DNA of 64,000 bases from a virus (IMGVR_UViG_3300022671_000005:64001-128000), one strand, 5' to 3'; counted from the stretch's first letter, positions 1 through 64,000 are shown. Translations and numbers: made by a program. Notes: a model not told the origin generated them from the sequence alone.

Positions 1-1
1 G

Positions 2-712
2 TTAGTTACACTCAGTATGGGTATTCCTCCATCTGCATTAAATAGGTTGAGTGAAGATGAATATTCTAGATCTATAGCAACTACTAATTTATTCTTTGCT
101 AATGAAGTAAGGATGAAGCAGCTAGTTGTTACAGAAACTACCACCCAGTTGGTTAGACAGTATATCTATACATCTAAAGAATTAATGACTAAGATTATAG
201 ATATTCTTAAGATAACTAATAAGTCTGATAAAACTGATGTTGATGCTAATGATGACACTGTCAATTCTGACAATCTTGAGAACCAGACTGATGATAAGAT
301 TTCTAAAGTTGAAGATGTTCTTTATAAGGTTATCAATGGTGTTAGTGTTAATCTCCCAACTCCAACTATTGCTGCAACTAAAGCACAATATGAAGAGTTA
401 AGGGAAGCTGTAGATGCAGTGGATCAATTGGTCGACAAACTCTTTGACGAGGAGACTATTGGTGTTGATGATAACGAGACTAAAGAAGCTTATAATGCTA
501 TGAAAGGATTCGTTAGACAGTTAGTACTCAGAAAGATTGCAGCTGAGTTAGGACCTCACGGAGCTATAAATATACCTAGCATTAATAACATAGATCAAGA
601 TGAAATAGCGGACTTCAATCAAGCCATTATTAACTTCAAACGTCAATTGTCAGACATGAAGAAAAGTCTAGACAAGAAAGTTGAAGAAGAGGGTGGTGGA
701 AGTAGATGGTAA
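2..712 (+). CDS. Probable portal protein, C-terminal part (5'-truncated; phiKZ-like)
   Basis: Frame is open from the window edge (LVTLSMGIPPSALN...). The GIPPSAL...SRSIATTNLFFANEVR segment resembles the C-terminal portal stem of phiKZ/T4-type portals. Lies next to tail genes. Confidence 0.5.
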   Translation, partial: LVTLSMGIPPSALNRLSEDEYSRSIATTNLFFANEVRMKQLVVTETTTQLVRQYIYTSKELMTKIIDILKITNKSDKTDVDANDDTVNSDNLENQTDDKISKVEDVLYKVINGVSVNLPTPTIAATKAQYEELREAVDAVDQLVDKLFDEETIGVDDNETKEAYNAMKGFVRQLVLRKIAAELGPHGAINIPSINNIDQDEIADFNQAIINFKRQLSDMKKSLDKKVEEEGGGSRW

Positions 713-731
713 ATTAAAAAAGATTAAAAAG

Positions 732-766
732 TGTATCCTACCTACGTCAAACGTAGGTAGGATACA
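732..766. terminator. 16-bp-stem hairpin between convergent genes
   Basis: TGTATCCTACCTACGT-caa-ACGTAGGTAGGATACA. Confidence 0.75.
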
Positions 767-804
767 TTTAATCTATAATCATTAATTGATATAGTATTTA
801 TACT

Positions 805-1662
805 TTAAGCATCTGACTCTTGGTTGAGGATCTTAGAGATCTCATCCGACAGACCAGTATTTGCCAAATTGGAACTTACTGTATCAGGAGTTACAGCTAC
901 GTTATCATAAGCATATTGACCGATCTGTAGAGATTCAGCAACCTTTTGTCCAACTTCACGTGTCTTATCATTATGGAGAACGATAGCACTGAAGGTAACA
1001 GTACGTTCCCTCACGTTGGTGGTACCAATGGTTCTTTCGAACCCAATCTGTCCACCAGGGTCGGTCGGGAACATGTTAGTATAAACAGCAGCATCAATGA
1101 TACGTTTTTGATGCATGGTTGGATCAAACTGAAGAGCAAGCATAGTCATGGAATATGTACTGGAAACAAATTCCAAAGGTTCTGCTCCATTATTCAGTCT
1201 AGCCATAGATGCATTAGTATCTGGATCTTGGATATCACGAACCCAACGGTTGAACAAGTTCCATACCAAGTTACCTTTCAATTCGTGAAATACGAACGAA
1301 GGGTTAACAGCACTTCTCTTAGTCTGTGTTGGGACTTGAATGTTCTGTCCGTCGTGACCAAATGGTTGATCAGCAACTTCTAGAGTATATCCAAAGTCAA
1401 TTCCAGTTACTTGTTTTGCATGAGTTTCAATAAGAGCTTTAAGTGTCTTACCGAAGTCACTATCTTCATTACGATTCACATACATCGTAGGAATCTGTAG
1501 AACAACCAAGACAGTCGGAGTGAATGTCAAGGGAGTAGATGCATCTAGGTTTCTGGTATTAAAACCAGCACCAAGCTGACCACCCTTAAGCATAGCAGCA
1601 GCCGTCTGGACAGCTCCAGCGCCTAAAGCAGCAGCATTAGTAAGTAATGATTCATTAGCCAT
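805..1662 (-). CDS. Tail tube protein (phiKZ gp30-like)
   Basis: 285 aa directly downstream of the sheath gene. Motifs LIETHAKQVTGID, WVRDIQDPDT and FDPT...NMFP are typical of phiKZ-like tubes. Confidence 0.8.
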   Translation of the reverse strand: MANESLLTNAAALGAGAVQTAAAMLKGGQLGAGFNTRNLDASTPLTFTPTVLVVLQIPTMYVNRNEDSDFGKTLKALIETHAKQVTGIDFGYTLEVADQPFGHDGQNIQVPTQTKRSAVNPSFVFHELKGNLVWNLFNRWVRDIQDPDTNASMARLNNGAEPLEFVSSTYSMTMLALQFDPTMHQKRIIDAAVYTNMFPTDPGGQIGFERTIGTTNVRERTVTFSAIVLHNDKTREVGQKVAESLQIGQYAYDNVAVTPDTVSSNLANTGLSDEISKILNQESDA

Positions 1663-1673
1663 TATAGATCACC

Positions 1674-3836
1674 TTAACCTTCGAGATTTTCACGTTGCGC
1701 AATCAAGTCTGCCGCCCATACACGATGGTTAGCAGGTGAAATGAGTTCCAACCTAACATGGTCAACATAACCAAGCTGTTGTTCTTCATTTGTCTGATAT
1801 ACGGTGAGATTGAATTCATAACGATCGTTATAAATAACTTTAACACGATCACCAAGATCTTTCTCAATGAGAGCATGAAGGTCTTCAGCAGGTTTAGTAA
1901 GACCAGTATGTTTGGCCCAACTTTCACGCATAGCATGCTTGGTGTAAACAACTGCATTAGTGTAGTCATCAATAGCAAGAACACTTGTATCATGTACATA
2001 AACACTATGCAGTGAAGCATAATGAATCTGATTCCGACTTGCATACTGGAAGTAGTTAAGACCTTCATCCCAACTACGACGCTTCTGAGCTTCAGATGCA
2101 GGTGCCCAGTTCCAAGACTTAAAGAAGTCAACACGACTATTCGGAAGACCTTCAGGTGCTTGAGACATACGATCAGTGTTATGATAATCAGCCAATTTGA
2201 AAGCATACCAAATCGTTGCTGGAGTGATACCCTTATAGTTACCACTAGCAAGTTGACCTGCTTGCATAAAGATAGAAGCACGACATGCACCAGTACCTTT
2301 AATGATTGATTCAGGAATCAACAGGGCACGAGCACGAAGAGCTGATCCAACAGCAAGGTCTGTAGCTTCATCATTGTAAGTTGCAATATCATGAACTGTT
2401 ACATCAGAACCAATGAACCCAGGGGTATTGGAATCAGTACCAGTGTATACATTACCAGCAGAATCACTGAATGTCTTACCAATCAGATCTTCATCATCAA
2501 TCTCACCAGCAACTGCTCCAGTATCTACAACAGTGTAAGTAGTTCCAAGATCTGCAACACGTTGTGTAGAGAGAACAACCTTGACATCTTGACGGGTGGC
2601 CATAAAGTCACACATGGCGTACTTACCACCTTGAAGTGTCCAACCAGTATCAATGATGTGAGTAAACGGATAACGTGCTTCATCTACAATGTCTGGATTC
2701 ATGGTAAGTTCCAAGAAATCAACAAAGAGAGTTTCGATAGCAGGATCTGTTATATTACCATCATCACCATTAGACAGATAGTTATTAACGTCTTTGACCA
2801 GCTCAAGTGAGGTACCACTGAGAACAGCATGGTCATAGGGTTTACCATCAAGGTCTATTAATGAGATAGGGTTAACATACCAACCATCATCAAGCATATC
2901 AGTGCGATTTACTTCAACTGCACGAATAGCATCACCAACTGCTTCAACATTACTAGCATATACTTTGATAGTATAAGGAAGTTGTTTATTAGCATCGGGA
3001 TCATATGCTGCTTCAAGAATATCATTTAGAGATACTCTCATAGAAATCGATTCATCGATAACGTTAGGTTTGAGAACAGCAGTACTATAAGTATTATTAA
3101 AAGAATCAATGATAGGATCAACACCTGAACCATTAGCTTCTTTTTGTGTAGGAGCAAAATTAAAATAGAGTGAACCAGCACGGTCTACTCTACCAGTTTC
3201 GTTCTGATCAGTATCGTACCAAAGTTGGAAGGCAACATCATTACCCCATTCACCTGGACTTACAGATTTAAAAGTCATGTAAGGATACCATGTTGTGTCA
3301 GGAGGTCCTGCAACAGTATAAGGTACAAGATTGTCGAAGTCTTCACCACCATTAAGAGTGGTACGAATACGCCATTCAAGTTCTACACCTGCTTCCGTAA
3401 GAGGATTGCCAGGATCGCCTGGATCATCTTCTGGTATTGGATCGCCATTAGTATCTAGGATACGATTACCATCACCATCTTTTTGATACTGAACAACATC
3501 TGCGGCTGTAACACCTACTTCGAGAATAGCCCAGGAGGTCTCTGCAGTTGCATCGTCAGCTAGACGAACAATGAAGGCACCATTTTCTGGGAATGTCGTA
3601 TTAAGAAACAGGGCGTCCTTTGAGAAGTACGTAGAATATTCATTGAAGGTTTCAGCTCCAAAGATCCTACGAGCTTCAACAATAGAAGGACACCATTGTG
3701 GTACACCAATCGGACCCTTTTGGGTCTTCATAGCATACACGGGGCGATGCAATGGCAAGAATTCCGATACAACAGGAGTGAAGATCGATTCATCTATGAC
3801 ATTGATCTCATAATGAGGATATGATTCTGTGATCAC
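1674..3836 (-). CDS. Contractile tail sheath protein (phiKZ gp29-like)
   Basis: 720 aa with GTG start after AGGAGG. Motifs PLHRP...TQKGP, IFGAETF, SPGEWGN, YPFTHIIDTG, LIPES..GT.ACRA, SVY.HDTSVL. Confidence 0.88.
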   Translation of the reverse strand: MITESYPHYEINVIDESIFTPVVSEFLPLHRPVYAMKTQKGPIGVPQWCPSIVEARRIFGAETFNEYSTYFSKDALFLNTTFPENGAFIVRLADDATAETSWAILEVGVTAADVVQYQKDGDGNRILDTNGDPIPEDDPGDPGNPLTEAGVELEWRIRTTLNGGEDFDNLVPYTVAGPPDTTWYPYMTFKSVSPGEWGNDVAFQLWYDTDQNETGRVDRAGSLYFNFAPTQKEANGSGVDPIIDSFNNTYSTAVLKPNVIDESISMRVSLNDILEAAYDPDANKQLPYTIKVYASNVEAVGDAIRAVEVNRTDMLDDGWYVNPISLIDLDGKPYDHAVLSGTSLELVKDVNNYLSNGDDGNITDPAIETLFVDFLELTMNPDIVDEARYPFTHIIDTGWTLQGGKYAMCDFMATRQDVKVVLSTQRVADLGTTYTVVDTGAVAGEIDDEDLIGKTFSDSAGNVYTGTDSNTPGFIGSDVTVHDIATYNDEATDLAVGSALRARALLIPESIIKGTGACRASIFMQAGQLASGNYKGITPATIWYAFKLADYHNTDRMSQAPEGLPNSRVDFFKSWNWAPASEAQKRRSWDEGLNYFQYASRNQIHYASLHSVYVHDTSVLAIDDYTNAVVYTKHAMRESWAKHTGLTKPAEDLHALIEKDLGDRVKVIYNDRYEFNLTVYQTNEEQQLGYVDHVRLELISPANHRVWAADLIAQRENLEG

Positions 3837-3928
3837 AATGTAACCTCCTTAATTATTGACAATTTTATGCTGGATTAAAAATCTAGTCTATTTGATTAAC
3901 AAATCGACAAAACGAGGAAAACGTATAT

Positions 3929-4975
3929 ATGCAAAAAAATAATATTCTTGACACCGAATTTGCCAAAGTTTACAATTTGAAACCTATGGCAAAAGATGCT
4001 GCGAAGTTTTTAGTGGCAAAAAGAAACCTTATGGATAAAACACCAGAAGGTTATGTTCAACTTGTCTCAGATGTAAATCCTATGATTTCATCACATATGA
4101 ACACCTTATTTAAAAATCTCGTTCAAAGAAACAAGATTAAAGAAATATTCATGTACAGTATGATTAGAGGCGCAGTTGATGACTTACCAGAGATATTAAC
4201 TATTGACGATGTAGTTATTGATGGAAAATACATTGATACCAATGTACCATCAGAACTACAAAAGTGTTGGGTTAATATAACTTCTTCCCTTTCTATTAAT
4301 AGAAACGACAGGACTGGTTTACTACAAGTAAACGATATCCCAAAATTGATTTCTTCATTAGTTAGGGCTTTTCTCTGTATGTCATATAATGACAGTAAAG
4401 AGTGGCTATCTCCAAAGGCTGCTTCTTTCGTCATAGAGTACTATACCATGGCTATGGAAATGGTTATGGATAGACTATATAATTTGAATTATGAAGAATC
4501 TGTTGTTCCCAAACTTCTTTTCGCATGGCACTATGCAGAACTTATGGCAGATCCTAAAGAATCTTCAGAAGTACCCACGTTACTCACAAAGACTTCACAT
4601 CTTTTTAAAGGTAATCTATCAGGTGCTAGACTACAAGAACTGTTGAAAGAAATTGTGGAATTCAAATCTGGTAGATCTATGAATATTGATACTGTTGTGG
4701 ATTGCATTAAACAGTTTGGTGTTTCAAGAATGAAGAATCTAACAAAACCCAATTTGTATAGGTACTTCTCAGTATCATCTGCAGACAACACCGCTATGAC
4801 AATAGCTATGGATTATCCACCCTATTTCCTTCATCAAATACTTAAGGTAGCTGCTGGTGGTAAACACGCCATTCTGTCTACAATATACAAGTCCAGATTT
4901 GATAAGAAGTATATAGAAAAAACCTTAGATCAAATAATTATCGACAAACAATTAATTGAGGGAGTAAACCGCTAA
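3929..4975 (+). CDS. Virion structural protein (positional equivalent of phiKZ gp28)
   Basis: 348-aa ORF with RBS, divergent from the sheath gene as in phiKZ-like phages; C-terminal AMDYPPYF motif. Confidence 0.55.
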   Translation: MQKNNILDTEFAKVYNLKPMAKDAAKFLVAKRNLMDKTPEGYVQLVSDVNPMISSHMNTLFKNLVQRNKIKEIFMYSMIRGAVDDLPEILTIDDVVIDGKYIDTNVPSELQKCWVNITSSLSINRNDRTGLLQVNDIPKLISSLVRAFLCMSYNDSKEWLSPKAASFVIEYYTMAMEMVMDRLYNLNYEESVVPKLLFAWHYAELMADPKESSEVPTLLTKTSHLFKGNLSGARLQELLKEIVEFKSGRSMNIDTVVDCIKQFGVSRMKNLTKPNLYRYFSVSSADNTAMTIAMDYPPYFLHQILKVAAGGKHAILSTIYKSRFDKKYIEKTLDQIIIDKQLIEGVNR

Positions 4976-4976
4976 T

Positions 4977-7900
4977 ATGGCAGAAACAATAGATACGAAA
5001 TTAGTTAACTTCTTCAATTCGTATCTGTTCAGAAAAGTTTGGAATGAACCTGGTAAAGAGTATAGAAGAAATATTAAACCACAAGTGCTAGCTAAACCGT
5101 TTGCTAACTCATCCATAAAGTTAGAGTGGAAAAGATATGGTCTTCCTACTGCTGAAAAATATCAGGTTTATTACATTCCAGAATCAACAATGAGTGGTAT
5201 AACTTTCAGAAGGTATACTGATTGGATTAACGCTGTTGATTTTCTGAACGATAGTAATATTGAATTAAGATTTCACAATACTGATGGAGTAATGCTCCCT
5301 AGAGAACATGTCAATTTGGTAAGTCACCCTGAGAAGCCAGGTGTTCTAATAGCCATCAAGAGAAGTATATTTACTTCTATACTTGGAAGTGATATTGCTA
5401 ACATGCTTGTAGCTTTCTATTATGATAGTGATGAAGAGCATGACATTACAATAGATACATATACTTTAGACGGTGGTACTGATATAAATGCAGTATATGC
5501 AGTTGCACAAACTGGAACCTCTGTTTATGTAAATGGTATTGCTACCCAAGTTACTGATATAAGTGACATATCAATTGCTAATGCAATAGTTGAAATTGTT
5601 ACTGATGCTAATGTTCTTGATGAATTTGAGATAGACCTAGCTGATGCAAATGAGAGAAGGAATTTCATTAGTGATATAGACAACGAATCTAAAACCATTG
5701 TTCATATTCCTAAAAGTCTCAATCCTGATAATAAAGTGATTACTCACAACACTTGTGATATATGGATATATCCTAGGAATGGTGCCACTGCTAATAGAAA
5801 TGGTAGATTCTTTCATCGTGCTATTGAGGAATATACATTCACTCAAGTAACACATAATGATTTTGCTATACCTGATATTATTATTAATTCTTATTCGGAT
5901 GTTTTAAACACTGATGAATTTAAACTTGTGGTACAACTTAAAAATCACGAGAAAGATAATGTTCTTATTACTGATAAGAATTATATCGGTTTACTTTACT
6001 CACATGCTGATGACAACACTATTCTTGATTTCTTAGAAGGTGTAGGACCAGAAGACTTTGATTTCTGGAAAGCTGAAACGTTAGAAAATAGCGACTATGT
6101 CAAGATGATGACAGACGTTCCTGATTTTGTTGACGTTATAAATCTACCGATATATATTGGTGCATTAGGTTATTACAACTCTATTGCTTTAATAAGTAAT
6201 CGGATTAAGAGGATAGAATTAGAAGACTTTGGTGGTTCAGTAAGCCATAGATTTATTACACCTATCCCTATAGTGTTTGAAAGTATCAAAGTTTACCCAA
6301 TGGTATTTGTTAACGGATTGAAGATTGATAGTAATCTTGTTGAGGTCAATAAAGTTCGAAGTGGGTCTGTCGTTATTGATGTAGATGAATCTGTTGCGTT
6401 AGATATCAATGATGATGTATATGTAGAACTCTTTGAAGAGATTCCACATAATATCTTCGAAGTAAGACCTACTGCGACATACAACCATATAGGTGTAGAA
6501 AATGATAACTTTGTACTGTATGAAGTAACAGATGCTCCATCAGCAGTGCCTGGTATAGAACAAAGTTATGATAAGATTTATACTAGGATAGATGATATAT
6601 CGACTGTTGGATCATATGTTGATTCAGTAGGTGGTAGATATGTAGCATTTAATTCTAGTGCATACAACAGAATCTTTATAATTGCAAATAGTAAAGGTTT
6701 TGAATATAGGTCGTATAATCTAGATACAATGTTATCTAACAATGATCCCCTAGCATTTGATTTATCAACTACTGTAAAAAGTATTGATTTTGACCCACCG
6801 TATGTGTGGGAAGATCATACAGGGATATCGTCTGCGTCTGGTGACATATCAGATCCATTAGATCCAGATGCTGAAGATCCATATCCCGCATGGCATCTTT
6901 TAGATGGAAATACCTCTTGGGATTTGTCAGGTAGATGGGTTACTACATTAAGACCTGAAGGTAACAAAGTTGATTTTGAATTAGCTGAAGATAATTATGA
7001 CACATATTGGCTGATAGGTTACCGTATTGGTGCTATGCCTAACATGCATGATGCTTTGAGAGCGTCACAAATGCCTATAAATTGGCAGGTTAGAGTAGAT
7101 GGTAATCTGGTAGATGCAGTTTCTAACGAGTGGTGGTATCTCAATCCTGAGGTTGTTCACACACATATGTTAGCAACTCCTGTTCTTGTTAGTACCAATA
7201 TTGAATTCTTACTAATGAGCGTTCAGACACCTGGTGCTTTCCAAATACAAACAGACTTATTTGAACCTATATTCAGTGATTCTGCAGAATCTGTAAATAT
7301 CCCGTATCTTGGAAATTTATCATGTATCCCTTATTTGAATGGTAAAGAACTTGTCAAGAATGTGGATTATCATTTAGCAGATATATTGGCAGACTCTATG
7401 GGAACAACTCCTCATTTATGTGGTAGACAATTAGTTGTTACTAATGCTGCATACTTGAAAGAGTCTGGAAATAAAATGGAACTTATACTTACCTACAATT
7501 CTGTTGAAGGTGAATTGCAAGGATTTTTAGAAAAATCATACCTGGGTGAGCAAAATGCTAATCCAAGGTGGTTCGAAGAACTTAGCCAAGTGGTTGTTGA
7601 TGGACTAATAGCTGAAAACATTTCTACAATGTTTGGAACCGTACAAGTTCCTAGTCCAGACGTTATAGATCAACAAATGTCTGCTTGGTTTACATTTGAC
7701 GATGATTATAGTAATAAGAAAAGTGGTGATTATACTTTAACACCATCTGCAGGAATAACACTTGTAGACGATGTTGATGGAACCTATATGAATGTTCCAG
7801 ATGGAGAGCTTGCATCAATTGTACCAAGTGTAGCCACTCCAAACAATTTCACTTTCTCTACTGTTCTAGAATTACTTGATGATAATCCAGCAAGTTTTGG

Positions 7901-8723
7901 TCCAGTGTTGGATATGTATCTTTCTAGTTTTGTCAAGTACACTCTCAGTACAACTGCAGCTGGAGACTGGTATTCCAATATACTTAATGGAGAAGACACT
8001 TCTACTATTGTAGGTTATGAGACTGGAAAAACACATGTGGCTATAACTGTTGAATCTGGTGTAAATATTAGTGTTTACATAAATGGTGTGTTAGTACATA
8101 CATACACCACACTCTCAGCCCTGAGTGTAGATCAGATACAACTAAAAAGTTCTGGCACAAAAGGTGTTAAGTACTATGACGTTATGGTATTCCATAGGGT
8201 GTTGTCACTACCTGAGATAGTTCAAGCTGGATCTGTTTCTGATGAAACTAGATTTAGATTGGGATCTCCATATGGAACAAGAACTTTAATTCCTGAGAAA
8301 AGTAGATATTTCGTAAATAGGCATTATAGTGATGATGACACTGTCAAGTTGGATGCTCTTACAGAGTACTTCAGAGGCAACGCTAGTAATATTGATCCAG
8401 TTGTTCTGATACCTTACAGTCACAGGATTGTTAGTATACGTGCTCACATTATAATCAGAGATATAATAAACGGAGTTTTTGTACTCAATATAGATCCTGA
8501 TGATTCAGCAGTTCTTGCTGCAATATCAGACTACGATTATCTTAAGAAGTATGATATACTGTTTGATGCAGAGACTAGTGTTGATCTAGACTTTGTTGAT
8601 GTTCAAGGCATGTACACTGATCAAGATATTGTCGACACAAACATTCTATTGCAAATAGATAGATTGTTAGAGGTTATAATCGACGACAGTGTAACACATT
8701 TGAGACCTAATCACGAATCATAA
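4977..8723 (+). CDS. Large baseplate/virion protein (phiKZ gp27-like) with inserted discoidin-like and LamG-like domains
   Basis: 1248 aa. Core motifs VWNEP, QVTHNDFAIP, FWKAETLENSDY, ALGYY, YLNGKELV. Internal beta-sandwich insertions; synteny with phiKZ. Confidence 0.7.
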   Translation: MAETIDTKLVNFFNSYLFRKVWNEPGKEYRRNIKPQVLAKPFANSSIKLEWKRYGLPTAEKYQVYYIPESTMSGITFRRYTDWINAVDFLNDSNIELRFHNTDGVMLPREHVNLVSHPEKPGVLIAIKRSIFTSILGSDIANMLVAFYYDSDEEHDITIDTYTLDGGTDINAVYAVAQTGTSVYVNGIATQVTDISDISIANAIVEIVTDANVLDEFEIDLADANERRNFISDIDNESKTIVHIPKSLNPDNKVITHNTCDIWIYPRNGATANRNGRFFHRAIEEYTFTQVTHNDFAIPDIIINSYSDVLNTDEFKLVVQLKNHEKDNVLITDKNYIGLLYSHADDNTILDFLEGVGPEDFDFWKAETLENSDYVKMMTDVPDFVDVINLPIYIGALGYYNSIALISNRIKRIELEDFGGSVSHRFITPIPIVFESIKVYPMVFVNGLKIDSNLVEVNKVRSGSVVIDVDESVALDINDDVYVELFEEIPHNIFEVRPTATYNHIGVENDNFVLYEVTDAPSAVPGIEQSYDKIYTRIDDISTVGSYVDSVGGRYVAFNSSAYNRIFIIANSKGFEYRSYNLDTMLSNNDPLAFDLSTTVKSIDFDPPYVWEDHTGISSASGDISDPLDPDAEDPYPAWHLLDGNTSWDLSGRWVTTLRPEGNKVDFELAEDNYDTYWLIGYRIGAMPNMHDALRASQMPINWQVRVDGNLVDAVSNEWWYLNPEVVHTHMLATPVLVSTNIEFLLMSVQTPGAFQIQTDLFEPIFSDSAESVNIPYLGNLSCIPYLNGKELVKNVDYHLADILADSMGTTPHLCGRQLVVTNAAYLKESGNKMELILTYNSVEGELQGFLEKSYLGEQNANPRWFEELSQVVVDGLIAENISTMFGTVQVPSPDVIDQQMSAWFTFDDDYSNKKSGDYTLTPSAGITLVDDVDGTYMNVPDGELASIVPSVATPNNFTFSTVLELLDDNPASFGPVLDMYLSSFVKYTLSTTAAGDWYSNILNGEDTSTIVGYETGKTHVAITVESGVNISVYINGVLVHTYTTLSALSVDQIQLKSSGTKGVKYYDVMVFHRVLSLPEIVQAGSVSDETRFRLGSPYGTRTLIPEKSRYFVNRHYSDDDTVKLDALTEYFRGNASNIDPVVLIPYSHRIVSIRAHIIIRDIINGVFVLNIDPDDSAVLAAISDYDYLKKYDILFDAETSVDLDFVDVQGMYTDQDIVDTNILLQIDRLLEVIIDDSVTHLRPNHES

Positions 8724-8730
8724 CTAATAG

Positions 8731-8763
8731 TGTTAGGGTGCTATCCTATGTAGCACCCTAACA
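8731..8763 (+). terminator. 13-bp-stem hairpin
   Basis: TGTTAGGGTGCTA-tcctatg-TAGCACCCTAACA just after the stop codon. Confidence 0.7.
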
Positions 8764-8801
8764 TATATTTTGATACTTTTCAAATTGGAGATTTTTAACA
8801 T

Positions 8802-10475
8802 ATGGGTATTTTGTTATTTCGTGGCTCTAAGCCCGACGTCTACCTAAAATCAGATATCTACGATCCTGATGTTCATGGTGTTCCTTCAGAAGCACCAGAA
8901 GGATTAACAGTTCCTGCCATTGGTTCTATAGTTATTGATGGTGATGTTGGAAACCGTATTCTTTGGGTTGTGGATTCTATTGATGAGATAATATTCGAAG
9001 GTGAAACTGTTTTAAAGACTAATCTAGTCCCTGCAGATATTATCGATGATGATGATTCATCTACCAGACTTGTAAGTTATGGTAATGATACTTTAATGCT
9101 TTATTATGATGATAGGTCTACACCTACTCGTTGTATACCAGATAGTAAATTTGTATGCATCGGTGGAAATGCTGCTGAGTACAGATTAGTTAAAACTATT
9201 GATGATGAAGAAGTTGTTATTAGTCTACTCCTAGATGGTGGTGGCACTATCATTAACGATCGTATACCTATTGTAGATTCGAGCATTGCGGGAATCCGCA
9301 TACTTGAAGACTGCTACACAGCTACTGATCTAGACGATGGTGATTTTGTAACTATTCAGATCTTTGATAGCTCTGGTGTAATGACAACTACTGCTAGAAT
9401 GACTTGTAAGAGATCTACTATTTTGAATGACTTAGTAGCTTCTTCCAATCCTATAGTTTCGTTTGATGCTAATGCTAACCAAATTGATGGTGCAAACTTT
9501 GTTGTTTATTTAGGACAAAATCCTGAGGACTTAACAATATGGCCAGAAATTGGATATGCAGATGGTCAGCAAGAGATTATTAACGTGGATGGTGTTAATA
9601 CATTTGTATATGGTCTTGATGATGTAAACTCAGATATAGTTGGATTACAATTTCCAATCTTGATAAAACATTTCTTAGCAGCTGATGTTGCAGCTACCAT
9701 AGCCCTAGGTGAAGGTGCGAGATACATTCAAGTTGAGAAGAATATTTTAATTGTACCTAGAGTTTACTCTGCATTCTCTAAAATTGGTATTGCACCTATA
9801 TATAACTCTGGAACTGGTGAATGGACATTACAATTTCTTGCATATCGTTCAAGTCGTGATCAGTTTACTTTGTTGAATCCAGGTGTGGTAACTTATGATG
9901 GAATTGCATTTGATGGATCACTATTGGGTGTACAACAAGTACTCACTATAAAGGTTCCTTATACAAATGAAAGTGGTAATACTGTCGAGTTTGAACAATC
10001 ATTTGTCATTAAAGTAGATAGTATTGGCGTAGCAGCCCCATTCTTAATTGCAGACGATGCTGTGACTACTTTTGTATATGGCGAAGAATCGGCAACACAT
10101 AAGCATCCTACAATTCAGTATGATTCAGTAGATGAAATTTACTTCATACCTACAAGTAGACATGCTGATGTTGATGCATTCTTGGACGATTTCTATGACA
10201 GAGCAGCTCCTCCGTATCTGCCAGAAACTGAGGTTGAAGCACCCACTCCAACTCATTTCGTGTTTAGGAATTCTACCAATGGGCAAGTAGTTACACCTAC
10301 ACCTATTGAAGTTGCACAATATGATCAAGAGATTACATTGGCCACTGTAGGTACGCCGGATCAATTCTTAGGTGAACCTTTGATTGTTGAATTCTTATAT
10401 TACAATGGATCTTCTTATGAGATCCTATTTGGTATGGGAACATTGCCTGTTGAAGCAGGCACCTATAATAACTAA
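8802..10475 (+). CDS. Baseplate/virion structural protein (phiKZ gp26-like)
   Basis: 557-aa acidic, beta-rich ORF. Motifs VPAIGSIVID and E..APTPTHF; synteny. Confidence 0.65.
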   Translation: MGILLFRGSKPDVYLKSDIYDPDVHGVPSEAPEGLTVPAIGSIVIDGDVGNRILWVVDSIDEIIFEGETVLKTNLVPADIIDDDDSSTRLVSYGNDTLMLYYDDRSTPTRCIPDSKFVCIGGNAAEYRLVKTIDDEEVVISLLLDGGGTIINDRIPIVDSSIAGIRILEDCYTATDLDDGDFVTIQIFDSSGVMTTTARMTCKRSTILNDLVASSNPIVSFDANANQIDGANFVVYLGQNPEDLTIWPEIGYADGQQEIINVDGVNTFVYGLDDVNSDIVGLQFPILIKHFLAADVAATIALGEGARYIQVEKNILIVPRVYSAFSKIGIAPIYNSGTGEWTLQFLAYRSSRDQFTLLNPGVVTYDGIAFDGSLLGVQQVLTIKVPYTNESGNTVEFEQSFVIKVDSIGVAAPFLIADDAVTTFVYGEESATHKHPTIQYDSVDEIYFIPTSRHADVDAFLDDFYDRAAPPYLPETEVEAPTPTHFVFRNSTNGQVVTPTPIEVAQYDQEITLATVGTPDQFLGEPLIVEFLYYNGSSYEILFGMGTLPVEAGTYNN

Positions 10476-10498
10476 GATTATAGAGACACTGTCTCGTT

Positions 10499-10529
10499 CC
10501 ATCACTGCTAGCTATGCTAGCAGTGATGG
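10499..10529 (+). terminator. 14-bp-stem hairpin followed by GTTTT
   Basis: CCATCACTGCTAGC-tat-GCTAGCAGTGATGG. Confidence 0.75.
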
Positions 10530-10697
10530 GTTTTCATTCCAATTGTATTTGATTTATTATTTTTATTATTACTGGTAACTAATAATGTATAATAGATACA
10601 CGCTAGTATCTCTTTTTTGCAGCTACGGTGTATAGTTAAATAGTGGAGCTATTTTATAGTTAATAAAACACTTAACCTCTAAGGAGTCGGATTTGTT

Positions 10698-12041
10698 ATG
10701 AAAATACTTTGTATTACTAAAAGAACTCCAAGAGACCTAATGTGTTTCGACACTACATATTCAGACTACAATACTGTCAAATCTGACATAGATATCAATA
10801 CCGTAATTGATATCATTGTTGTTGATGAAGTAGAAGAAACAGTTTACATTGCCAACCTTTCAAAAATGCTTTTGCAACAACCAGAAGTAATGGCAGCTGC
10901 TGATTACACAGAGCTTGAAAGTGTGTTAGATGAAGGTCTTCTGGTAGCATATAAAACCAAGTCATATATTCCAAAACAGAGATTCACAATAGATTCTGGT
11001 AAACTTAAACTTATTGCCAACACTACTGATATCTTAGGTTTGGATATTGACTTAACCTATTATCACATGAGAGACATGGTCTCTCCAAAGATAGTATCTG
11101 CATCCCATTCAACATTATTAACTGAATCATATGGGACTATTTCCAACCCATCTCTTAGGAATGTTCTATTTCTCAGAAATAGATTGAGAGATCTCATATT
11201 TACTCATAAGAATCAAGTGGGTGAAAAGGCAGTTAATTTTGCAAACACTATACCTTCCATTTCTGGTAAGATACATTACCCCATCGTATTTGAAGATGAG
11301 TTGTATGTCAAAGATGGTACTAAGTCATTGAAGAATGTTCCAGAAGGTGGGATGGGAAATGTGTTAATAGATTTTACACCTGTTGGCGATATAGATATAG
11401 TTAGGTTCCCTGATTGTGAAAAGATCGCACATCCTGCACAAACGATCATTAGAATGCCAGAAGGAAAATCCTTTAAGGATAAGACTGCATTGTTTGTAGT
11501 GGCTGGTAGATTTGTAATGAGTTCAGAATTCAGGATAATGGATGAGAGATCATTTGTATTTAATCCATGGGCGTTTCCTCTTAAGAATATTATCTTATCC
11601 AATAAGGCTATACTGGGTGAGAAAATAGAGGGTACTATGCTCTACCAGGACACCAACCCTGAAGGGACTTTTGAAGTAGAAATGATGGATGATGATAACT
11701 ATGAGAATTTCATTATACTCATTGATAATCCTACTTGTGAATTTTACATGTTGAATATGAAAATGGTTGTTAGGCCTAATGTTCTCAAATTCCCTCCTTT
11801 CACAGGAGGTGTGTTAATTAAGAACATGACTCGTGAGATAATTGATTATTCTCTTGAGTTAGAATCTGATCAAACTATAGTTTATCTTGCTCCAACACAA
11901 CCTTTAAATAGAATGACAAATGAAGTAGAAAACAATATGCACAATATTGCATATCAAACCAGTAATGTTCCCGACTTCAATCATTCTATAAACGACAAGG
12001 ATGATGGTTACACAGTAATTGACATCGTTGCAGAAGGGTAA
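10698..12041 (+). CDS. Probable virion structural (baseplate-associated) protein
   Basis: 447 aa with RBS AAGGAG. The pattern 'SISGKIH...LYVKDG...LIDF..VG...LFVVAG' recalls conserved phiKZ-like virion proteins. Confidence 0.5.
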   Translation: MKILCITKRTPRDLMCFDTTYSDYNTVKSDIDINTVIDIIVVDEVEETVYIANLSKMLLQQPEVMAAADYTELESVLDEGLLVAYKTKSYIPKQRFTIDSGKLKLIANTTDILGLDIDLTYYHMRDMVSPKIVSASHSTLLTESYGTISNPSLRNVLFLRNRLRDLIFTHKNQVGEKAVNFANTIPSISGKIHYPIVFEDELYVKDGTKSLKNVPEGGMGNVLIDFTPVGDIDIVRFPDCEKIAHPAQTIIRMPEGKSFKDKTALFVVAGRFVMSSEFRIMDERSFVFNPWAFPLKNIILSNKAILGEKIEGTMLYQDTNPEGTFEVEMMDDDNYENFIILIDNPTCEFYMLNMKMVVRPNVLKFPPFTGGVLIKNMTREIIDYSLELESDQTIVYLAPTQPLNRMTNEVENNMHNIAYQTSNVPDFNHSINDKDDGYTVIDIVAEG

Positions 12042-12044
12042 ATT

Positions 12045-12722
12045 ATGTCTAATAACAAATATTTTAAGAAAGTAAAGGATAGTTTAATCTTTATAGGAAA
12101 TACACTTGATGTCTATATACCGGTTAGGTATGGGCAACATGGATGCTTAGATATTTCTGAAAGTGTAATTGCATTAGGTATTTTTGATATGACCATAAAT
12201 GGTAATATCGAAAGTGGTATGATGATTCCTGCTAAGATTAAAATGAAACCCAATGATATAAACAGTATGTTGTTGAATGGTGAACGTTATCAGAAGCTAA
12301 CATTTTTGAAAGACGATATCGTTATCCACGATACTCATGTAGTCAAAGATGAACATATAGCTTATGTAATGTTTTATGAGTTTATATTTAGTGGCAAAGC
12401 TCCTAAATTTCTAACTTATGAAAAACTAGGTTTTATATTTGAAAAGGCTGTTGAAGTTACAGGAATTAAGTTCCCAACTAACATGGCTGTATTCGAAATG
12501 ATGATATCTGCATTACATAGAGATCCAGAGGATCTTACTAAGTTCTACAGACTGACCAACATGAAAAAGAAACCTTTGCAAATTCCTATGAGATCAGTTG
12601 CACATGCTGCTACATCAACTACCACTAAGATAGTTGGATCTTATGACAATGAAGGATATGATGCGGCTCTTGTTAATGCTGCTGAAACATCTAGTGAAAT
12701 TGAGAATTTGCTCCGCAATTAA
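12045..12722 (+). CDS. Conserved jumbo-phage protein resembling the C-terminal segment of RNA polymerase beta' (phiKZ gp176-like position)
   Basis: AVFEMMISALHRD resembles beta' KHIEVIVRQMLR. SVAHAATSTTTKIVGSY..EG..AAL....EIENLL resembles beta' ITKASLATESFISAASF...ENVI. Lies immediately upstream of the prohead protease. Confidence 0.5.
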   Translation: MSNNKYFKKVKDSLIFIGNTLDVYIPVRYGQHGCLDISESVIALGIFDMTINGNIESGMMIPAKIKMKPNDINSMLLNGERYQKLTFLKDDIVIHDTHVVKDEHIAYVMFYEFIFSGKAPKFLTYEKLGFIFEKAVEVTGIKFPTNMAVFEMMISALHRDPEDLTKFYRLTNMKKKPLQIPMRSVAHAATSTTTKIVGSYDNEGYDAALVNAAETSSEIENLLRN

Positions 12723-12760
12723 AACAATCAATCTATTAACATAAATAGGATTACTTAAGT

Positions 12761-13606
12761 ATGTCTAATGTAGTTTTTTCAGTACAGACTCTTAGGACAG
12801 ATTCTGGTGGTACACTTAAGTGTGTTAAACCTAATTCTGACGGAGTTTATTGTGACGTACCTGTAGCCGTTGTAGGTATTCCTTCTAGGAATAGAGCAGT
12901 ATACGACATGCAGAGTACATTAGCAGCTATGTCTGATCCTTCAACCAGATTCTACAAGAATCTCTCAGAAGGAAATCTTGAAGGTGAGTGGGGTCATCCA
13001 GAACTATCACCTATCATGACAAAGCAAGATAAAATCAATGCAATTATGAGAACTCTCAAGATCGATAGGTCTATGGTATCTCATTACTTCACCAAGATCA
13101 GAACTGAGCAGTCTAGAGATGGACAATTTGTTATTGTTTATGCTGACGTTGTATGCTTCGGTCCTTATGGTAAATATCTAGAACAATCATTTGCAGATCC
13201 AAAGCGAAATACTTGTTTCTCATTGAGGTCTTTAACAAGTGATCCATCACCACTACCCGATGGCAACACTATCAAGAAGATGAAACTCCTTGTCACATTT
13301 GATGCTGTTGATGGTCCTGGATTTGAGATGGCTGGTAAGCGTTACATGAACATAGATAATGAATCATATGAAATTGAAGACAGTCAACTCATAGAAGCAT
13401 CTGTTAATGAGATAATTCAATTCCCAGACTTTGCCAAAGTAGTTGGATATGAATCTATCACATCACAAGAAATCTTAGACATCTTTGAAGCAGATAAAGT
13501 CTGTATAGAAAGAGAGTTTACGATTGAAGGTGTTTTTGATCCAGATAAGAATACCATTGTAACACCTGATGGACCCAAATCTGTGTTCCACACACTGTTT
13601 AATTAA
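12761..13606 (+). CDS. Prohead (head maturation) serine protease, phiKZ gp175 / T4 gp21-like
   Basis: Motifs SRNRAVY, GEWGHP (His), FSLRS (Ser), TFDAVDGPG (Asp). Acidic C-tail with x-x-E sites. Confidence 0.88.
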   Translation: MSNVVFSVQTLRTDSGGTLKCVKPNSDGVYCDVPVAVVGIPSRNRAVYDMQSTLAAMSDPSTRFYKNLSEGNLEGEWGHPELSPIMTKQDKINAIMRTLKIDRSMVSHYFTKIRTEQSRDGQFVIVYADVVCFGPYGKYLEQSFADPKRNTCFSLRSLTSDPSPLPDGNTIKKMKLLVTFDAVDGPGFEMAGKRYMNIDNESYEIEDSQLIEASVNEIIQFPDFAKVVGYESITSQEILDIFEADKVCIEREFTIEGVFDPDKNTIVTPDGPKSVFHTLFN

Positions 13607-13620
13607 AGGAGTATATTGTA

Positions 13621-14214
13621 ATGAAAATTCAAACACATATGCTTCCTAGACAATCCATTTTAAACCCTTCTATTAGTCGTACCCCTATGACTGGTGGTGG
13701 GTTTAAATGGACTATTTTGATTGATAACGATATTGTTAGTCCAGAGTATTACACATTGGCTTGTCAGGTACTACTGTCAGCAGAAGAAAGCGATGTTGTA
13801 TACATGCCAATAAACACACATGGTGGTAGTGTAGCATCTGGTCTTGCAATCACTGATGCAATGCAAAGAAGTAAGGCAAAGGTAATAACTGATGTTGTTG
13901 GTTATGCTTATTCTTGTGGTGCCATGATTTGGTCATTTGGTGATGAACTTCGTATGGGGAAATATGCTCGCATCATGTTTCATTCGAGTTCACATATGGC
14001 ATATGGTAAGAGTGCCACTATTGCTGAAGAAGCAGACCATCTAGTTGAAGGTATGAAATATCTAATGGATCGAATTGTTAAACGTGGAGTTCTAACTCAA
14101 GAAGAGAGAGACCGATGTTTTGACAGCAAATTAGATGTATACTTCAATTATAATCAACTTAAAGATAGACTTGAAGGTCTCAAGGATATCCCAAGAGATG
14201 AGGTATATCAATGA
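13621..14214 (+). CDS. ClpP-like serine protease
   Basis: INTHGGSVASGLAITDAM, AYSCGA (catalytic Ser), IMFH (catalytic His), candidate Asp in LDVYF. Confidence 0.85.
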   Translation: MKIQTHMLPRQSILNPSISRTPMTGGGFKWTILIDNDIVSPEYYTLACQVLLSAEESDVVYMPINTHGGSVASGLAITDAMQRSKAKVITDVVGYAYSCGAMIWSFGDELRMGKYARIMFHSSSHMAYGKSATIAEEADHLVEGMKYLMDRIVKRGVLTQEERDRCFDSKLDVYFNYNQLKDRLEGLKDIPRDEVYQ

Positions 14215-15041
14215 AATTCGATATATTAACAGGTTTATCACCTTTAAATAATGTTGTACCTGAGAATGAACCTTCCGTAGAAAATCTACATGGTGAAGGT
14301 GATATCTCTGACCTTATGGTTACATCTATGAATAATCTTGTTTCTGTTGATGATCTTGAAACTGAGGAGAAAGAGGTTTCAACTGAATCTATAGATGTTG
14401 ATATTTCAATAGAATCTTTAAATACTGACGAAACAGCAAATGCTGTTCCTTCCAATAGTGTAAAGAAAGCTCTTCAGAAGTTACAACAGGCTACTGGATT
14501 AAATTTTGACCAACCACAGCCTAAGCCCCCACCATCAATTCATATTGATAAAGGGGTATGCAGAGCTTACTTACAAGGTATGTGTTATTTGACACTTGCT
14601 CCTCTTATACACCTTCTTGCAAACGGTGCTAAGGATGACAAGTTTGTCATTGAAATAGATTTACCATATCTATCTACTTCAGATTGTATTACACTAGCAT
14701 CAACTATTGAACATTGTGAAAGTTATGTTACTGTAGCAGTTAGACGTATCCAATCTACAGAGACCTTTATGTTACTTGAGGTAGCTGACGAAGCTCATAT
14801 TGCACCTAACGTTCATGTTGTTGGTCCTATGACTGGATTTACAATAGGTACTTCTGTTGATATGTCAAATACTACAGAAGCATTCAAAGAGCATGAACAG
14901 TATGTTCAAGAACTTCTTAAAGATAACGGGTTCTTCACCGAAGATCAGCTGGAAGAGATTAATACTAAAGCTAAATCAGTTAGATTCACAACAGAAGAAC
15001 TTCTTTCAAGACTTAAAAAAGAAGAAGTGTCTGAAGATTAA
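14211..15041 (+). CDS. Degenerate ClpP paralog (ClpR-like pseudoprotease) with acidic propeptide
   Basis: The C-terminal ~165 aa align nearly gap-free by eye with the upstream ClpP but lack the GG, AxS and His motifs. N-terminus is acidic with SVE/STE/SIE sites. ATGA overlap with the upstream gene. Confidence 0.6.
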   Translation: MKFDILTGLSPLNNVVPENEPSVENLHGEGDISDLMVTSMNNLVSVDDLETEEKEVSTESIDVDISIESLNTDETANAVPSNSVKKALQKLQQATGLNFDQPQPKPPPSIHIDKGVCRAYLQGMCYLTLAPLIHLLANGAKDDKFVIEIDLPYLSTSDCITLASTIEHCESYVTVAVRRIQSTETFMLLEVADEAHIAPNVHVVGPMTGFTIGTSVDMSNTTEAFKEHEQYVQELLKDNGFFTEDQLEEINTKAKSVRFTTEELLSRLKKEEVSED

Positions 15042-15068
15042 TTTCGTTGTTATCACACACATATATAT

Positions 15069-15102
15069 CTACATAGTGGAGGATATATCCTCCACTATGT
15101 AG
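15069..15102. repeat. 34-bp perfect palindrome (probable terminator)
   Basis: CTACATAGTGGAGGATA|TATCCTCCACTATGTAG followed by GTTTTT. Confidence 0.85.
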
Positions 15103-15167
15103 GTTTTTACAGTATCTAGATATTTTATAAATATAACGTAATATTTAAAACTTAATGAGAACTACAA

Positions 15168-17285
15168 ATGATATTATACGACAAAGACATATTAGAACAA
15201 AGATGTACTATACATTATGGGACGAGAAATTTATCATTTATTAAAATGTCCTATCTGCTAAGGCAGATGGGAGTTAAAAACAATAAATTCATGTTAGCAC
15301 TTATTGATCCTTCTTTACAAGGCGTCGATCCTCATAGTCCAGATCTTACAGAAGAGCAGATGGCTAGAATTGCTATAGAGTGCAAAATTAATCCGTGGTA
15401 TTTCTTCAGAGAAGTTATACGAGTTGCACAACCTGGTGCAGAACCTGTAATGTATATTTTAAACAGAGCTAATTTGGCTTTGATATGGTTACATTTAAAT
15501 AGTGTCGATACATTCCTTACCATGCCACGACAGATTGGTAAAACCATCGGTGTTCAGGGTTTAATGACATACAAGATATTTATCATGGGTAAGAACATCA
15601 ACGTTGGATTGTTTGCTAAAGATAATGATCTTCGTACGGAAAACGTATCTCGTTTAAAAGAGTTACGAAATGCCCTCCCTAGATACCTTTTTAAGGTTGG
15701 TCCTAAGTATAATACAGACAACCAAGAAGGATTGGTCTACAAACCTTTTAAGACCAAATATATCACATTTGTTTCTCAAAAAGATAAACGTAGTGCTGCT
15801 GGTCAAGGTCGTGGTCAAACCTTCACAGATGAGCATTGGGATGAGTTTGGTTATTATACTAACAACCATCTGTCATACCCGTCAGCTAAAGCCGCAACTG
15901 ATACAGCTCAACCTCTAGCTAGGGAAAGTGGGATACCTTGCGCTAATATCATGACTACAACTGCTGCTATGTTGGAAGACCCTGCTGGTATGTATGCACA
16001 TGGTATTAAATGTGATGCCTTGAGATTCTCAGAATTACTTTACGACTGTAAGGATAATGATGAACTTAAAAGATTAGTGGACTCTGGTTCTGATGGTGGA
16101 ATGGTCTATATTGAGTTTAGTTATAAACAACTAGGTAAAGATGATGCGTGGTTGAAAAGAGTGTCTCGCGGTAAAACTCAAGATGAAATAGATAGGGATT
16201 ATCTTAACATCTGGACACATGGTTCAGCTGGTTCTCTCATCAATACTGAAGTTCTTAAGAGACTTAAGTTGAGCGCTATAGAACCCCTATATACTGAGAT
16301 TAAAGAAGACTTAATAGTTCGTTGGTATGTTGATAGTAAAACAAGGAAATCTCAAGAGTTTATATCTAAACCTTATATCTTGGCATCAGATACTGCTGAC
16401 AATGTTGGTAGAGATGCAACATCATTGGTTATGATAGATCCTGCTACTATGGAAGTACTAATGGTTTGCAAGAGTAATCAGAGTAGTTTGGCACATGTTG
16501 TTCTAGTTGTTGTAGATCTGTTAAGAACTTTTAATAGAACTATCTTTATTCCAGAAAGAAATAAAGGTGGAGCATTCTTGGTTGACATGGTCCTACATGC
16601 CCTTAAAGATGATAGATCATTTAACCCGTGGTCTAGGATATATAATACACATCATCAAGACTATAGTAGTAAGTCTCCCGACTGTAGAAGACTAGATCTC
16701 AATTCTGGTAGTATTAGAAAGATGTTTGGATTCACAACTACTGCTTCTGAAACATCTAGAAAGCTTTTATATCAATCCATATTTACAACTGTTGTTAATA
16801 GAAATGTCGATAGGATACATGACAGTACTTTGATAGATGAGATAAGTGGTATTACTGTAGATCCTAAGGGTAGAATAGATCACACCTCAGACTCACATGA
16901 TGATGTATTGATAGCCTACCTTATTGGTTGTTGGTTTATCATGTATGGTAGAAACCATCATATGTATGGAATAAGAGAGAATGAAATACTTCAAGACTTC
17001 TCTGTAGACAGTGCTGATGTCGATCCTGTCACTAGGGAAAGAAATGCATCTGCTAAAAAGAGAATGAAATATCTTGAAGAGATGCTCTCTACTTCAGACA
17101 TATCAGATATGATCAGAAGAGCGTTTGAGAAAGAATTGAATTATCTTAAACGAATACTACCTTCTAAGGGTAGTGGTGATGATATCATAAGTCTTAAGCA
17201 AGTCAAAGAAGAAAGTGATAGACTTAAAGTTGAAGTCGTTAAGAACCAAGACTTTACTTCTTCATTGCAACACATAAGGTTTTAA
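15168..17285 (+). CDS. terL: Terminase large subunit (phiKZ gp25-like)
   Basis: ECKINPWYFFRE, Walker A MPRQIGKT, GRGQT, Walker B HWDE, nuclease LASDTAD and RIDH...HDD. Confidence 0.93.
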   Translation: MILYDKDILEQRCTIHYGTRNLSFIKMSYLLRQMGVKNNKFMLALIDPSLQGVDPHSPDLTEEQMARIAIECKINPWYFFREVIRVAQPGAEPVMYILNRANLALIWLHLNSVDTFLTMPRQIGKTIGVQGLMTYKIFIMGKNINVGLFAKDNDLRTENVSRLKELRNALPRYLFKVGPKYNTDNQEGLVYKPFKTKYITFVSQKDKRSAAGQGRGQTFTDEHWDEFGYYTNNHLSYPSAKAATDTAQPLARESGIPCANIMTTTAAMLEDPAGMYAHGIKCDALRFSELLYDCKDNDELKRLVDSGSDGGMVYIEFSYKQLGKDDAWLKRVSRGKTQDEIDRDYLNIWTHGSAGSLINTEVLKRLKLSAIEPLYTEIKEDLIVRWYVDSKTRKSQEFISKPYILASDTADNVGRDATSLVMIDPATMEVLMVCKSNQSSLAHVVLVVVDLLRTFNRTIFIPERNKGGAFLVDMVLHALKDDRSFNPWSRIYNTHHQDYSSKSPDCRRLDLNSGSIRKMFGFTTTASETSRKLLYQSIFTTVVNRNVDRIHDSTLIDEISGITVDPKGRIDHTSDSHDDVLIAYLIGCWFIMYGRNHHMYGIRENEILQDFSVDSADVDPVTRERNASAKKRMKYLEEMLSTSDISDMIRRAFEKELNYLKRILPSKGSGDDIISLKQVKEESDRLKVEVVKNQDFTSSLQHIRF

Positions 17286-17287
17286 AC

Positions 17288-18538
17288 ATGGATAGAACAC
17301 TTAAAGAGATTCTGTTAGAAAGATATAAGTTGGATATCACTAGGAATCATTACCTTAGGATTAAAAAACATCTTATCTCATGGGAACTTAGAGATCAACA
17401 TCCTGAAGCTTTGAATACTCCCATGTTGGGAATTACAAAGATTCATTTTCTGACAAAAGACACAATGGCTTTATTTGATATCTTTGATATTGAGAAGTCT
17501 GCTTTTGAAGCAACGTTTAGAGCTGCTAAAACTATTGATACTTCTAGAAGAGTTATAAGTGATGCGTACAATATGCTTACAGTATGGGCTGCTTATATGG
17601 TCGAACAATCAAGTTTGCCAAAAGCACAAAAAGAAGAGATGCAGTACAATCTCTTTAAACTCATGCAGTATCGCATTTTTACCTCTATAGTAAATTACAA
17701 CTTCCCACATAGAGCACAGGAAGATGTAATGGAGTATACTATCAATGAACTCTCTAACAAATTCGATATCAAACGCAATGAGACTTCTACTTGGAAACTT
17801 GTTATTGAAGCACGTAGCAAAGATATTGTTGGAAGAGACAGTATACATCATAGGACACTTAGATCGTTTGCACCTGATGACAAAGTCCTTTATGTTATAA
17901 CAGACGTTCATACTAGAATATGGGTTAAGCTAACCACCATAATCCAGAAGTTCTATAAGAATAAAGAAGCTGGTAACAGAATGGGTTCTTATGGTATAGT
18001 TGGTGAAATAGATGGTGAGAAAGTTGTTAAGAATCTGGTTGCTTCTTACGATCAGATGATAGAAGGAATATCTAATGATGTTCTATCTACCAACAAATTT
18101 ATTGATCACACATCTATTGATATTGCAGTTAAAATTACTGGCAATATACGAGCAGATATGTTTAGATCACTACTTATCAAATTTTCTGATATGGCAATCG
18201 ATCAACATAGAAAAAAGAATCAGGACCTGATTGAAGGTGTTGATGAACACAAATTGTTGATTGGTTACAGGATTCTGATATCCAACATAATTCAAAAGAC
18301 TTATCGTGAATGTATATTCGACAAGACTGTCAATATGAAATCGAAGCTTGAGATACTATCTAAATCTAGAAATATCTATAGAAGTTCTAGAATAACTAAT
18401 AAAGATATTCTTATTATTAAGAATAGTGTTTCTGATTTTGTAGATAAGTATTCTAATTCTAATAGAGAAAGTACTAATGCTAGTTTGCGCATTGCTTTCA
18501 TAAGTTATATTATCATATTAAGCTTTAAACACGTTTAA
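17288..18538 (+). CDS. Conserved phiKZ-like core protein, function unknown (probably virion-associated)
   Basis: 416-aa helical ORF starting 2 nt after the terL stop. Motifs ISDAYN, MQYRIFTS, LSNKFDIK...W, YRSSR are recalled from phiKZ-like core genes. Confidence 0.55.
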   Translation: MDRTLKEILLERYKLDITRNHYLRIKKHLISWELRDQHPEALNTPMLGITKIHFLTKDTMALFDIFDIEKSAFEATFRAAKTIDTSRRVISDAYNMLTVWAAYMVEQSSLPKAQKEEMQYNLFKLMQYRIFTSIVNYNFPHRAQEDVMEYTINELSNKFDIKRNETSTWKLVIEARSKDIVGRDSIHHRTLRSFAPDDKVLYVITDVHTRIWVKLTTIIQKFYKNKEAGNRMGSYGIVGEIDGEKVVKNLVASYDQMIEGISNDVLSTNKFIDHTSIDIAVKITGNIRADMFRSLLIKFSDMAIDQHRKKNQDLIEGVDEHKLLIGYRILISNIIQKTYRECIFDKTVNMKSKLEILSKSRNIYRSSRITNKDILIIKNSVSDFVDKYSNSNRESTNASLRIAFISYIIILSFKHV

Positions 18539-18556
18539 TCACACGTTGATAAAATC

Positions 18557-18590
18557 AGTACACATGCAGTCATTTGACTGCATGTGTACT
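18557..18590. terminator. 16-bp-stem hairpin
   Basis: AGTACACATGCAGTCA-tt-TGACTGCATGTGTACT downstream of the stop at 18538. Confidence 0.75.
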
Positions 18591-18727
18591 ATTCTCATAT
18601 CACCCTTATTTTAGGGATGTGATACCTTGGTCTGCTTATATGTATTTGTATACATTAGATAAGGTTAAACATAAGCTATAGATAGCTTTTTGTATAAAGA
18701 TTTTAATGAAAAAGTAAAAAGAGAAAT

Positions 18728-18765
18728 ATATACTCTAGGAGCACCTAGGTGCTCCTAGAGTATAT
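18728..18765. repeat. 38-bp perfect palindrome centred on CCTAGG
   Basis: ATATACTCTAGGAGCACCT|AGGTGCTCCTAGAGTATAT downstream of a minus-strand gene. Confidence 0.85.
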
Positions 18766-18793
18766 TAAAATATTTAGATATCTCTAACTAAAA

Positions 18794-19885
18794 TTACATC
18801 TCGTACTGTTTTGCAACAGTGAGGAGAATTTTAGTATAGTCATTTGCATAAGAGCCGATAGTGCGAAGGGTTTTACCAGCAAGCTTACGATTAGCTTTGA
18901 TTTCTTTAGCTTTATCTTTTGAACCTTCTTCGTCTTCCTTTGAAACTTTCTTGGCAGCTTCTTTGAGTTTCTTTTCGATACTCTTAGCTTCAATCATAAC
19001 TTGAACAAGCTCTGTAGTTACTTTAGAAGCACCAACAATAGCAGCTTTGTTCCAACCAGCACGTTCCAACGTCATTTTGGAAATCCAACCGAAGTCAGAC
19101 AGAACATACTTTTTACCATTCCAAACGAAACCAGCTTTCTTCATAAGGTCAGTAACCTTTTTAGCTGCATCATTGTCAAACTCTTCCAAATTGTCAAACA
19201 TGGATTTCAATGCTTCCTTACTAGAACCCATGACATCCATGTAAGCTTTAGAAGTGACAAGCATCATTTTCTTGTCGGTATTTTTCGGCTGATCACGAAG
19301 ACCTTTGCCAACAATTTCTTTAATCTTAGAAGCACGTGCTTCTATAGAATTCAGAACTACAACAAGGTAAGCAATGGCTGCCAAGTATATAGCGATAGCC
19401 ACTGCTATAAAGAATACTTCTTCTGAAACTTCGGTTTTGTCTAATTCGAGTGTAGCTACAGCTTCATCAAACTCTTTCTTTTCAACTTTCTCAATAAGAG
19501 TGGCGATCTGCTCAGCAGCTACCTTAGTATTGGTAACATCAATACCAACTTGTGCAAGGGCTTCACTGTAGTGATTCAAGAGACTCTTATCGTCTTCGAG
19601 TTCAACCTTAAGAAGGCTTTCACGAATGCTTGAGATTTCTTCAATCTGTTCCATCTTTTCAAAAGTAGTGATAAGAACATTATCTGCACTTTGAATCTGA
19701 AGAGCAAGAGCATCCATATCAGCTTCATCTAATTTGGATTTAGATTCCACAATCTCTGCAATCTTAGCTTTAGTAGATTCGATGGAAGCTTCCAATTCAG
19801 CAACAGCTGCTTTCTGTTCTTCTGAAAGAACAATTGCATTTTCATCTTTGAGGGATTCTAGACTTTCAAAACTAATAGTAGTCAT
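18794..19885 (-). CDS. Internal head protein with acidic propeptide
   Basis: Acidic N-half with SFE/SLE/SIE/SEE sites; basic mature half with TLERAGW motif. Confidence 0.65.
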   Translation of the reverse strand: MTTISFESLESLKDENAIVLSEEQKAAVAELEASIESTKAKIAEIVESKSKLDEADMDALALQIQSADNVLITTFEKMEQIEEISSIRESLLKVELEDDKSLLNHYSEALAQVGIDVTNTKVAAEQIATLIEKVEKKEFDEAVATLELDKTEVSEEVFFIAVAIAIYLAAIAYLVVVLNSIEARASKIKEIVGKGLRDQPKNTDKKMMLVTSKAYMDVMGSSKEALKSMFDNLEEFDNDAAKKVTDLMKKAGFVWNGKKYVLSDFGWISKMTLERAGWNKAAIVGASKVTTELVQVMIEAKSIEKKLKEAAKKVSKEDEEGSKDKAKEIKANRKLAGKTLRTIGSYANDYTKILLTVAKQYEM

Positions 19886-19924
19886 TTTAGTTTTTCCTTT
19901 TTTGTTTTTTAAGAAAAGTTATTT

Positions 19925-20734
19925 TTATAACATGTATTTAAGTAAGGGTCCAACTCTTTGAAGATCCATCATGTTACCATTGACAAACTTGTTCAACTTC
20001 TCACGATACTCTTCATTCAAATCAGACCAGGGTTCGATTATCTGTCTTACGGACGCTATATCCATACCATACTCCACATAACTCCTATCGAGTTGAATGA
20101 TAAGTTGATTATAGATATACATCTTAGTGGCAAGCACACATAACTCAGCGAATGCATCTATAGATGATCCATTGAGACTGTTCATCGCTTCATCGTATGC
20201 AACTTGACATACCAGGACCCAATCAATTTGAGTATGACCACCTGGATGTAACCTAACCAAATCACCACTCAACAGCTCAGGTGTTGGTGTAGGAGGGACA
20301 CCACCTCCAGTTCTAGAGTGTATAAGCTCTTGTGTATAAGCACATATTGTTGCACCTTGCACTGTTGTAGATGGATGACCACCTGAGTTAGGCAAGGGGA
20401 ACATAACTCTATGAACTTCTGTGATATCACAAAAGTCTCTCTTATCTGGAGGTATCCGATAAATGGAATAAGATCCTGTACCAGAATTCATCTGAGAAGT
20501 AGTTTGCACTATCTGCTCTAGCATGGGTCCAGTTAATGAGACTTGTATGGTTTTACCACCAAGTAAATTACAATCCTTTCTTACACGAGAGTTTATAACT
20601 CTATCTACAATTTGTTGATCTGTAGATATGTTATTCCAAACGTGCTGCTGTATAGGCACAAAAGCTAATTGTAATATCTGAGGTGGAATCATGTGTTTGA
20701 TCCGCATTAGCGAGATCGGAATAGCTTGACTCAT
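19925..20734 (-). CDS. Conserved phiKZ-like virion structural protein (possibly neck/adaptor)
   Basis: IPPQIL..AF, VINSRVRKDCNLLGG and LCVLATKMYIYN are recalled from a phiKZ-like core virion family. Confidence 0.6.
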   Translation of the reverse strand: MSQAIPISLMRIKHMIPPQILQLAFVPIQQHVWNNISTDQQIVDRVINSRVRKDCNLLGGKTIQVSLTGPMLEQIVQTTSQMNSGTGSYSIYRIPPDKRDFCDITEVHRVMFPLPNSGGHPSTTVQGATICAYTQELIHSRTGGGVPPTPTPELLSGDLVRLHPGGHTQIDWVLVCQVAYDEAMNSLNGSSIDAFAELCVLATKMYIYNQLIIQLDRSYVEYGMDIASVRQIIEPWSDLNEEYREKLNKFVNGNMMDLQRVGPLLKYML

Positions 20735-20815
20735 AGTAAGTATACCTCTTATTAGATATTAATCATTCATAAAATGTCTCACTACGAGTCCTTTCATCCG
20801 TAAGATAGAATTAAT

Positions 20816-21835
20816 TTATTTGGAAACATCCTGCAGAGCAATAAGTGTTTGTACTGCATACTGACGAAGGATAGCTTCGCCTTCAATGAATCCCGTGAAA
20901 AGACTATTTACAGAATTATTGTAGAGATTATAAATAGCTTCTTGTTCTCCGAAAGGAAGATTCATGAGAGCCTTGATGATCTCTTCATACTGCTTGTTGA
21001 ATTCGTTTCCAATCTTCTCATTACCAAATGAAGAATTGATAACCATTTCACCAAACTTTACAAGATCTTTAACATTGGCAACACCAGACTCTTCAATAGT
21101 CATTGGTTCAGGAGATTGAGATTCATCTGCCTTATAAGTATGCCAGTCGAAATAGTATTTGATAAGACACTTGGGATCATCCAACTTATAACTTTCAATA
21201 AGTTTAGTTTGATCTGCTGTCCACATCTCAAAGATGCTCTTATCACTTTCGTGTCTTGGAATAGAAACTGCTTTTAAGAAGATCTTTTCAATGGCAGCCA
21301 TTGTAGTCTCCATATTCATATAACCATATGCAACAATCTTCTTATTGGTTATGGCTACATCATCTCCAACCTTCTTTGCAGAATCGACTGAACGTATAAG
21401 CTTTTGTCTGATCTTTGAATCAGCTTTCATTGCTTTTGTCCAACCATTCTTCCAACGAGCTTTTAGATTGGAAGCTTTCTCTTTGATATAATCAATGATA
21501 CCTTCAGTAGACTCTTCGATCTCTGCAAGTGTAGCTTCAGCATCTTTAGATTTGAAAGATTTAGCGATCTTGTCAAGATTGTCACCAACCTGTGAAAGGA
21601 GCAAATCATCAATTCCATAACTCTCGATAGCGGTTTTAACTTCCTGCAATTCAGAGAAGCTTGCAATGAGAGCTTTAAACTCATCAACACCTTCTTGAAT
21701 TTCAGACAGACCAGAGTTACACTCGTGAGAGATAACATCCAATCCTTCTTCAACGTCGTTAGTTTCTTCAACAACGACATTCTTCGGTTCTTCCTCTGTT
21801 TCCAGAGCCGAAGCAAGTAGATCAAATTTATACAT
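20816..21835 (-). CDS. Internal head protein with acidic propeptide
   Basis: Start revised to MYKFDLL (RBS GAGGA). ALE/SHE/AIE/STE sites; TIEESG motif shared with neighbours. Confidence 0.65.
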   Translation of the reverse strand: MYKFDLLASALETEEEPKNVVVEETNDVEEGLDVISHECNSGLSEIQEGVDEFKALIASFSELQEVKTAIESYGIDDLLLSQVGDNLDKIAKSFKSKDAEATLAEIEESTEGIIDYIKEKASNLKARWKNGWTKAMKADSKIRQKLIRSVDSAKKVGDDVAITNKKIVAYGYMNMETTMAAIEKIFLKAVSIPRHESDKSIFEMWTADQTKLIESYKLDDPKCLIKYYFDWHTYKADESQSPEPMTIEESGVANVKDLVKFGEMVINSSFGNEKIGNEFNKQYEEIIKALMNLPFGEQEAIYNLYNNSVNSLFTGFIEGEAILRQYAVQTLIALQDVSK

Positions 21836-21910
21836 TTGACTTCCTCTTTTTGTTAATATTAACATTTGTACGCATATAGATTAAGAACGTACGTGGTACC
21901 TATACAATAT

Positions 21911-21946
21911 CTTACTGTTACTACCGTTTAAGGTAGTAACAGTAAG
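21911..21946 (-). terminator. 15-bp-stem hairpin
   Basis: CTTACTGTTACTACC-gtttaa-GGTAGTAACAGTAAG. Confidence 0.75.
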
Positions 21947-21954
21947 TGTATAAA

Positions 21955-22659
21955 TTATTCAGGTTGATTTTTAGATAATATCTTCAACATCTTAAGTTGT
22001 TGATTACCTAAATCTAATGCTATTTCACCGAACTCATCTATGGCCTTTATGGAGAAGCTGTAGGCTATCTTAACCCAATTATCATCTTCTTCCGCTTTAG
22101 ACATTGTTCGTTCAATATCTTTCCTTAGATTATCCAGATAGGTACTAGACAATATATCCTTGATAACATTAAGATCTTCCACCATTCCCCTAACAGAGAA
22201 ACCATGATCTTTTAATGTCTCTCTAGATCTATCTACAGCTTCAGGATCTTTCTTCAACTTAAAGATATCATTTTTCTTACCTAGATATCTTGCAACATTA
22301 TCAGCCATCTTAGTTGCACTATCAATCTTGTCAGCTTCAAGTTGATTAACAACACTTCTTACTTCTTTAGCAGCAGCTACAAAGTTAGTTGCTAGGTTAT
22401 GAAAACGTTCTCTTGGATACCCATAAATAGTATATTCTAAGACTTTATTTGAATCAACATCTGTTGATAAATTATTAAAAGCATTTATCTGATCTAAGAT
22501 CTTACCATTGGAAGAATTAATCTTACTAAGAAAGTCTACAACCTTAGATGCAAAATCTTTTACTAACTCAGCTACATCAATAGCCTCAGTAGTTATTTCC
22601 ATATGTTCGACTTGAACATCATCTAGTGCTTTTTCAAGTTTCTTTAAATCAATATTCAT
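21955..22659 (-). CDS. Internal head protein (same family as 18794 and 20816)
   Basis: Short propeptide ending TTE|AI; IYGY and TLKDHGF motifs are shared with the paralogs. Confidence 0.55.
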   Translation of the reverse strand: MNIDLKKLEKALDDVQVEHMEITTEAIDVAELVKDFASKVVDFLSKINSSNGKILDQINAFNNLSTDVDSNKVLEYTIYGYPRERFHNLATNFVAAAKEVRSVVNQLEADKIDSATKMADNVARYLGKKNDIFKLKKDPEAVDRSRETLKDHGFSVRGMVEDLNVIKDILSSTYLDNLRKDIERTMSKAEEDDNWVKIAYSFSIKAIDEFGEIALDLGNQQLKMLKILSKNQPE

Positions 22660-22695
22660 ATCGGCTCCATCATGTATGTTTACATATAATGGGGA

Positions 22696-25245
22696 TTAGG
22701 TTATAGTCACACCTTCATTGTAAGATGTTGGAACTGCTATACCTTCAGGATTAAGACACACTACTTGACTGTTAGCAAATGAAGTAAATAATGAACTAAA
22801 ATGATTTACTAATATAAGTTGTCTTATTAACCCCTGTCTTATAAGCATGGATAGTAAAGTTAGTAGATTGCCTCTATGTGTAGCTGCAAATCCACTATCT
22901 ACTTCATCCAACTTCATTGGGAACTTATTACACAAACTCATATGTACACATAGTGCCAAGGTAAAAGCGAGATTTAACATCTCTTGTTCACCTTTAGAAC
23001 ACATTGATAAATCTTTAACTCCACTTTTATTATGTAAAGTTATTGGGAAATTGAAATCTAAAGTTTTATCTTCAGACAATTCCTTGAAGCTAAGATCATA
23101 ATTCCAAACAATAGATATATATTCATTAGCTGTTCGGAAAATGGAATTAATAAATCTAGTCATATAGATATGTGGTATTCCAGTATTAGGAGATAACGCA
23201 GCTTCCAACATATCCAGATTAGATTTATCGTTACGAAGCTTTTTAAGATTGGGATTGATCTCTTCATTCAACCTTATTCTAAGATGTGATTGTTCTTTCA
23301 ATGTTGAAGCAATACCAGACTGTTTATTGGAAGCAGCTTGCTTATACTCTTTTAAAGAACCTATCAAACCTTGTAGATAAGATATTCTCTGAGTTATAGA
23401 ATCAGAATTTACTCTAGCCATTGTTTCATCAGCAAAGTCCTTGAAACTACTTCGTATTTTAGATAACTTTTTATAGTTTACTAATTGTTTATCAAGCACC
23501 TTGTACTCTCTGTCAAATACTTTGAATTTATCTTGTAACTCTTTTAACTCAGAACGTTTGCCTACAAGACCTTTTGATATCAATTGTTTTGTTGGGAGCT
23601 TATTCTCCAACAACACCTTCAATCTATACTTAACAGATTTAAGGTCTTTTTGAATCTTTTCAACATTAGCAATGGCCCTTGAGTTAGCATACACCCTAGC
23701 AATAGTGTTATACACTTTAGATGCATTATCACTCAATGAATCAATAAATGCGTCTAACGAATCTGATATACATGCACACCAACTATTGGCATTGTAGAAA
23801 TTCTCCATGTACTGGATAGATCCTAACAATTGTCTAGAAGGCGATATTTCAGTAATAAGATTATTTTTCTTATCACGCAATGTCTCTAATGATTTTTCAT
23901 GAACTCTGATAGTTCTTTCTAAATCTAATAACTCTTTTTCCAATCCAGATATAGTGTAATCAAAATTAGTTCTTAAAGGACATTTCAAATTGCACGACTT
24001 ATCAGGAGTCAACACCTTTTGTTTTTTAATCTTGTCCCTTATGAGATTAGCATTCTTCTTAAGTCTATCTACATCTGATGCTAAACTAGCACCTTCACGA
24101 TTTATATTGACAAGATCAGATTCCCTTTCTGATATAACTCTAGATGGTAATATCCTTGACTCACAACTAAATAAAGCAGTTATGTGTTCATTCATATTTA
24201 TCAATATAGTGTCGTGATCATTCGGTAGATTTATAACTGGGAGATTAGTATCAATTTTGATTTCATTACAGGTGTCTTCTAAACCCTGTATCTCCAACCT
24301 AGTCTTTTTAATCTCTGAGTCAATATCGTCATTATCCAAGTCTTCATACTCATCTATTTCTTTTATGAGTTTCTTTATCTGAGTATTTAAGTCATTAAGA
24401 GTAGACTCTCTCATAGTCATAGAAGACTCTATAATACCAACTTTAGAAATAACATCTGGAGTACCAAACATTATATCATTTGGTATGGATCTAAGATCTT
24501 TCTTGAGAATCTCAGTTCTAATATCAAACTCTTCTTTATCAAAATCTTTTAAATCAGGATTGTAGTCATCGTGTTGTTTTAATAACTCGATATCCTGGTT
24601 CAATCTATACATCCATGAATCAATATTAGCTTGGAATTCAACAAGTTCTTTATCAAGCTTAGTTAGTGACTTGTACTCTTCTTCATCCATCAACTTATCG
24701 GTAACTTCTTGAAGTCTGACCTTCATCATTTTAATATTGGACTTTATCGATCTGAGTTTGGATGATACTTTTTTATGGTAATTCAAAACGAAAGTTAGAT
24801 CTGATGGGTAACATGCAAGCAATATATCTTTTCTAGCAGCTCTAGTCGTTGCAGACAAATTCATATTACCGCTAGTAAGATCCCTAACAAGATTATTCAT
24901 ACCAAAATGAGATTCACATAGACTGATTTGTGCTGTACTATTTTCAGATAGATTTAGATTTTCACCATTAAAAATAAATTTATGTATACCTTTAGATTTT
25001 GTAAATTCGGATCTCAATATGTACTCATTACCTTCATGAGAAACATATAGCTCTTTATAACCTTCATCTTCAAAGTCTGAACTCTGTGGTGGGAACACTG
25101 TCATCATTCTTAAGACACTAGATTTACCACTACCATTATTACCTATAATGGGAATAACTGATGACAGCATATCTATAGATAATGTTGTAGTATCACTATG
25201 AAGTAATGGAATGTATTTGTGTAAAATCAACTTTTCAAATTTCAT
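22696..25245 (-). CDS. sbcC: SbcC/Rad50-like SMC ATPase
   Basis: Walker A GNNGSGKS, long coiled coils with central Cys pair (SCNLKC), signature CSKGE, Walker B KLDEVD, H-loop VNH. Confidence 0.9.
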   Translation of the reverse strand: MKFEKLILHKYIPLLHSDTTTLSIDMLSSVIPIIGNNGSGKSSVLRMMTVFPPQSSDFEDEGYKELYVSHEGNEYILRSEFTKSKGIHKFIFNGENLNLSENSTAQISLCESHFGMNNLVRDLTSGNMNLSATTRAARKDILLACYPSDLTFVLNYHKKVSSKLRSIKSNIKMMKVRLQEVTDKLMDEEEYKSLTKLDKELVEFQANIDSWMYRLNQDIELLKQHDDYNPDLKDFDKEEFDIRTEILKKDLRSIPNDIMFGTPDVISKVGIIESSMTMRESTLNDLNTQIKKLIKEIDEYEDLDNDDIDSEIKKTRLEIQGLEDTCNEIKIDTNLPVINLPNDHDTILINMNEHITALFSCESRILPSRVISERESDLVNINREGASLASDVDRLKKNANLIRDKIKKQKVLTPDKSCNLKCPLRTNFDYTISGLEKELLDLERTIRVHEKSLETLRDKKNNLITEISPSRQLLGSIQYMENFYNANSWCACISDSLDAFIDSLSDNASKVYNTIARVYANSRAIANVEKIQKDLKSVKYRLKVLLENKLPTKQLISKGLVGKRSELKELQDKFKVFDREYKVLDKQLVNYKKLSKIRSSFKDFADETMARVNSDSITQRISYLQGLIGSLKEYKQAASNKQSGIASTLKEQSHLRIRLNEEINPNLKKLRNDKSNLDMLEAALSPNTGIPHIYMTRFINSIFRTANEYISIVWNYDLSFKELSEDKTLDFNFPITLHNKSGVKDLSMCSKGEQEMLNLAFTLALCVHMSLCNKFPMKLDEVDSGFAATHRGNLLTLLSMLIRQGLIRQLILVNHFSSLFTSFANSQVVCLNPEGIAVPTSYNEGVTIT

Positions 25246-25331
25246 TAGTATATCCTTTATATTCCTTTTTATATGATAGATTGTAAATCTACTTATTTAT
25301 GTTGATGGTTAATATTCAATATATATTCACG

Positions 25332-25350
25332 TATATATTACTTTTGTGAA
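25332..25350 (+). promoter_or_regulatory. Putative phage early promoter TATATATTAC-N5-TGAA
   Basis: One of five copies of the motif; contains the phiKZ early-promoter core TATATTAC. Confidence 0.7.
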
Positions 25351-25391
25351 TAAATAGCTAGTTTAATTTCATGTTATTTATATCACCTTGC

Positions 25392-25427
25392 ATCATCTAT
25401 ACATATTTTAAAATATGTATAGATGAT
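25392..25427. repeat. 36-bp perfect palindrome between divergent genes
   Basis: ATCATCTATACATATTTT|AAAATATGTATAGATGAT. Confidence 0.85.
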
Positions 25428-25562
25428 ATTACTTTATGTGTACATGAATATTATTTTTGTTCAATATACCCAGTATACTTAAAAATAAATTGAAGGCTTT
25501 ATGTTATAGGGCATAAAGTCCTCTTACTAGTAAGAAACAACCAAACCGAAAGGAGTCCCCAA

Positions 25563-25970
25563 ATGAAAGAATTCATGGGACAAGAAGTCACCACTAAGGA
25601 GACTGACGCGAAGGACACACATCGTGTGTCTAAGAAAGGACAACACAAGATCTTTGCAGATCTTGGAGTGACTGATGAAGTACGCAAATCGTATGAAAAT
25701 GCACAAGACAAAATCATTGAGAAGGGTCTCAATGCAGTCGCTGAAGAAGCAAGGAAAAGCAAGAAGCGACAAGAGCTTATTGTTGGTACTGGCAATGGTT
25801 CCATTACCTGTACTGTCAAAGAAAAGCAAGTCAGCATTGATCCTAAAACAAAGAAACCTATTGTTAAGTATGCTGTGCCTGGTGCTCGGGTTGCTCGTAA
25901 ACTGAGTAAAGGTGTCAAAGACAAATTTGCTGAAGAACATGCAGGACTGCAGAAAGTATTTAAGTCATAA
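25563..25970 (+). CDS. Basic DNA-binding protein, HU/IHF-like
   Basis: Strong RBS AAGGAG; Lys-rich. The beta-arm IDPKTKKPI...SKGVKD resembles HU RNPxTGxxI...xKxLKD. Confidence 0.55.
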   Translation: MKEFMGQEVTTKETDAKDTHRVSKKGQHKIFADLGVTDEVRKSYENAQDKIIEKGLNAVAEEARKSKKRQELIVGTGNGSITCTVKEKQVSIDPKTKKPIVKYAVPGARVARKLSKGVKDKFAEEHAGLQKVFKS

Positions 25971-25998
25971 CTGACTTAATACGATCTATAGTTATCTG

Positions 25999-26033
25999 TA
26001 CAGTGCTAGTGTCGTTACGACACTAGCACTGTA
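25999..26033 (+). terminator. 17-bp-stem hairpin with T-tract
   Basis: TACAGTGCTAGTGTCGT-t-ACGACACTAGCACTGTA followed by GTTTTATTTTTT. Confidence 0.85.
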
Positions 26034-26143
26034 GTTTTATTTTTTATTTTTTACATGACATAATATAAGAAATTGCTATTTCTACTCCCATCGTACCACA
26101 ATTATATTTAATCCAACTAGAACCCACACATGGGAGAGTATAT

Positions 26144-26749
26144 ATGTCTCGTGCGACAATAGTTCGTCAACTTAATATAGATCCAGCATTATCACATCTT
26201 GGCTGGTCTATAACTGATTATAATGTAGAACAAGGTGTGATGTCAGTATATAGATTTGGAACATTGGAAGCCACTAGGATAGTTAGTAAAGTGGCATTTA
26301 AGGAAGAAGTTGAAATGTACACTAAAAGAATGGTTACCTTAAAAATGATAAGGGATCATTTCAAACTTCTAATGGGTGAATTTAAACCCGATTTTGTAAC
26401 ATCAGAAGATGCATTTATGTATATGAGAAGACCTACGGCATTCTCTGCATTAATACAATGTATATCTACTATTGAATTCTTTCTAATGAATGAGTATAAA
26501 AAGAAGTTGTATAGAGTTGCTCCTAAAGCTGCTAAACATTGTTTAACAGGATCAGGCTCTGTGGGTAAAGACCCTATACAACAAACTATTTTTACTAAGG
26601 ATGATATAGTTTTTAAACAAAGAAAGCAAGCTGAAAAGCTAGGTGAACATGAAGCTGATAGTATATCTGTAGGTTATTTCTTTTGTAAGAATATACTTCC
26701 TGGTATAATCGCTCAACCTCAATTGATTAAAGAAAAAATCAAAAATTAA
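26144..26749 (+). CDS. ruvC: RuvC-like Holliday junction resolvase
   Basis: NIDPAL...GWS, SEDAF, APKAAK...GSG..GK and HEADSI acidic catalytic motifs. Confidence 0.88.
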   Translation: MSRATIVRQLNIDPALSHLGWSITDYNVEQGVMSVYRFGTLEATRIVSKVAFKEEVEMYTKRMVTLKMIRDHFKLLMGEFKPDFVTSEDAFMYMRRPTAFSALIQCISTIEFFLMNEYKKKLYRVAPKAAKHCLTGSGSVGKDPIQQTIFTKDDIVFKQRKQAEKLGEHEADSISVGYFFCKNILPGIIAQPQLIKEKIKN

Positions 26750-26762
26750 ATAAGGACCTACC

Positions 26763-26966
26763 ATGGTAGAAGTTCCAATATATACAGATACTGATAATCC
26801 AGAGATTTGTGACAATTGTAGAAACAGAAATGATCATGGGACACTGAGCCCATGCTTGAACACATCTACAAATTGTACTATGATGGTTTGTAAAAAATGT
26901 TTAGATGAAAATGATAATCTCATTCCAGTAGAAGAATGCTTCCCATCTAACGATGTTGTGATGTGA
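26763..26966 (+). CDS. Small Cys-rich (putative Zn-binding) protein
   Basis: RBS TAAGGA; CxxC...C...C...CxxC pattern. Confidence 0.6.
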   Translation: MVEVPIYTDTDNPEICDNCRNRNDHGTLSPCLNTSTNCTMMVCKKCLDENDNLIPVEECFPSNDVVM

Positions 26967-26982
26967 TATTACTACGTTTTAC

Positions 26983-27014
26983 AGTACAGTACAGTCCATG
27001 GACTGTACTGTACT
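26983..27014. repeat. 32-bp perfect palindrome
   Basis: AGTACAGTACAGTCCA|TGGACTGTACTGTACT. Confidence 0.85.
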
Positions 27015-27040
27015 TACTATGTAGTTCTTTATTTTTCATG

Positions 27041-27059
27041 TATATATTACTAATGTGAA
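27041..27059 (+). promoter_or_regulatory. Putative early promoter
   Basis: TATATATTAC-taatg-TGAA upstream of a small-gene cluster. Confidence 0.75.
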
Positions 27060-27096
27060 CTGTGGTAAAACAAACAATCTCAAAAGGAGAATTATC

Positions 27097-27240
27097 ATGA
27101 ATGTGATAGTAACTGTTGTATGTGATATTGTCGGTCTCATCATTGGTGAACGTGCCTACTAGACAAGCAAACGTCAAGTCATTGAGAAGGCTGCTGTTAA
27201 GGTAAATCAAACAAACAAAACCGTAACATTCAATCTGTAA
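27097..27240 (+). pseudogene. Small ORF with in-frame TAG at 27160-27162 (21-aa peptide, or 47-aa read-through product or pseudogene)
   Basis: Strong RBS AAAGGAG. Reads MNVIVTVVCDIVGLIIGERAY*TSKRQVIEKAAVKVNQTNKTVTFNL* and ends at the next gene's RBS. Confidence 0.4.
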
Positions 27241-27253
27241 GGATATTAAAACA

Positions 27254-27562
27254 ATGGATGTAGATGAAAGAACTTTTATTGAGGACGCCAAGAACTTCCT
27301 TGGTGTTGTAACAGATTTGATGGAATCTAAACGTGAACCTCGAACTCGACGTTTCGATAGTGGCATGGTCGTAGATAAATATACGATTGATGGAGCAGAA
27401 TATTATGTTGTCAGCTTGAATGGTAATCAAATGTTCTCGATCAAACAAGGCGACTTGAAGTGGGTTGCTAGAGATAATGAAGGTAATACTGTTGCAAGCA
27501 GTAGATATCGTCACGACGTGTTTGATGACTTGAATAGGTTGATAAAAGAATTTGAGGATTAA
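27254..27562 (+). CDS. Hypothetical early protein
   Basis: RBS TAAGGA; 102 aa; similar to the next ORF. Confidence 0.7.
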   Translation: MDVDERTFIEDAKNFLGVVTDLMESKREPRTRRFDSGMVVDKYTIDGAEYYVVSLNGNQMFSIKQGDLKWVARDNEGNTVASSRYRHDVFDDLNRLIKEFED

Positions 27563-27848
27563 AATTATGTTAGGATTAAAAGTATTGTCATTTACTTTAG
27601 GTGACTTTTTAGTTACCAAAAAGTATGGCAGAGAAAACCGAACAAATTGGTACGAGATATCTGAACCTACTTCAAGTATTGGAGCAAAATATCTTGTAAT
27701 TCAAGACTCTAATGGGACATGGTGTCTAAAAACACCAAGTGGTCTTATCTTAGAGACTTCCCTAAAACATCATGTTTTATTCGACAGGTTTAGACCTAAA
27801 GAAGAAAAAGAAATCAAACTTGAAGAGGAGTGCGGAAATGTCGAATAA
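27552..27848 (+). CDS. Hypothetical early protein (probable paralog of 27254)
   Basis: Overlaps the previous ORF; shared W..(R/K)...G.....S..(R/H)H..FD motif. The true start may be the ATG a few codons downstream. Confidence 0.65.
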   Translation: MRIKIMLGLKVLSFTLGDFLVTKKYGRENRTNWYEISEPTSSIGAKYLVIQDSNGTWCLKTPSGLILETSLKHHVLFDRFRPKEEKEIKLEEECGNVE

Positions 27849-27996
27849 TTTATCACCAGAAGAAATAATCGTAAACATTCTTTGTGAATATTTTAAAGTG
27901 GCATTAATATCCCACCTTGGATTGTTCCGTGGATTGTGTTACGTTCGAGTAACCGACAACAAATCGTATCACTGTATCGTGAATTGGTATAAATAA
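27838..27996 (+). CDS. Small hypothetical protein
   Basis: ATG at 27838 after GAGGAG; MSNNLSPEEII... Confidence 0.55.
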   Translation: MSNNLSPEEIIVNILCEYFKVALISHLGLFRGLCYVRVTDNKSYHCIVNWYK

Positions 27997-28018
27997 GAAA
28001 GTATAAGGAGGCAAATAA

Positions 28019-28648
28019 ATGAAATTCGATAAAACAGATATTAGGAACATGGTTGTGTTCCTTATTGTTGAAGTTATCGCGCTTGCTTGTATCGGAGGAA
28101 TGGTACAAGCTAATAGTGAAGTTCAGATTCCAGTCTCACAGGAGAGACTCGAAAAAATGATGGATTCACATAAACTGGAACCAAGGGTTCTTGGTATACC
28201 AAAAAGCCCAGTAAAAGAGGAAGAAGAGGAGCCTAAACCTAAGAAAAATAATAGACCAGATACTCCTATCTCAAAGTCATTATTGAATGGTTTGTGCTTA
28301 CAGGAAAGTAATAATAATCCCAACGCTTTAGGTGATTTCAGAAATGGAAAACCTATGGCTAAGGGAATATTGCAAATATGGCCAGCCTATGTTAAAGATG
28401 TCAATAGAGTGTATGGAACTTCTTATACACACAACGATATGTTCAATAAAGAGAAAGCCATTGATACAACCATCAAGTACTTAACGCATTATGGTAAAAG
28501 ATATACTCGTCTAACTGGGAAGCAACCTACAGACGAAGTGTATGCTAGGATTCATAATTCAGGTCCTAATGGTTGGAAAGATGATGGTTCTAGACTGTCT
28601 GTAAACGCTAATAAATATTGGGTTAGGCTTAAGCCTAAACTCGATTAG
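28019..28648 (+). CDS. Lysozyme-superfamily muramidase with N-terminal signal/anchor (i-type/destabilase-like motif)
   Basis: Hydrophobic N-terminus; QES..PNA.GD, GILQI..AY.KD, ARIHNSGPNGW, YW. Confidence 0.82.
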   Translation: MKFDKTDIRNMVVFLIVEVIALACIGGMVQANSEVQIPVSQERLEKMMDSHKLEPRVLGIPKSPVKEEEEEPKPKKNNRPDTPISKSLLNGLCLQESNNNPNALGDFRNGKPMAKGILQIWPAYVKDVNRVYGTSYTHNDMFNKEKAIDTTIKYLTHYGKRYTRLTGKQPTDEVYARIHNSGPNGWKDDGSRLSVNANKYWVRLKPKLD

Positions 28649-28650
28649 CA

Positions 28651-28687
28651 AAATAAAAGCCCATCAACCAGGGCTTTTATTTTTTTT
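28651..28687 (+). terminator. Intrinsic terminator
   Basis: AAATAAAAGCCC-loop-GGGCTTTTATTT followed by a T-run. Confidence 0.7.
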
Positions 28688-28776
28688 CTTTCAATGTGAC
28701 AATCTCTGTTGGATAGTGGCGATTATATGGTGCAGATTTATATACCATTAACACAATATAAGAATGAGGTTTCACA

Positions 28777-29280
28777 ATGGATATCAATTTAAATACTAAA
28801 CCAGAAGAAGTACCTATTGTTCAACTAAGACCTGACAAATCTAAGCTTATAGATAAAGATCCTTGGTGGACTAACCTGACCACTATTCATTTTGAAATCA
28901 ATGGAGTCAAGCATTCTATACGACCAGGATTTGTTACTAATCTAGGATCCGTTCCAAAGCTAGTGAGGCATATAGTAGATCCCTCTGATGAATCTATGTT
29001 AGCCTTTATCATACATGACTACTTATATTCTAAATCCGTCACTGGTATAAGTAGAAAGGATGCAGACAAAGCATTGTACAAAATTGCCCTTATATGTGAA
29101 CAAGATAGGTTGGAAGCTGGCCTAACATGGCTAGGCGTTAGAGTGGGAGGTTGGATACCATTTAAAAAATTCAATTCAAAATATATAGCTATCAAACCAG
29201 AACTTCTTCAAAAAGTATGTGAAGATAACATGTTCATACCAAACGTTAATAATTACCCAGGAATAGATAAGGTGAAATGA
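28777..29280 (+). CDS. DUF1353-like protein
   Basis: [29 protein letters not shown]. Confidence 0.85.
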
Positions 29281-30224
29281 AAATAGAACAGCGACCAATA
29301 CGAGACTTTAATTGTCCATTAAAACATATTGAAATAGAGAAGGATTGTATTCTCAATACAGGTGTTAGACATGACGTTACTGGAAATCTAACATTAAAAC
29401 TTCCTAATGTTGAAACAGTTGAATTGAAATCTCTTATTGGCGTTCGTCAAATTTCTGGAGAAAGTATATTAGTAGATCGTTATTCCCATTACCTAGACAA
29501 AGGATCACCTTTCAATACGTTTGAATTGAAAGAGGGTATTCAGGTTGTCTTACAACTTCAAAACTTTATAGGTAAACGTAGATGGATAATAGTTGATAAG
29601 AAAACCATATCTACCAAACGTGTTATTAAACCTAAGTCAATACCTGAGTCTAAAGTTGAAGTTAAATACATAAAAGGTGACATGGGTAAACCAGGTCCTC
29701 GTGGTGATATAGGACCTCAAGGTCCACCAGGACCAAGAGGTATAATAGGTAAGAAAGGTAATCGAGGCATAAAGGGTAGACAGGGCCAAAGAGGATTGCG
29801 TGGTCATAGAGGTCTGCCTGGTATAAATGGGACCAATGGTAAGGATGGGATAAATGCTGACTCATTCTTAAGGTTACATATACCTGGTGAAATTATTTTT
29901 TGTGATGATCTACATAATATCAAACACGATATGTCTTATCGTTATTTTGGTAAAGACGCAACAATAAAAAGAGTAATAATCCAGATGGGTTATAACTTTG
30001 ATAGAGGTGGTGTAGTTCTTGACTTACTAATTAATGATAAGATTTCACCTTTTAAACATCCTCTAACTTTACATGAAGGTCAAGATATATGTGTCACACC
30101 AAAGATAAAAGAAAATATTGTTCTTAGAGATGGTGATAAAATATCGATTCCTTGTATAGTTAGTGGATTTGATACTACAAACAATTTACTAATATTAATA
30201 GAATACACATATGGAGGTGTTTAA
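29277..30224 (+). CDS. Collagen-like fibre protein
   Basis: About 20 Gly-X-Y triplets ([10 protein letters not shown]...GKDG) between N- and C-terminal globular domains. Confidence 0.8.
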
Positions 30225-30587
30225 ATGCTATACACCATAGCAGACATCGAAACTGTTTTTGAAATAGAGCAAACGTTGGCTCTAGGTGGAAACATAGTCG
30301 GTGCTGCAAATACAAAATATACTTCCAATGGTGCATACACTGTTGACTTACCACCTCCGGAAGGTGTTGGTTCTGTTCCACTAGGAAGTGCAATAATAAT
30401 CGATCAAGTTTCAGGAACTGGTACTGTTTCAGACAACGTGTCTGTATTTGGCTTGGATGATGAAATGGGAGAGAATATAGTCGAAGTAGACGTTGATCCT
30501 GGAACAAAATTTGGAGTGATGTTAGTCATAGCTTACGGAAGAAAGCAATGGATGATGTTGCCACAATACCTAGTTGACAATGCTTAA
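30225..30587 (+). CDS. Stand-alone fibre N-terminal module (paralog of the 30614 N-terminus)
   Basis: IEQTLAL.G.I...NTKYT..G.YT..LP...PLGS.II..Q.SGT..V.D...YGR..W is shared with the next gene. Confidence 0.75.
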   Translation: MLYTIADIETVFEIEQTLALGGNIVGAANTKYTSNGAYTVDLPPPEGVGSVPLGSAIIIDQVSGTGTVSDNVSVFGLDDEMGENIVEVDVDPGTKFGVMLVIAYGRKQWMMLPQYLVDNA

Positions 30588-30613
30588 ATATATGACCAAA
30601 AGAGGATTTTTAT

Positions 30614-33600
30614 ATGAGTATACCTATCTACAATGAGCTGTTGGTGAACTACACAATAGAGCAGGAACTTGCTCTATCTGGTAGTATCACTGCACAAACA
30701 AATACAAAGTATACTGCCAGTGGTAGTTATACTTTAAATCTACCAAATGTTTTGACCACTCCCCTAGGTTCTGTTATTATAGTTGAACAATCTTCTGGAA
30801 CAACTACTGTTGAAGATCATACCTCTAGACGAGATTTATTTGATGAGGATGAAGAGCTTGATACGGATACTGTAGAATCTGGTGAAACTGAAGGTTACTA
30901 TTTACATTACTCCTACGGTAGGAGAATGTGGGTTAAGTTAAACAACATTCTATTTTCGGAAGGTGGAGGTGGTGGTGGAACTGCTGACCCACTTGAAGTA
31001 TTCACAGTTGCAGACATCACCACTAGAGATGCTTTACCTATAGGTGTTGCACCAGGAGAGGTTTCAGAAGGTGATGTAGCTGTTGTCTTAGATTCTGATG
31101 GTGAAGGTACTAAACAGAATTACACATATTTCACTGCCACAGGTTGGATATTATCAACTGAACTCACAAGTACTTATACAGAAACATTCTTTGCTGCTGA
31201 TGTGGCTGGGAGAGATCTTCTCCCTACAGGAACAGGCGTCAATAATGTAAGTATTGGTGATAACGTCATTGTTGCCGACGGTGACGGTAATGGTAATAAG
31301 GTAGTGTTTCAGTGGACTGGTGCTGGTGGATATGTTATTGTATTTTCTGAAGCTAACCAAGCAGAAGAGATTTTTACTGTAGCTGACATTACAGAACGTG
31401 ATGCATTGACCATTGGTCCTGGAGTTGATGAAGTGTCTAATGGTGACACTGTCAAAGTCCTTGATTATAATGGTTATGGATATTCAGCGCTGTACACTTA
31501 CTATGACGATACTGGATACGTGTTAACGTCCACATACGGTAACGAAGCTCTAGAGAAACTAGGTAGTGAAACATCTGAAGTCACAGGCTTTGTTGACAAC
31601 GACGCTATCGTAAGTAGTTATAATTCTACAACACGACAAATCACATTAACTCACCCATCTGGTGAAATAAAGTATGTTTGGAGAAATACGGTAAGATCCT
31701 TAGCTTCACCATATGTTTCACCATCACATCCTGATGTTAATGATAATTACTTTTTATCTATGGTTGATGGATCTAACCCAACATGGAGTACTACACCTTG
31801 GGAATTTCATCATATTCAAATGGGATTTGTGTCATATAATAAAATCCCCAGTGTTGAAATTGGTGTAAGAGAAACTCACGGTATCATGCCATATGAAACA
31901 CATAGAGAATTACATTTCAACTTTGGAACATGGAAAGAAGATGGTTCTGGTAAATTAACTACTGGAACTTATATTTTAAATGATGATACAGACGATGGAT
32001 CTATCACCCCAGGCGTTGATGTCGCATACTTGAACGATGAGGACCTTAGGTCAACACTGGCCACATTGTTGCAAGGTACATATACTGTTCATTATTTAAA
32101 TGGTGCTGGAGTATCATCTTTTTCTGTAGATGAACCTTTGCCATTCAGAACAGATGGTACTTGGATATACGCCAACCCAAAGGTTGGTAGTGTTTATACT
32201 GATACACCTTTGTCTAACGGAGAGTTTGTAAACGTTTGGTGTATCATGATTCCTACCATGTCAGATGTAACATCTCAAAAGTTTAGGTTTGTCTGGCAGA
32301 CAGGTCAACATATTTACAATAGTCTAGAAGCAGCATTGCAAGAAACCACCCAATCTTTAAATCTTGGAGACTTGGGTATTCTTTCTGCTGAGTTTACAGT
32401 TGGAATAAGATTAACCTTTGAAGCCAAAAACGTATATAGTACTAGTGGTAATGCAGTAATTGCCAACGTTGATTATATTTCTGGTACTTCAAAAAACTTA
32501 CTAACTGGAACTGGTACAACAGAACTTAGTCAAGCATTGTTAGATGTTGCTGACTTAACACTTGAACAAACAGGTTTTGTTGATAATGACAATGTTGGTG
32601 TTTCATATAATAAAACCAATAGAACTATAACTCTAACACATCCATCTGGTATAATCAATTATCTCTGGAGAGATAGAATAAGACAGTTGACATCACCGTG
32701 GACGTCGGATCCACATACTGATGCAGCAGGTGTCTATTATCTTAAATCTAGTGATGGTGTGAACTTCACTTGGGAAAATGACAGACATCCTTATTCAGAT
32801 TTGCTAGTAGCATATGTTGCATACCAAATGCCTAATGTTACAGATGGTGGATCAATAAAACTACTATATGGATTTATGCAACATGATTCCCAACATGTAC
32901 TTTCCCATATAGCGGGTGCTTTTAAAGAACCTAATACTGGCGAATTAACAGTTGGCACATTTACAATAGAGCCTGCTACCCCAACAGACGCAGACAATAC
33001 TCCTGGTGTAGATTCAACAACTGTTGTCGATCAAGATCTAACAACAATTTTGCCTGCTCTTACACAAGGGTCTTATACACAACACGTGTTGGGAGTTGGA
33101 GGTGAGTCTACCTTTATCAAAGGAGCTTCTTTCCCATTTAAGGTTGATGGTTCTGATACATTGGTGGCTAATATAGCAGACACTAATGGAGACTACACTG
33201 ATGTGGTTGTTCCTAATGGTAAGTTTGTTAATTTGTATCTCATCGCCATACCTGTTGCAGACGATGTAGATTCTCAATCATATCGGTATATATGGCAGAT
33301 TGGTCAAAAGATTCATTCTGCTATAGACTTGGCAAAATCGGAATCCCCAATCGAGTTAGATCTAGGAGAAATGCAAGAGTTAGCTATCAATTTTGTAGTG
33401 TTAGCTAAACTCACATTAATTGTTCGTTCAAGTTATACCACCACTGGAAAATGCCGTATTGAAAATGTACAGTATTATCAAGGAGTGAATTCTGTTCTCA
33501 TCTCTCAAGAAATGAGAGCCATTGCACAACATGTGCATGAGAGATCAGATATACTTGGAGAGCCTGTGGCTAATACAGGAGCTGTTTCAGTTCCACATGG

Positions 33601-34315
33601 ATATGCTGTAGGTTTAGATGATTTGGGTAACTATAGATTATACACCGATGCAACATATTCGTTTGTTGGAGTAAACACTAACGGTGATGCTCCTGTTGAT
33701 GATATCATGCACATTAAGTGTCTTGGTATAAATGATGCTGTAGTTATTGATTCTGCGACACTAACTCATGGTGATGCTCTACGTGTTGATCTCACTACTG
33801 GTAGATTGACAATATATGTGCCAGGTACTAAAATTTCACCTGTAGTCGCTAGATTTATCAAAGACCTTGATGGAACATATGCAGTAGTTCAACTAGTAAC
33901 TCCATTCTGGCCAGAAAGGTTTATGATGCAATTAACATCCATGGGTGTTGTAACTCCTGGATCTACTAACATATTAGAAGATGACTACGAAGGTGGTAAA
34001 TTCATATATGTCGGTGATGATTCTTACTTGTACAGAGCCAGGGCTAAATATAAGGTTCCATCTGCGGTCGCAGCTGCATTTGATATATTGAAAGATGCAG
34101 TGTCAACTACCACAACTGGTAGTAACCGAATGGTTCCAAATGCCAGTGCTGATACTTATGGTGCATGGTACTATCCAGACGGTGGTGAAACTGCACTATT
34201 CAAAACTGGAGATGAGATAAGACTAGCTGATGATTCAGTTGGATCTATAGATGGTGAGGATCTCACCATACAGTTTGAATTCGAAAAACGAATACTCTGG
34301 AACCAGAGAACATAG
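30614..34315 (+). CDS. Large modular tail-fibre/appendage protein
   Basis: 1233 aa, acidic. Three ~62-aa repeats (VAD...RDAL..G...VS.GD) and two ~320-aa repeats (TGFVDND...ITLTHPSG). Confidence 0.75.
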   Translation: MSIPIYNELLVNYTIEQELALSGSITAQTNTKYTASGSYTLNLPNVLTTPLGSVIIVEQSSGTTTVEDHTSRRDLFDEDEELDTDTVESGETEGYYLHYSYGRRMWVKLNNILFSEGGGGGGTADPLEVFTVADITTRDALPIGVAPGEVSEGDVAVVLDSDGEGTKQNYTYFTATGWILSTELTSTYTETFFAADVAGRDLLPTGTGVNNVSIGDNVIVADGDGNGNKVVFQWTGAGGYVIVFSEANQAEEIFTVADITERDALTIGPGVDEVSNGDTVKVLDYNGYGYSALYTYYDDTGYVLTSTYGNEALEKLGSETSEVTGFVDNDAIVSSYNSTTRQITLTHPSGEIKYVWRNTVRSLASPYVSPSHPDVNDNYFLSMVDGSNPTWSTTPWEFHHIQMGFVSYNKIPSVEIGVRETHGIMPYETHRELHFNFGTWKEDGSGKLTTGTYILNDDTDDGSITPGVDVAYLNDEDLRSTLATLLQGTYTVHYLNGAGVSSFSVDEPLPFRTDGTWIYANPKVGSVYTDTPLSNGEFVNVWCIMIPTMSDVTSQKFRFVWQTGQHIYNSLEAALQETTQSLNLGDLGILSAEFTVGIRLTFEAKNVYSTSGNAVIANVDYISGTSKNLLTGTGTTELSQALLDVADLTLEQTGFVDNDNVGVSYNKTNRTITLTHPSGIINYLWRDRIRQLTSPWTSDPHTDAAGVYYLKSSDGVNFTWENDRHPYSDLLVAYVAYQMPNVTDGGSIKLLYGFMQHDSQHVLSHIAGAFKEPNTGELTVGTFTIEPATPTDADNTPGVDSTTVVDQDLTTILPALTQGSYTQHVLGVGGESTFIKGASFPFKVDGSDTLVANIADTNGDYTDVVVPNGKFVNLYLIAIPVADDVDSQSYRYIWQIGQKIHSAIDLAKSESPIELDLGEMQELAINFVVLAKLTLIVRSSYTTTGKCRIENVQYYQGVNSVLISQEMRAIAQHVHERSDILGEPVANTGAVSVPHGYAVGLDDLGNYRLYTDATYSFVGVNTNGDAPVDDIMHIKCLGINDAVVIDSATLTHGDALRVDLTTGRLTIYVPGTKISPVVARFIKDLDGTYAVVQLVTPFWPERFMMQLTSMGVVTPGSTNILEDDYEGGKFIYVGDDSYLYRARAKYKVPSAVAAAFDILKDAVSTTTTGSNRMVPNASADTYGAWYYPDGGETALFKTGDEIRLADDSVGSIDGEDLTIQFEFEKRILWNQRT

Positions 34316-34336
34316 TCCCAGGGTATAATAACTATG

Positions 34337-34370
34337 CTTCAGTAGATGGAGCATAATCCATCTACTGAAG
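34337..34370 (+). terminator. 14-bp-stem hairpin
   Basis: CTTCAGTAGATGGA-gcataa-TCCATCTACTGAAG. Confidence 0.7.
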
Positions 34371-34401
34371 TGTAATTTTTTAACCTAAGGATTTAAATAA
34401 A

Positions 34402-37400
34402 ATGATAATTGTAGGATCTGATAATAAATATTTGTTTAGAAAATTTGGTGATAGAATATTTGATCTTGATCCAAAGACACATTTGCCTGTAGCAAACGCA
34501 TCTGGTGAATTTGAATCGTGGGAAGACTTCTCTGAAAATCAAGCTGATCTTGATTCAACAATTGAAACGCTTAGTCCAGATAGTGATTTTGAATTTGAAA
34601 CATCATTGACTGATGGCATATCTTTAAATGATGCTATAAGAAAAAAGTTTGATTGGCATACTGGTTTGACTAGAGATGAAAGTTGGTTATACATGTCAGC
34701 TGATAAATTAGTTGAAGTCCCAACCTTCTTGTTTAACACTATAACTGACGAAATATCTATAACCTTCCAAACATATGGTGGTTCTAGGTATAGTGATGTT
34801 GACAACTGGTTATTCCATGGTGCTAGAAAAGACGATGGTGGTGTTGTTGTCGGAGCTAAGGTTACTGACGCATCTGGGAATATCGAATTTGTGACTGGTT
34901 CACAAGTAGGCGATATCAACACTACTGAAGATTTATCTGTTTCAGTTCCAAATTCTGACGATAGTGAATTGATCACATGGACATTTATAAAAAATGCTAC
35001 AACTGGATATATTCGTTTATATAAAAACGGAGTTGAAGTCGTAAATAGTTCTGGCAACACTCTTGACATTGCCGATATAGAGAGATTCGTTATAGGTGGA
35101 ACTTTCAATTCAGAATATTGGAATGGAAGAATTTCATTCTTTAGGATTGACAATGTTGAATTAACTCCAGAAGTGATTAACCATCTTGCTTATCCTAACA
35201 ATGCATTACAAAGTTGGCCTGAAGCAAACTTTAATACTATGGCTTTAACCACACTGACTGGTGGAAGTGAAACTGGAACAGCTACAGTTCTCGGTACAAG
35301 TGTTGGTTTGAGACTATCTGGTGAAGCAAGACGTGCTTTGGATTTAAACTTTTCTCCAGCTAATGTTGGATACAATACATATTTAGAATTTGATTTTTAC
35401 TCCTCATCAGAAGGTGATCAGCATGCAATCGCTATTCTAGATAGTGATGGTTCTACAGATTGGACAAAAGCTTTCCAGATCTTTGGAAGTGTAACTACAC
35501 AAGGAGATCAGACTTATAATGATTATCAATTAAGTGATGGTTATAAACATTACAAAATACCTATTGGTCAAATATTAGGAAATCTAGATAATCATGACAT
35601 TATTGGTTTTATAAATACTGGTAGTGGAAATTCTGATTTTTACAATGTTAGAGTTGTAGAAGAGGTTATTGAAAATACTACATTAATAGATTTAAGCAAT
35701 CTAGATGAAAGTATTTATTTTTCTGCTGGTGATATCACATTGGCGAGATGGTATGACGCATCAGATACATCCACTATCCTACATACTTCTGGAAGAGTGT
35801 ATCAATGGAATGATAAAAGTGGTTCCAACAAACATGCCACACAAAGTACAAACAGTGATAGACCATCAACTGGTACAAGAAACATTAATGGATTAAATGC
35901 ACTAGATTTTGATAATGCAGCAAACTGGATGGAAATACCGACTCAAAGTTTCAACCCATCCATTCCGTTTGGCATTTTCGCTGTAGGTAAACAGGATGTT
36001 AATGATAGTGGCGGTGGTATCGTAGGTTATTCTGACAAAGGGGATAAAATCCTTGTCGATTTAAATGATAATCTATTTGTTAGAGCCTCTAATAGTGGTT
36101 CAGGGAATACCACCACATGGACCAGAGCTAATAACAATTTCCAATTGAACGTCATACGTGATAGTTCAGACGTAATCAAATCCAGTATTTCAGGAGCCAC
36201 TCAAGTAACACTTGGTAATGACGACGGATATTCACAGTGGAGCTATATTGGAAGGGTAGATGCCAATCCGCCCACACAATGCTTCAACGGATTAATTGCA
36301 GAAGTGATAATGATCAGTGGACCAATATCTACAACCACTCGTCAAAAGATAGAAGGGTATCTAGCTCACAAATGGGGATTAACCGGAAACCTACCTTCCA
36401 ATCACCCATACAAAAACACTAGACCATTGAAACAAGGTGTAATTGATACTATATCCTCAAATAGTATAATCGTAGATCAAAATGTTGATTTGGCATATAG
36501 CATCAGTTATGATGTAACCTCTGAAACAAGGCTTGAGTTCAACCTTAGAGGTAATGTTGAAGATGATCAGGTTATAATTGCTGTACAAGATAATCTTACT
36601 GGATATGAAGCAGGTGATCACGCCTTTAAGCTTTGGGGATCAGGAGTAGCTCCACCAAATGTTAATAGTGACTATGATAACTATCCAGGTGGCAATGTTC
36701 ATAAAAGATATTCAATACCTATAGGATCATATTTTACAGGTAATCAAACATATTTGAAATTTGTAATGGGTAGTACACAAACCAATGCAAATTTATCATT
36801 ATCAAATGTGGAGTTGGTAGAACCACCAACAATACCTGCAGATGATGATGATAGTGCTATAATTACTTATCAGTTAAGTGAAACTGGAGGTGGTAAAGTT
36901 ACAGACACTTCAGGCAACGAAAATCACGGTATGATAATTAAAGGTTTGTATGATAACCCATATGCTGGAAGAGCATTAGATTTTAATAATCTATTTAAAG
37001 CCAGTGGTGATTACTTTACAAACATGGCATTGCAAATTACCTTTGATGAAAGTCTTAATGGTAAGTTTTTTGATAAAGTTAATAACGCCCCTATCTACCT
37101 TCTAGGCGATGCTACACTTCAAGAAAGGGTAATAAGTCCTTCTGGACATTCAGCCTTGTTTGAAGGAACAGACTATTTAGCAATAGATTACACCATGCCA
37201 GTAATTAATGCATCTATGTCATTTAGGTTTAAGACAACCAACTCTGGAACCATGTGTATGGCTGCAACAGGTCTTGGTCAAACAATAACTGGTGCAGATA
37301 GATATGTTGAATTAGTTAATGGTGAAATCCAAGCTGAACTAAATGGAGAAACCATAATTAGTTCTGGTTTAACTTTAAATGATGGACAATGGCATCATGT

Positions 37401-39069
37401 GGTTTATTCGTACGGAACAACTTTAGGTGGTCAGAGATTAATAGTTGATGATGTGATAGTTGCTACTGGTTCACAAACTACTAGTTTAGAGACAGACCAT
37501 GATCATGTTGGTTTAGGCGCTAGAAATGCAGGAATCAATGACTTTGTTGGTGAACTGGATGACTTTAGAATATATACTGAAGTCATATCAGAAGTTAATG
37601 CTGCAACTATACGTGATAACTTTGGCACTGATGGATCTTATGACAGAGGTAGAAAGTTATATATGGAAGGGAGTAGTTTTTGTACACTAGACCTTTCATC
37701 AACTGTTACTATATCTGAAGATACCATAATTGAGTTTGACTTTGAGTCAACTGAAGAAGGTGAGTGGCATGGTTTAGTCTTCACTAACGATAATGGTAAG
37801 TCAGATTTCATTGAAGCTATAAAGTTATTTGGAACAGAAGATGTTTCTGATGACATAATTGATCATTATGATTACACTTTGGTAGATGGTGTTAAACACT
37901 ACAAGATACACATAGGTCAACTTATAACTTTAGACACTTACCAATATCTATCATTCATAACTAACAATGATGCATCCCCAACTATAGGGAATAGTTCATT
38001 TAGTAATATTCAAATATACGATAATCCCACAGTTTATAACACTGTGAACAATGAGTCAAGTATTGTTCTGTCTGGAAATGAAATATTGCAAATAGATACA
38101 GTTCCAGATATACAGGGAGTTGATCATTGTTTTGTATTCGCAGTTAAAACTAAATATGCTAATCAAACATTAATTAAACGTGGTGATGTTAGTGGTGAAG
38201 CATATGAAATATCTATAGATGAAAATGGTGATCTGAAAGTAACCTATATATCTAGTGGAGTTGAATATTCGTTAACTACAGTGTATCAAGTTGATGATAA
38301 TTTGACACATGAGATATGTGTATATACCGACTTTACTAACAAAACAGTATATGTCTTTTTTGATGGTGAAAGTACTTCATCTGTATTGGCACAATTACCT
38401 TCTACAGAACCAACAGGATCCTTATTCTTGGCTGGTCATGATGGTAGTGGTACTGATCAATATGTAGTTCCCTCTATCTTTGCAGGTGAAATCAACTTCT
38501 TCAGAATCAAAACTGGGTTGACTAGTATAGTAGAAGCATTGGCTTTGAGAAGAAGAATTGATGCTGAGACACCACCTTTGGGTGTTAGTATAAGAGAGGG
38601 AGAGTCCCCGATCTTATTCACTCAAGGAACAGTTCCAATAGATAGTTATGGAACTATTATCATGGCAGTTAAAATGCCATCTTCTTTGACTTCTAAGATA
38701 ACTGCATTGAGTGGTATAGATCCTGGATTAAACAAAATTAATCTTAGAGCATCTTCTTCTAACTTCTTATCATTTGAAAGAGTATTGGATGCAGAGTATA
38801 CTTCAGCACATGCAGTATCAGCTAATGAAACATTAGTTTTAGCATTTACTTCTGTAAGTGGTGAAAATTTTATGCATATAACTAAAAATCTTAATGGTCG
38901 TCAATCCATTGCAACTGCTGGTGATTATAAATTGCCAACAGAAGTGGTTGGGTTGAAAGGACCATTTGAACTAATAAGGATAGTTGGATACTCTAATCCT
39001 CTAACTGAGGTTCAAGAAAGGTATCTAATCCGACAAATAATGAAACATCCTAGTGTAGGACTTCTATAA
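34402..39069 (+). CDS. Multi-domain LamG/concanavalin-like adhesin (virion receptor-binding candidate)
   Basis: 1555 aa. LamG-like motifs (DGQWHHVV, GELDDFRIY, LYKNG, WYDASD..V.QWNDKSG..IEGYLAHKWG) alternate with a three-times repeated LEFDF...KHYKIPIG domain. Confidence 0.8.
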   Translation: MIIVGSDNKYLFRKFGDRIFDLDPKTHLPVANASGEFESWEDFSENQADLDSTIETLSPDSDFEFETSLTDGISLNDAIRKKFDWHTGLTRDESWLYMSADKLVEVPTFLFNTITDEISITFQTYGGSRYSDVDNWLFHGARKDDGGVVVGAKVTDASGNIEFVTGSQVGDINTTEDLSVSVPNSDDSELITWTFIKNATTGYIRLYKNGVEVVNSSGNTLDIADIERFVIGGTFNSEYWNGRISFFRIDNVELTPEVINHLAYPNNALQSWPEANFNTMALTTLTGGSETGTATVLGTSVGLRLSGEARRALDLNFSPANVGYNTYLEFDFYSSSEGDQHAIAILDSDGSTDWTKAFQIFGSVTTQGDQTYNDYQLSDGYKHYKIPIGQILGNLDNHDIIGFINTGSGNSDFYNVRVVEEVIENTTLIDLSNLDESIYFSAGDITLARWYDASDTSTILHTSGRVYQWNDKSGSNKHATQSTNSDRPSTGTRNINGLNALDFDNAANWMEIPTQSFNPSIPFGIFAVGKQDVNDSGGGIVGYSDKGDKILVDLNDNLFVRASNSGSGNTTTWTRANNNFQLNVIRDSSDVIKSSISGATQVTLGNDDGYSQWSYIGRVDANPPTQCFNGLIAEVIMISGPISTTTRQKIEGYLAHKWGLTGNLPSNHPYKNTRPLKQGVIDTISSNSIIVDQNVDLAYSISYDVTSETRLEFNLRGNVEDDQVIIAVQDNLTGYEAGDHAFKLWGSGVAPPNVNSDYDNYPGGNVHKRYSIPIGSYFTGNQTYLKFVMGSTQTNANLSLSNVELVEPPTIPADDDDSAIITYQLSETGGGKVTDTSGNENHGMIIKGLYDNPYAGRALDFNNLFKASGDYFTNMALQITFDESLNGKFFDKVNNAPIYLLGDATLQERVISPSGHSALFEGTDYLAIDYTMPVINASMSFRFKTTNSGTMCMAATGLGQTITGADRYVELVNGEIQAELNGETIISSGLTLNDGQWHHVVYSYGTTLGGQRLIVDDVIVATGSQTTSLETDHDHVGLGARNAGINDFVGELDDFRIYTEVISEVNAATIRDNFGTDGSYDRGRKLYMEGSSFCTLDLSSTVTISEDTIIEFDFESTEEGEWHGLVFTNDNGKSDFIEAIKLFGTEDVSDDIIDHYDYTLVDGVKHYKIHIGQLITLDTYQYLSFITNNDASPTIGNSSFSNIQIYDNPTVYNTVNNESSIVLSGNEILQIDTVPDIQGVDHCFVFAVKTKYANQTLIKRGDVSGEAYEISIDENGDLKVTYISSGVEYSLTTVYQVDDNLTHEICVYTDFTNKTVYVFFDGESTSSVLAQLPSTEPTGSLFLAGHDGSGTDQYVVPSIFAGEINFFRIKTGLTSIVEALALRRRIDAETPPLGVSIREGESPILFTQGTVPIDSYGTIIMAVKMPSSLTSKITALSGIDPGLNKINLRASSSNFLSFERVLDAEYTSAHAVSANETLVLAFTSVSGENFMHITKNLNGRQSIATAGDYKLPTEVVGLKGPFELIRIVGYSNPLTEVQERYLIRQIMKHPSVGLL

Positions 39070-40046
39070 TGCCAAATGAAAACATTACAGCAGAATGGGA
39101 TTCAAGCTCATATTCTGATAATGTTATCATTGAAACTTTAGACGATGGTTCTTATCTGTGGAAGGTAGACAATAAACGGTTTACCTTCGCAGATTACACC
39201 AACGTTACGGAGGCAGACATTCCTAACCCTTACTACCGTACAGGGTTAGAGAATGCTGTTTCTTCAGGTTCAGTGATAATAAAAGATGTGAATGTAGAAC
39301 CAGATAAACCACCAACGTATCGAATCTGGAATCTAGTACCACCTGATCAGGTACCACATGGTAATAAATCAATAGTACCTTATGCAGTTAACTATAAAGG
39401 TATTGATCTAATAAAAAGGTTGCATCCAAGGAATTGGATGGTCCATGGGTTAGTTGTACAAATAGTCTATTACGAACAGTATGATGTTGCAACAGAAACT
39501 TTTTCTAAACCAGTGATTAGAGAAAGATGGACTTGGACCCTCGATCCGGATACCAATTTTGTACAAAGTAGAAATATCAAAATAGAATGGTTTGCTAATG
39601 AAGATGATATGACAGATCCAGACAATTCAGTATCTGTTATACTTCCTCCACACAAAGAATATTTGAAATATTATACTGATCCTACATCTAAGATAAAAGA
39701 ATTGATAAGACGTAGGACGAATGTAACTTCCAATTTGGAACAAGATATAATCGGTATGATTATGTATACCGAAGGAATGGTAGTAACAGATGCAATATAC
39801 GTTGGACAGTTATTGTTGACACAGTATAATTCTTTGAAATTAGACTTCGTTAATCATGGTACCGACGATCTTGCTAATATGTTAATGTCTCCAGATGCAC
39901 ATAATGATCACCCTTGGTTGGGAAATGATCTTGCAATCCTTGGATTACCAGGAGTTACTATAGCACAATATGTATACTCTGAATTAACTACAGATATATC
40001 TGATAAACTAGATACATTCAATTTTGACGATATACCAGAATACTAA
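39069..40046 (+). CDS. Hypothetical protein, translationally coupled to the adhesin gene
   Basis: 325-aa ORF; TAATG overlap. Confidence 0.75.
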   Translation: MPNENITAEWDSSSYSDNVIIETLDDGSYLWKVDNKRFTFADYTNVTEADIPNPYYRTGLENAVSSGSVIIKDVNVEPDKPPTYRIWNLVPPDQVPHGNKSIVPYAVNYKGIDLIKRLHPRNWMVHGLVVQIVYYEQYDVATETFSKPVIRERWTWTLDPDTNFVQSRNIKIEWFANEDDMTDPDNSVSVILPPHKEYLKYYTDPTSKIKELIRRRTNVTSNLEQDIIGMIMYTEGMVVTDAIYVGQLLLTQYNSLKLDFVNHGTDDLANMLMSPDAHNDHPWLGNDLAILGLPGVTIAQYVYSELTTDISDKLDTFNFDDIPEY

Positions 40047-40061
40047 AAAGATTGATAAAAA

Positions 40062-40099
40062 CTCTATCTACAGGTACCCTAGGGTACCTGTAGATAGAG
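40062..40099. repeat. 38-bp perfect palindrome centred on CCCTAGGG between convergent genes
   Basis: CTCTATCTACAGGTACCCT|AGGGTACCTGTAGATAGAG. Confidence 0.88.
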
Positions 40100-40130
40100 A
40101 TTATTTTACATTCGAGTACAGTGTATCACA

Positions 40131-40970
40131 TTACGGTTTATTGGGTGGTTTAGTACCACTATTTATTGAACCCGTATTATGTTGTATAATTGGTTGATTA
40201 GATTTTTCATTTGGTTTAAAAAACCTATCGGCAATCTGAATATATGTCCAAAGACATCCACCTAATGCCATAACGATATAGGCAAACCATCTAACAAACT
40301 TAACAAATTCCAAAGCAGGTTTACTCATATTTTCAATATTCTCATGGTCCTTTTTATTATCGCCAACTACTTTCTTTATTTCAGATCTACTTTCTTTAAT
40401 AGCAGTTCTAAATTCGTCAGCTAATTTAATAACAGAACCTTCTAACCTTTTGTAGTCCCTGTCTGTACTATTGTCTAAGTTTTTTAACTGAGTATCGATA
40501 GTAGCATTTCGTTTTGCTTGGCTTTCTATATGAGCAGTTAATCTTCCATTTTGACCAGCTAATTCAGTTTCCATTTTAGCTTGAGCCTCTTTAACAGACT
40601 CCATTCTAGCTAAAGAAACTGTTAGATCACTAATACTTTTATTGAAGGATCTAAGCTCCAATGTAAATCCCTTAATAGCATCACTATTCTGAGAGTTATT
40701 TAATTTAATATCTTCTCTTAAATGATCGAACTCTCTCTTTATAGTGGTGTCTCGGGATTCAATACTACTAGTCATGGCCTCTATAAGACTCATGGATTGG
40801 GACGATTGTTCGTGTGCCCTAGAAGCTAATCTATGTGCCTCCTCAATACCAGTTATCAAAAACCTATGAGTTTCAGAAAGTTCTTCTGAACCCATAGACT
40901 CTACCTTCTCAACAAATTGAGACTTAGGTAAAGGTTTGGGAGGAATTAACTCTTTTTCATCATTAGGCAT
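40131..40970 (-). CDS. Coiled-coil protein with C-terminal transmembrane helix
   Basis: Heptad-rich body; FVRWFAYIVMALGGCLWTYI TM segment; RBS AAGGAG. Confidence 0.7.
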   Translation of the reverse strand: MPNDEKELIPPKPLPKSQFVEKVESMGSEELSETHRFLITGIEEAHRLASRAHEQSSQSMSLIEAMTSSIESRDTTIKREFDHLREDIKLNNSQNSDAIKGFTLELRSFNKSISDLTVSLARMESVKEAQAKMETELAGQNGRLTAHIESQAKRNATIDTQLKNLDNSTDRDYKRLEGSVIKLADEFRTAIKESRSEIKKVVGDNKKDHENIENMSKPALEFVKFVRWFAYIVMALGGCLWTYIQIADRFFKPNEKSNQPIIQHNTGSINSGTKPPNKP

Positions 40971-41004
40971 ATTGTAACTCCTTTCAAGTGGAATACACTA
41001 TACC

Positions 41005-41937
41005 TTAGGCCTCCATCATTTTGGAGTAGACAAGTGCGAGATTGTGTTCAACAGCCATTTGCGCAACTATAACTTCACCATAGTTACTGACAGCCATGCC
41101 TAAACGACCAACATAATCCATATACGATTTAATGAATTGTTTAGACGGGACATAAGCATCTGGGTCCTTACTCTCCAAACTGTTCTTCATAAATTCAACA
41201 GTCAAACCTACAGATTCATAAGCCTTTTCAAGACGGTTGTTGATTTCAACACTTTCCAAAAGTCTATCTTCTTGAGACAGTAAGGTCATGCGGCACGCTT
41301 TTATATCATCAATAGATTTAAAAAGAGTGGAAAGTTTCTTAGTCTCTTTACCACGAGTTTTACCAGTGAAAAGTTTACCAAATACTTTCATGGCATTCAT
41401 CTGTTTATTAAGAGAGCCTTCCAACACTTTATCAGAAACGGCAACAACATCTTCATGCGTCTTAGCACCTTTAGACATAGAGCTTAGGATGGTATCTGCT
41501 GTATCCATAGCAGTGTTTACAATTTGTCTGACATTCATAGTTGCATAAACAGATGTGATGGCTTCAACAGCATCCTTATAGGTACCAGCCATTCCTGTAG
41601 GGAAATCAACCATCAGGTCAGCGTAGGCATCCATCGTTTTACCTTCAATGCGCTTAACAGCAGAGGTGTTACTTTCATAAAAATATTTCAGCTCTGAACG
41701 TTTACCACCTTTGAGCACAATGGCTTTAAAGTTATTGAACAACCTAAGAACCACATCATTAATAGTTCCAACAAGGTTGACAAGACCTTCGTTGTCGAGT
41801 TCTAGTTCATCAATAGAATCTTTAAGTTCATATAGACTTTCGGTAGATGTACGAACGTCTTCAATCATCTGCTGATCTTTTTTCAATTCAGAGATCACAC
41901 CCCAATTAACAATGTGGGTCAAATCATACTTAAACAT
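41005..41937 (-). CDS. Probable head/virion protein with propeptide
   Basis: STE and DNE|GL sites early in the protein; KRSEL..F..SN and PTGM motifs; late-type motif upstream. Confidence 0.55.
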   Translation of the reverse strand: MFKYDLTHIVNWGVISELKKDQQMIEDVRTSTESLYELKDSIDELELDNEGLVNLVGTINDVVLRLFNNFKAIVLKGGKRSELKYFYESNTSAVKRIEGKTMDAYADLMVDFPTGMAGTYKDAVEAITSVYATMNVRQIVNTAMDTADTILSSMSKGAKTHEDVVAVSDKVLEGSLNKQMNAMKVFGKLFTGKTRGKETKKLSTLFKSIDDIKACRMTLLSQEDRLLESVEINNRLEKAYESVGLTVEFMKNSLESKDPDAYVPSKQFIKSYMDYVGRLGMAVSNYGEVIVAQMAVEHNLALVYSKMMEA

Positions 41938-42023
41938 TTTAGTTTTCCTTTATATGAGTAGTTGTAAATGAAGTTAACTTTTGCATAAAATGGTCGACTT
42001 AATGGAAGTTGGTATATAATGAA

Positions 42024-42059
42024 TACACTACTAGTGGGTCTGCACCCACCAGTAGTGTA
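42024..42059 (-). terminator. 16-bp-stem hairpin with one mismatch
   Basis: TACACTACTAGTGGGT-ctgc-ACCCACCAGTAGTGTA after the helicase stop. Confidence 0.7.
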
Positions 42060-42065
42060 ACAAAA

Positions 42066-43604
42066 TTAGACTGCATATTCATCATTAACATCAGACTGTG
42101 CCATAGTAGATGTAACAGCATCTTTATAAGCATAAATGTCTAGGACCTCTTTTGATTCCGTATGAATATCATCCAACAATCCCAATGTTTCATGCAACCT
42201 ATACGCAGTATATGTTTCAGTAGGTAATTTACAATATTTATGCTTAGCTATCTTCAGAGTTACAAAAGGAATACTATTAGCATTCTTCTCAATATGCATA
42301 AAGAACAATACATCAAGTTCACGCATAATACCTTTACAATCAGCTAAGTGTGCTGCACCATATTGTTTAACAACATTAATAGTTCCACTATCTGCAAGTT
42401 GTTGTGCTTCTGTACCGAGCTGAAAACCTGTTAAAGTTGTCATACCCTTATGGTTAGCATAATTACCAACTAAATTACAAAGTTTCTGCAACTTCTTAGC
42501 GTCGTTGGATTCCCCATCTGGGAACTTCATTAGTGTAAGATAATCGATGATAAGACCTAGTACAAGATAACCTTGTTGCTCAAGCGATTCTATTTCACGA
42601 ACTAATTCCTCGTATCCAAAGTCATCACCCATTTTTCTAAACACTAGAAGATGAAAACCATTCTTAGCATATTGTTCAAACACATAATCAATAATTTCTT
42701 GATCAGATAAATTTTCACCTGTCTCACCTTCCATATTTGCATATGCTGTTTTGAACCACTCCATCTGATTTTCAAAGACTTCATTTTCTAATGAGAAGAA
42801 AACAATGGCTGGAGCCTTTTCTTTTCCTATTGCACCAGGAGTATTTAGCATAGTTAACCATCTAGCCCAATTCATCAACATGCCAGATTTATAGTGGTAT
42901 GACAATGCAGCAAATCCGATAAATTCTCCAGGCACTGCACCTTCATGACTAGGACCAAATAACCTATTCAATCCTTGAAGACCAGATTTCCATGTCTTAC
43001 TAACACGTTTATTTTTATACGATTGAAGACTTCTAGCTAAAGACTTCTTATCTGACATATCAATGAAATCAATATTTTCTGCAGTGAGAGTTCCTTCTTC
43101 GTGTGAAGCAACTATTTCTTTTGCATGTTCAAGAACTTCCTTCAACAATAATTCTTGCTGAACACCATTTGTTGTTTGAGAAGCCTTCTGTTTTTTAACA
43201 AACATCTTCTTAATTGAATCGTTGTTCTTATGAAGTAAAGCCCAATTTCGAATATTCTTCTGTAAATTTGTAATTCTTCTTTTTGTTGCATCATCTTTAT
43301 TATTGATTATTTCCTTTATATCATCAATAATAGTTGGGTCCTCTTTGACCAATGGATGTTGTTTAAGTTTGACTATCAAGGCTGCAACATCACCTTTTTT
43401 TGATAGATCTAAAGAATCTCTAACTATATCTTTTACTAAAGAGATATAAAACTTAGATAGGTCATCTTGGAATTCTGAATTCTTTTCAGACTCCTTTTCA
43501 AAGATATCTACAACAACATTTAAAATACGCTCTGTAGTTTCATCGCTCGAATATACTGCCAAACATAGGACATTTAGAAAAAAATCTGGACCTCTTTGTG
43601 TCAT
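42066..43604 (-). CDS. dnaB: DnaB-like replicative helicase (phiKZ gp118-like)
   Basis: SGLQGLNR, Walker A variant ALSYHYKSG, FSLENE, Walker B IIDYL, FQL, KHK. Confidence 0.88.
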   Translation of the reverse strand: MTQRGPDFFLNVLCLAVYSSDETTERILNVVVDIFEKESEKNSEFQDDLSKFYISLVKDIVRDSLDLSKKGDVAALIVKLKQHPLVKEDPTIIDDIKEIINNKDDATKRRITNLQKNIRNWALLHKNNDSIKKMFVKKQKASQTTNGVQQELLLKEVLEHAKEIVASHEEGTLTAENIDFIDMSDKKSLARSLQSYKNKRVSKTWKSGLQGLNRLFGPSHEGAVPGEFIGFAALSYHYKSGMLMNWARWLTMLNTPGAIGKEKAPAIVFFSLENEVFENQMEWFKTAYANMEGETGENLSDQEIIDYVFEQYAKNGFHLLVFRKMGDDFGYEELVREIESLEQQGYLVLGLIIDYLTLMKFPDGESNDAKKLQKLCNLVGNYANHKGMTTLTGFQLGTEAQQLADSGTINVVKQYGAAHLADCKGIMRELDVLFFMHIEKNANSIPFVTLKIAKHKYCKLPTETYTAYRLHETLGLLDDIHTESKEVLDIYAYKDAVTSTMAQSDVNDEYAV

Positions 43605-43676
43605 ATACAGCTCCTTTTTGTAGTTATTATATGAATCACAACTCTCAAATCACCCCAATAAAATAAGAGGGAAAAA

Positions 43677-45206
43677 ATGATAACAAATTACTTAGGTCTA
43701 ACTAGGAATCACTTCTGGAATCCTAACAGACTCACAACTCAAAAGTACTCTACTAGGGATCGTTGTGAATATATCCTTAATAGATCATTAATCTTTGGTT
43801 ATGTAAAACTTGCATATAATACTGACTCGGTGTTACTTTTAAAAGATATCATATCCGATATCAGATATGAGATTAAGAGCATTAGGGATTCTAGTATACG
43901 AGAAGAAGGTGTTTATGAATCTTCTAACGATGGTATGCAGGTTTCTACTAAACATGTCCAAGATGTTTTAAGTATATGTGACATGCTTATTGGTGATACC
44001 AGAAGTTCTTTAGATGTAGATTTTGAAATTTATATCAAAGACTCTTTCTTTAGAACCATTGCAGAATACTACAATATGGTTTACAAGAAGGTAGAAGGTG
44101 AAGAGACTATCAAATCTATGCAGAGTGTTTACATCAAAGTTCTCAAAAGATCTGGAATGGGAATTTATTGTGTTCCACAACTTCCCAATGCTTACAACTC
44201 TCTTGTTACTTTAGATAGTACTAAACTTTCTGATAGCACACCCAATCCTAACATTATTGATTTTATGTCGTGCTTTACATTTGTAAATGCAAATACTGAC
44301 AACTATCTCTGCTGGTTAGCATGTATGTGTATTGAACCAGATAAGAACATGTGTATGAACGGTTACAGTATTCCATTGGACTTCATCAACAAGTGGTTTA
44401 AGCCAAGTAGTATTGATGAAACTATAAGTAGACTGTCTTCTGGTGACACTATCGCGATTGAAGCTCCCTTAAATGGAAATATGAGTTTCGTTCTTGATTT
44501 CCTAGTAAAACTTAAGGATAGACAGAATGTTAGTTTGGGTCAAGTTACCAATATGGTATTGAAGTCCGCCCTAACTGGTCGTAATTATATAGACAAAGCC
44601 ATCGTTTATGTTTTGGAAATACTTACATCCAAAAAAGTTAAGTCTAATGATGAAGGTGAAATAACCGGAATCGATCAAGAATATGTAGACGCTTTTAAAT
44701 CTTCTGACCTGTATTTGAAAGAATTGGATATTACATCCGAATATTTTATAGATCAGTTTGCTGCTGAGGACGATCCCACTGAGGGAGAAGATCCAGCAGA
44801 GGAACCTGTAGAGGGTGAGACACCTACAGACGATCCAGCAGAAGATCAAAAGCCAGAAGAGGACACTCCACTAGAGGATGAGGGTAGTGATACTGACAAT
44901 CCTGATGAGGGAGAAGAGTCTTCTGAACCAACTGAAGTAAGTAAAACCAATGATAGTAAGGGTATAGAGCTTAGTGTCCAAGAAGGACAATGCACTCTTG
45001 ATGAATATCTTTACCGTAGAGAAGTAGGGTTTATTCTAACTCAACTGATCGAAAATCCACCAAAAAAGATGTCAGCTGAAAAGTTAGCCATATTGAGAGA
45101 TATAAAAACTCGTTGGTTGTACATCTATGACGTAAAAACTATTCACAATGTTCTGTCTAAAATTATTGATCTTAAAATCAAAGTTAAGACAAAACAAGTG
45201 GCTTAA
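43677..45206 (+). CDS. Virion protein between helicase and capsid genes (phiKZ gp119 position)
   Basis: 509 aa with a D/E/P-rich linker; C-terminal LDEYLYRRE...WLY; synteny. Confidence 0.6.
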   Translation: MITNYLGLTRNHFWNPNRLTTQKYSTRDRCEYILNRSLIFGYVKLAYNTDSVLLLKDIISDIRYEIKSIRDSSIREEGVYESSNDGMQVSTKHVQDVLSICDMLIGDTRSSLDVDFEIYIKDSFFRTIAEYYNMVYKKVEGEETIKSMQSVYIKVLKRSGMGIYCVPQLPNAYNSLVTLDSTKLSDSTPNPNIIDFMSCFTFVNANTDNYLCWLACMCIEPDKNMCMNGYSIPLDFINKWFKPSSIDETISRLSSGDTIAIEAPLNGNMSFVLDFLVKLKDRQNVSLGQVTNMVLKSALTGRNYIDKAIVYVLEILTSKKVKSNDEGEITGIDQEYVDAFKSSDLYLKELDITSEYFIDQFAAEDDPTEGEDPAEEPVEGETPTDDPAEDQKPEEDTPLEDEGSDTDNPDEGEESSEPTEVSKTNDSKGIELSVQEGQCTLDEYLYRREVGFILTQLIENPPKKMSAEKLAILRDIKTRWLYIYDVKTIHNVLSKIIDLKIKVKTKQVA

Positions 45207-45341
45207 GATTCTGTACTTATAGATACATCTTTTTAAAGATTAACCGTCTACAAGTATATCATCTTATGTAGAACATTTTTATACAAATAAAAAAAGTTAA
45301 CAAAACGTTATCTTGAGTAATAATCATGGAGAACTATTCCT

Positions 45342-47501
45342 ATGAAGAAGAATCAAAACTTCGAAAACTTCCTGGAGTCTATTAGGGAAGAATGTGCCAA
45401 AGCCACTGACGTGGTTGGTGCAGACCTCGTCAGCCTTGCTAGCAAGATTGGTGAGAACGTACAGTCGTTTCTGGCTGAAAACAACATTGCTCGTCCTCGT
45501 GAAGAAAGTGGTGCATGGATTGCTACCGAAGCCTTCAACATGGACACTTTGTCTGAAGTCGGTTTCGAATCTATCAGTGGTCTTGTAAAGGCTTCTGGTG
45601 TTCCGGAAAAGAATATGTCCCAGGCTATGGAATCTGTAGCTATGCTTCTTGGTCGTAACGCTACTGGCGGTATGGCTGGTGATGCTTGGGGTCGTCAATC
45701 TGCTCGTCAGACTGACTTCGGTGGAAGCATTGTTTCCATGGAAGATATGTATCCGTCGCACATCAGTGCACTGTTCAAAGACGGTAATCTGAGTACTGAA
45801 AGCTTTGGTGTTGGTACTGACTCTGTCCTCGTCGACATGAAGATTGCTATCACTGTTAGCCTTATGAAGTGGCACACTACCCTGACTCCGCGCATGCTGG
45901 CTGTTCTTGGTACTTCCACTCCTATCGTCCAGTACAAGAAAGAAACACTGGTTGTTTATGATCTGAATGATCCTACTGACAAGTCAACTCGTGTCATCGA
46001 TCTCTATGAAGATCCTGCTTTGGTAAGCAACGAACTGAAACAGATCGTTCCTGCTGAAGCTAATGATAGTGATGATGTTCTTGTTAGTGATGGAATCATC
46101 CGTTTCGATAAGAAAGCCAACATCCTTGACCTGTCCATCGACGCTACCAAATATGGTTATACGACTATCAATCGTACAGACCTGGTTGCTGATGGTGTTC
46201 TCATGGAACTGGTTTATATTGAACTGGCTGACGGTACCGATGTTGAAACTTTCGAACTTGCTATTCCTAAGAGCAAAGGTCGTCTGAGTCGTCAGAACAA
46301 TGATGGTAGTTCTGTTCGTGCAGCTAACATTAGCCACACTGTCCTTCTGACAGCTTCTACCACTCAATCAAGTGGTGCTGTTTCTGACATTATAGCTAAG
46401 CTTGGTGATCCTAAAGACGCTATTGCAGTTTCTCTCGAAATCAAACCTGAGATCGATCTGAAAACTGGTATTGCATATACCCTCGGTGGTTTCACCGTTG
46501 CATCTGCAAACGTTGATGGTCTCACGCCTGATGCTGCTACTGACACTTTGGTTGGTAACATTGTTACTAACACTGTTCCTGGTGGAGCAGGTGCTGGTCT
46601 GACTGGTTACACTCTGGATGCTAAGTTCAGTGAAGAAAACATGCGTAAATCTGACATCGCTGTTACCAACGAAACTGGTCAGCTTGCATACAACATCCCA
46701 ACTGGTCGTAACTACCTTATCGACTATGCCATGGGTGATGATCGTGTTAACGCTGGTACCAACGCTGCTAACCTGAATGCAGTTATCCGCATTGGTCAGG
46801 ACGATCGTGCTCTTAAGCTTATCGAAGCAGTTATGCTCGAAGTTAAAGATGCTAACGACCTGGCTATTGCTCTTGGTGATAGTGCTATTGATATCGGACA
46901 GTTCTATGCTGCTGGTAACAAAGTACGTCCTACCGTTCTTGAGCCTACTCTCGACCTCGGTGGTATTACTACTGATCGTGATGACGTTCGTTTCGAACTG
47001 GTTACTGCACGTACCCAGGCTTTCCTGACTAGCGTTATTGCTGAGATCCACACCAAATCGTTCTACACCAACCAGTTGGTTAATGGTCAGATGCCCGTTT
47101 ATCGTGTCATCACCTCCAACAAGGTTAAGGACAACGTTCTTGGTGTAACTCACCTGCACAACCACCTTGCAGAAGGTGGAGCTCCTGTAGCTGGTGACGG
47201 TGTTGAACTTCGCCTGGTTCTCAAATCTGGTGTTGTTCTTGAAGTTATCACAACCACGTTTGACAGCATGGACACCAAGATGATCATCATCCCGTTCCTG
47301 CCTGGTCAACCCAAGTCCGAACTCAACTTCGGTACTAACTGGGATTACGGTACGATGGTTGGACATTACAACCACAGTGATGGACATGCTGCGACTAACC
47401 GTCGTATCTATGCTAACACTCGTGAGCTTCCGGTACCTACTAATGTTATCGGTGCTATTGTCACTGTTGAGAACATCGATGAAGCTATGTTCCGCGTATA
47501 A
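45342..47501 (+). CDS. Major capsid protein (phiKZ gp120-like)
   Basis: 719 aa with strongly biased codon usage. Propeptide sites ATE/GFE/AME/SME/STE|SF; motifs RTDLV, N.RKSD, SELNFG; follows the dnaB and gp119-like genes. Confidence 0.85.
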   Translation: MKKNQNFENFLESIREECAKATDVVGADLVSLASKIGENVQSFLAENNIARPREESGAWIATEAFNMDTLSEVGFESISGLVKASGVPEKNMSQAMESVAMLLGRNATGGMAGDAWGRQSARQTDFGGSIVSMEDMYPSHISALFKDGNLSTESFGVGTDSVLVDMKIAITVSLMKWHTTLTPRMLAVLGTSTPIVQYKKETLVVYDLNDPTDKSTRVIDLYEDPALVSNELKQIVPAEANDSDDVLVSDGIIRFDKKANILDLSIDATKYGYTTINRTDLVADGVLMELVYIELADGTDVETFELAIPKSKGRLSRQNNDGSSVRAANISHTVLLTASTTQSSGAVSDIIAKLGDPKDAIAVSLEIKPEIDLKTGIAYTLGGFTVASANVDGLTPDAATDTLVGNIVTNTVPGGAGAGLTGYTLDAKFSEENMRKSDIAVTNETGQLAYNIPTGRNYLIDYAMGDDRVNAGTNAANLNAVIRIGQDDRALKLIEAVMLEVKDANDLAIALGDSAIDIGQFYAAGNKVRPTVLEPTLDLGGITTDRDDVRFELVTARTQAFLTSVIAEIHTKSFYTNQLVNGQMPVYRVITSNKVKDNVLGVTHLHNHLAEGGAPVAGDGVELRLVLKSGVVLEVITTTFDSMDTKMIIIPFLPGQPKSELNFGTNWDYGTMVGHYNHSDGHAATNRRIYANTRELPVPTNVIGAIVTVENIDEAMFRV

Positions 47502-47525
47502 CTAGTTAGCTAGTTAAGTTATTCT

Positions 47526-47559
47526 ACTAGTACCTTGGGCCTAGGCCCAAGGTACTAGT
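47526..47559 (+). terminator. 34-bp perfect palindrome centred on CCTAGG with T-rich tail
   Basis: ACTAGTACCTTGGGCCT|AGGCCCAAGGTACTAGT followed by TCTTTTCTTT, after the capsid gene. Confidence 0.88.
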
Positions 47560-47604
47560 TCTTTTCTTTCTCTTTTGTTAAAGTGTAGTTCATGTATTTA
47601 CAAC

Positions 47605-47623
47605 TATATATTACTATTATGAA
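47605..47623 (+). promoter_or_regulatory. Putative early promoter
   Basis: TATATATTAC-tatta-TGAA. Confidence 0.75.
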
Positions 47624-47667
47624 TCATTCATTTAATCTTGCAACCTTAAATTAATAAGAGGTCCGTT

Positions 47668-47967
47668 ATGACTACACCTGTTGCTTATTTAGATGTGGTG
47701 GAACATCTTGAAAAGTTAGTCAATGAAACTGTCGTCAGGCATTACACTCCTGCTGAAGGTCTTGTTGGTAACTCCAGGATGTTGGCTGATAGATTCGATG
47801 TTGAGTCAGGAAGACAATATGCTATCCAGAAGGTAGATGACCTTCTAAAGATATTGGAAGTTGGCAGTCCTTGTGATACAAGATATCCTGAAATAAAGCA
47901 AAGGGTAGATAGTCTTCATGTGTATCTTAAACAAATGAGAAAGGAGATCCTGAATAAGGATCTCTAA
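47668..47967 (+). CDS. Hypothetical early protein
   Basis: RBS GAGG; 99 aa; has its own promoter motif and terminator. Confidence 0.75.
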   Translation: MTTPVAYLDVVEHLEKLVNETVVRHYTPAEGLVGNSRMLADRFDVESGRQYAIQKVDDLLKILEVGSPCDTRYPEIKQRVDSLHVYLKQMRKEILNKDL

Positions 47968-47974
47968 ATCTCAT

Positions 47975-47997
47975 GGAACTCTAACGAGTTCCTTTTT
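47975..47997 (+). terminator. Intrinsic terminator
   Basis: GGAACTC-taac-GAGTTCC-TTTTT. Confidence 0.75.
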
Positions 47998-48019
47998 ATT
48001 TTTTCAGTTTCATTATATG

Positions 48020-48038
48020 TATATATTACTATCATGAA
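48020..48038 (+). promoter_or_regulatory. Putative early promoter
   Basis: TATATATTAC-tatca-TGAA. Confidence 0.75.
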
Positions 48039-48071
48039 CATAATTGTAACATCTAATGGAGGACCATTGTC

Positions 48072-48281
48072 ATGTCTAAAGGAGTAACTAGTACTATCAT
48101 TGACGATAGTGCAATGCCAGTGTGTGAAGAGGGTAACACTGCTGAGATAATTATGTCTGAAGAGTCTATCCGGAACAGGACTACCACACAGCAGAGAAAG
48201 TTCTTAACGGAGACAGTAAGAAAAAGATTCGTATTGGAAGCAAAGAAATCTTTCAACTTAACTATCAAAGCTAAGAAATAG
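48072..48281 (+). CDS. Hypothetical early protein
   Basis: RBS GGAGGA; 69 aa. Confidence 0.7.
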   Translation: MSKGVTSTIIDDSAMPVCEEGNTAEIIMSEESIRNRTTTQQRKFLTETVRKRFVLEAKKSFNLTIKAKK

Positions 48282-48290
48282 GTAATTGCA

Positions 48291-48470
48291 ATGTCTCATA
48301 ACGATGAAATGTTTTTGACAATACTACAATACATATTTGGTACAATAAGTACAGTCTGTGTTATAGTAATACCATTCATTATTAGATTGACTATATTAGC
48401 ATATATAGACTGGAAAGAAGCATTAGACGATTTAGAAGGCACTGATAACCTATACTGGAGAGGAAATTAG
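48291..48470 (+). CDS. Small membrane protein (59 aa, not in the ORF track)
   Basis: MSHNDEMFLTILQYIFGTISTVCVIVIPFIIRLTILAY...; one TM helix. Confidence 0.55.
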   Translation: MSHNDEMFLTILQYIFGTISTVCVIVIPFIIRLTILAYIDWKEALDDLEGTDNLYWRGN

Positions 48471-48638
48471 TTCAGATGTCCTAGTAGGAGTATCTATATT
48501 CTCTATTGTACTACTAACGGGCACGATGGCTTTTATCATTGGTGTCCTTAAAAGGATACTTAAATGTATTGAGAATAAAAGAACTAGATGATCATAAAAA
48601 GTTTTTAGAAGAGTTCAAACTGAACTACAAACTACTAT

Positions 48639-48899
48639 TTGAATGTTGCCCACCTAAATGTAAATGTCAATATTGCTCTAAGGAAAAGTAATATGTTTAT
48701 AACTATATCTGAAAGTAACTGTTGTCCTAAGGATGTCCCTGGAACTAACTTTCCACCTGACCCTGGATCTAAAATATGTCAGAGGTGTGAGTACAACCTA
48801 GAGACTAAACGTAACGAAGATAGGGTTCATGACATGTGTCCTATCTATATTGTTAAATGTGGTCAGCCATATGATACAAAATCTGATAGTCAAACTTAA
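48639..48899 (+). CDS. Small Cys-rich protein (true start probably MFITIS)
   Basis: CC...CxxC...C...C pattern. Confidence 0.5.
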   Translation: MNVAHLNVNVNIALRKSNMFITISESNCCPKDVPGTNFPPDPGSKICQRCEYNLETKRNEDRVHDMCPIYIVKCGQPYDTKSDSQT

Positions 48900-49182
48900 A
48901 GAGTTTTGGAAGATACTGAAAAACATACATTGTCCATGTTGTGGTAAAGTATCTCTCATACCAAGAACAAGAGAAGTACCCTGCCCATGGGGAGATGAAT
49001 ACAAACTTTTACTACTATGTAAGGACTGTTTAAAAAAAGATATAGAGTCAGTAAAAGTCAAGATTTTTTATGCATGGTACTTTGAATTGTATTCCAATTT
49101 ACTAGAAAAGTATTTTGATAATCCCAATAACAAATATCTAAGCAAGGAATGTGATAGATTAGAAACATTATTATTTGATTAA
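48829..49182 (+). CDS. Zn-ribbon-like hypothetical protein
   Basis: CPCCG...C...CKDC; probable start MIQNL. Confidence 0.55.
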   Translation: MTCVLSILLNVVSHMIQNLIVKLKEFWKILKNIHCPCCGKVSLIPRTREVPCPWGDEYKLLLLCKDCLKKDIESVKVKIFYAWYFELYSNLLEKYFDNPNNKYLSKECDRLETLLFD

Positions 49183-49197
49183 CATACAGGGCTGTAT

Positions 49198-49356
49198 ATG
49201 AAGAAAGGATTAATATTACCAGATAGGTATTATGTAGTACTTAACGGTGAAGTGTTTCTGGATACACAGAATGCTATGATAGCAAGATGCTACTACAACA
49301 TTATGAGGCAGTTCTTTATATTCGCAGAACTGATAGAACCAACAACAACAAACTAG
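49198..49356 (+). CDS. Small hypothetical protein (52 aa, not in the ORF track)
   Basis: MKKGLILPDRYYVVLNGEVFLDT... fills the gap in the operon. Confidence 0.5.
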   Translation: MKKGLILPDRYYVVLNGEVFLDTQNAMIARCYYNIMRQFFIFAELIEPTTTN

Positions 49357-49371
49357 AGATGGAGAATAGAA

Positions 49372-49614
49372 ATGGTAAGGATTCCTAACACTGAAGAAAA
49401 TCGACAAAGACTTCTGGACAATATGAGACTCATGATCCCAGAAGAGGAGTTTAATGAATTGGAACTTCTTGACGAGATGGAAGATGATGTTGTCTTTCAA
49501 GAATTTGTTGGTATGTATTCTGAACCAGAAGAATGGGGTGAGTTTTCTGATACAGATTATCTTTCAAATAAAGAATTATCTGAGCTTGAAGATCCTCCAG
49601 ATTTATTGTATTAA
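49372..49614 (+). CDS. Small highly acidic protein
   Basis: RBS GGAG; 80 aa, D/E-rich. Confidence 0.7.
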   Translation: MVRIPNTEENRQRLLDNMRLMIPEEEFNELELLDEMEDDVVFQEFVGMYSEPEEWGEFSDTDYLSNKELSELEDPPDLLY

Positions 49615-49655
49615 ATCGACTAGACCATCTGTACTGGTTAAATAATTATCATTGT

Positions 49656-49687
49656 TCTACCTGTAGGTTATATAACCTACAGGTAGA
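49656..49687. repeat. 32-bp perfect palindrome
   Basis: TCTACCTGTAGGTTAT|ATAACCTACAGGTAGA followed by CTTTT. Confidence 0.85.
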
Positions 49688-49767
49688 CTTTTAGCTATCT
49701 ATTTCTATTAAAATATTAATTTAAAGAATCATCAAATAATATAAAATAAAGGACAGGATTAAATATC

Positions 49768-50049
49768 ATGAATTGGATAAACAGATTTTTAAATTGCATC
49801 GATATTTTAAAGGCGCGTGAAAGAGAACTGTTGTTAAAAGGTGATCATTTTAAAACATCAGATCCAGAAATTGTAATGGTTCAAAAACTTTTGTACGAAT
49901 TAAAAGATCCAGAAGTTATGGAATCATACAATCAAAACTTTAAATCAAAAGCTTATCTGATAGGACAAGCATACAACTTCTTAAAGGGTATACCAATAGA
50001 AAGGGATATCGATATAGAAAAATTATTAGGAGTAGCAAATGACGATTAA
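49768..50049 (+). CDS. Hypothetical protein
   Basis: 93 aa; RBS AGGA. Confidence 0.65.
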   Translation: MNWINRFLNCIDILKARERELLLKGDHFKTSDPEIVMVQKLLYELKDPEVMESYNQNFKSKAYLIGQAYNFLKGIPIERDIDIEKLLGVANDD

Positions 50050-51115
50050 AAGAATGGATGGATCATATCGCAGAAATTCGAAGTGTCCCTGTGGTTCTGG
50101 GAAGAAGATAAAAAAATGTTGCTCACATTTATTAATGGTAGTTACCAATAGTGATGTTGAAGCTGACGTTAGATCAACAAACATTGAAGCTAATTCATAT
50201 GTAAAGACAACATCTACGTTAAAGAATCTAGAAGCTCCTAATCCAGACAATATGTTTCGTGGAAAAATGACATGCGGTTGTTGCCACGGTTCTGGACGTA
50301 GAAGGAAACATAGTGACAAATATCCTTTCAAGGAAATGGTTGGTTCTACAGAATGTGAATCATGTGATGGTAAAGGTTGGTATTGGGTTAGTGTTTCTGA
50401 TATTATAGCAATATGTGCACACGACTCTTATTGTATTATTGAATATGTTAACAAAGACAAAACACCAATCAAAGTATTTAACACTACTGATAGTGAGGCC
50501 CCAGATCACTTATATATGGATAGATTTATATGGACTAAATCATCTGTAGTTGAGTTTTGTGGACAATTTACTTTCGAGTATAAGAAACCCGAATTTGGTT
50601 TTCATGATCCTAACTTAAGATATATTATCAAACTACACCCTAAACATACCAGTATAGTGACATCAGAACAACTGATGTTCATATGTTACTTTGGATGTAT
50701 ATGGGGTAGCATACCCAATATGATAAAAACCACTGTCAGGGCATTCATGCGAGACAATGGTTTCGAAGGCAAATTGTCATTACTACCACATTCAGATATA
50801 CCGGATAAATGGTGGGTTGCTAATAATAGATTCTTTGTCCCAGTTATTACCAAGAAAGAAATTGCACTTTATATAAAAGAGTATAGACTTCCTGGTAAAG
50901 AATATGAAATGAAGTCCAAACAGTATAAAGACTACACATTAGTCTATCATGACAATGGTGACGATTCTTTCTACATAGTTAAAGCAGAAGCATCTAATCT
51001 GAATAAATCTGTTACACGTGAATATTTTGATGAGTATAGGAAATATCTCTTAGAAGTCTACAAACACAAATTCAAAGAACATGTAATACCACCTAAGGAG
51101 GTAGAGGGTGTATAA
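50039..51115 (+). CDS. SEC-C motif plus DnaJ-type Zn-finger protein
   Basis: RNSKCPCGSGKKIKKCC; CGCCHGSG...CESCDGKG. Confidence 0.8.
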   Translation: MTIKRMDGSYRRNSKCPCGSGKKIKKCCSHLLMVVTNSDVEADVRSTNIEANSYVKTTSTLKNLEAPNPDNMFRGKMTCGCCHGSGRRRKHSDKYPFKEMVGSTECESCDGKGWYWVSVSDIIAICAHDSYCIIEYVNKDKTPIKVFNTTDSEAPDHLYMDRFIWTKSSVVEFCGQFTFEYKKPEFGFHDPNLRYIIKLHPKHTSIVTSEQLMFICYFGCIWGSIPNMIKTTVRAFMRDNGFEGKLSLLPHSDIPDKWWVANNRFFVPVITKKEIALYIKEYRLPGKEYEMKSKQYKDYTLVYHDNGDDSFYIVKAEASNLNKSVTREYFDEYRKYLLEVYKHKFKEHVIPPKEVEGV

Positions 51116-51386
51116 GATTCAGTACCAGGGAACATCGTTCAGGTTAACGTTCGACAAGAATAATGTTCTACATATTACAGATTCAGCAGGACATTCTACT
51201 AATAAATTGAATGGATTCACTATCTACATGTTAACTAAAGATAGTGAGTGGGTCAAGATTGGTAGTATAAGGTCTGGTGAAACAAAAGTCAGTGATTATA
51301 AGGAAGGTGTTGCTGTACAGGATAGTACCGGAAAATATCTCAAGACAACTAGAACCACTAGACACAAAAAGAAGCGTAAAAAATGA
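51108..51386 (+). CDS. Small basic hypothetical protein
   Basis: GTG start after AAGGAGG; K/R-rich tail. Confidence 0.65.
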   Translation: MYKIQYQGTSFRLTFDKNNVLHITDSAGHSTNKLNGFTIYMLTKDSEWVKIGSIRSGETKVSDYKEGVAVQDSTGKYLKTTRTTRHKKKRKK

Positions 51387-51538
51387 AAACTATGATTATC
51401 TTGTTTAAATCATTTCTCAGATGGTCATGTCAACTGGACAGGCCATCTTGTAATGGTGACATAAGAGTTCCTTTGTGGAAATCTATACTGTACGATTACA
51501 TGTGTCTTTTGACGTTAGGTATGTGGCGTCCAAAATAA
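51383..51538 (+). CDS. Small hypothetical protein (51 aa, not in the ORF track)
   Basis: ATGA overlap with the previous gene; MKTMIILFKSFLRWSC... Confidence 0.5.
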   Translation: MKTMIILFKSFLRWSCQLDRPSCNGDIRVPLWKSILYDYMCLLTLGMWRPK

Positions 51539-51553
51539 TTCAGTGTGTTGTAG

Positions 51554-51581
51554 GGTAGTAGTCCAAATATGGACTACTACC
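51554..51581 (+). terminator. 12-bp-stem hairpin
   Basis: GGTAGTAGTCCA-aata-TGGACTACTACC. Confidence 0.7.
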
Positions 51582-51667
51582 TCTATTTTCACTTTCTACT
51601 TTTTAATTTTCTTTTGATATGGTATACTAAAAGAAGGAACATATTAACACAATACTCGGAGTTAAGA

Positions 51668-53231
51668 ATGTCTGAGAATCAACAATTCTTGCACTCAACT
51701 TACAAAAAGAATAAGATACAAAAAGATATCTATACAGATGCACTAATGATCTGCTCTAAAGACATAGAGACAGGTGAACCTAAATTCACAACACATGTGA
51801 ATCCAAAACGTATAATGTATACAGTAAAACCTATGCTTAGAAATGAATTTACTGTGATGAAGGAAGCTCACCACATGAGAGACCTTGAAGCTAGGTCTGT
51901 ATACAATCATGAGTTAGAAAACCAACTTGCTAAAGCATTGGGTATGTATCACTATGGATATGTCAGACCTGAAAAAGTTTTGAATAGTCCATACAGTGCA
52001 GGTAACGATATATCCATAGATGTACTATATAAACATGAGATGAATAGTAAGATACCTAGAACAGCAGACCGTTATACTGTAGGTGGATTTGACATTGAAA
52101 CAGATGTTGTTAATGGTACCGATGCTATACTCTGTATTTCATATGTTAGTGACGACCATACTGTTTATTTATCTATACTCAAATCATTCCTTAAAGGGCA
52201 AGTTGATGTAGATAAAATTAGAGAGTGTTGCATTGAAAAGGTTTCTAAATTCATAAGCACCCTTAATCCAAAAGCTAAATCTGTTATAGATAAATGCCCT
52301 ATTAAGGATTACCACATACAGATATGTGATACAGAAGTTGAGCAGATTAAATGGATATGGGGTAAGGTGCATGAGAAGAAAGACAATGCTCTAAGTATCT
52401 GGAATATGGTCTTCGATATGGGCAAAATTATCGATAGGTTAGAATTCTATGGGGTTAACCCAGAAAGTGTCATGTGTCACCCTGAAGCACCTAATGAATT
52501 TAGAGTTTGTAATTTGCAGGAAGATACAACTCCCATTGAGAAACTTGGGCACATAACTTATAGATGGGATGTTATGCATTTATCTGGTTATACACAACCT
52601 ATAGACAGCATGTGTTTGTATAGTAGACTAAGACGTGTTGAAGGATTGAAGAGTAGTCGTGCTTTAGGTAGTGTGGCTGCAGAAACTATAGGTTCAACCA
52701 AGATGGATTTTGGTGATGATGGTCATTATCAGATGCAATCAGAAAGACCAGTTGAATATTGTGCATACAACGTTATTGATAGTTTAATATTACCTATACA
52801 TGACAAAGTGACTAATGATGTTGGAAGTATGTTTCTACTAACTGAAAATAGTGTCATCCCATCATTTGCAAAACAGACTGTTCAACTATCAGATGCGTTT
52901 TTCAAATATCTTAAAGATAGAGATATGGTTCCTGGTTCATGTAAAGGAAATATAAGTCTTGTATTAGATAAAGAGACTGGGGAGATAAAACCTTGGTCAA
53001 CTTGGTTATCTAAATATGGCAAGAGTATCAAAATAAGTCCTACCTACAGAATAAGTGAAATACAGCAGAGAATCTATGATGGGTTAATGATTAACCTTGA
53101 TGATATAATAAAAAATACTGGTGGTGGTGTACTTAATCCACTACTGACAGATAGAACAGGTGTGGCTCTATTGGAAGAGTCGGACAATGAAGTAAGTGCA
53201 GCTATGGCTGTTTCAGATTTGGATGTTGCGT
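51668..53231 (+). CDS. Family B DNA polymerase subunit (phiKZ gp82-like; 3'-5' exonuclease plus motif A), exon 1
   Basis: Start MSENQQ after GGAG. ExoI FDIETD, ExoII WNMVFD, ExoIII YNVID. Ends in DLDVAS at the 5' splice site. Confidence 0.88.
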
Positions 53232-53566
53232 CAACATACTCAGGCGCCTTACATTAGTAATAATGTAATGATAACCCTTTGAATTGCTGGAAATCCCTAA
53301 AGAACCTATGCCACATATATCACGAAAGTAGATATAGATGGAGTTGAAAGACAGAAAAAAGTTAGGTTATGAACTATGCCAAAAGCTAAGGTTTGAGACT
53401 TGTCTTAATTGATAAGTTAAAATGGGTAATCAGCAGGCAAGTTCCTAAGTTCAATACGAATATGGAAAAGCTCCAACGATCAACCTTTGACAAGGTGTAC
53501 TGGAACTTACTGTTCTGGGAAGCGGAGGGCATCCTAATATAGGATGATGATATGATCTACAACAAG
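53232..53566 (+). ncRNA. Group I intron (IA-like, no homing endonuclease ORF), 335 nt
   Basis: P1 GCGU/GCGC with U-G at the splice site; P10 ATACTCAG pairs with exon 2 CTGAGTAT; P2 with GUAA loop; P AATTGCTGGAAA; Q AATCAGCAGG; P7 GATCA/TGATC; P7.1/P7.2; P8; terminal G. Splicing restores DVASEYP. Confidence 0.93.
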
Positions 53567-53817
53567 CTGAGTATCCAAATGTTACTATAAAAATCAATTG
53601 TAGTAAAGAAACAAAGCTATCAACAGCATTATCAATACAGGGTCTAAAAACGAGTGCCATAACTGATTTCTTCAGTCATTATAGTGCTACATATGAAAAT
53701 GCAGTATATCTGTGTAATAAATATTTTGGACTCCCAAACTATGAAGAAATGGCAAGATTAGCAACTGAAAAAGTTAAAGGGTTTAATGCTAATAAACTAT
53801 TTACTCCATCGAGATAA
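53567..53817 (+). CDS. DNA polymerase subunit, exon 2 (spliced product 604 aa)
   Basis: (S)EYPNVTIKINCSKET...ENAVYLCNKYFGLPNYEEM...; in frame after splicing. Confidence 0.88.
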
Positions 53818-53821
53818 TAAG

Positions 53822-53840
53822 TATATATTACCTATGTGAA
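53822..53840 (+). promoter_or_regulatory. Putative early promoter
   Basis: TATATATTAC-ctatg-TGAA. Confidence 0.75.
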
Positions 53841-53862
53841 AAACAATAACAAAAGGTACTAT

Positions 53863-54231
53863 ATGATAAATTATTTTAAACAGAGTAGTAGACAAAGTAG
53901 TCAAACTATCTTAGACAAAATACTTGTTAATCACCCACCTTGGGCACTACCATCTTATGTGGTAGATACTGGTGAAAACAATCAATTACTGTACTTCTGT
54001 CAGAACCTACAAGCGGTTAGCTGGATACTCAATAAATTGGGTAATGGGGAAGACAGAGCTCCAGATAAATTGTATGTTAATCCATTCAATCATCGTCTAC
54101 CATATGTAGATGAATCTAATTTGGAAGAGTTGTTTTACTTGTTCATTAAAGCGGACGAAGAACATTCTAACTGGGTTGTTGTATTTGAATACACTAACCT
54201 AGGACCAGAGTATGAGATTTTATCTATGTAA
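53863..54231 (+). CDS. Hypothetical early protein
   Basis: Start revised to MINYFKQ (AAGG RBS; the GTG at 53836 lies inside the promoter motif). Confidence 0.65.
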   Translation: MINYFKQSSRQSSQTILDKILVNHPPWALPSYVVDTGENNQLLYFCQNLQAVSWILNKLGNGEDRAPDKLYVNPFNHRLPYVDESNLEELFYLFIKADEEHSNWVVVFEYTNLGPEYEILSM

Positions 54232-54288
54232 TAAAAGTAACAATAGATTAGCCCTACTAAGGTGGGTTTATTATATAAAAAATAAAAG

Positions 54289-54591
54289 GTGTCCAAAATG
54301 GTACACAAAGATCCCAAACTTGATCACATGATCAATGAAGTTAAGGATGATTGGGAAGAAGTGAAACATGAAGTCGAAACCAAATTAAAACTTGGTAGAC
54401 TAGAGATGGACCACTTGAAGTTAATTGACACAGTTGAAGAATCTATGATTCATATAACCAACCGATCTCCTAATTCTAAAGATCAGTTGAAGACAGTCTG
54501 TGATGAAGCAGAGAGTCTTCGCTCTAAGGTTAGAAGAAAATTAATGAGAGAAAGAACAACTGAAATACCGTACCCTTGTATAGTTAGTTGA
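54289..54591 (+). CDS. Hypothetical helical protein
   Basis: About 100 aa; followed by a hairpin. Confidence 0.65.
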   Translation: MSKMVHKDPKLDHMINEVKDDWEEVKHEVETKLKLGRLEMDHLKLIDTVEESMIHITNRSPNSKDQLKTVCDEAESLRSKVRRKLMRERTTEIPYPCIVS

Positions 54592-54600
54592 TTCAAAAAC

Positions 54601-54637
54601 CAACACACTACATCCTCATCGAGGATGTAGTGTGTTG
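54601..54637 (+). terminator. 17-bp-stem hairpin
   Basis: CAACACACTACATCCTC-atc-GAGGATGTAGTGTGTTG. Confidence 0.8.
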
Positions 54638-54681
54638 TCATTTTATAGATAAACGTTAATTATTTTATTTTGGAGGAACCT

Positions 54682-55128
54682 ATGACTTGGGTTAAAAAGA
54701 TTTTAATCCCAACAAGCATTGCAGTATTCATTGCTGTCTCTAGTTGGGTTGGAAAAACATTAATACAGTCCATGAACGACATGGCATCGATGACATCTAA
54801 TGTTGAACAATGCACTAAATCTATAGACAAACTTTCAGAAAGGTGTGACAAACTATCCACTAAATGTGAAGTATTACAAAACACATTAACTGAACTAAAA
54901 GTAAGACTTGAAGTTACTAAATTAGAGTCTATGGAAAGTACTTTGGGTATGCTAGAAAGAGTTGAAGAACTTAGATATAAAGGTCCTGTGATACCCTCAT
55001 CTAGTGGTGGTGATAATTCTGATTATCCGGCTTTATATCCCAGCCCTACTGGGGCAGATTTGAATCCAAAAAAATTAAATAATGAAATTATAGAACAAAA
55101 GAAATTAATTAAATCTATTAAACCTTAA
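54682..55128 (+). CDS. Membrane-anchored coiled-coil protein (possible lysis accessory)
   Basis: ATG after GGAGG; N-terminal TM ILIPTSIAVFIAVSSWVG followed by a coiled coil. Confidence 0.65.
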   Translation: MTWVKKILIPTSIAVFIAVSSWVGKTLIQSMNDMASMTSNVEQCTKSIDKLSERCDKLSTKCEVLQNTLTELKVRLEVTKLESMESTLGMLERVEELRYKGPVIPSSSGGDNSDYPALYPSPTGADLNPKKLNNEIIEQKKLIKSIKP

Positions 55129-55146
55129 TAGTTTTTAATATAAGCA

Positions 55147-55182
55147 TATATCATCTAGCACCCTAGGGTGCTAGATGATATA
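55147..55182. repeat. 36-bp perfect palindrome centred on CCCTAGGG between convergent genes
   Basis: TATATCATCTAGCACCCT|AGGGTGCTAGATGATATA. Confidence 0.88.
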
Positions 55183-55195
55183 GAGTCTTATATCT

Positions 55196-55441
55196 TTACC
55201 ATTTACCTATTGGACACGACATAGCTTCTAAGAATGCTTTAACTTTCAATATACAGCCACATTCTGTACAAATACCATTTTCATACTTGTCACATTCTTT
55301 ACAGATATCAATTCGTTCATCTCTAGTTGCAATCGGTACCAGAATATTCTTTTTATGAATTATCTTACCTTTAACAACTTTGTAAGCTGCTTGGGAAACA
55401 GACTTAGCACAACAAGCTAAAGATGGTTTCTTTCTGACCAT
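55196..55441 (-). CDS. Cys-rich DUF6171-like protein
   Basis: R...CKEC......CTECGC....K......CPIGKW. Confidence 0.75.
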   Translation of the reverse strand: MVRKKPSLACCAKSVSQAAYKVVKGKIIHKKNILVPIATRDERIDICKECDKYENGICTECGCILKVKAFLEAMSCPIGKW

Positions 55442-55447
55442 TGTAGT

Positions 55448-56035
55448 TTAGAATCGCTTAACAAAAAGCCTTGAATAGTATTCTTCTCCAACAGCCGCAT
55501 TGTTAATTGGCTTCCCAGTTCTGAAATCTACATTTGGAAAACATTCAAACTGAACATCTTTAGTATCATCTAATGTTAATGGTACAACAACACTTATACC
55601 ATTCCCATTTTCATGCCCGTTAGCATAGTAGTCAATAGCAGCAGATGGGTTTATGTTAGGTAAACGTTCTATCAATGTCCCATCTGTAACATTCCAAAAT
55701 CTTAATGCTCCCCAAGAAAAGATGGGTTGTCCTTCTGGTCTGAAATTTACATGTAGGTGAAATTCATAATAACCAGCTTCAAAAGTAAATACATTTGCAT
55801 TTAAACTTGAACCATTTATATTGTTCACACCTACAGTATCTGTAAATGGAATAATTCTCCAATCCCCAGACGTTAATAAAACACCGTCTGTGCCTTGAGC
55901 ATATTTCTCAACAACTGTCCAACTACTAGAACCAGACACTAACTCCAGTTCTTTTTTGGACAACAATGAATCTTCACCTATATCTGTCATATTCCTAGAA
56001 ACACCTTTCAGTCTAGGATCAATTATTTTTGTCAT
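55448..56035 (-). CDS. Fibre-tip / C1q-like beta-sandwich virion protein
   Basis: Jelly-roll-type pattern (W..IPF...FTFEAGYYEF); N-terminus resembles that of the 60341-63535 protein. Confidence 0.55.
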   Translation of the reverse strand: MTKIIDPRLKGVSRNMTDIGEDSLLSKKELELVSGSSSWTVVEKYAQGTDGVLLTSGDWRIIPFTDTVGVNNINGSSLNANVFTFEAGYYEFHLHVNFRPEGQPIFSWGALRFWNVTDGTLIERLPNINPSAAIDYYANGHENGNGISVVVPLTLDDTKDVQFECFPNVDFRTGKPINNAAVGEEYYSRLFVKRF

Positions 56036-56100
56036 AATTAAATAACTCCGTTTGTGGTTGTAAATTAAGTCTATATAATGGTTTGTAAAATAAGATATTA

Positions 56101-56136
56101 AGTAACAGATGTAACCCTAGGGTTACATCTGTTACT
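56101..56136. repeat. 36-bp perfect palindrome centred on CCCTAGGG
   Basis: AGTAACAGATGTAACCCT|AGGGTTACATCTGTTACT. Confidence 0.88.
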
Positions 56137-56144
56137 ATTTAAAA

Positions 56145-56918
56145 TTATATTTCTGTGAACCACGTTGGTCCATCTTTCAATTCATCATTAATGATGGTTA
56201 CACCATCAATAGCTAACATTACATTTGTTACAATAGCTTCAGTAACTCCTGTAAGTATTTTTGGTAAATCGAGTTGTAGTATATCCTCTAAAGGATTTGT
56301 AGTGTAAGCAACGATATCAATATCGTTTATCATGTAATAAGTCTTTACACCACTACCTCTATCTTCACGAATTATTGTTAATGTAAACCAGTCATTACCT
56401 TGAATTAATCCAGAAGCGCAAGTAGTTGGCGAAACACCGGAAGCAATTGGATCTATAGTTACAGAACCATCTGGGTGATGGATCACATGATTGGTACCAT
56501 TGAGCGATACTAAAGATATGTCACTATCAGAGTAATCACCACCATCTCCAGGATCCGGATGTATAATCTCTTTATTTAGCTTATAAGAAATATTGAAGAT
56601 GTAGTTGTCAGTTATTGAGGGTATGACGTCATCAAACCTATATGTGGTAGTTGAATTAACCAACATTCCAAAATCGTCAATATCTATTTCTACAATCCTT
56701 TCAACATCATCATAAGTAGTATGAGTTGCTCTTACATGAACACGTTTTGTACCAGGAGGTATATAATCATAACCTGCTCTTAGTTCATTATTGATAATTA
56801 AGAAAAGGTGATCATGATCACCATCTCCTGTCAATTCAAAAGTCCAACCATGGTTATGATTCTCACCACCATTAGTACTAAGTATATACAGTATGGTTTC
56901 AGGAGTGGTATCAATCAC
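56145..56918 (-). CDS. Acidic beta-rich hypothetical (virion-associated?) protein
   Basis: GTG start after GAGG; last gene of the minus-strand operon. Confidence 0.65.
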   Translation of the reverse strand: MIDTTPETILYILSTNGGENHNHGWTFELTGDGDHDHLFLIINNELRAGYDYIPPGTKRVHVRATHTTYDDVERIVEIDIDDFGMLVNSTTTYRFDDVIPSITDNYIFNISYKLNKEIIHPDPGDGGDYSDSDISLVSLNGTNHVIHHPDGSVTIDPIASGVSPTTCASGLIQGNDWFTLTIIREDRGSGVKTYYMINDIDIVAYTTNPLEDILQLDLPKILTGVTEAIVTNVMLAIDGVTIINDELKDGPTWFTEI

Positions 56919-56933
56919 AATATAACCTCAGAG

Positions 56934-57419
56934 TTAAGAAGGTGCATATACAAACGGTAAGAATGTACAGTAACCTGTTTTACCACTATTACTTGAGTAT
57001 TGGATTTCTACAACCTCTCCAGGAAGAACATTAAGTGGAAACGCATCAGCTTCTACACCTGTTCCAAAATCTGTAGTGAGGTTTGCTCCACCATCAACTC
57101 GAACAGATACAGGTTCACCATCTATCCATACTCTAAGTATGCCACCTTCAGTAGCTGTGAATATAGTCTGCCAAGTATTATTAGCAGGTATACTAATTTC
57201 ATTATAATTAGCAGCAAGATACCTAGAAATCATACGTTCAGGTATACTGTAATTGGTCTTACCTTGTGGATCAGGATTGTTGTATATAAAAGGAGATATA
57301 CCATTCAAGTCTGGAGATGTATCATTGGCACTACCAGACAATTGCTCTATCCTTTCGTATACTACACCATCTTCAAGTATAAACTGACCATAATCATTGA
57401 CATAAAAAAGATCTGGCAT
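56934..57419 (-). CDS. Paralog family protein 4 (small fibre/decoration-like)
   Basis: MPDL...G..I..G..YER...GILRVW...PFVY. Confidence 0.75.
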   Translation of the reverse strand: MPDLFYVNDYGQFILEDGVVYERIEQLSGSANDTSPDLNGISPFIYNNPDPQGKTNYSIPERMISRYLAANYNEISIPANNTWQTIFTATEGGILRVWIDGEPVSVRVDGGANLTTDFGTGVEADAFPLNVLPGEVVEIQYSSNSGKTGYCTFLPFVYAPS

Positions 57420-57430
57420 TTAAAACCTCC

Positions 57431-57916
57431 TTATGCCCCATGAACAAATGGATAAATGATTCCACTAACTGTTTCTAATTCATCAGGAAACGCAGAGACA
57501 ACATCACCTGCTGCAACGTTGATACCAACTGCACCATTTTGACCAACTTGTTCTACGTTTAAGAATTCAACCTGTATACCATTAACATGAACTGGTACGT
57601 TGTATTCATGGGAGCTTTTCCACAATCTCAATACACCAGATACTGGAACAGGGTTGGATATATCTATCTCAGTCTTATCTCCAGGATTAGTCACAGGAGT
57701 TAATTTGTAAAAATAATCAGCAACTCCATGTCTTTGAGCACTATATGAACTAACTGATTGTTCATCTGCATATGTGTATGTAAAACCAGTGGCATATCCA
57801 GTTGATGGGACTACGTTATCAGGAGCATGTGGCACACCTGTGGCCACACGTTCATACGCAATACCTCCAACTATTATCACTGGCCCATAATCTGTTACAG
57901 AATATAGATCGGCCAT
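57431..57916 (-). CDS. Paralog family protein 3
   Basis: MADL...G..I..G..YER...GVLRLW...VNG...V..GDVV...PFV. Confidence 0.75.
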   Translation of the reverse strand: MADLYSVTDYGPVIIVGGIAYERVATGVPHAPDNVVPSTGYATGFTYTYADEQSVSSYSAQRHGVADYFYKLTPVTNPGDKTEIDISNPVPVSGVLRLWKSSHEYNVPVHVNGIQVEFLNVEQVGQNGAVGINVAAGDVVSAFPDELETVSGIIYPFVHGA

Positions 57917-57927
57917 AAAGGTATCTC

Positions 57928-58650
57928 CTAAATGATATACGTATCAACAGTATCGGGTTGTCCAATATAAGTTGATTTAATATCTTGGTATAATGTTAAG
58001 GCTTGTTCGACAAGAGGTGACTCATATTCATCAAGGGCAGAAGTATCTTGTACTATTTGCTTGGGAATTTCCAAAGCTTTAGAAAAATCACCGCTTCCTA
58101 GAAAATCCTGCATCCTAGCAAGTTCAGTTGTAGGGTCTGCACAAATTTGATCATAGTCGAACATAGTGTAGTTTATTTTTTCATTTTCAATAAGCTTCTT
58201 AAGAATACTCATATACTTTATATAGTCTTCAAAGAATAAATCATAAGGATCTAATTCCGTTTCGTTAATGTTATCAAAGAAATCAGATAATTCTTTTTGA
58301 GACACTACAGTAGATTTAGGATTTCTGATAATGACGATACATCTATCTATCAGACTCATATCACTACCAATAGTGTTTCTAATCATAAGTTTGAAGAAAT
58401 TAAAACCTTTTACCAATCCACTAGGCATTTTAGTAATACCACTAAAGGTTTCTTTACATTCAAAGTAACCTAATTTATTGAAGGACTTAAATTTCTCAAG
58501 TTGATCTTCTGTTGCATCTTTCAAAATACCAGACCAACCATTGAAACCTTTAAGTATTTTTTTCTCACCAAATACTGTCTCCAATATATACATAGTCATG
58601 CTGGAACCAGATCTAGGTTCAGATAATACTGCTACAAGTTTATTTGACAT
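57928..58650 (-). CDS. PAPS-dependent sulfotransferase-family protein
   Basis: 5'-PSB loop SEPRSGSS, 3'-PB IIRNPKSTVVS, YDQICADP...L..FLG. Confidence 0.82.
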   Translation of the reverse strand: MSNKLVAVLSEPRSGSSMTMYILETVFGEKKILKGFNGWSGILKDATEDQLEKFKSFNKLGYFECKETFSGITKMPSGLVKGFNFFKLMIRNTIGSDMSLIDRCIVIIRNPKSTVVSQKELSDFFDNINETELDPYDLFFEDYIKYMSILKKLIENEKINYTMFDYDQICADPTTELARMQDFLGSGDFSKALEIPKQIVQDTSALDEYESPLVEQALTLYQDIKSTYIGQPDTVDTYII

Positions 58651-58668
58651 TATTTAATCCTTTCAAGT

Positions 58669-59181
58669 TTATGGTGAACCAGTATATTCAAATGGGAAAA
58701 TTCTAACATATACTTGTTTAAAGGTAGTATATGTTTCATTATTATACACTTGAACAAAATCGCCTACATTAACGTTAGCTGCTCTAGCATATGAATAACC
58801 TGGACCAGATGGTGTTCCATAATTTATACCATTAACATATAATCTGAGATTGTTGTGGGTTGCATAATAGGTTTCCCACATCCTTATAACACCTGCAACA
58901 GGACAATTGTAGTTGAATACTGTTTGGTATGATTTACCTCCAACATCTGCGACAGCAAAGGTATACTCATTTATAGCTACAGCAGCTCTCTCTGCAGGCA
59001 TCACAGTGTCACCTTGAGCATCTGCTAAATCAAAAGTAACATCATTTATATTAGTAGTATCTCCAGGACTAATAGTGCCAACAGGAACATGTTGAACAGG
59101 TGTTAGTGATACTCTCTTGTACACTATACCGTCAACTATTATAGCTGCTCCCTGGTTAGCCGGAAAGTATAAATCTGGCAT
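58669..59181 (-). CDS. Paralog family protein 2
   Basis: MPDL...G..I..G..YKR...GVIRMW...VNG...V..GD.V...PFEY. Confidence 0.75.
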   Translation of the reverse strand: MPDLYFPANQGAAIIVDGIVYKRVSLTPVQHVPVGTISPGDTTNINDVTFDLADAQGDTVMPAERAAVAINEYTFAVADVGGKSYQTVFNYNCPVAGVIRMWETYYATHNNLRLYVNGINYGTPSGPGYSYARAANVNVGDFVQVYNNETYTTFKQVYVRIFPFEYTGSP

Positions 59182-59207
59182 ATTTTTTATTCCTTATTAA
59201 GTTGTTA

Positions 59208-59720
59208 TTAATCATTTCCGTCGTAAGTATAGGGGTAGGTTCTACTGAAGAACTCTCTTGTGGTATATAGTTCATTATTGTAAAATTCGACAGTATCTCC
59301 TGCGACAACAGCTACTCCTATCGCATTTGAAAATCCACTACCTGGACAACTTCCACGATAAATACCATTTACAAACACTTGTTGTTGAGTGGCTCCAGTG
59401 AATGAAAAGTCTCCCCACATTCTTAATATTCCAGTTATAGGGAAATTTTCAAACCAAGGGGTTGACCAAGACTTTCCATTTACAAGATATGATGCATTAG
59501 AGTGAAATACTTCACCAGCAAGCATTCTGGCTGCACTATAAACAGTGTGTCCATTATCATCAGCATGGTCCCAAGTATATTCATACCTAGCTATAAGGTC
59601 TGCGGAATCTACAGTGTCTGCCACTCCAGATCCTCCAGGGGTAGAAGACACTCTTTCATAGATAATGCCATTTTTAAAAATAGCTTCACCTAGATTATTT
59701 ATAAAATTTAAATCACCCAT
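59208..59720 (-). CDS. Paralog family protein 1
   Basis: MGDL...G..I..G..YER...GILRMW...VNG...V..GDTV...PYTY. Confidence 0.75.
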   Translation of the reverse strand: MGDLNFINNLGEAIFKNGIIYERVSSTPGGSGVADTVDSADLIARYEYTWDHADDNGHTVYSAARMLAGEVFHSNASYLVNGKSWSTPWFENFPITGILRMWGDFSFTGATQQQVFVNGIYRGSCPGSGFSNAIGVAVVAGDTVEFYNNELYTTREFFSRTYPYTYDGND

Positions 59721-59732
59721 TAGTATCTCCTA

Positions 59733-60287
59733 TTATGGTAAACCTTCAGTAAACACTGAAATATTGTATTCATACAGTGCAACTGCTGGTAGGAAGTCAA
59801 AATTGAAATCAGGTGTGTATTGATAAGTATCTGGCGGGTAAGAGAATGAGAAGTCTGGAGTATATTGATAAGTAAACGGTGTTTCGTCAAACACTACTGG
59901 AGTATACTGTGCACAATTAGGAGTTACATTGAAAACTATAGGTTCACTGTATTGTGCAGTATTAGGTGTATTGGAAAAAGAGATTGGACTATATTGATTA
60001 GTGTCAGGTAAGTTACTAACATTAACCGGAGAGTATCTCCAGACTTGATACCCATTACTCCAGCCAACAAATGGCACATATCTCCAAACATCTGTGACAA
60101 CAGAACCAAGAAGTAAAGATTCTATTTGATCCATTTTGTCAGCTTCTATGGTGTTAAAGTTGCCAACCTCAGACTCCCTTAAGGGACCCCATATAAAATC
60201 ATTGGCTTGGTTTTTCATGAGTAAATTCCATTGGATTGGTTGTAAATTATTACCTATACAATAGGAGTTTTTATTATATATGACCAT
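59733..60287 (-). CDS. Tyr/Pro repeat protein (about eight 14-15-aa repeats); start may be the ATG at 60218
   Basis: VWRYVP, VWRYSP, TNQYSP, TAQYSEP, CAQYTP, TYQYTP, TYQYTP and VALYEY at 14-15-aa spacing. Confidence 0.7.
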   Translation of the reverse strand: MVIYNKNSYCIGNNLQPIQWNLLMKNQANDFIWGPLRESEVGNFNTIEADKMDQIESLLLGSVVTDVWRYVPFVGWSNGYQVWRYSPVNVSNLPDTNQYSPISFSNTPNTAQYSEPIVFNVTPNCAQYTPVVFDETPFTYQYTPDFSFSYPPDTYQYTPDFNFDFLPAVALYEYNISVFTEGLP

Positions 60288-60300
60288 TGTGGTGAAACAA

Positions 60301-60332
60301 GTAACGTCATGGGTTTTTACCCATGACGTTAC
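60301..60332 (-). terminator. 14-bp-stem hairpin
   Basis: GTAACGTCATGGGT-tttt-ACCCATGACGTTAC. Confidence 0.75.
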
Positions 60333-60340
60333 ATATTAAT

Positions 60341-63300
60341 CTATATATCTAATATTCTACCAAAACCGTTACCATAGGTAATAGTTTCCGGTGTACTCAA
60401 TGCAGGATTGTAGTCTAACGTATTTGTAGTTAGAGTTAACGTGCCTGTCTTAAGTACTTTACCATCATTTCTAGAATAGATCGCAGTTGCACAATTTGCT
60501 ATAGATCCACCTACTGTTTCAACAATACCTTTGTCAACATCTATACCTCTAAACCCACCTCCTCCTGTAGCATCCATATCAGGAGTTAGTTTACAGTAAG
60601 TTGTCGACCCTTGGACATAAACACCAGTATTAAAAGCCACTATAGATCCACTGTGTACCATTTGAGAACCTTCGTACATGGATATACCAATATACATATT
60701 CTCAATATCAACATTTGAAGTGTATACATTAGCACCTCTATATAGGTAAATACCAGAGGAGGTTCCTCCATAGGTACCTCTATCGATTGTGAAACCGCTG
60801 ATCTCTCTAACGTGATTACCACCTCTAATTTCTAATACATTGGTAGTTGTGTTAGTGATAATTGTGGTAGCTTTACCAGCACCAATGATGCTAAGAAAAT
60901 CACCATCAGGGTGGTAGATTAATTGTGGTGCTGTAAAGTTATACGTTCCTGAGTTAAGATTGATAGTGCAACCAACCTCTGGATCTATCCTATAACCTGC
61001 CAAGTGTGTTATGGCTTTTTGTATAGTTGCCCATGGGGAACCGGAACTACCATCACCAGTAGTATCACTACCTGTTGGTGAGATATAGTAATCTGCATTG
61101 GCAATTTCTGGAATAAGTGTTATATCCACATCACCTGCAAGTTCCTGGTCTATTTCAAGACATGTGTAAATTGAAGATCCCAAGAAAGTCTGAGACACAG
61201 AAGATTCACACGATATCTTAACAACCTGACCTTGAGAAACTTCAAGGGTTTTTATTACCTCAATAGATGAATAGGCTGGCATACTGTACTTAACGCTAGA
61301 AGCAATAATGGTATCATCTACTTCAACGTTTAAAAATACATTAGCTGTAACATTAGATCTAACTCTAGCAAACACCCTTATGGTCATGTTTTTAGGAGCA
61401 GTCCACTCTCCAGTAGAGTTGTTATATGAAGTGAGGTTGTCGTAATCGACCACGTCAAATATAATATCCGTAGGAGAAGTAGACACAGAATGATCTGTAG
61501 TGCGATGAGCGCTCAACACAGCTGTATTCCTTGTGAAGTTACCTTGTGATTCCAAGTCACCAATACGAGTGATACGTAACAGCACTTGATCAGAACCCGT
61601 ACCTTCACCATTTACACTCCTGGAGTGCATTCTTATTACATCACCAATGTACAACTTAGCAACAGTACTACCAGATTCCATTGCTGTTGAACCGGTTTGT
61701 AAATGTATCAATCTATCTACTGCAGGAACTGAAGTTATATCTACAGTTGGATCTGCATTTCTTGTGACACCAATGTGGTTAGCAGTGTCAATAGCATCAA
61801 CCATATCAATCGCATAAAGACCATCTTTCTCGATTGTTAAAGTTGCACCATCAGTAGCAGAATCATTATAGGTTACATCTGAACCTATCTGTTGTAATAG
61901 AGTAGTAAATCTTCGTATGGCAGTGTAAGTTGATCCATAACCATTAGATCCTAATACCGCTATAGAAGAATCAACACCATTTATCACTACACTTGCAGTT
62001 ATATCCTTCCAATAACCTAGATCAACACCCGGTTCTTTAGGGTCGTTAAAATCATTAGTTAACAAGCATAGCCAGATTTTACCACTATAAGAAACTAAAG
62101 ATTCATCAGCAGTATAATCTCCATTAGCACTACTCCATTCACCAAGTTTTCCTATAGGTGAAGTAGAAGAGGCCAATAGTGCTTCAATAGCTTCTTGCGT
62201 CAATAAGCTACTATTATCACCAGGTGTATGAGAACTATTTATTTTTCTGGTTTTTCTATATCCTAAACTAGCAGGGTTTTCACCCTCTCCAGTTTTACCA
62301 CCTCCGGAACCTCCAGTTGCATTCCATAAACTACCAGTTGATGTTCCGCCAGAAATTGATATTGTTCCACCGTATCCAGGATCAGTTGGAGTCTGAACAA
62401 ATATTGTTCCACCAGCACCAGCAGAAATTGAACCTCCAGAACCAACGGCAGAGAATGCTCCGGTAAAACCACTGTGGTCTTCGACAAAGCATCTGATAAC
62501 ACCACCACTAGGGTTGTGAATACCATTCCAATAGTTATCACCACTATTGGTATCTACTCGTACTGACCCAGTTGCAAAAGGTAGTATTTCATTGTAATCA
62601 TCTACAGTGTGATCTACACCATTATACTCAAACACGTCAGCCGAAGCCATTTCATTTACAGATGGTGATAATGATGATCCATTAGTTCCACCTTTGGTTA
62701 AATTACTTCCAGCGGCCCATGAAATGTTTATATTGTTACCACTACGAATAAGTATTTCGGACCTAAGTGGTTCATGAACTAATGGAACTTCTGGACTAGT
62801 ATCTACACCATAAGCACCTAAACCACTCTCAGCGAATATCAACCAATCACCATGCCATGTTGGAGTTCTTCTCCAACCACCTCTAAATCCTCTAGAATTG
62901 GCTTTGATGTTATTTGAACCAACCAGAGATTTGGCTCTAAAAGCTAATATTCCACCAGACCTACCATCCCAACCTTTACAATCTAAATCCGCTGTAAGTG
63001 TCAATATATTGTAATTTGGAACAGTAACTACTTGCGTAACAGTATTATCTTCTTTACCATCTACTGGTATACCACTATCAGACAAATATGAGTTTCGCAA
63101 TCCGGCTTCAAGAGTAATATTGTTTCCATCGATGGAAGCGATTCTGACAAACTCGTACTTAAACAAGCTTTCTCTATCTCGACTACACTGAGTCTGATGA
63201 AGCATTATCTCTCTTCCAACAACCATTTCTGACGTTACAGTATCTACAGTTATTACAGATGAACCTAGACCTGCATCCAATACAAGGTGAGTGTATTCAT

Positions 63301-63535
63301 TTATTATACCTGAGACACTTTGATCACCATCAAATTCATCACCAAATTCTTCTGGTATAACTGCATATGATTCAAGTATCTTAGCATCATCCGTAGAGTT
63401 AACAACTGGTAAAGTACCAGTATCTAACTTATCTTTAACAGTTGTAGTTTCTACATACAGCAAATCATTTGCAGATAGCGAATTATCTTTTTGTATATCT
63501 AATTCAATCGATTTGTCTTTTATCTTTCTAGCCAT
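60341..63535 (-). CDS. Large mosaic tail-fibre/adhesin (Gly-rich domain, CBM-like module, C1q-like domains, C-terminal beta-helix)
   Basis: 1064 aa. Motifs QVVTVPNY...WDG..GGILAFR, LVSYSGKIW.C...EPG...YW, FDVVDYD...Y..STGEWTAP, YISPTGSD..GDGS...PWATIQKA. Confidence 0.78.
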   Translation of the reverse strand: MARKIKDKSIELDIQKDNSLSANDLLYVETTTVKDKLDTGTLPVVNSTDDAKILESYAVIPEEFGDEFDGDQSVSGIINEYTHLVLDAGLGSSVITVDTVTSEMVVGREIMLHQTQCSRDRESLFKYEFVRIASIDGNNITLEAGLRNSYLSDSGIPVDGKEDNTVTQVVTVPNYNILTLTADLDCKGWDGRSGGILAFRAKSLVGSNNIKANSRGFRGGWRRTPTWHGDWLIFAESGLGAYGVDTSPEVPLVHEPLRSEILIRSGNNINISWAAGSNLTKGGTNGSSLSPSVNEMASADVFEYNGVDHTVDDYNEILPFATGSVRVDTNSGDNYWNGIHNPSGGVIRCFVEDHSGFTGAFSAVGSGGSISAGAGGTIFVQTPTDPGYGGTISISGGTSTGSLWNATGGSGGGKTGEGENPASLGYRKTRKINSSHTPGDNSSLLTQEAIEALLASSTSPIGKLGEWSSANGDYTADESLVSYSGKIWLCLLTNDFNDPKEPGVDLGYWKDITASVVINGVDSSIAVLGSNGYGSTYTAIRRFTTLLQQIGSDVTYNDSATDGATLTIEKDGLYAIDMVDAIDTANHIGVTRNADPTVDITSVPAVDRLIHLQTGSTAMESGSTVAKLYIGDVIRMHSRSVNGEGTGSDQVLLRITRIGDLESQGNFTRNTAVLSAHRTTDHSVSTSPTDIIFDVVDYDNLTSYNNSTGEWTAPKNMTIRVFARVRSNVTANVFLNVEVDDTIIASSVKYSMPAYSSIEVIKTLEVSQGQVVKISCESSVSQTFLGSSIYTCLEIDQELAGDVDITLIPEIANADYYISPTGSDTTGDGSSGSPWATIQKAITHLAGYRIDPEVGCTINLNSGTYNFTAPQLIYHPDGDFLSIIGAGKATTIITNTTTNVLEIRGGNHVREISGFTIDRGTYGGTSSGIYLYRGANVYTSNVDIENMYIGISMYEGSQMVHSGSIVAFNTGVYVQGSTTYCKLTPDMDATGGGGFRGIDVDKGIVETVGGSIANCATAIYSRNDGKVLKTGTLTLTTNTLDYNPALSTPETITYGNGFGRILDI

Positions 63536-63999
63536 TATGCACCTCTAACATATGAAACTAATAATATATCACCCTGAACAATACTGCTATTTTCAAGATC
63601 AGTACCATCAGCATTATTGTTTATATGTATCTCATTAGTATTAAACAATCTGAAGTCTATTCCATGTGGAGCAGAATTAGCATATTCACCTCCAAGTAAG
63701 GCAACACCATTAAGCTCCTCAACTCTTATACTTTCTCCACCATCTATAGGCGTTGCAGCTAGAGTGAAATATCCATTTGTAACATTTGATGCTGTTATCT
63801 CATGAACCTCATAGGTCATATAACCGGCAACTCTAGCACGTTCATTAGTAGTGATTATTTCTCCACTACCAGTAGAAGTTATATTTCCGAGTTTAGTTTG
63901 TTCAGCATCTGTAAATGCATTAGTGTTAGCATTTGATTCATATTTGGTTTTAATAGATGCTGCAGTTTCACCACCTACAGAAACCTTACGCCAAAAACC
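63535..63999 (-). CDS. Tail-fibre-like protein, C-terminal part (5'-truncated by the window end)
   Basis: The frame stays open to the window edge (GFWRKVSVGGETAASIKTKYESNANTNAFTDAEQTKL...MTYEVHE...). The 94-aa track ORF is only its tail. Confidence 0.75.
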   Translation of the reverse strand, partial: GFWRKVSVGGETAASIKTKYESNANTNAFTDAEQTKLGNITSTGSGEIITTNERARVAGYMTYEVHEITASNVTNGYFTLAATPIDGGESIRVEELNGVALLGGEYANSAPHGIDFRLFNTNEIHINNNADGTDLENSSIVQGDILLVSYVRGA

Positions 64000-64000
64000 A

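Follow-up and report, generated by a model that had tools for sequence, protein, structure and literature searches.

The window, by which we mean the whole 64,000-nt stretch of DNA that was analysed, is part of a 142-kb IMG/VR virus record, which is about 55% complete and also encodes a phiKZ-type major capsid protein (PF25620). Read without interruption, an ORF at 51569..53257 ends with SDLDVASTYSGALH and a stop codon; the gene caller placed the start at 51668 and gave a product of 529 aa (P0001). Exon 1 matched PHROG 3011 'DNA polymerase' with an E-value of 1.4e-69 over profile positions 15-465, and the 82 residues encoded after 53568 in exon 2 matched the same family with an E-value of 1.9e-8 over positions 501-562. 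Both exons are colinear with the family, and motif A (D-x-D-x-x-S-x-Y-P) is restored when they are joined. By tblastn, this polymerase family was found annotated as 'DNA polymerase' in 294 jumbo-phage records. The 142-kb record gave no match to PF00136, which covers polymerase motifs B and C. We conclude that the interrupted gene is the N-terminal family B DNA polymerase gene of a phiKZ-like jumbo phage.

The group I intron model RF00028 was the only Rfam family matched, whether in the window or in the record as a whole. The match covers 53222-53579 on the + strand and the full model (1-253), with a score of 60.3 bits against a curated gathering score of 50 bits, and an E-value of 8e-13. Removal of 53232-53566 yields ...SDLDVAS^EYPNVTIK... 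(the caret marks the splice junction) and, with the 82 further residues up to the TAA stop, a protein that aligns colinearly with intact polymerases of 576-581 aa from the Vibrio phages BONAISHI and Yong MS32, the Xanthomonas phage Xoo-sp14, and the Klebsiella phage Centimanus. The insertion site is the Ser codon of motif A (D-L-D-V-A-S^E-Y-P), and the junction lies inside the conserved block D-x-D-x-x-S-x-Y-P...N-x-S-x-x-T, which is motif A. No ORF of at least 60 aa lies wholly within the intron, and Pfam searches with the 48-49-aa intron ORFs and with a 69-aa minus-strand ORF over the 3' end gave nothing significant (best E-value 0.1). The coordinates of the features are collected in Table 1. 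An earlier note, made from the sequence alone, had described a truncated polymerase ORF split by a group I intron of IA type with P7.1/P7.2, a P7 of GAUCA/UGAUC, exact junctions given by P1 and an 8-bp P10, restoration of motif A with about 80 more residues, no homing endonuclease ORF, and no room for P9; the Rfam model, the ORF and Pfam searches, and the alignments described here bore out each of these points.

Table 1. Features of the interrupted DNA polymerase gene and its intron (positions counted from the first letter of the window).
Feature	Position	Strand	Description
Exon 1	51668..53231	+	Exonuclease part and first half of motif A (...DLDVA and Ser codon base 1)
Group I intron	53232..53566	+	335 nt, IA2-like, no ORF, no P9; RF00028
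P1	53228..53247	+	Exon GCGU 53228-53231 with guide GCGC 53244-53247; U53231.G53244 wobble = 5' splice site
P10 5' strand	53236..53243	+	AUACUCAG, abutting the P1 guide strand on its 5' side; partner strand in exon 2 53567-53574 CUGAGUAU
P2	53249..53268	+	8 bp, GUAA loop; three pairs changed on both sides
P3 5' strand	53275..53281	+	CCCUUUG with 53523-53529 CGGAGGG; C-G to U-A in relatives
P4 and P5 5' strands	53285..53297	+	P4 53285-53290/53430-53435; P5 53295-53297/53424-53426
Branched P5 extension	53303..53418	+	116 nt; GAAA-capped hairpins 53311-53341 and 53343-53352; extra hairpin 53397-53418
P6	53436..53472	+	Three stacked helices (13-15 of the tested structure), covarying
P7 5' strand	53478..53482	+	GAUCA with 53553-53557 UGAUC; pseudoknot with P3
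P7.1, P7.2	53483-53496, 53500-53518	+	Between P7 and the P3 3' strand; subgroup IA mark
P8 hairpin, J8/7	53530-53546, 53547-53552	+	J8/7 AUGAUA; P8 U-A to C-G in two relatives
3' tail	53558..53566	+	U-ACAACAA-G, terminal G53566; no room for a P9 hairpin
Exon 2	53567..53817	+	Ser codon bases 2-3, EYPNVTIK..., 82 more residues, stop TAA 53815-53817

Relatives of the interrupted gene were obtained by protein search and contig look-ups. Phage records contained no megablast match to the gene. In IMG/VR, a scan with a protein pattern turned up no close relative, and two exact 20-mers from the P5 extension were unmatched. The protein search gave three relatives at 65-67% identity, designated L009, L010, and L011. 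The polymerases of L009 and L011 are intron-bearing and truncated at the same place as that of the window, and L010 is an intron-less homologue of 597 aa. A fourth intron at the same codon was found in L013, whose polymerase is about 40% identical. The introns of L009, L011, and L013 scored 67.6, 84.4, and 69.8 bits, respectively.

The spliced products of the window, L009, and L011 read AMAVSDLDVASEYPNVTIK, as does the intron-less L010 protein (P0003), and the stretch AMAVSDLDVAS^EYPNVTIK is common to all of them. The empty allele of L010 reads GCC AGC GAG, versus GCG UCN GAG at the intron-bearing site, and therefore lacks the splice-site U and the P10 complement. The intron and exon 2 each begin with C, so that on paper the junction can be slid by one base; it is fixed at 53231/53566 by the U.G pair and the terminal G. 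In the proposed mechanism, the 5' splice site after U53231 would be set by P1 with its U.G wobble, and the 3' splice site after G53566 by the terminal G in the P7 guanosine site together with the 8-bp P10. P10 is an unbroken run of eight Watson-Crick pairs whose position is fixed (chance about 4^-8), and it includes a compensatory change from A-U to U-A between the window (CUGAGU/ACUCAG) and L009 (CAGAGU/ACUCUG), the exon-side change being synonymous (UCU to UCA). The expected spliced RNA junction is GUUGCGU^CUGAGUAU.

A 3' splice site further downstream, with P9 hidden in what we call exon 2, would account for the Rfam alignment, which runs 13 nt into exon 2 to place the model P9. However, the hairpin placed there has non-canonical pairs, EYPNVTIK directly after 53566 is the second half of motif A and matches the intron-less homologue without a gap, and P10 begins exactly at 53567 and covaries. 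The downstream site is thus refuted by homology, and we give it practically no weight. Because the model P9 is forced onto exon 2, the match end at 53579 is not the intron end. For annotation, this means that the Rfam match ends the same 13 nt beyond the real 3' splice site, and that gene callers stop the polymerase early, at 529 aa.

The secondary structure was tested for covariation on a four-sequence alignment (A2; window, L009, L011, and L013), taking as the structure the window intron's minimum-free-energy fold, to which P1, P7, and P10 had been added manually. Across the four sequences, 95.5% of the alignment cells form standard pairs. Two-sided changes were found at 30 of the 106 pairs, versus 0-3 when the 3' partners were slid, and none of 500 shuffles reached the observed values. 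These changes are spread over P1, P2, P3, P5, the P5 extension, P6, P7, P7.1, P7.2, P8, and P10. A C-G pair of P1 is U-A in L013, P5 covaries from CCC/GGG to CUC/GAG, helices 7, 9, and 10 of the tested structure covary in the P5 extension, and P7.1 and P7.2 both show compensatory changes, with CC..GG becoming GG..CC in L009. P7 of L013 is GACCA/UGGUC, compensatory with respect to GAUCA/UGAUC of the window, and the guanosine site keeps its G-C and A-U pairs. The extra hairpin at the end of the P5 extension is specific to the window and missing from L009, L011, and L013. With its covariance-model score, a P1 carrying the U.G pair, a covarying P3-P8 core, and a terminal G followed by the P10 complement, the window intron is, as judged from these features, a genuine group I intron of the phage IA2 type.

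Three further claims of the earlier note were overstated or unsupported. It had called the intron compact and a minimal ribozyme; at 335 nt, with a 116-nt P5 extension, P2, P7.1, and P7.2, the intron is reduced only in its 3' domain. It had also singled out the P7 variant. The pattern CAACGATCA-N55-85-GATATGATCTA was found at 60 IMG/VR loci and at least 120 metagenome loci, which makes it a common phage variant. Finally, it had held that the intron controls expression of the polymerase; no evidence of regulation turned up, and the data show only a dependence of expression on splicing. When 133 distinct matches to the GAUCA-P7 pattern were examined, most had a hairpin right after P7, many of them GNRA-capped, although these counts are only indicative, the detector being crude and its first pass having scored a 4-bp hairpin of the window exon as positive. 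Six candidates without such a hairpin (L076, L084, L089, L128, L162, and L091) were rejected: they gave no RF00028 hit at that spot and are therefore probably chance pattern matches. An AU-rich subfamily with a conserved GACUAAUAAG motif was also seen among the pattern matches. In the introns of Aeromonas PhAER-3 and Bacillus LY2, P7 is followed immediately by a P9 with a GNRA loop.

P9 is counted with P3, P7, and P8 in the conserved catalytic domain, and P2 is the only helix named as sometimes absent (PMC3984707). Every consensus of the group I core shows P9, the loop of which usually docks on P5. In the window intron, P9 is absent, because only 9 nt, U plus ACAACAAG (ACAACAAG at 53559-53566), lie between the P7 3' strand and the splice site. 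The equivalent tail of L009 is eight bases, U plus ACAUAUG, following directly on P7 (UGAUCU-ACAUAUG), again with no P9. The P9-less form is not an assembly artefact, because it comes from two independent assemblies (IMG/VR and Logan SRR12825371). In L011, UGAUCU is followed by a P9 hairpin, CUAUAUA-GAAA-UAUAUAG, and a P9.1 stem, GGUUGAUG/CAUCAACC, lies between P9 and the splice site. L013 has the P9 hairpin CUGUAUA-GAGA-UAUACAG and then more than 1 kb with an HNH_3 ORF on the opposite strand (E-value 8e-8); its 3' end, with three candidate splice-site Gs and an 8-nt complement (GUGGGUAC/GUACCCAC), was left out of the comparisons. The IA2 type is defined by P7.1/P7.2 and an extended domain 9 (PMC4227781). 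Of this extended domain (P9.0, P9.1, P9.2), L011 has a part (P9 and P9.1), and the window and L009 have none. A search for a pairing partner of the 8-nt tail gave only short, non-conserved complements, which were rejected. Absence of P9 from a Prasinoderma mitochondrial intron has been called very unusual, and a third piece or accessory factors were implied (PMC3873408). Outside the subscription journals, our literature search returned only this case and engineered constructs as P9-less introns. The absence of P9 in the window intron is real and unusual. The window intron, which has no P9 hairpin after the P7 3' strand, clearly descends from P9-bearing introns inserted at this site; we treat P9 as a usual rather than a defining feature of group I introns.

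The two P9-bearing introns, L011 (Logan SRR24908268) and L013 (GCA_029935835.1), share with the window the insertion site (GUUGCGU^ or GUUGUGU^), the P1 guide, the GUAA-capped P2, the P5 extension with a GAAA hairpin, P7.1/P7.2, and J8/7. They keep a GNRA-capped P9 directly after P7, whereas the window intron does not, and L013 carries the HNH_3 ORF, whereas the window intron has no endonuclease ORF. Both also have a hairpin insertion in the P1 loop that is missing from the two P9-less copies. In L011, GUAGAAGU in this P1 loop is the exact complement of ACUUCUAC in the P9.1 loop (estimated chance about 0.01), whereas the window has neither. The P1-loop insertion and P9.1 may once have interacted with each other and been lost jointly.

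Both boundaries of the deletion (GCGU-CAACAUA... and ...UCUA-CA) are the same in the window and L009, and in a quartet comparison six informative sites weakly favour grouping the window with L009, versus three and one for the alternative groupings. The loss of P9 is probably a derived deletion that the window shares with L009, and we infer the direction of evolutionary change from these comparisons. A single deletion in the common ancestor of the two copies is favoured as the simplest course; it would have taken away the entire 3' domain, namely P9, P9.1, and any endonuclease gene, together with the hairpin insertion in the P1 loop, perhaps when an endonuclease gene within domain 9 was lost imprecisely. 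Over shared columns, the identity of the window intron is 85.5% to L011, 81.1% to L009, and 61.7% to L013; since the P9-bearing L011 is thus closer to the window than L009 is, two independent deletions are also conceivable.

Exon 2 has a dN/dS of 0.06-0.14, in the same range with or without the intron and with or without P9, and it has no in-frame start codon near its 5' end. A start-less exon under such purifying selection would be translated as part of a spliced mRNA, and these observations indicate that splicing must occur. The host genes of the two P9-less copies are near synonymous saturation (pS 0.64), and between these copies the stems were kept through many two-sided changes in P3, P5, P6, P7.1, P7.2, and P10. 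Loss of a conserved helix and of the endonuclease gene is what would be expected of a degenerating intron, and the intron might be a splicing-dead, decaying remnant, with the polymerase a pseudogene or its two parts expressed separately. The dN/dS of the start-less exon 2 and the retention of the stems despite near saturation both speak against this. Motif A, which the intron interrupts, is indispensable to family B polymerases. We consider a dead remnant highly improbable.

We favour, with a probability of roughly 80%, the reading that this is a genuine IA2 intron that lost its P9 domain by deletion and still splices by means of its other periphery and a long P10. With the GUAA-capped P2, a branched P5 extension bearing two GAAA loops, and P7.1/P7.2 as redundant periphery, the intron would no longer need the P9-to-P5 clamp. 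The unusually long P10, stacked directly on P1, would contribute further. The P10 of the window has 8 bp, compared with 6 (+2) bp for L009 and 4 (+2) bp for the P9-bearing L011, and in these three sequences a trend toward a longer P10 without P9 is suggestive.

We infer that the P9-less intron splices autonomously. The more specific proposal, in which a natural P9-less ribozyme lineage splices autonomously in an essential gene through an extended P10 stacked on P1 and the P2, P5-extension, and P7.1/P7.2 periphery, which would keep the catalytic domain in position and define the 3' splice site, seems to us somewhat better than an even bet. Alternatively, the intron may be removed in vivo and yet be poor at self-splicing, relying on help in trans, which the earlier note had named as a possibility, for instance from a phage or host RNA chaperone, a maturase-like protein, or a separate RNA that restores P9. 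Such a helper would be consistent with the place of P9 in the conserved catalytic domain (PMC3984707) and with the third piece or accessory factors implied for the P9-less Prasinoderma intron (PMC3873408). It would also be consistent with our finding no gained cis element in place of P9: every proposed compensating element is also present in the P9-bearing relatives, and therefore no gained P9 substitute was identified. However, the rest of the core and the periphery are intact and covarying, and the L011 P9/P9.1 segment, a short query, was unmatched elsewhere in the 142-kb record with its completeness of about 55%. Engineered derivatives of the T4 sunY intron without the 3' domain, moreover, reportedly remain active in vitro. 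On balance, we regard dependence on a trans helper as unlikely and prefer autonomous splicing.

Here, a P9-less intron in the catalytic motif of an essential polymerase has been kept with compensatory changes in two deeply diverged phages. The P9-bearing sisters and the empty allele at the same site offer ribozyme biochemists a natural and phylogenetically controlled test of the role of P9. If autonomous splicing is correct, the window intron, the P9-bearing L011, and the intron-less L010 would form a natural deletion series for the contribution of the P9-P5 clamp, and this series could be used to probe whether the phage nucleus, in which translation is not coupled to transcription, makes rapid folding less critical.

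Among known systems, the phage IA2 introns (T4 td, nrdB, and sunY; Staphylococcus phage Twort; Bacillus SPO1 and Bastillevirinae; Aeromonas PhAER-3; Bacillus LY2) share with the window intron the P3-P8 core and P7.1/P7.2, as well as the terminal G, P10, and insertion in the catalytic motif of a gene of DNA metabolism. Local sequence matches link the window intron to Twort-like, Aeromonas, and Bacillus phage introns. Mini-ribozymes derived from sunY without the 3'-terminal domain were reportedly made by Doudna and Szostak and by Xu and Shub, both in 1989. They are reported to show that an IA2 core works without P9, P9.1, and P9.2 and that the chemistry needs no P9; unlike the window intron, a natural cis intron in an essential gene of two diverged phages, they were laboratory deletions that were assayed in trans or at raised Mg2+. 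The natural phage IA2 introns have P9, usually with P9.1/P9.2 (PMC4227781; PhAER-3 and LY2), whereas the window intron has the 9-nt link.

Nucleus-forming jumbo phages are known to carry group I introns in essential genes (PMC11620839, PMC12908238). The PhiPA3 gp210 intron (PMC11620839; reviewed in PMC12908238) belongs to the same phage group and likewise falls on conserved residues of essential genes. The RNA polymerase introns of jumbo phages differ from the window intron in carrying homing endonucleases, and no loss of P9 was reported for them (PMC11620839, PMC12908238). The trans-spliced intron in mitochondrial rnl of Prasinoderma coloniale is, like the window intron, natural and modelled without P9; it is organellar, split, and of the IB type, with a missing piece or protein suspected (PMC3873408), whereas the window intron is in one piece and has a long P10.

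The intron-less polymerase allele of a metagenomic homologue (L010) carries the codons GCC AGC GAG in place of GCG UCN GAG at the motif A site, with the encoded SDLDVASEYPNV unchanged. Because of this replacement, the allele has neither the splice-site U nor the complement of P10. The codon difference fits either co-adaptation of exon and intron or an empty site that is resistant to homing. In L013, a relative whose intron at the same polymerase codon bears a P9, the 3' domain of that intron contains an HNH_3 endonuclease ORF that runs antisense to the polymerase gene.

An extra hairpin in the P5 extension was found only in the window copy and is absent from the introns of L013, of the P9-less relative (L009), and of a second relative with P9 (L011). 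In the L011 intron, GUAGAAGU of the P1-loop insertion is exactly complementary to ACUUCUAC of the P9.1 loop, which makes the two a candidate long-range pairing. The P9-less copies possess neither of these segments.

Coordinates of features in the window intron and in related loci
Feature	Position	Strand	Remark
HNH_3 endonuclease ORF	L013:2143-2853	minus	E 8e-8
Motif A site of intron-less polymerase allele	L010:4519-4554		encodes the same SDLDVASEYPNV
Extra hairpin in P5 extension of window intron	window 53397-53418		22 nt
Segment with P1-loop insertion of P9-bearing sister intron	L011:1642-1680		contains GUAGAAGU
Segment with P9.1 loop of L011 intron	L011:1990-2035		contains ACUUCUAC

The gene that the window intron interrupts (window 51668-53817) belongs to the phiKZ-type 'DNA polymerase' family PHROG 3011, of about 580 aa, whose C-terminus lies about 75 residues past motif A. 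Motifs B and C are absent from this family. PF00136 had no match anywhere in the 142-kb record, which means that either a separate, divergent gene or the missing half of the genome must hold the region comprising fingers, palm-C, and thumb.

Introns were also detected in other phages and contigs. A metagenomic contig retrieved by the GAUCA/UGAUC P7 pattern harbors a 65-bit match to group II intron domains V-VI (L084:1872-1960, minus strand), which is unrelated to the P9-less intron. In Bacillus phage vB_BceH_LY2 (L008:1739-3439), a group I intron (85.1 bits) splits the portal gene and is followed by a pair of ORFs that carry transposase annotations and by a RAGATH-18 RNA (70.9 bits); this arrangement inside a phage structural gene resembles an IStron. 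Vibrio phage vB_VmeM-Yong MS32 harbors an unannotated group I intron (L006:2424-2818, 53.8 bits) between two 'hypothetical protein' ORFs. Both the P3-P5 region of this intron and its P5 extension, which is capped by GAAA, are similar to those of the window intron, but its 3' domain is long.
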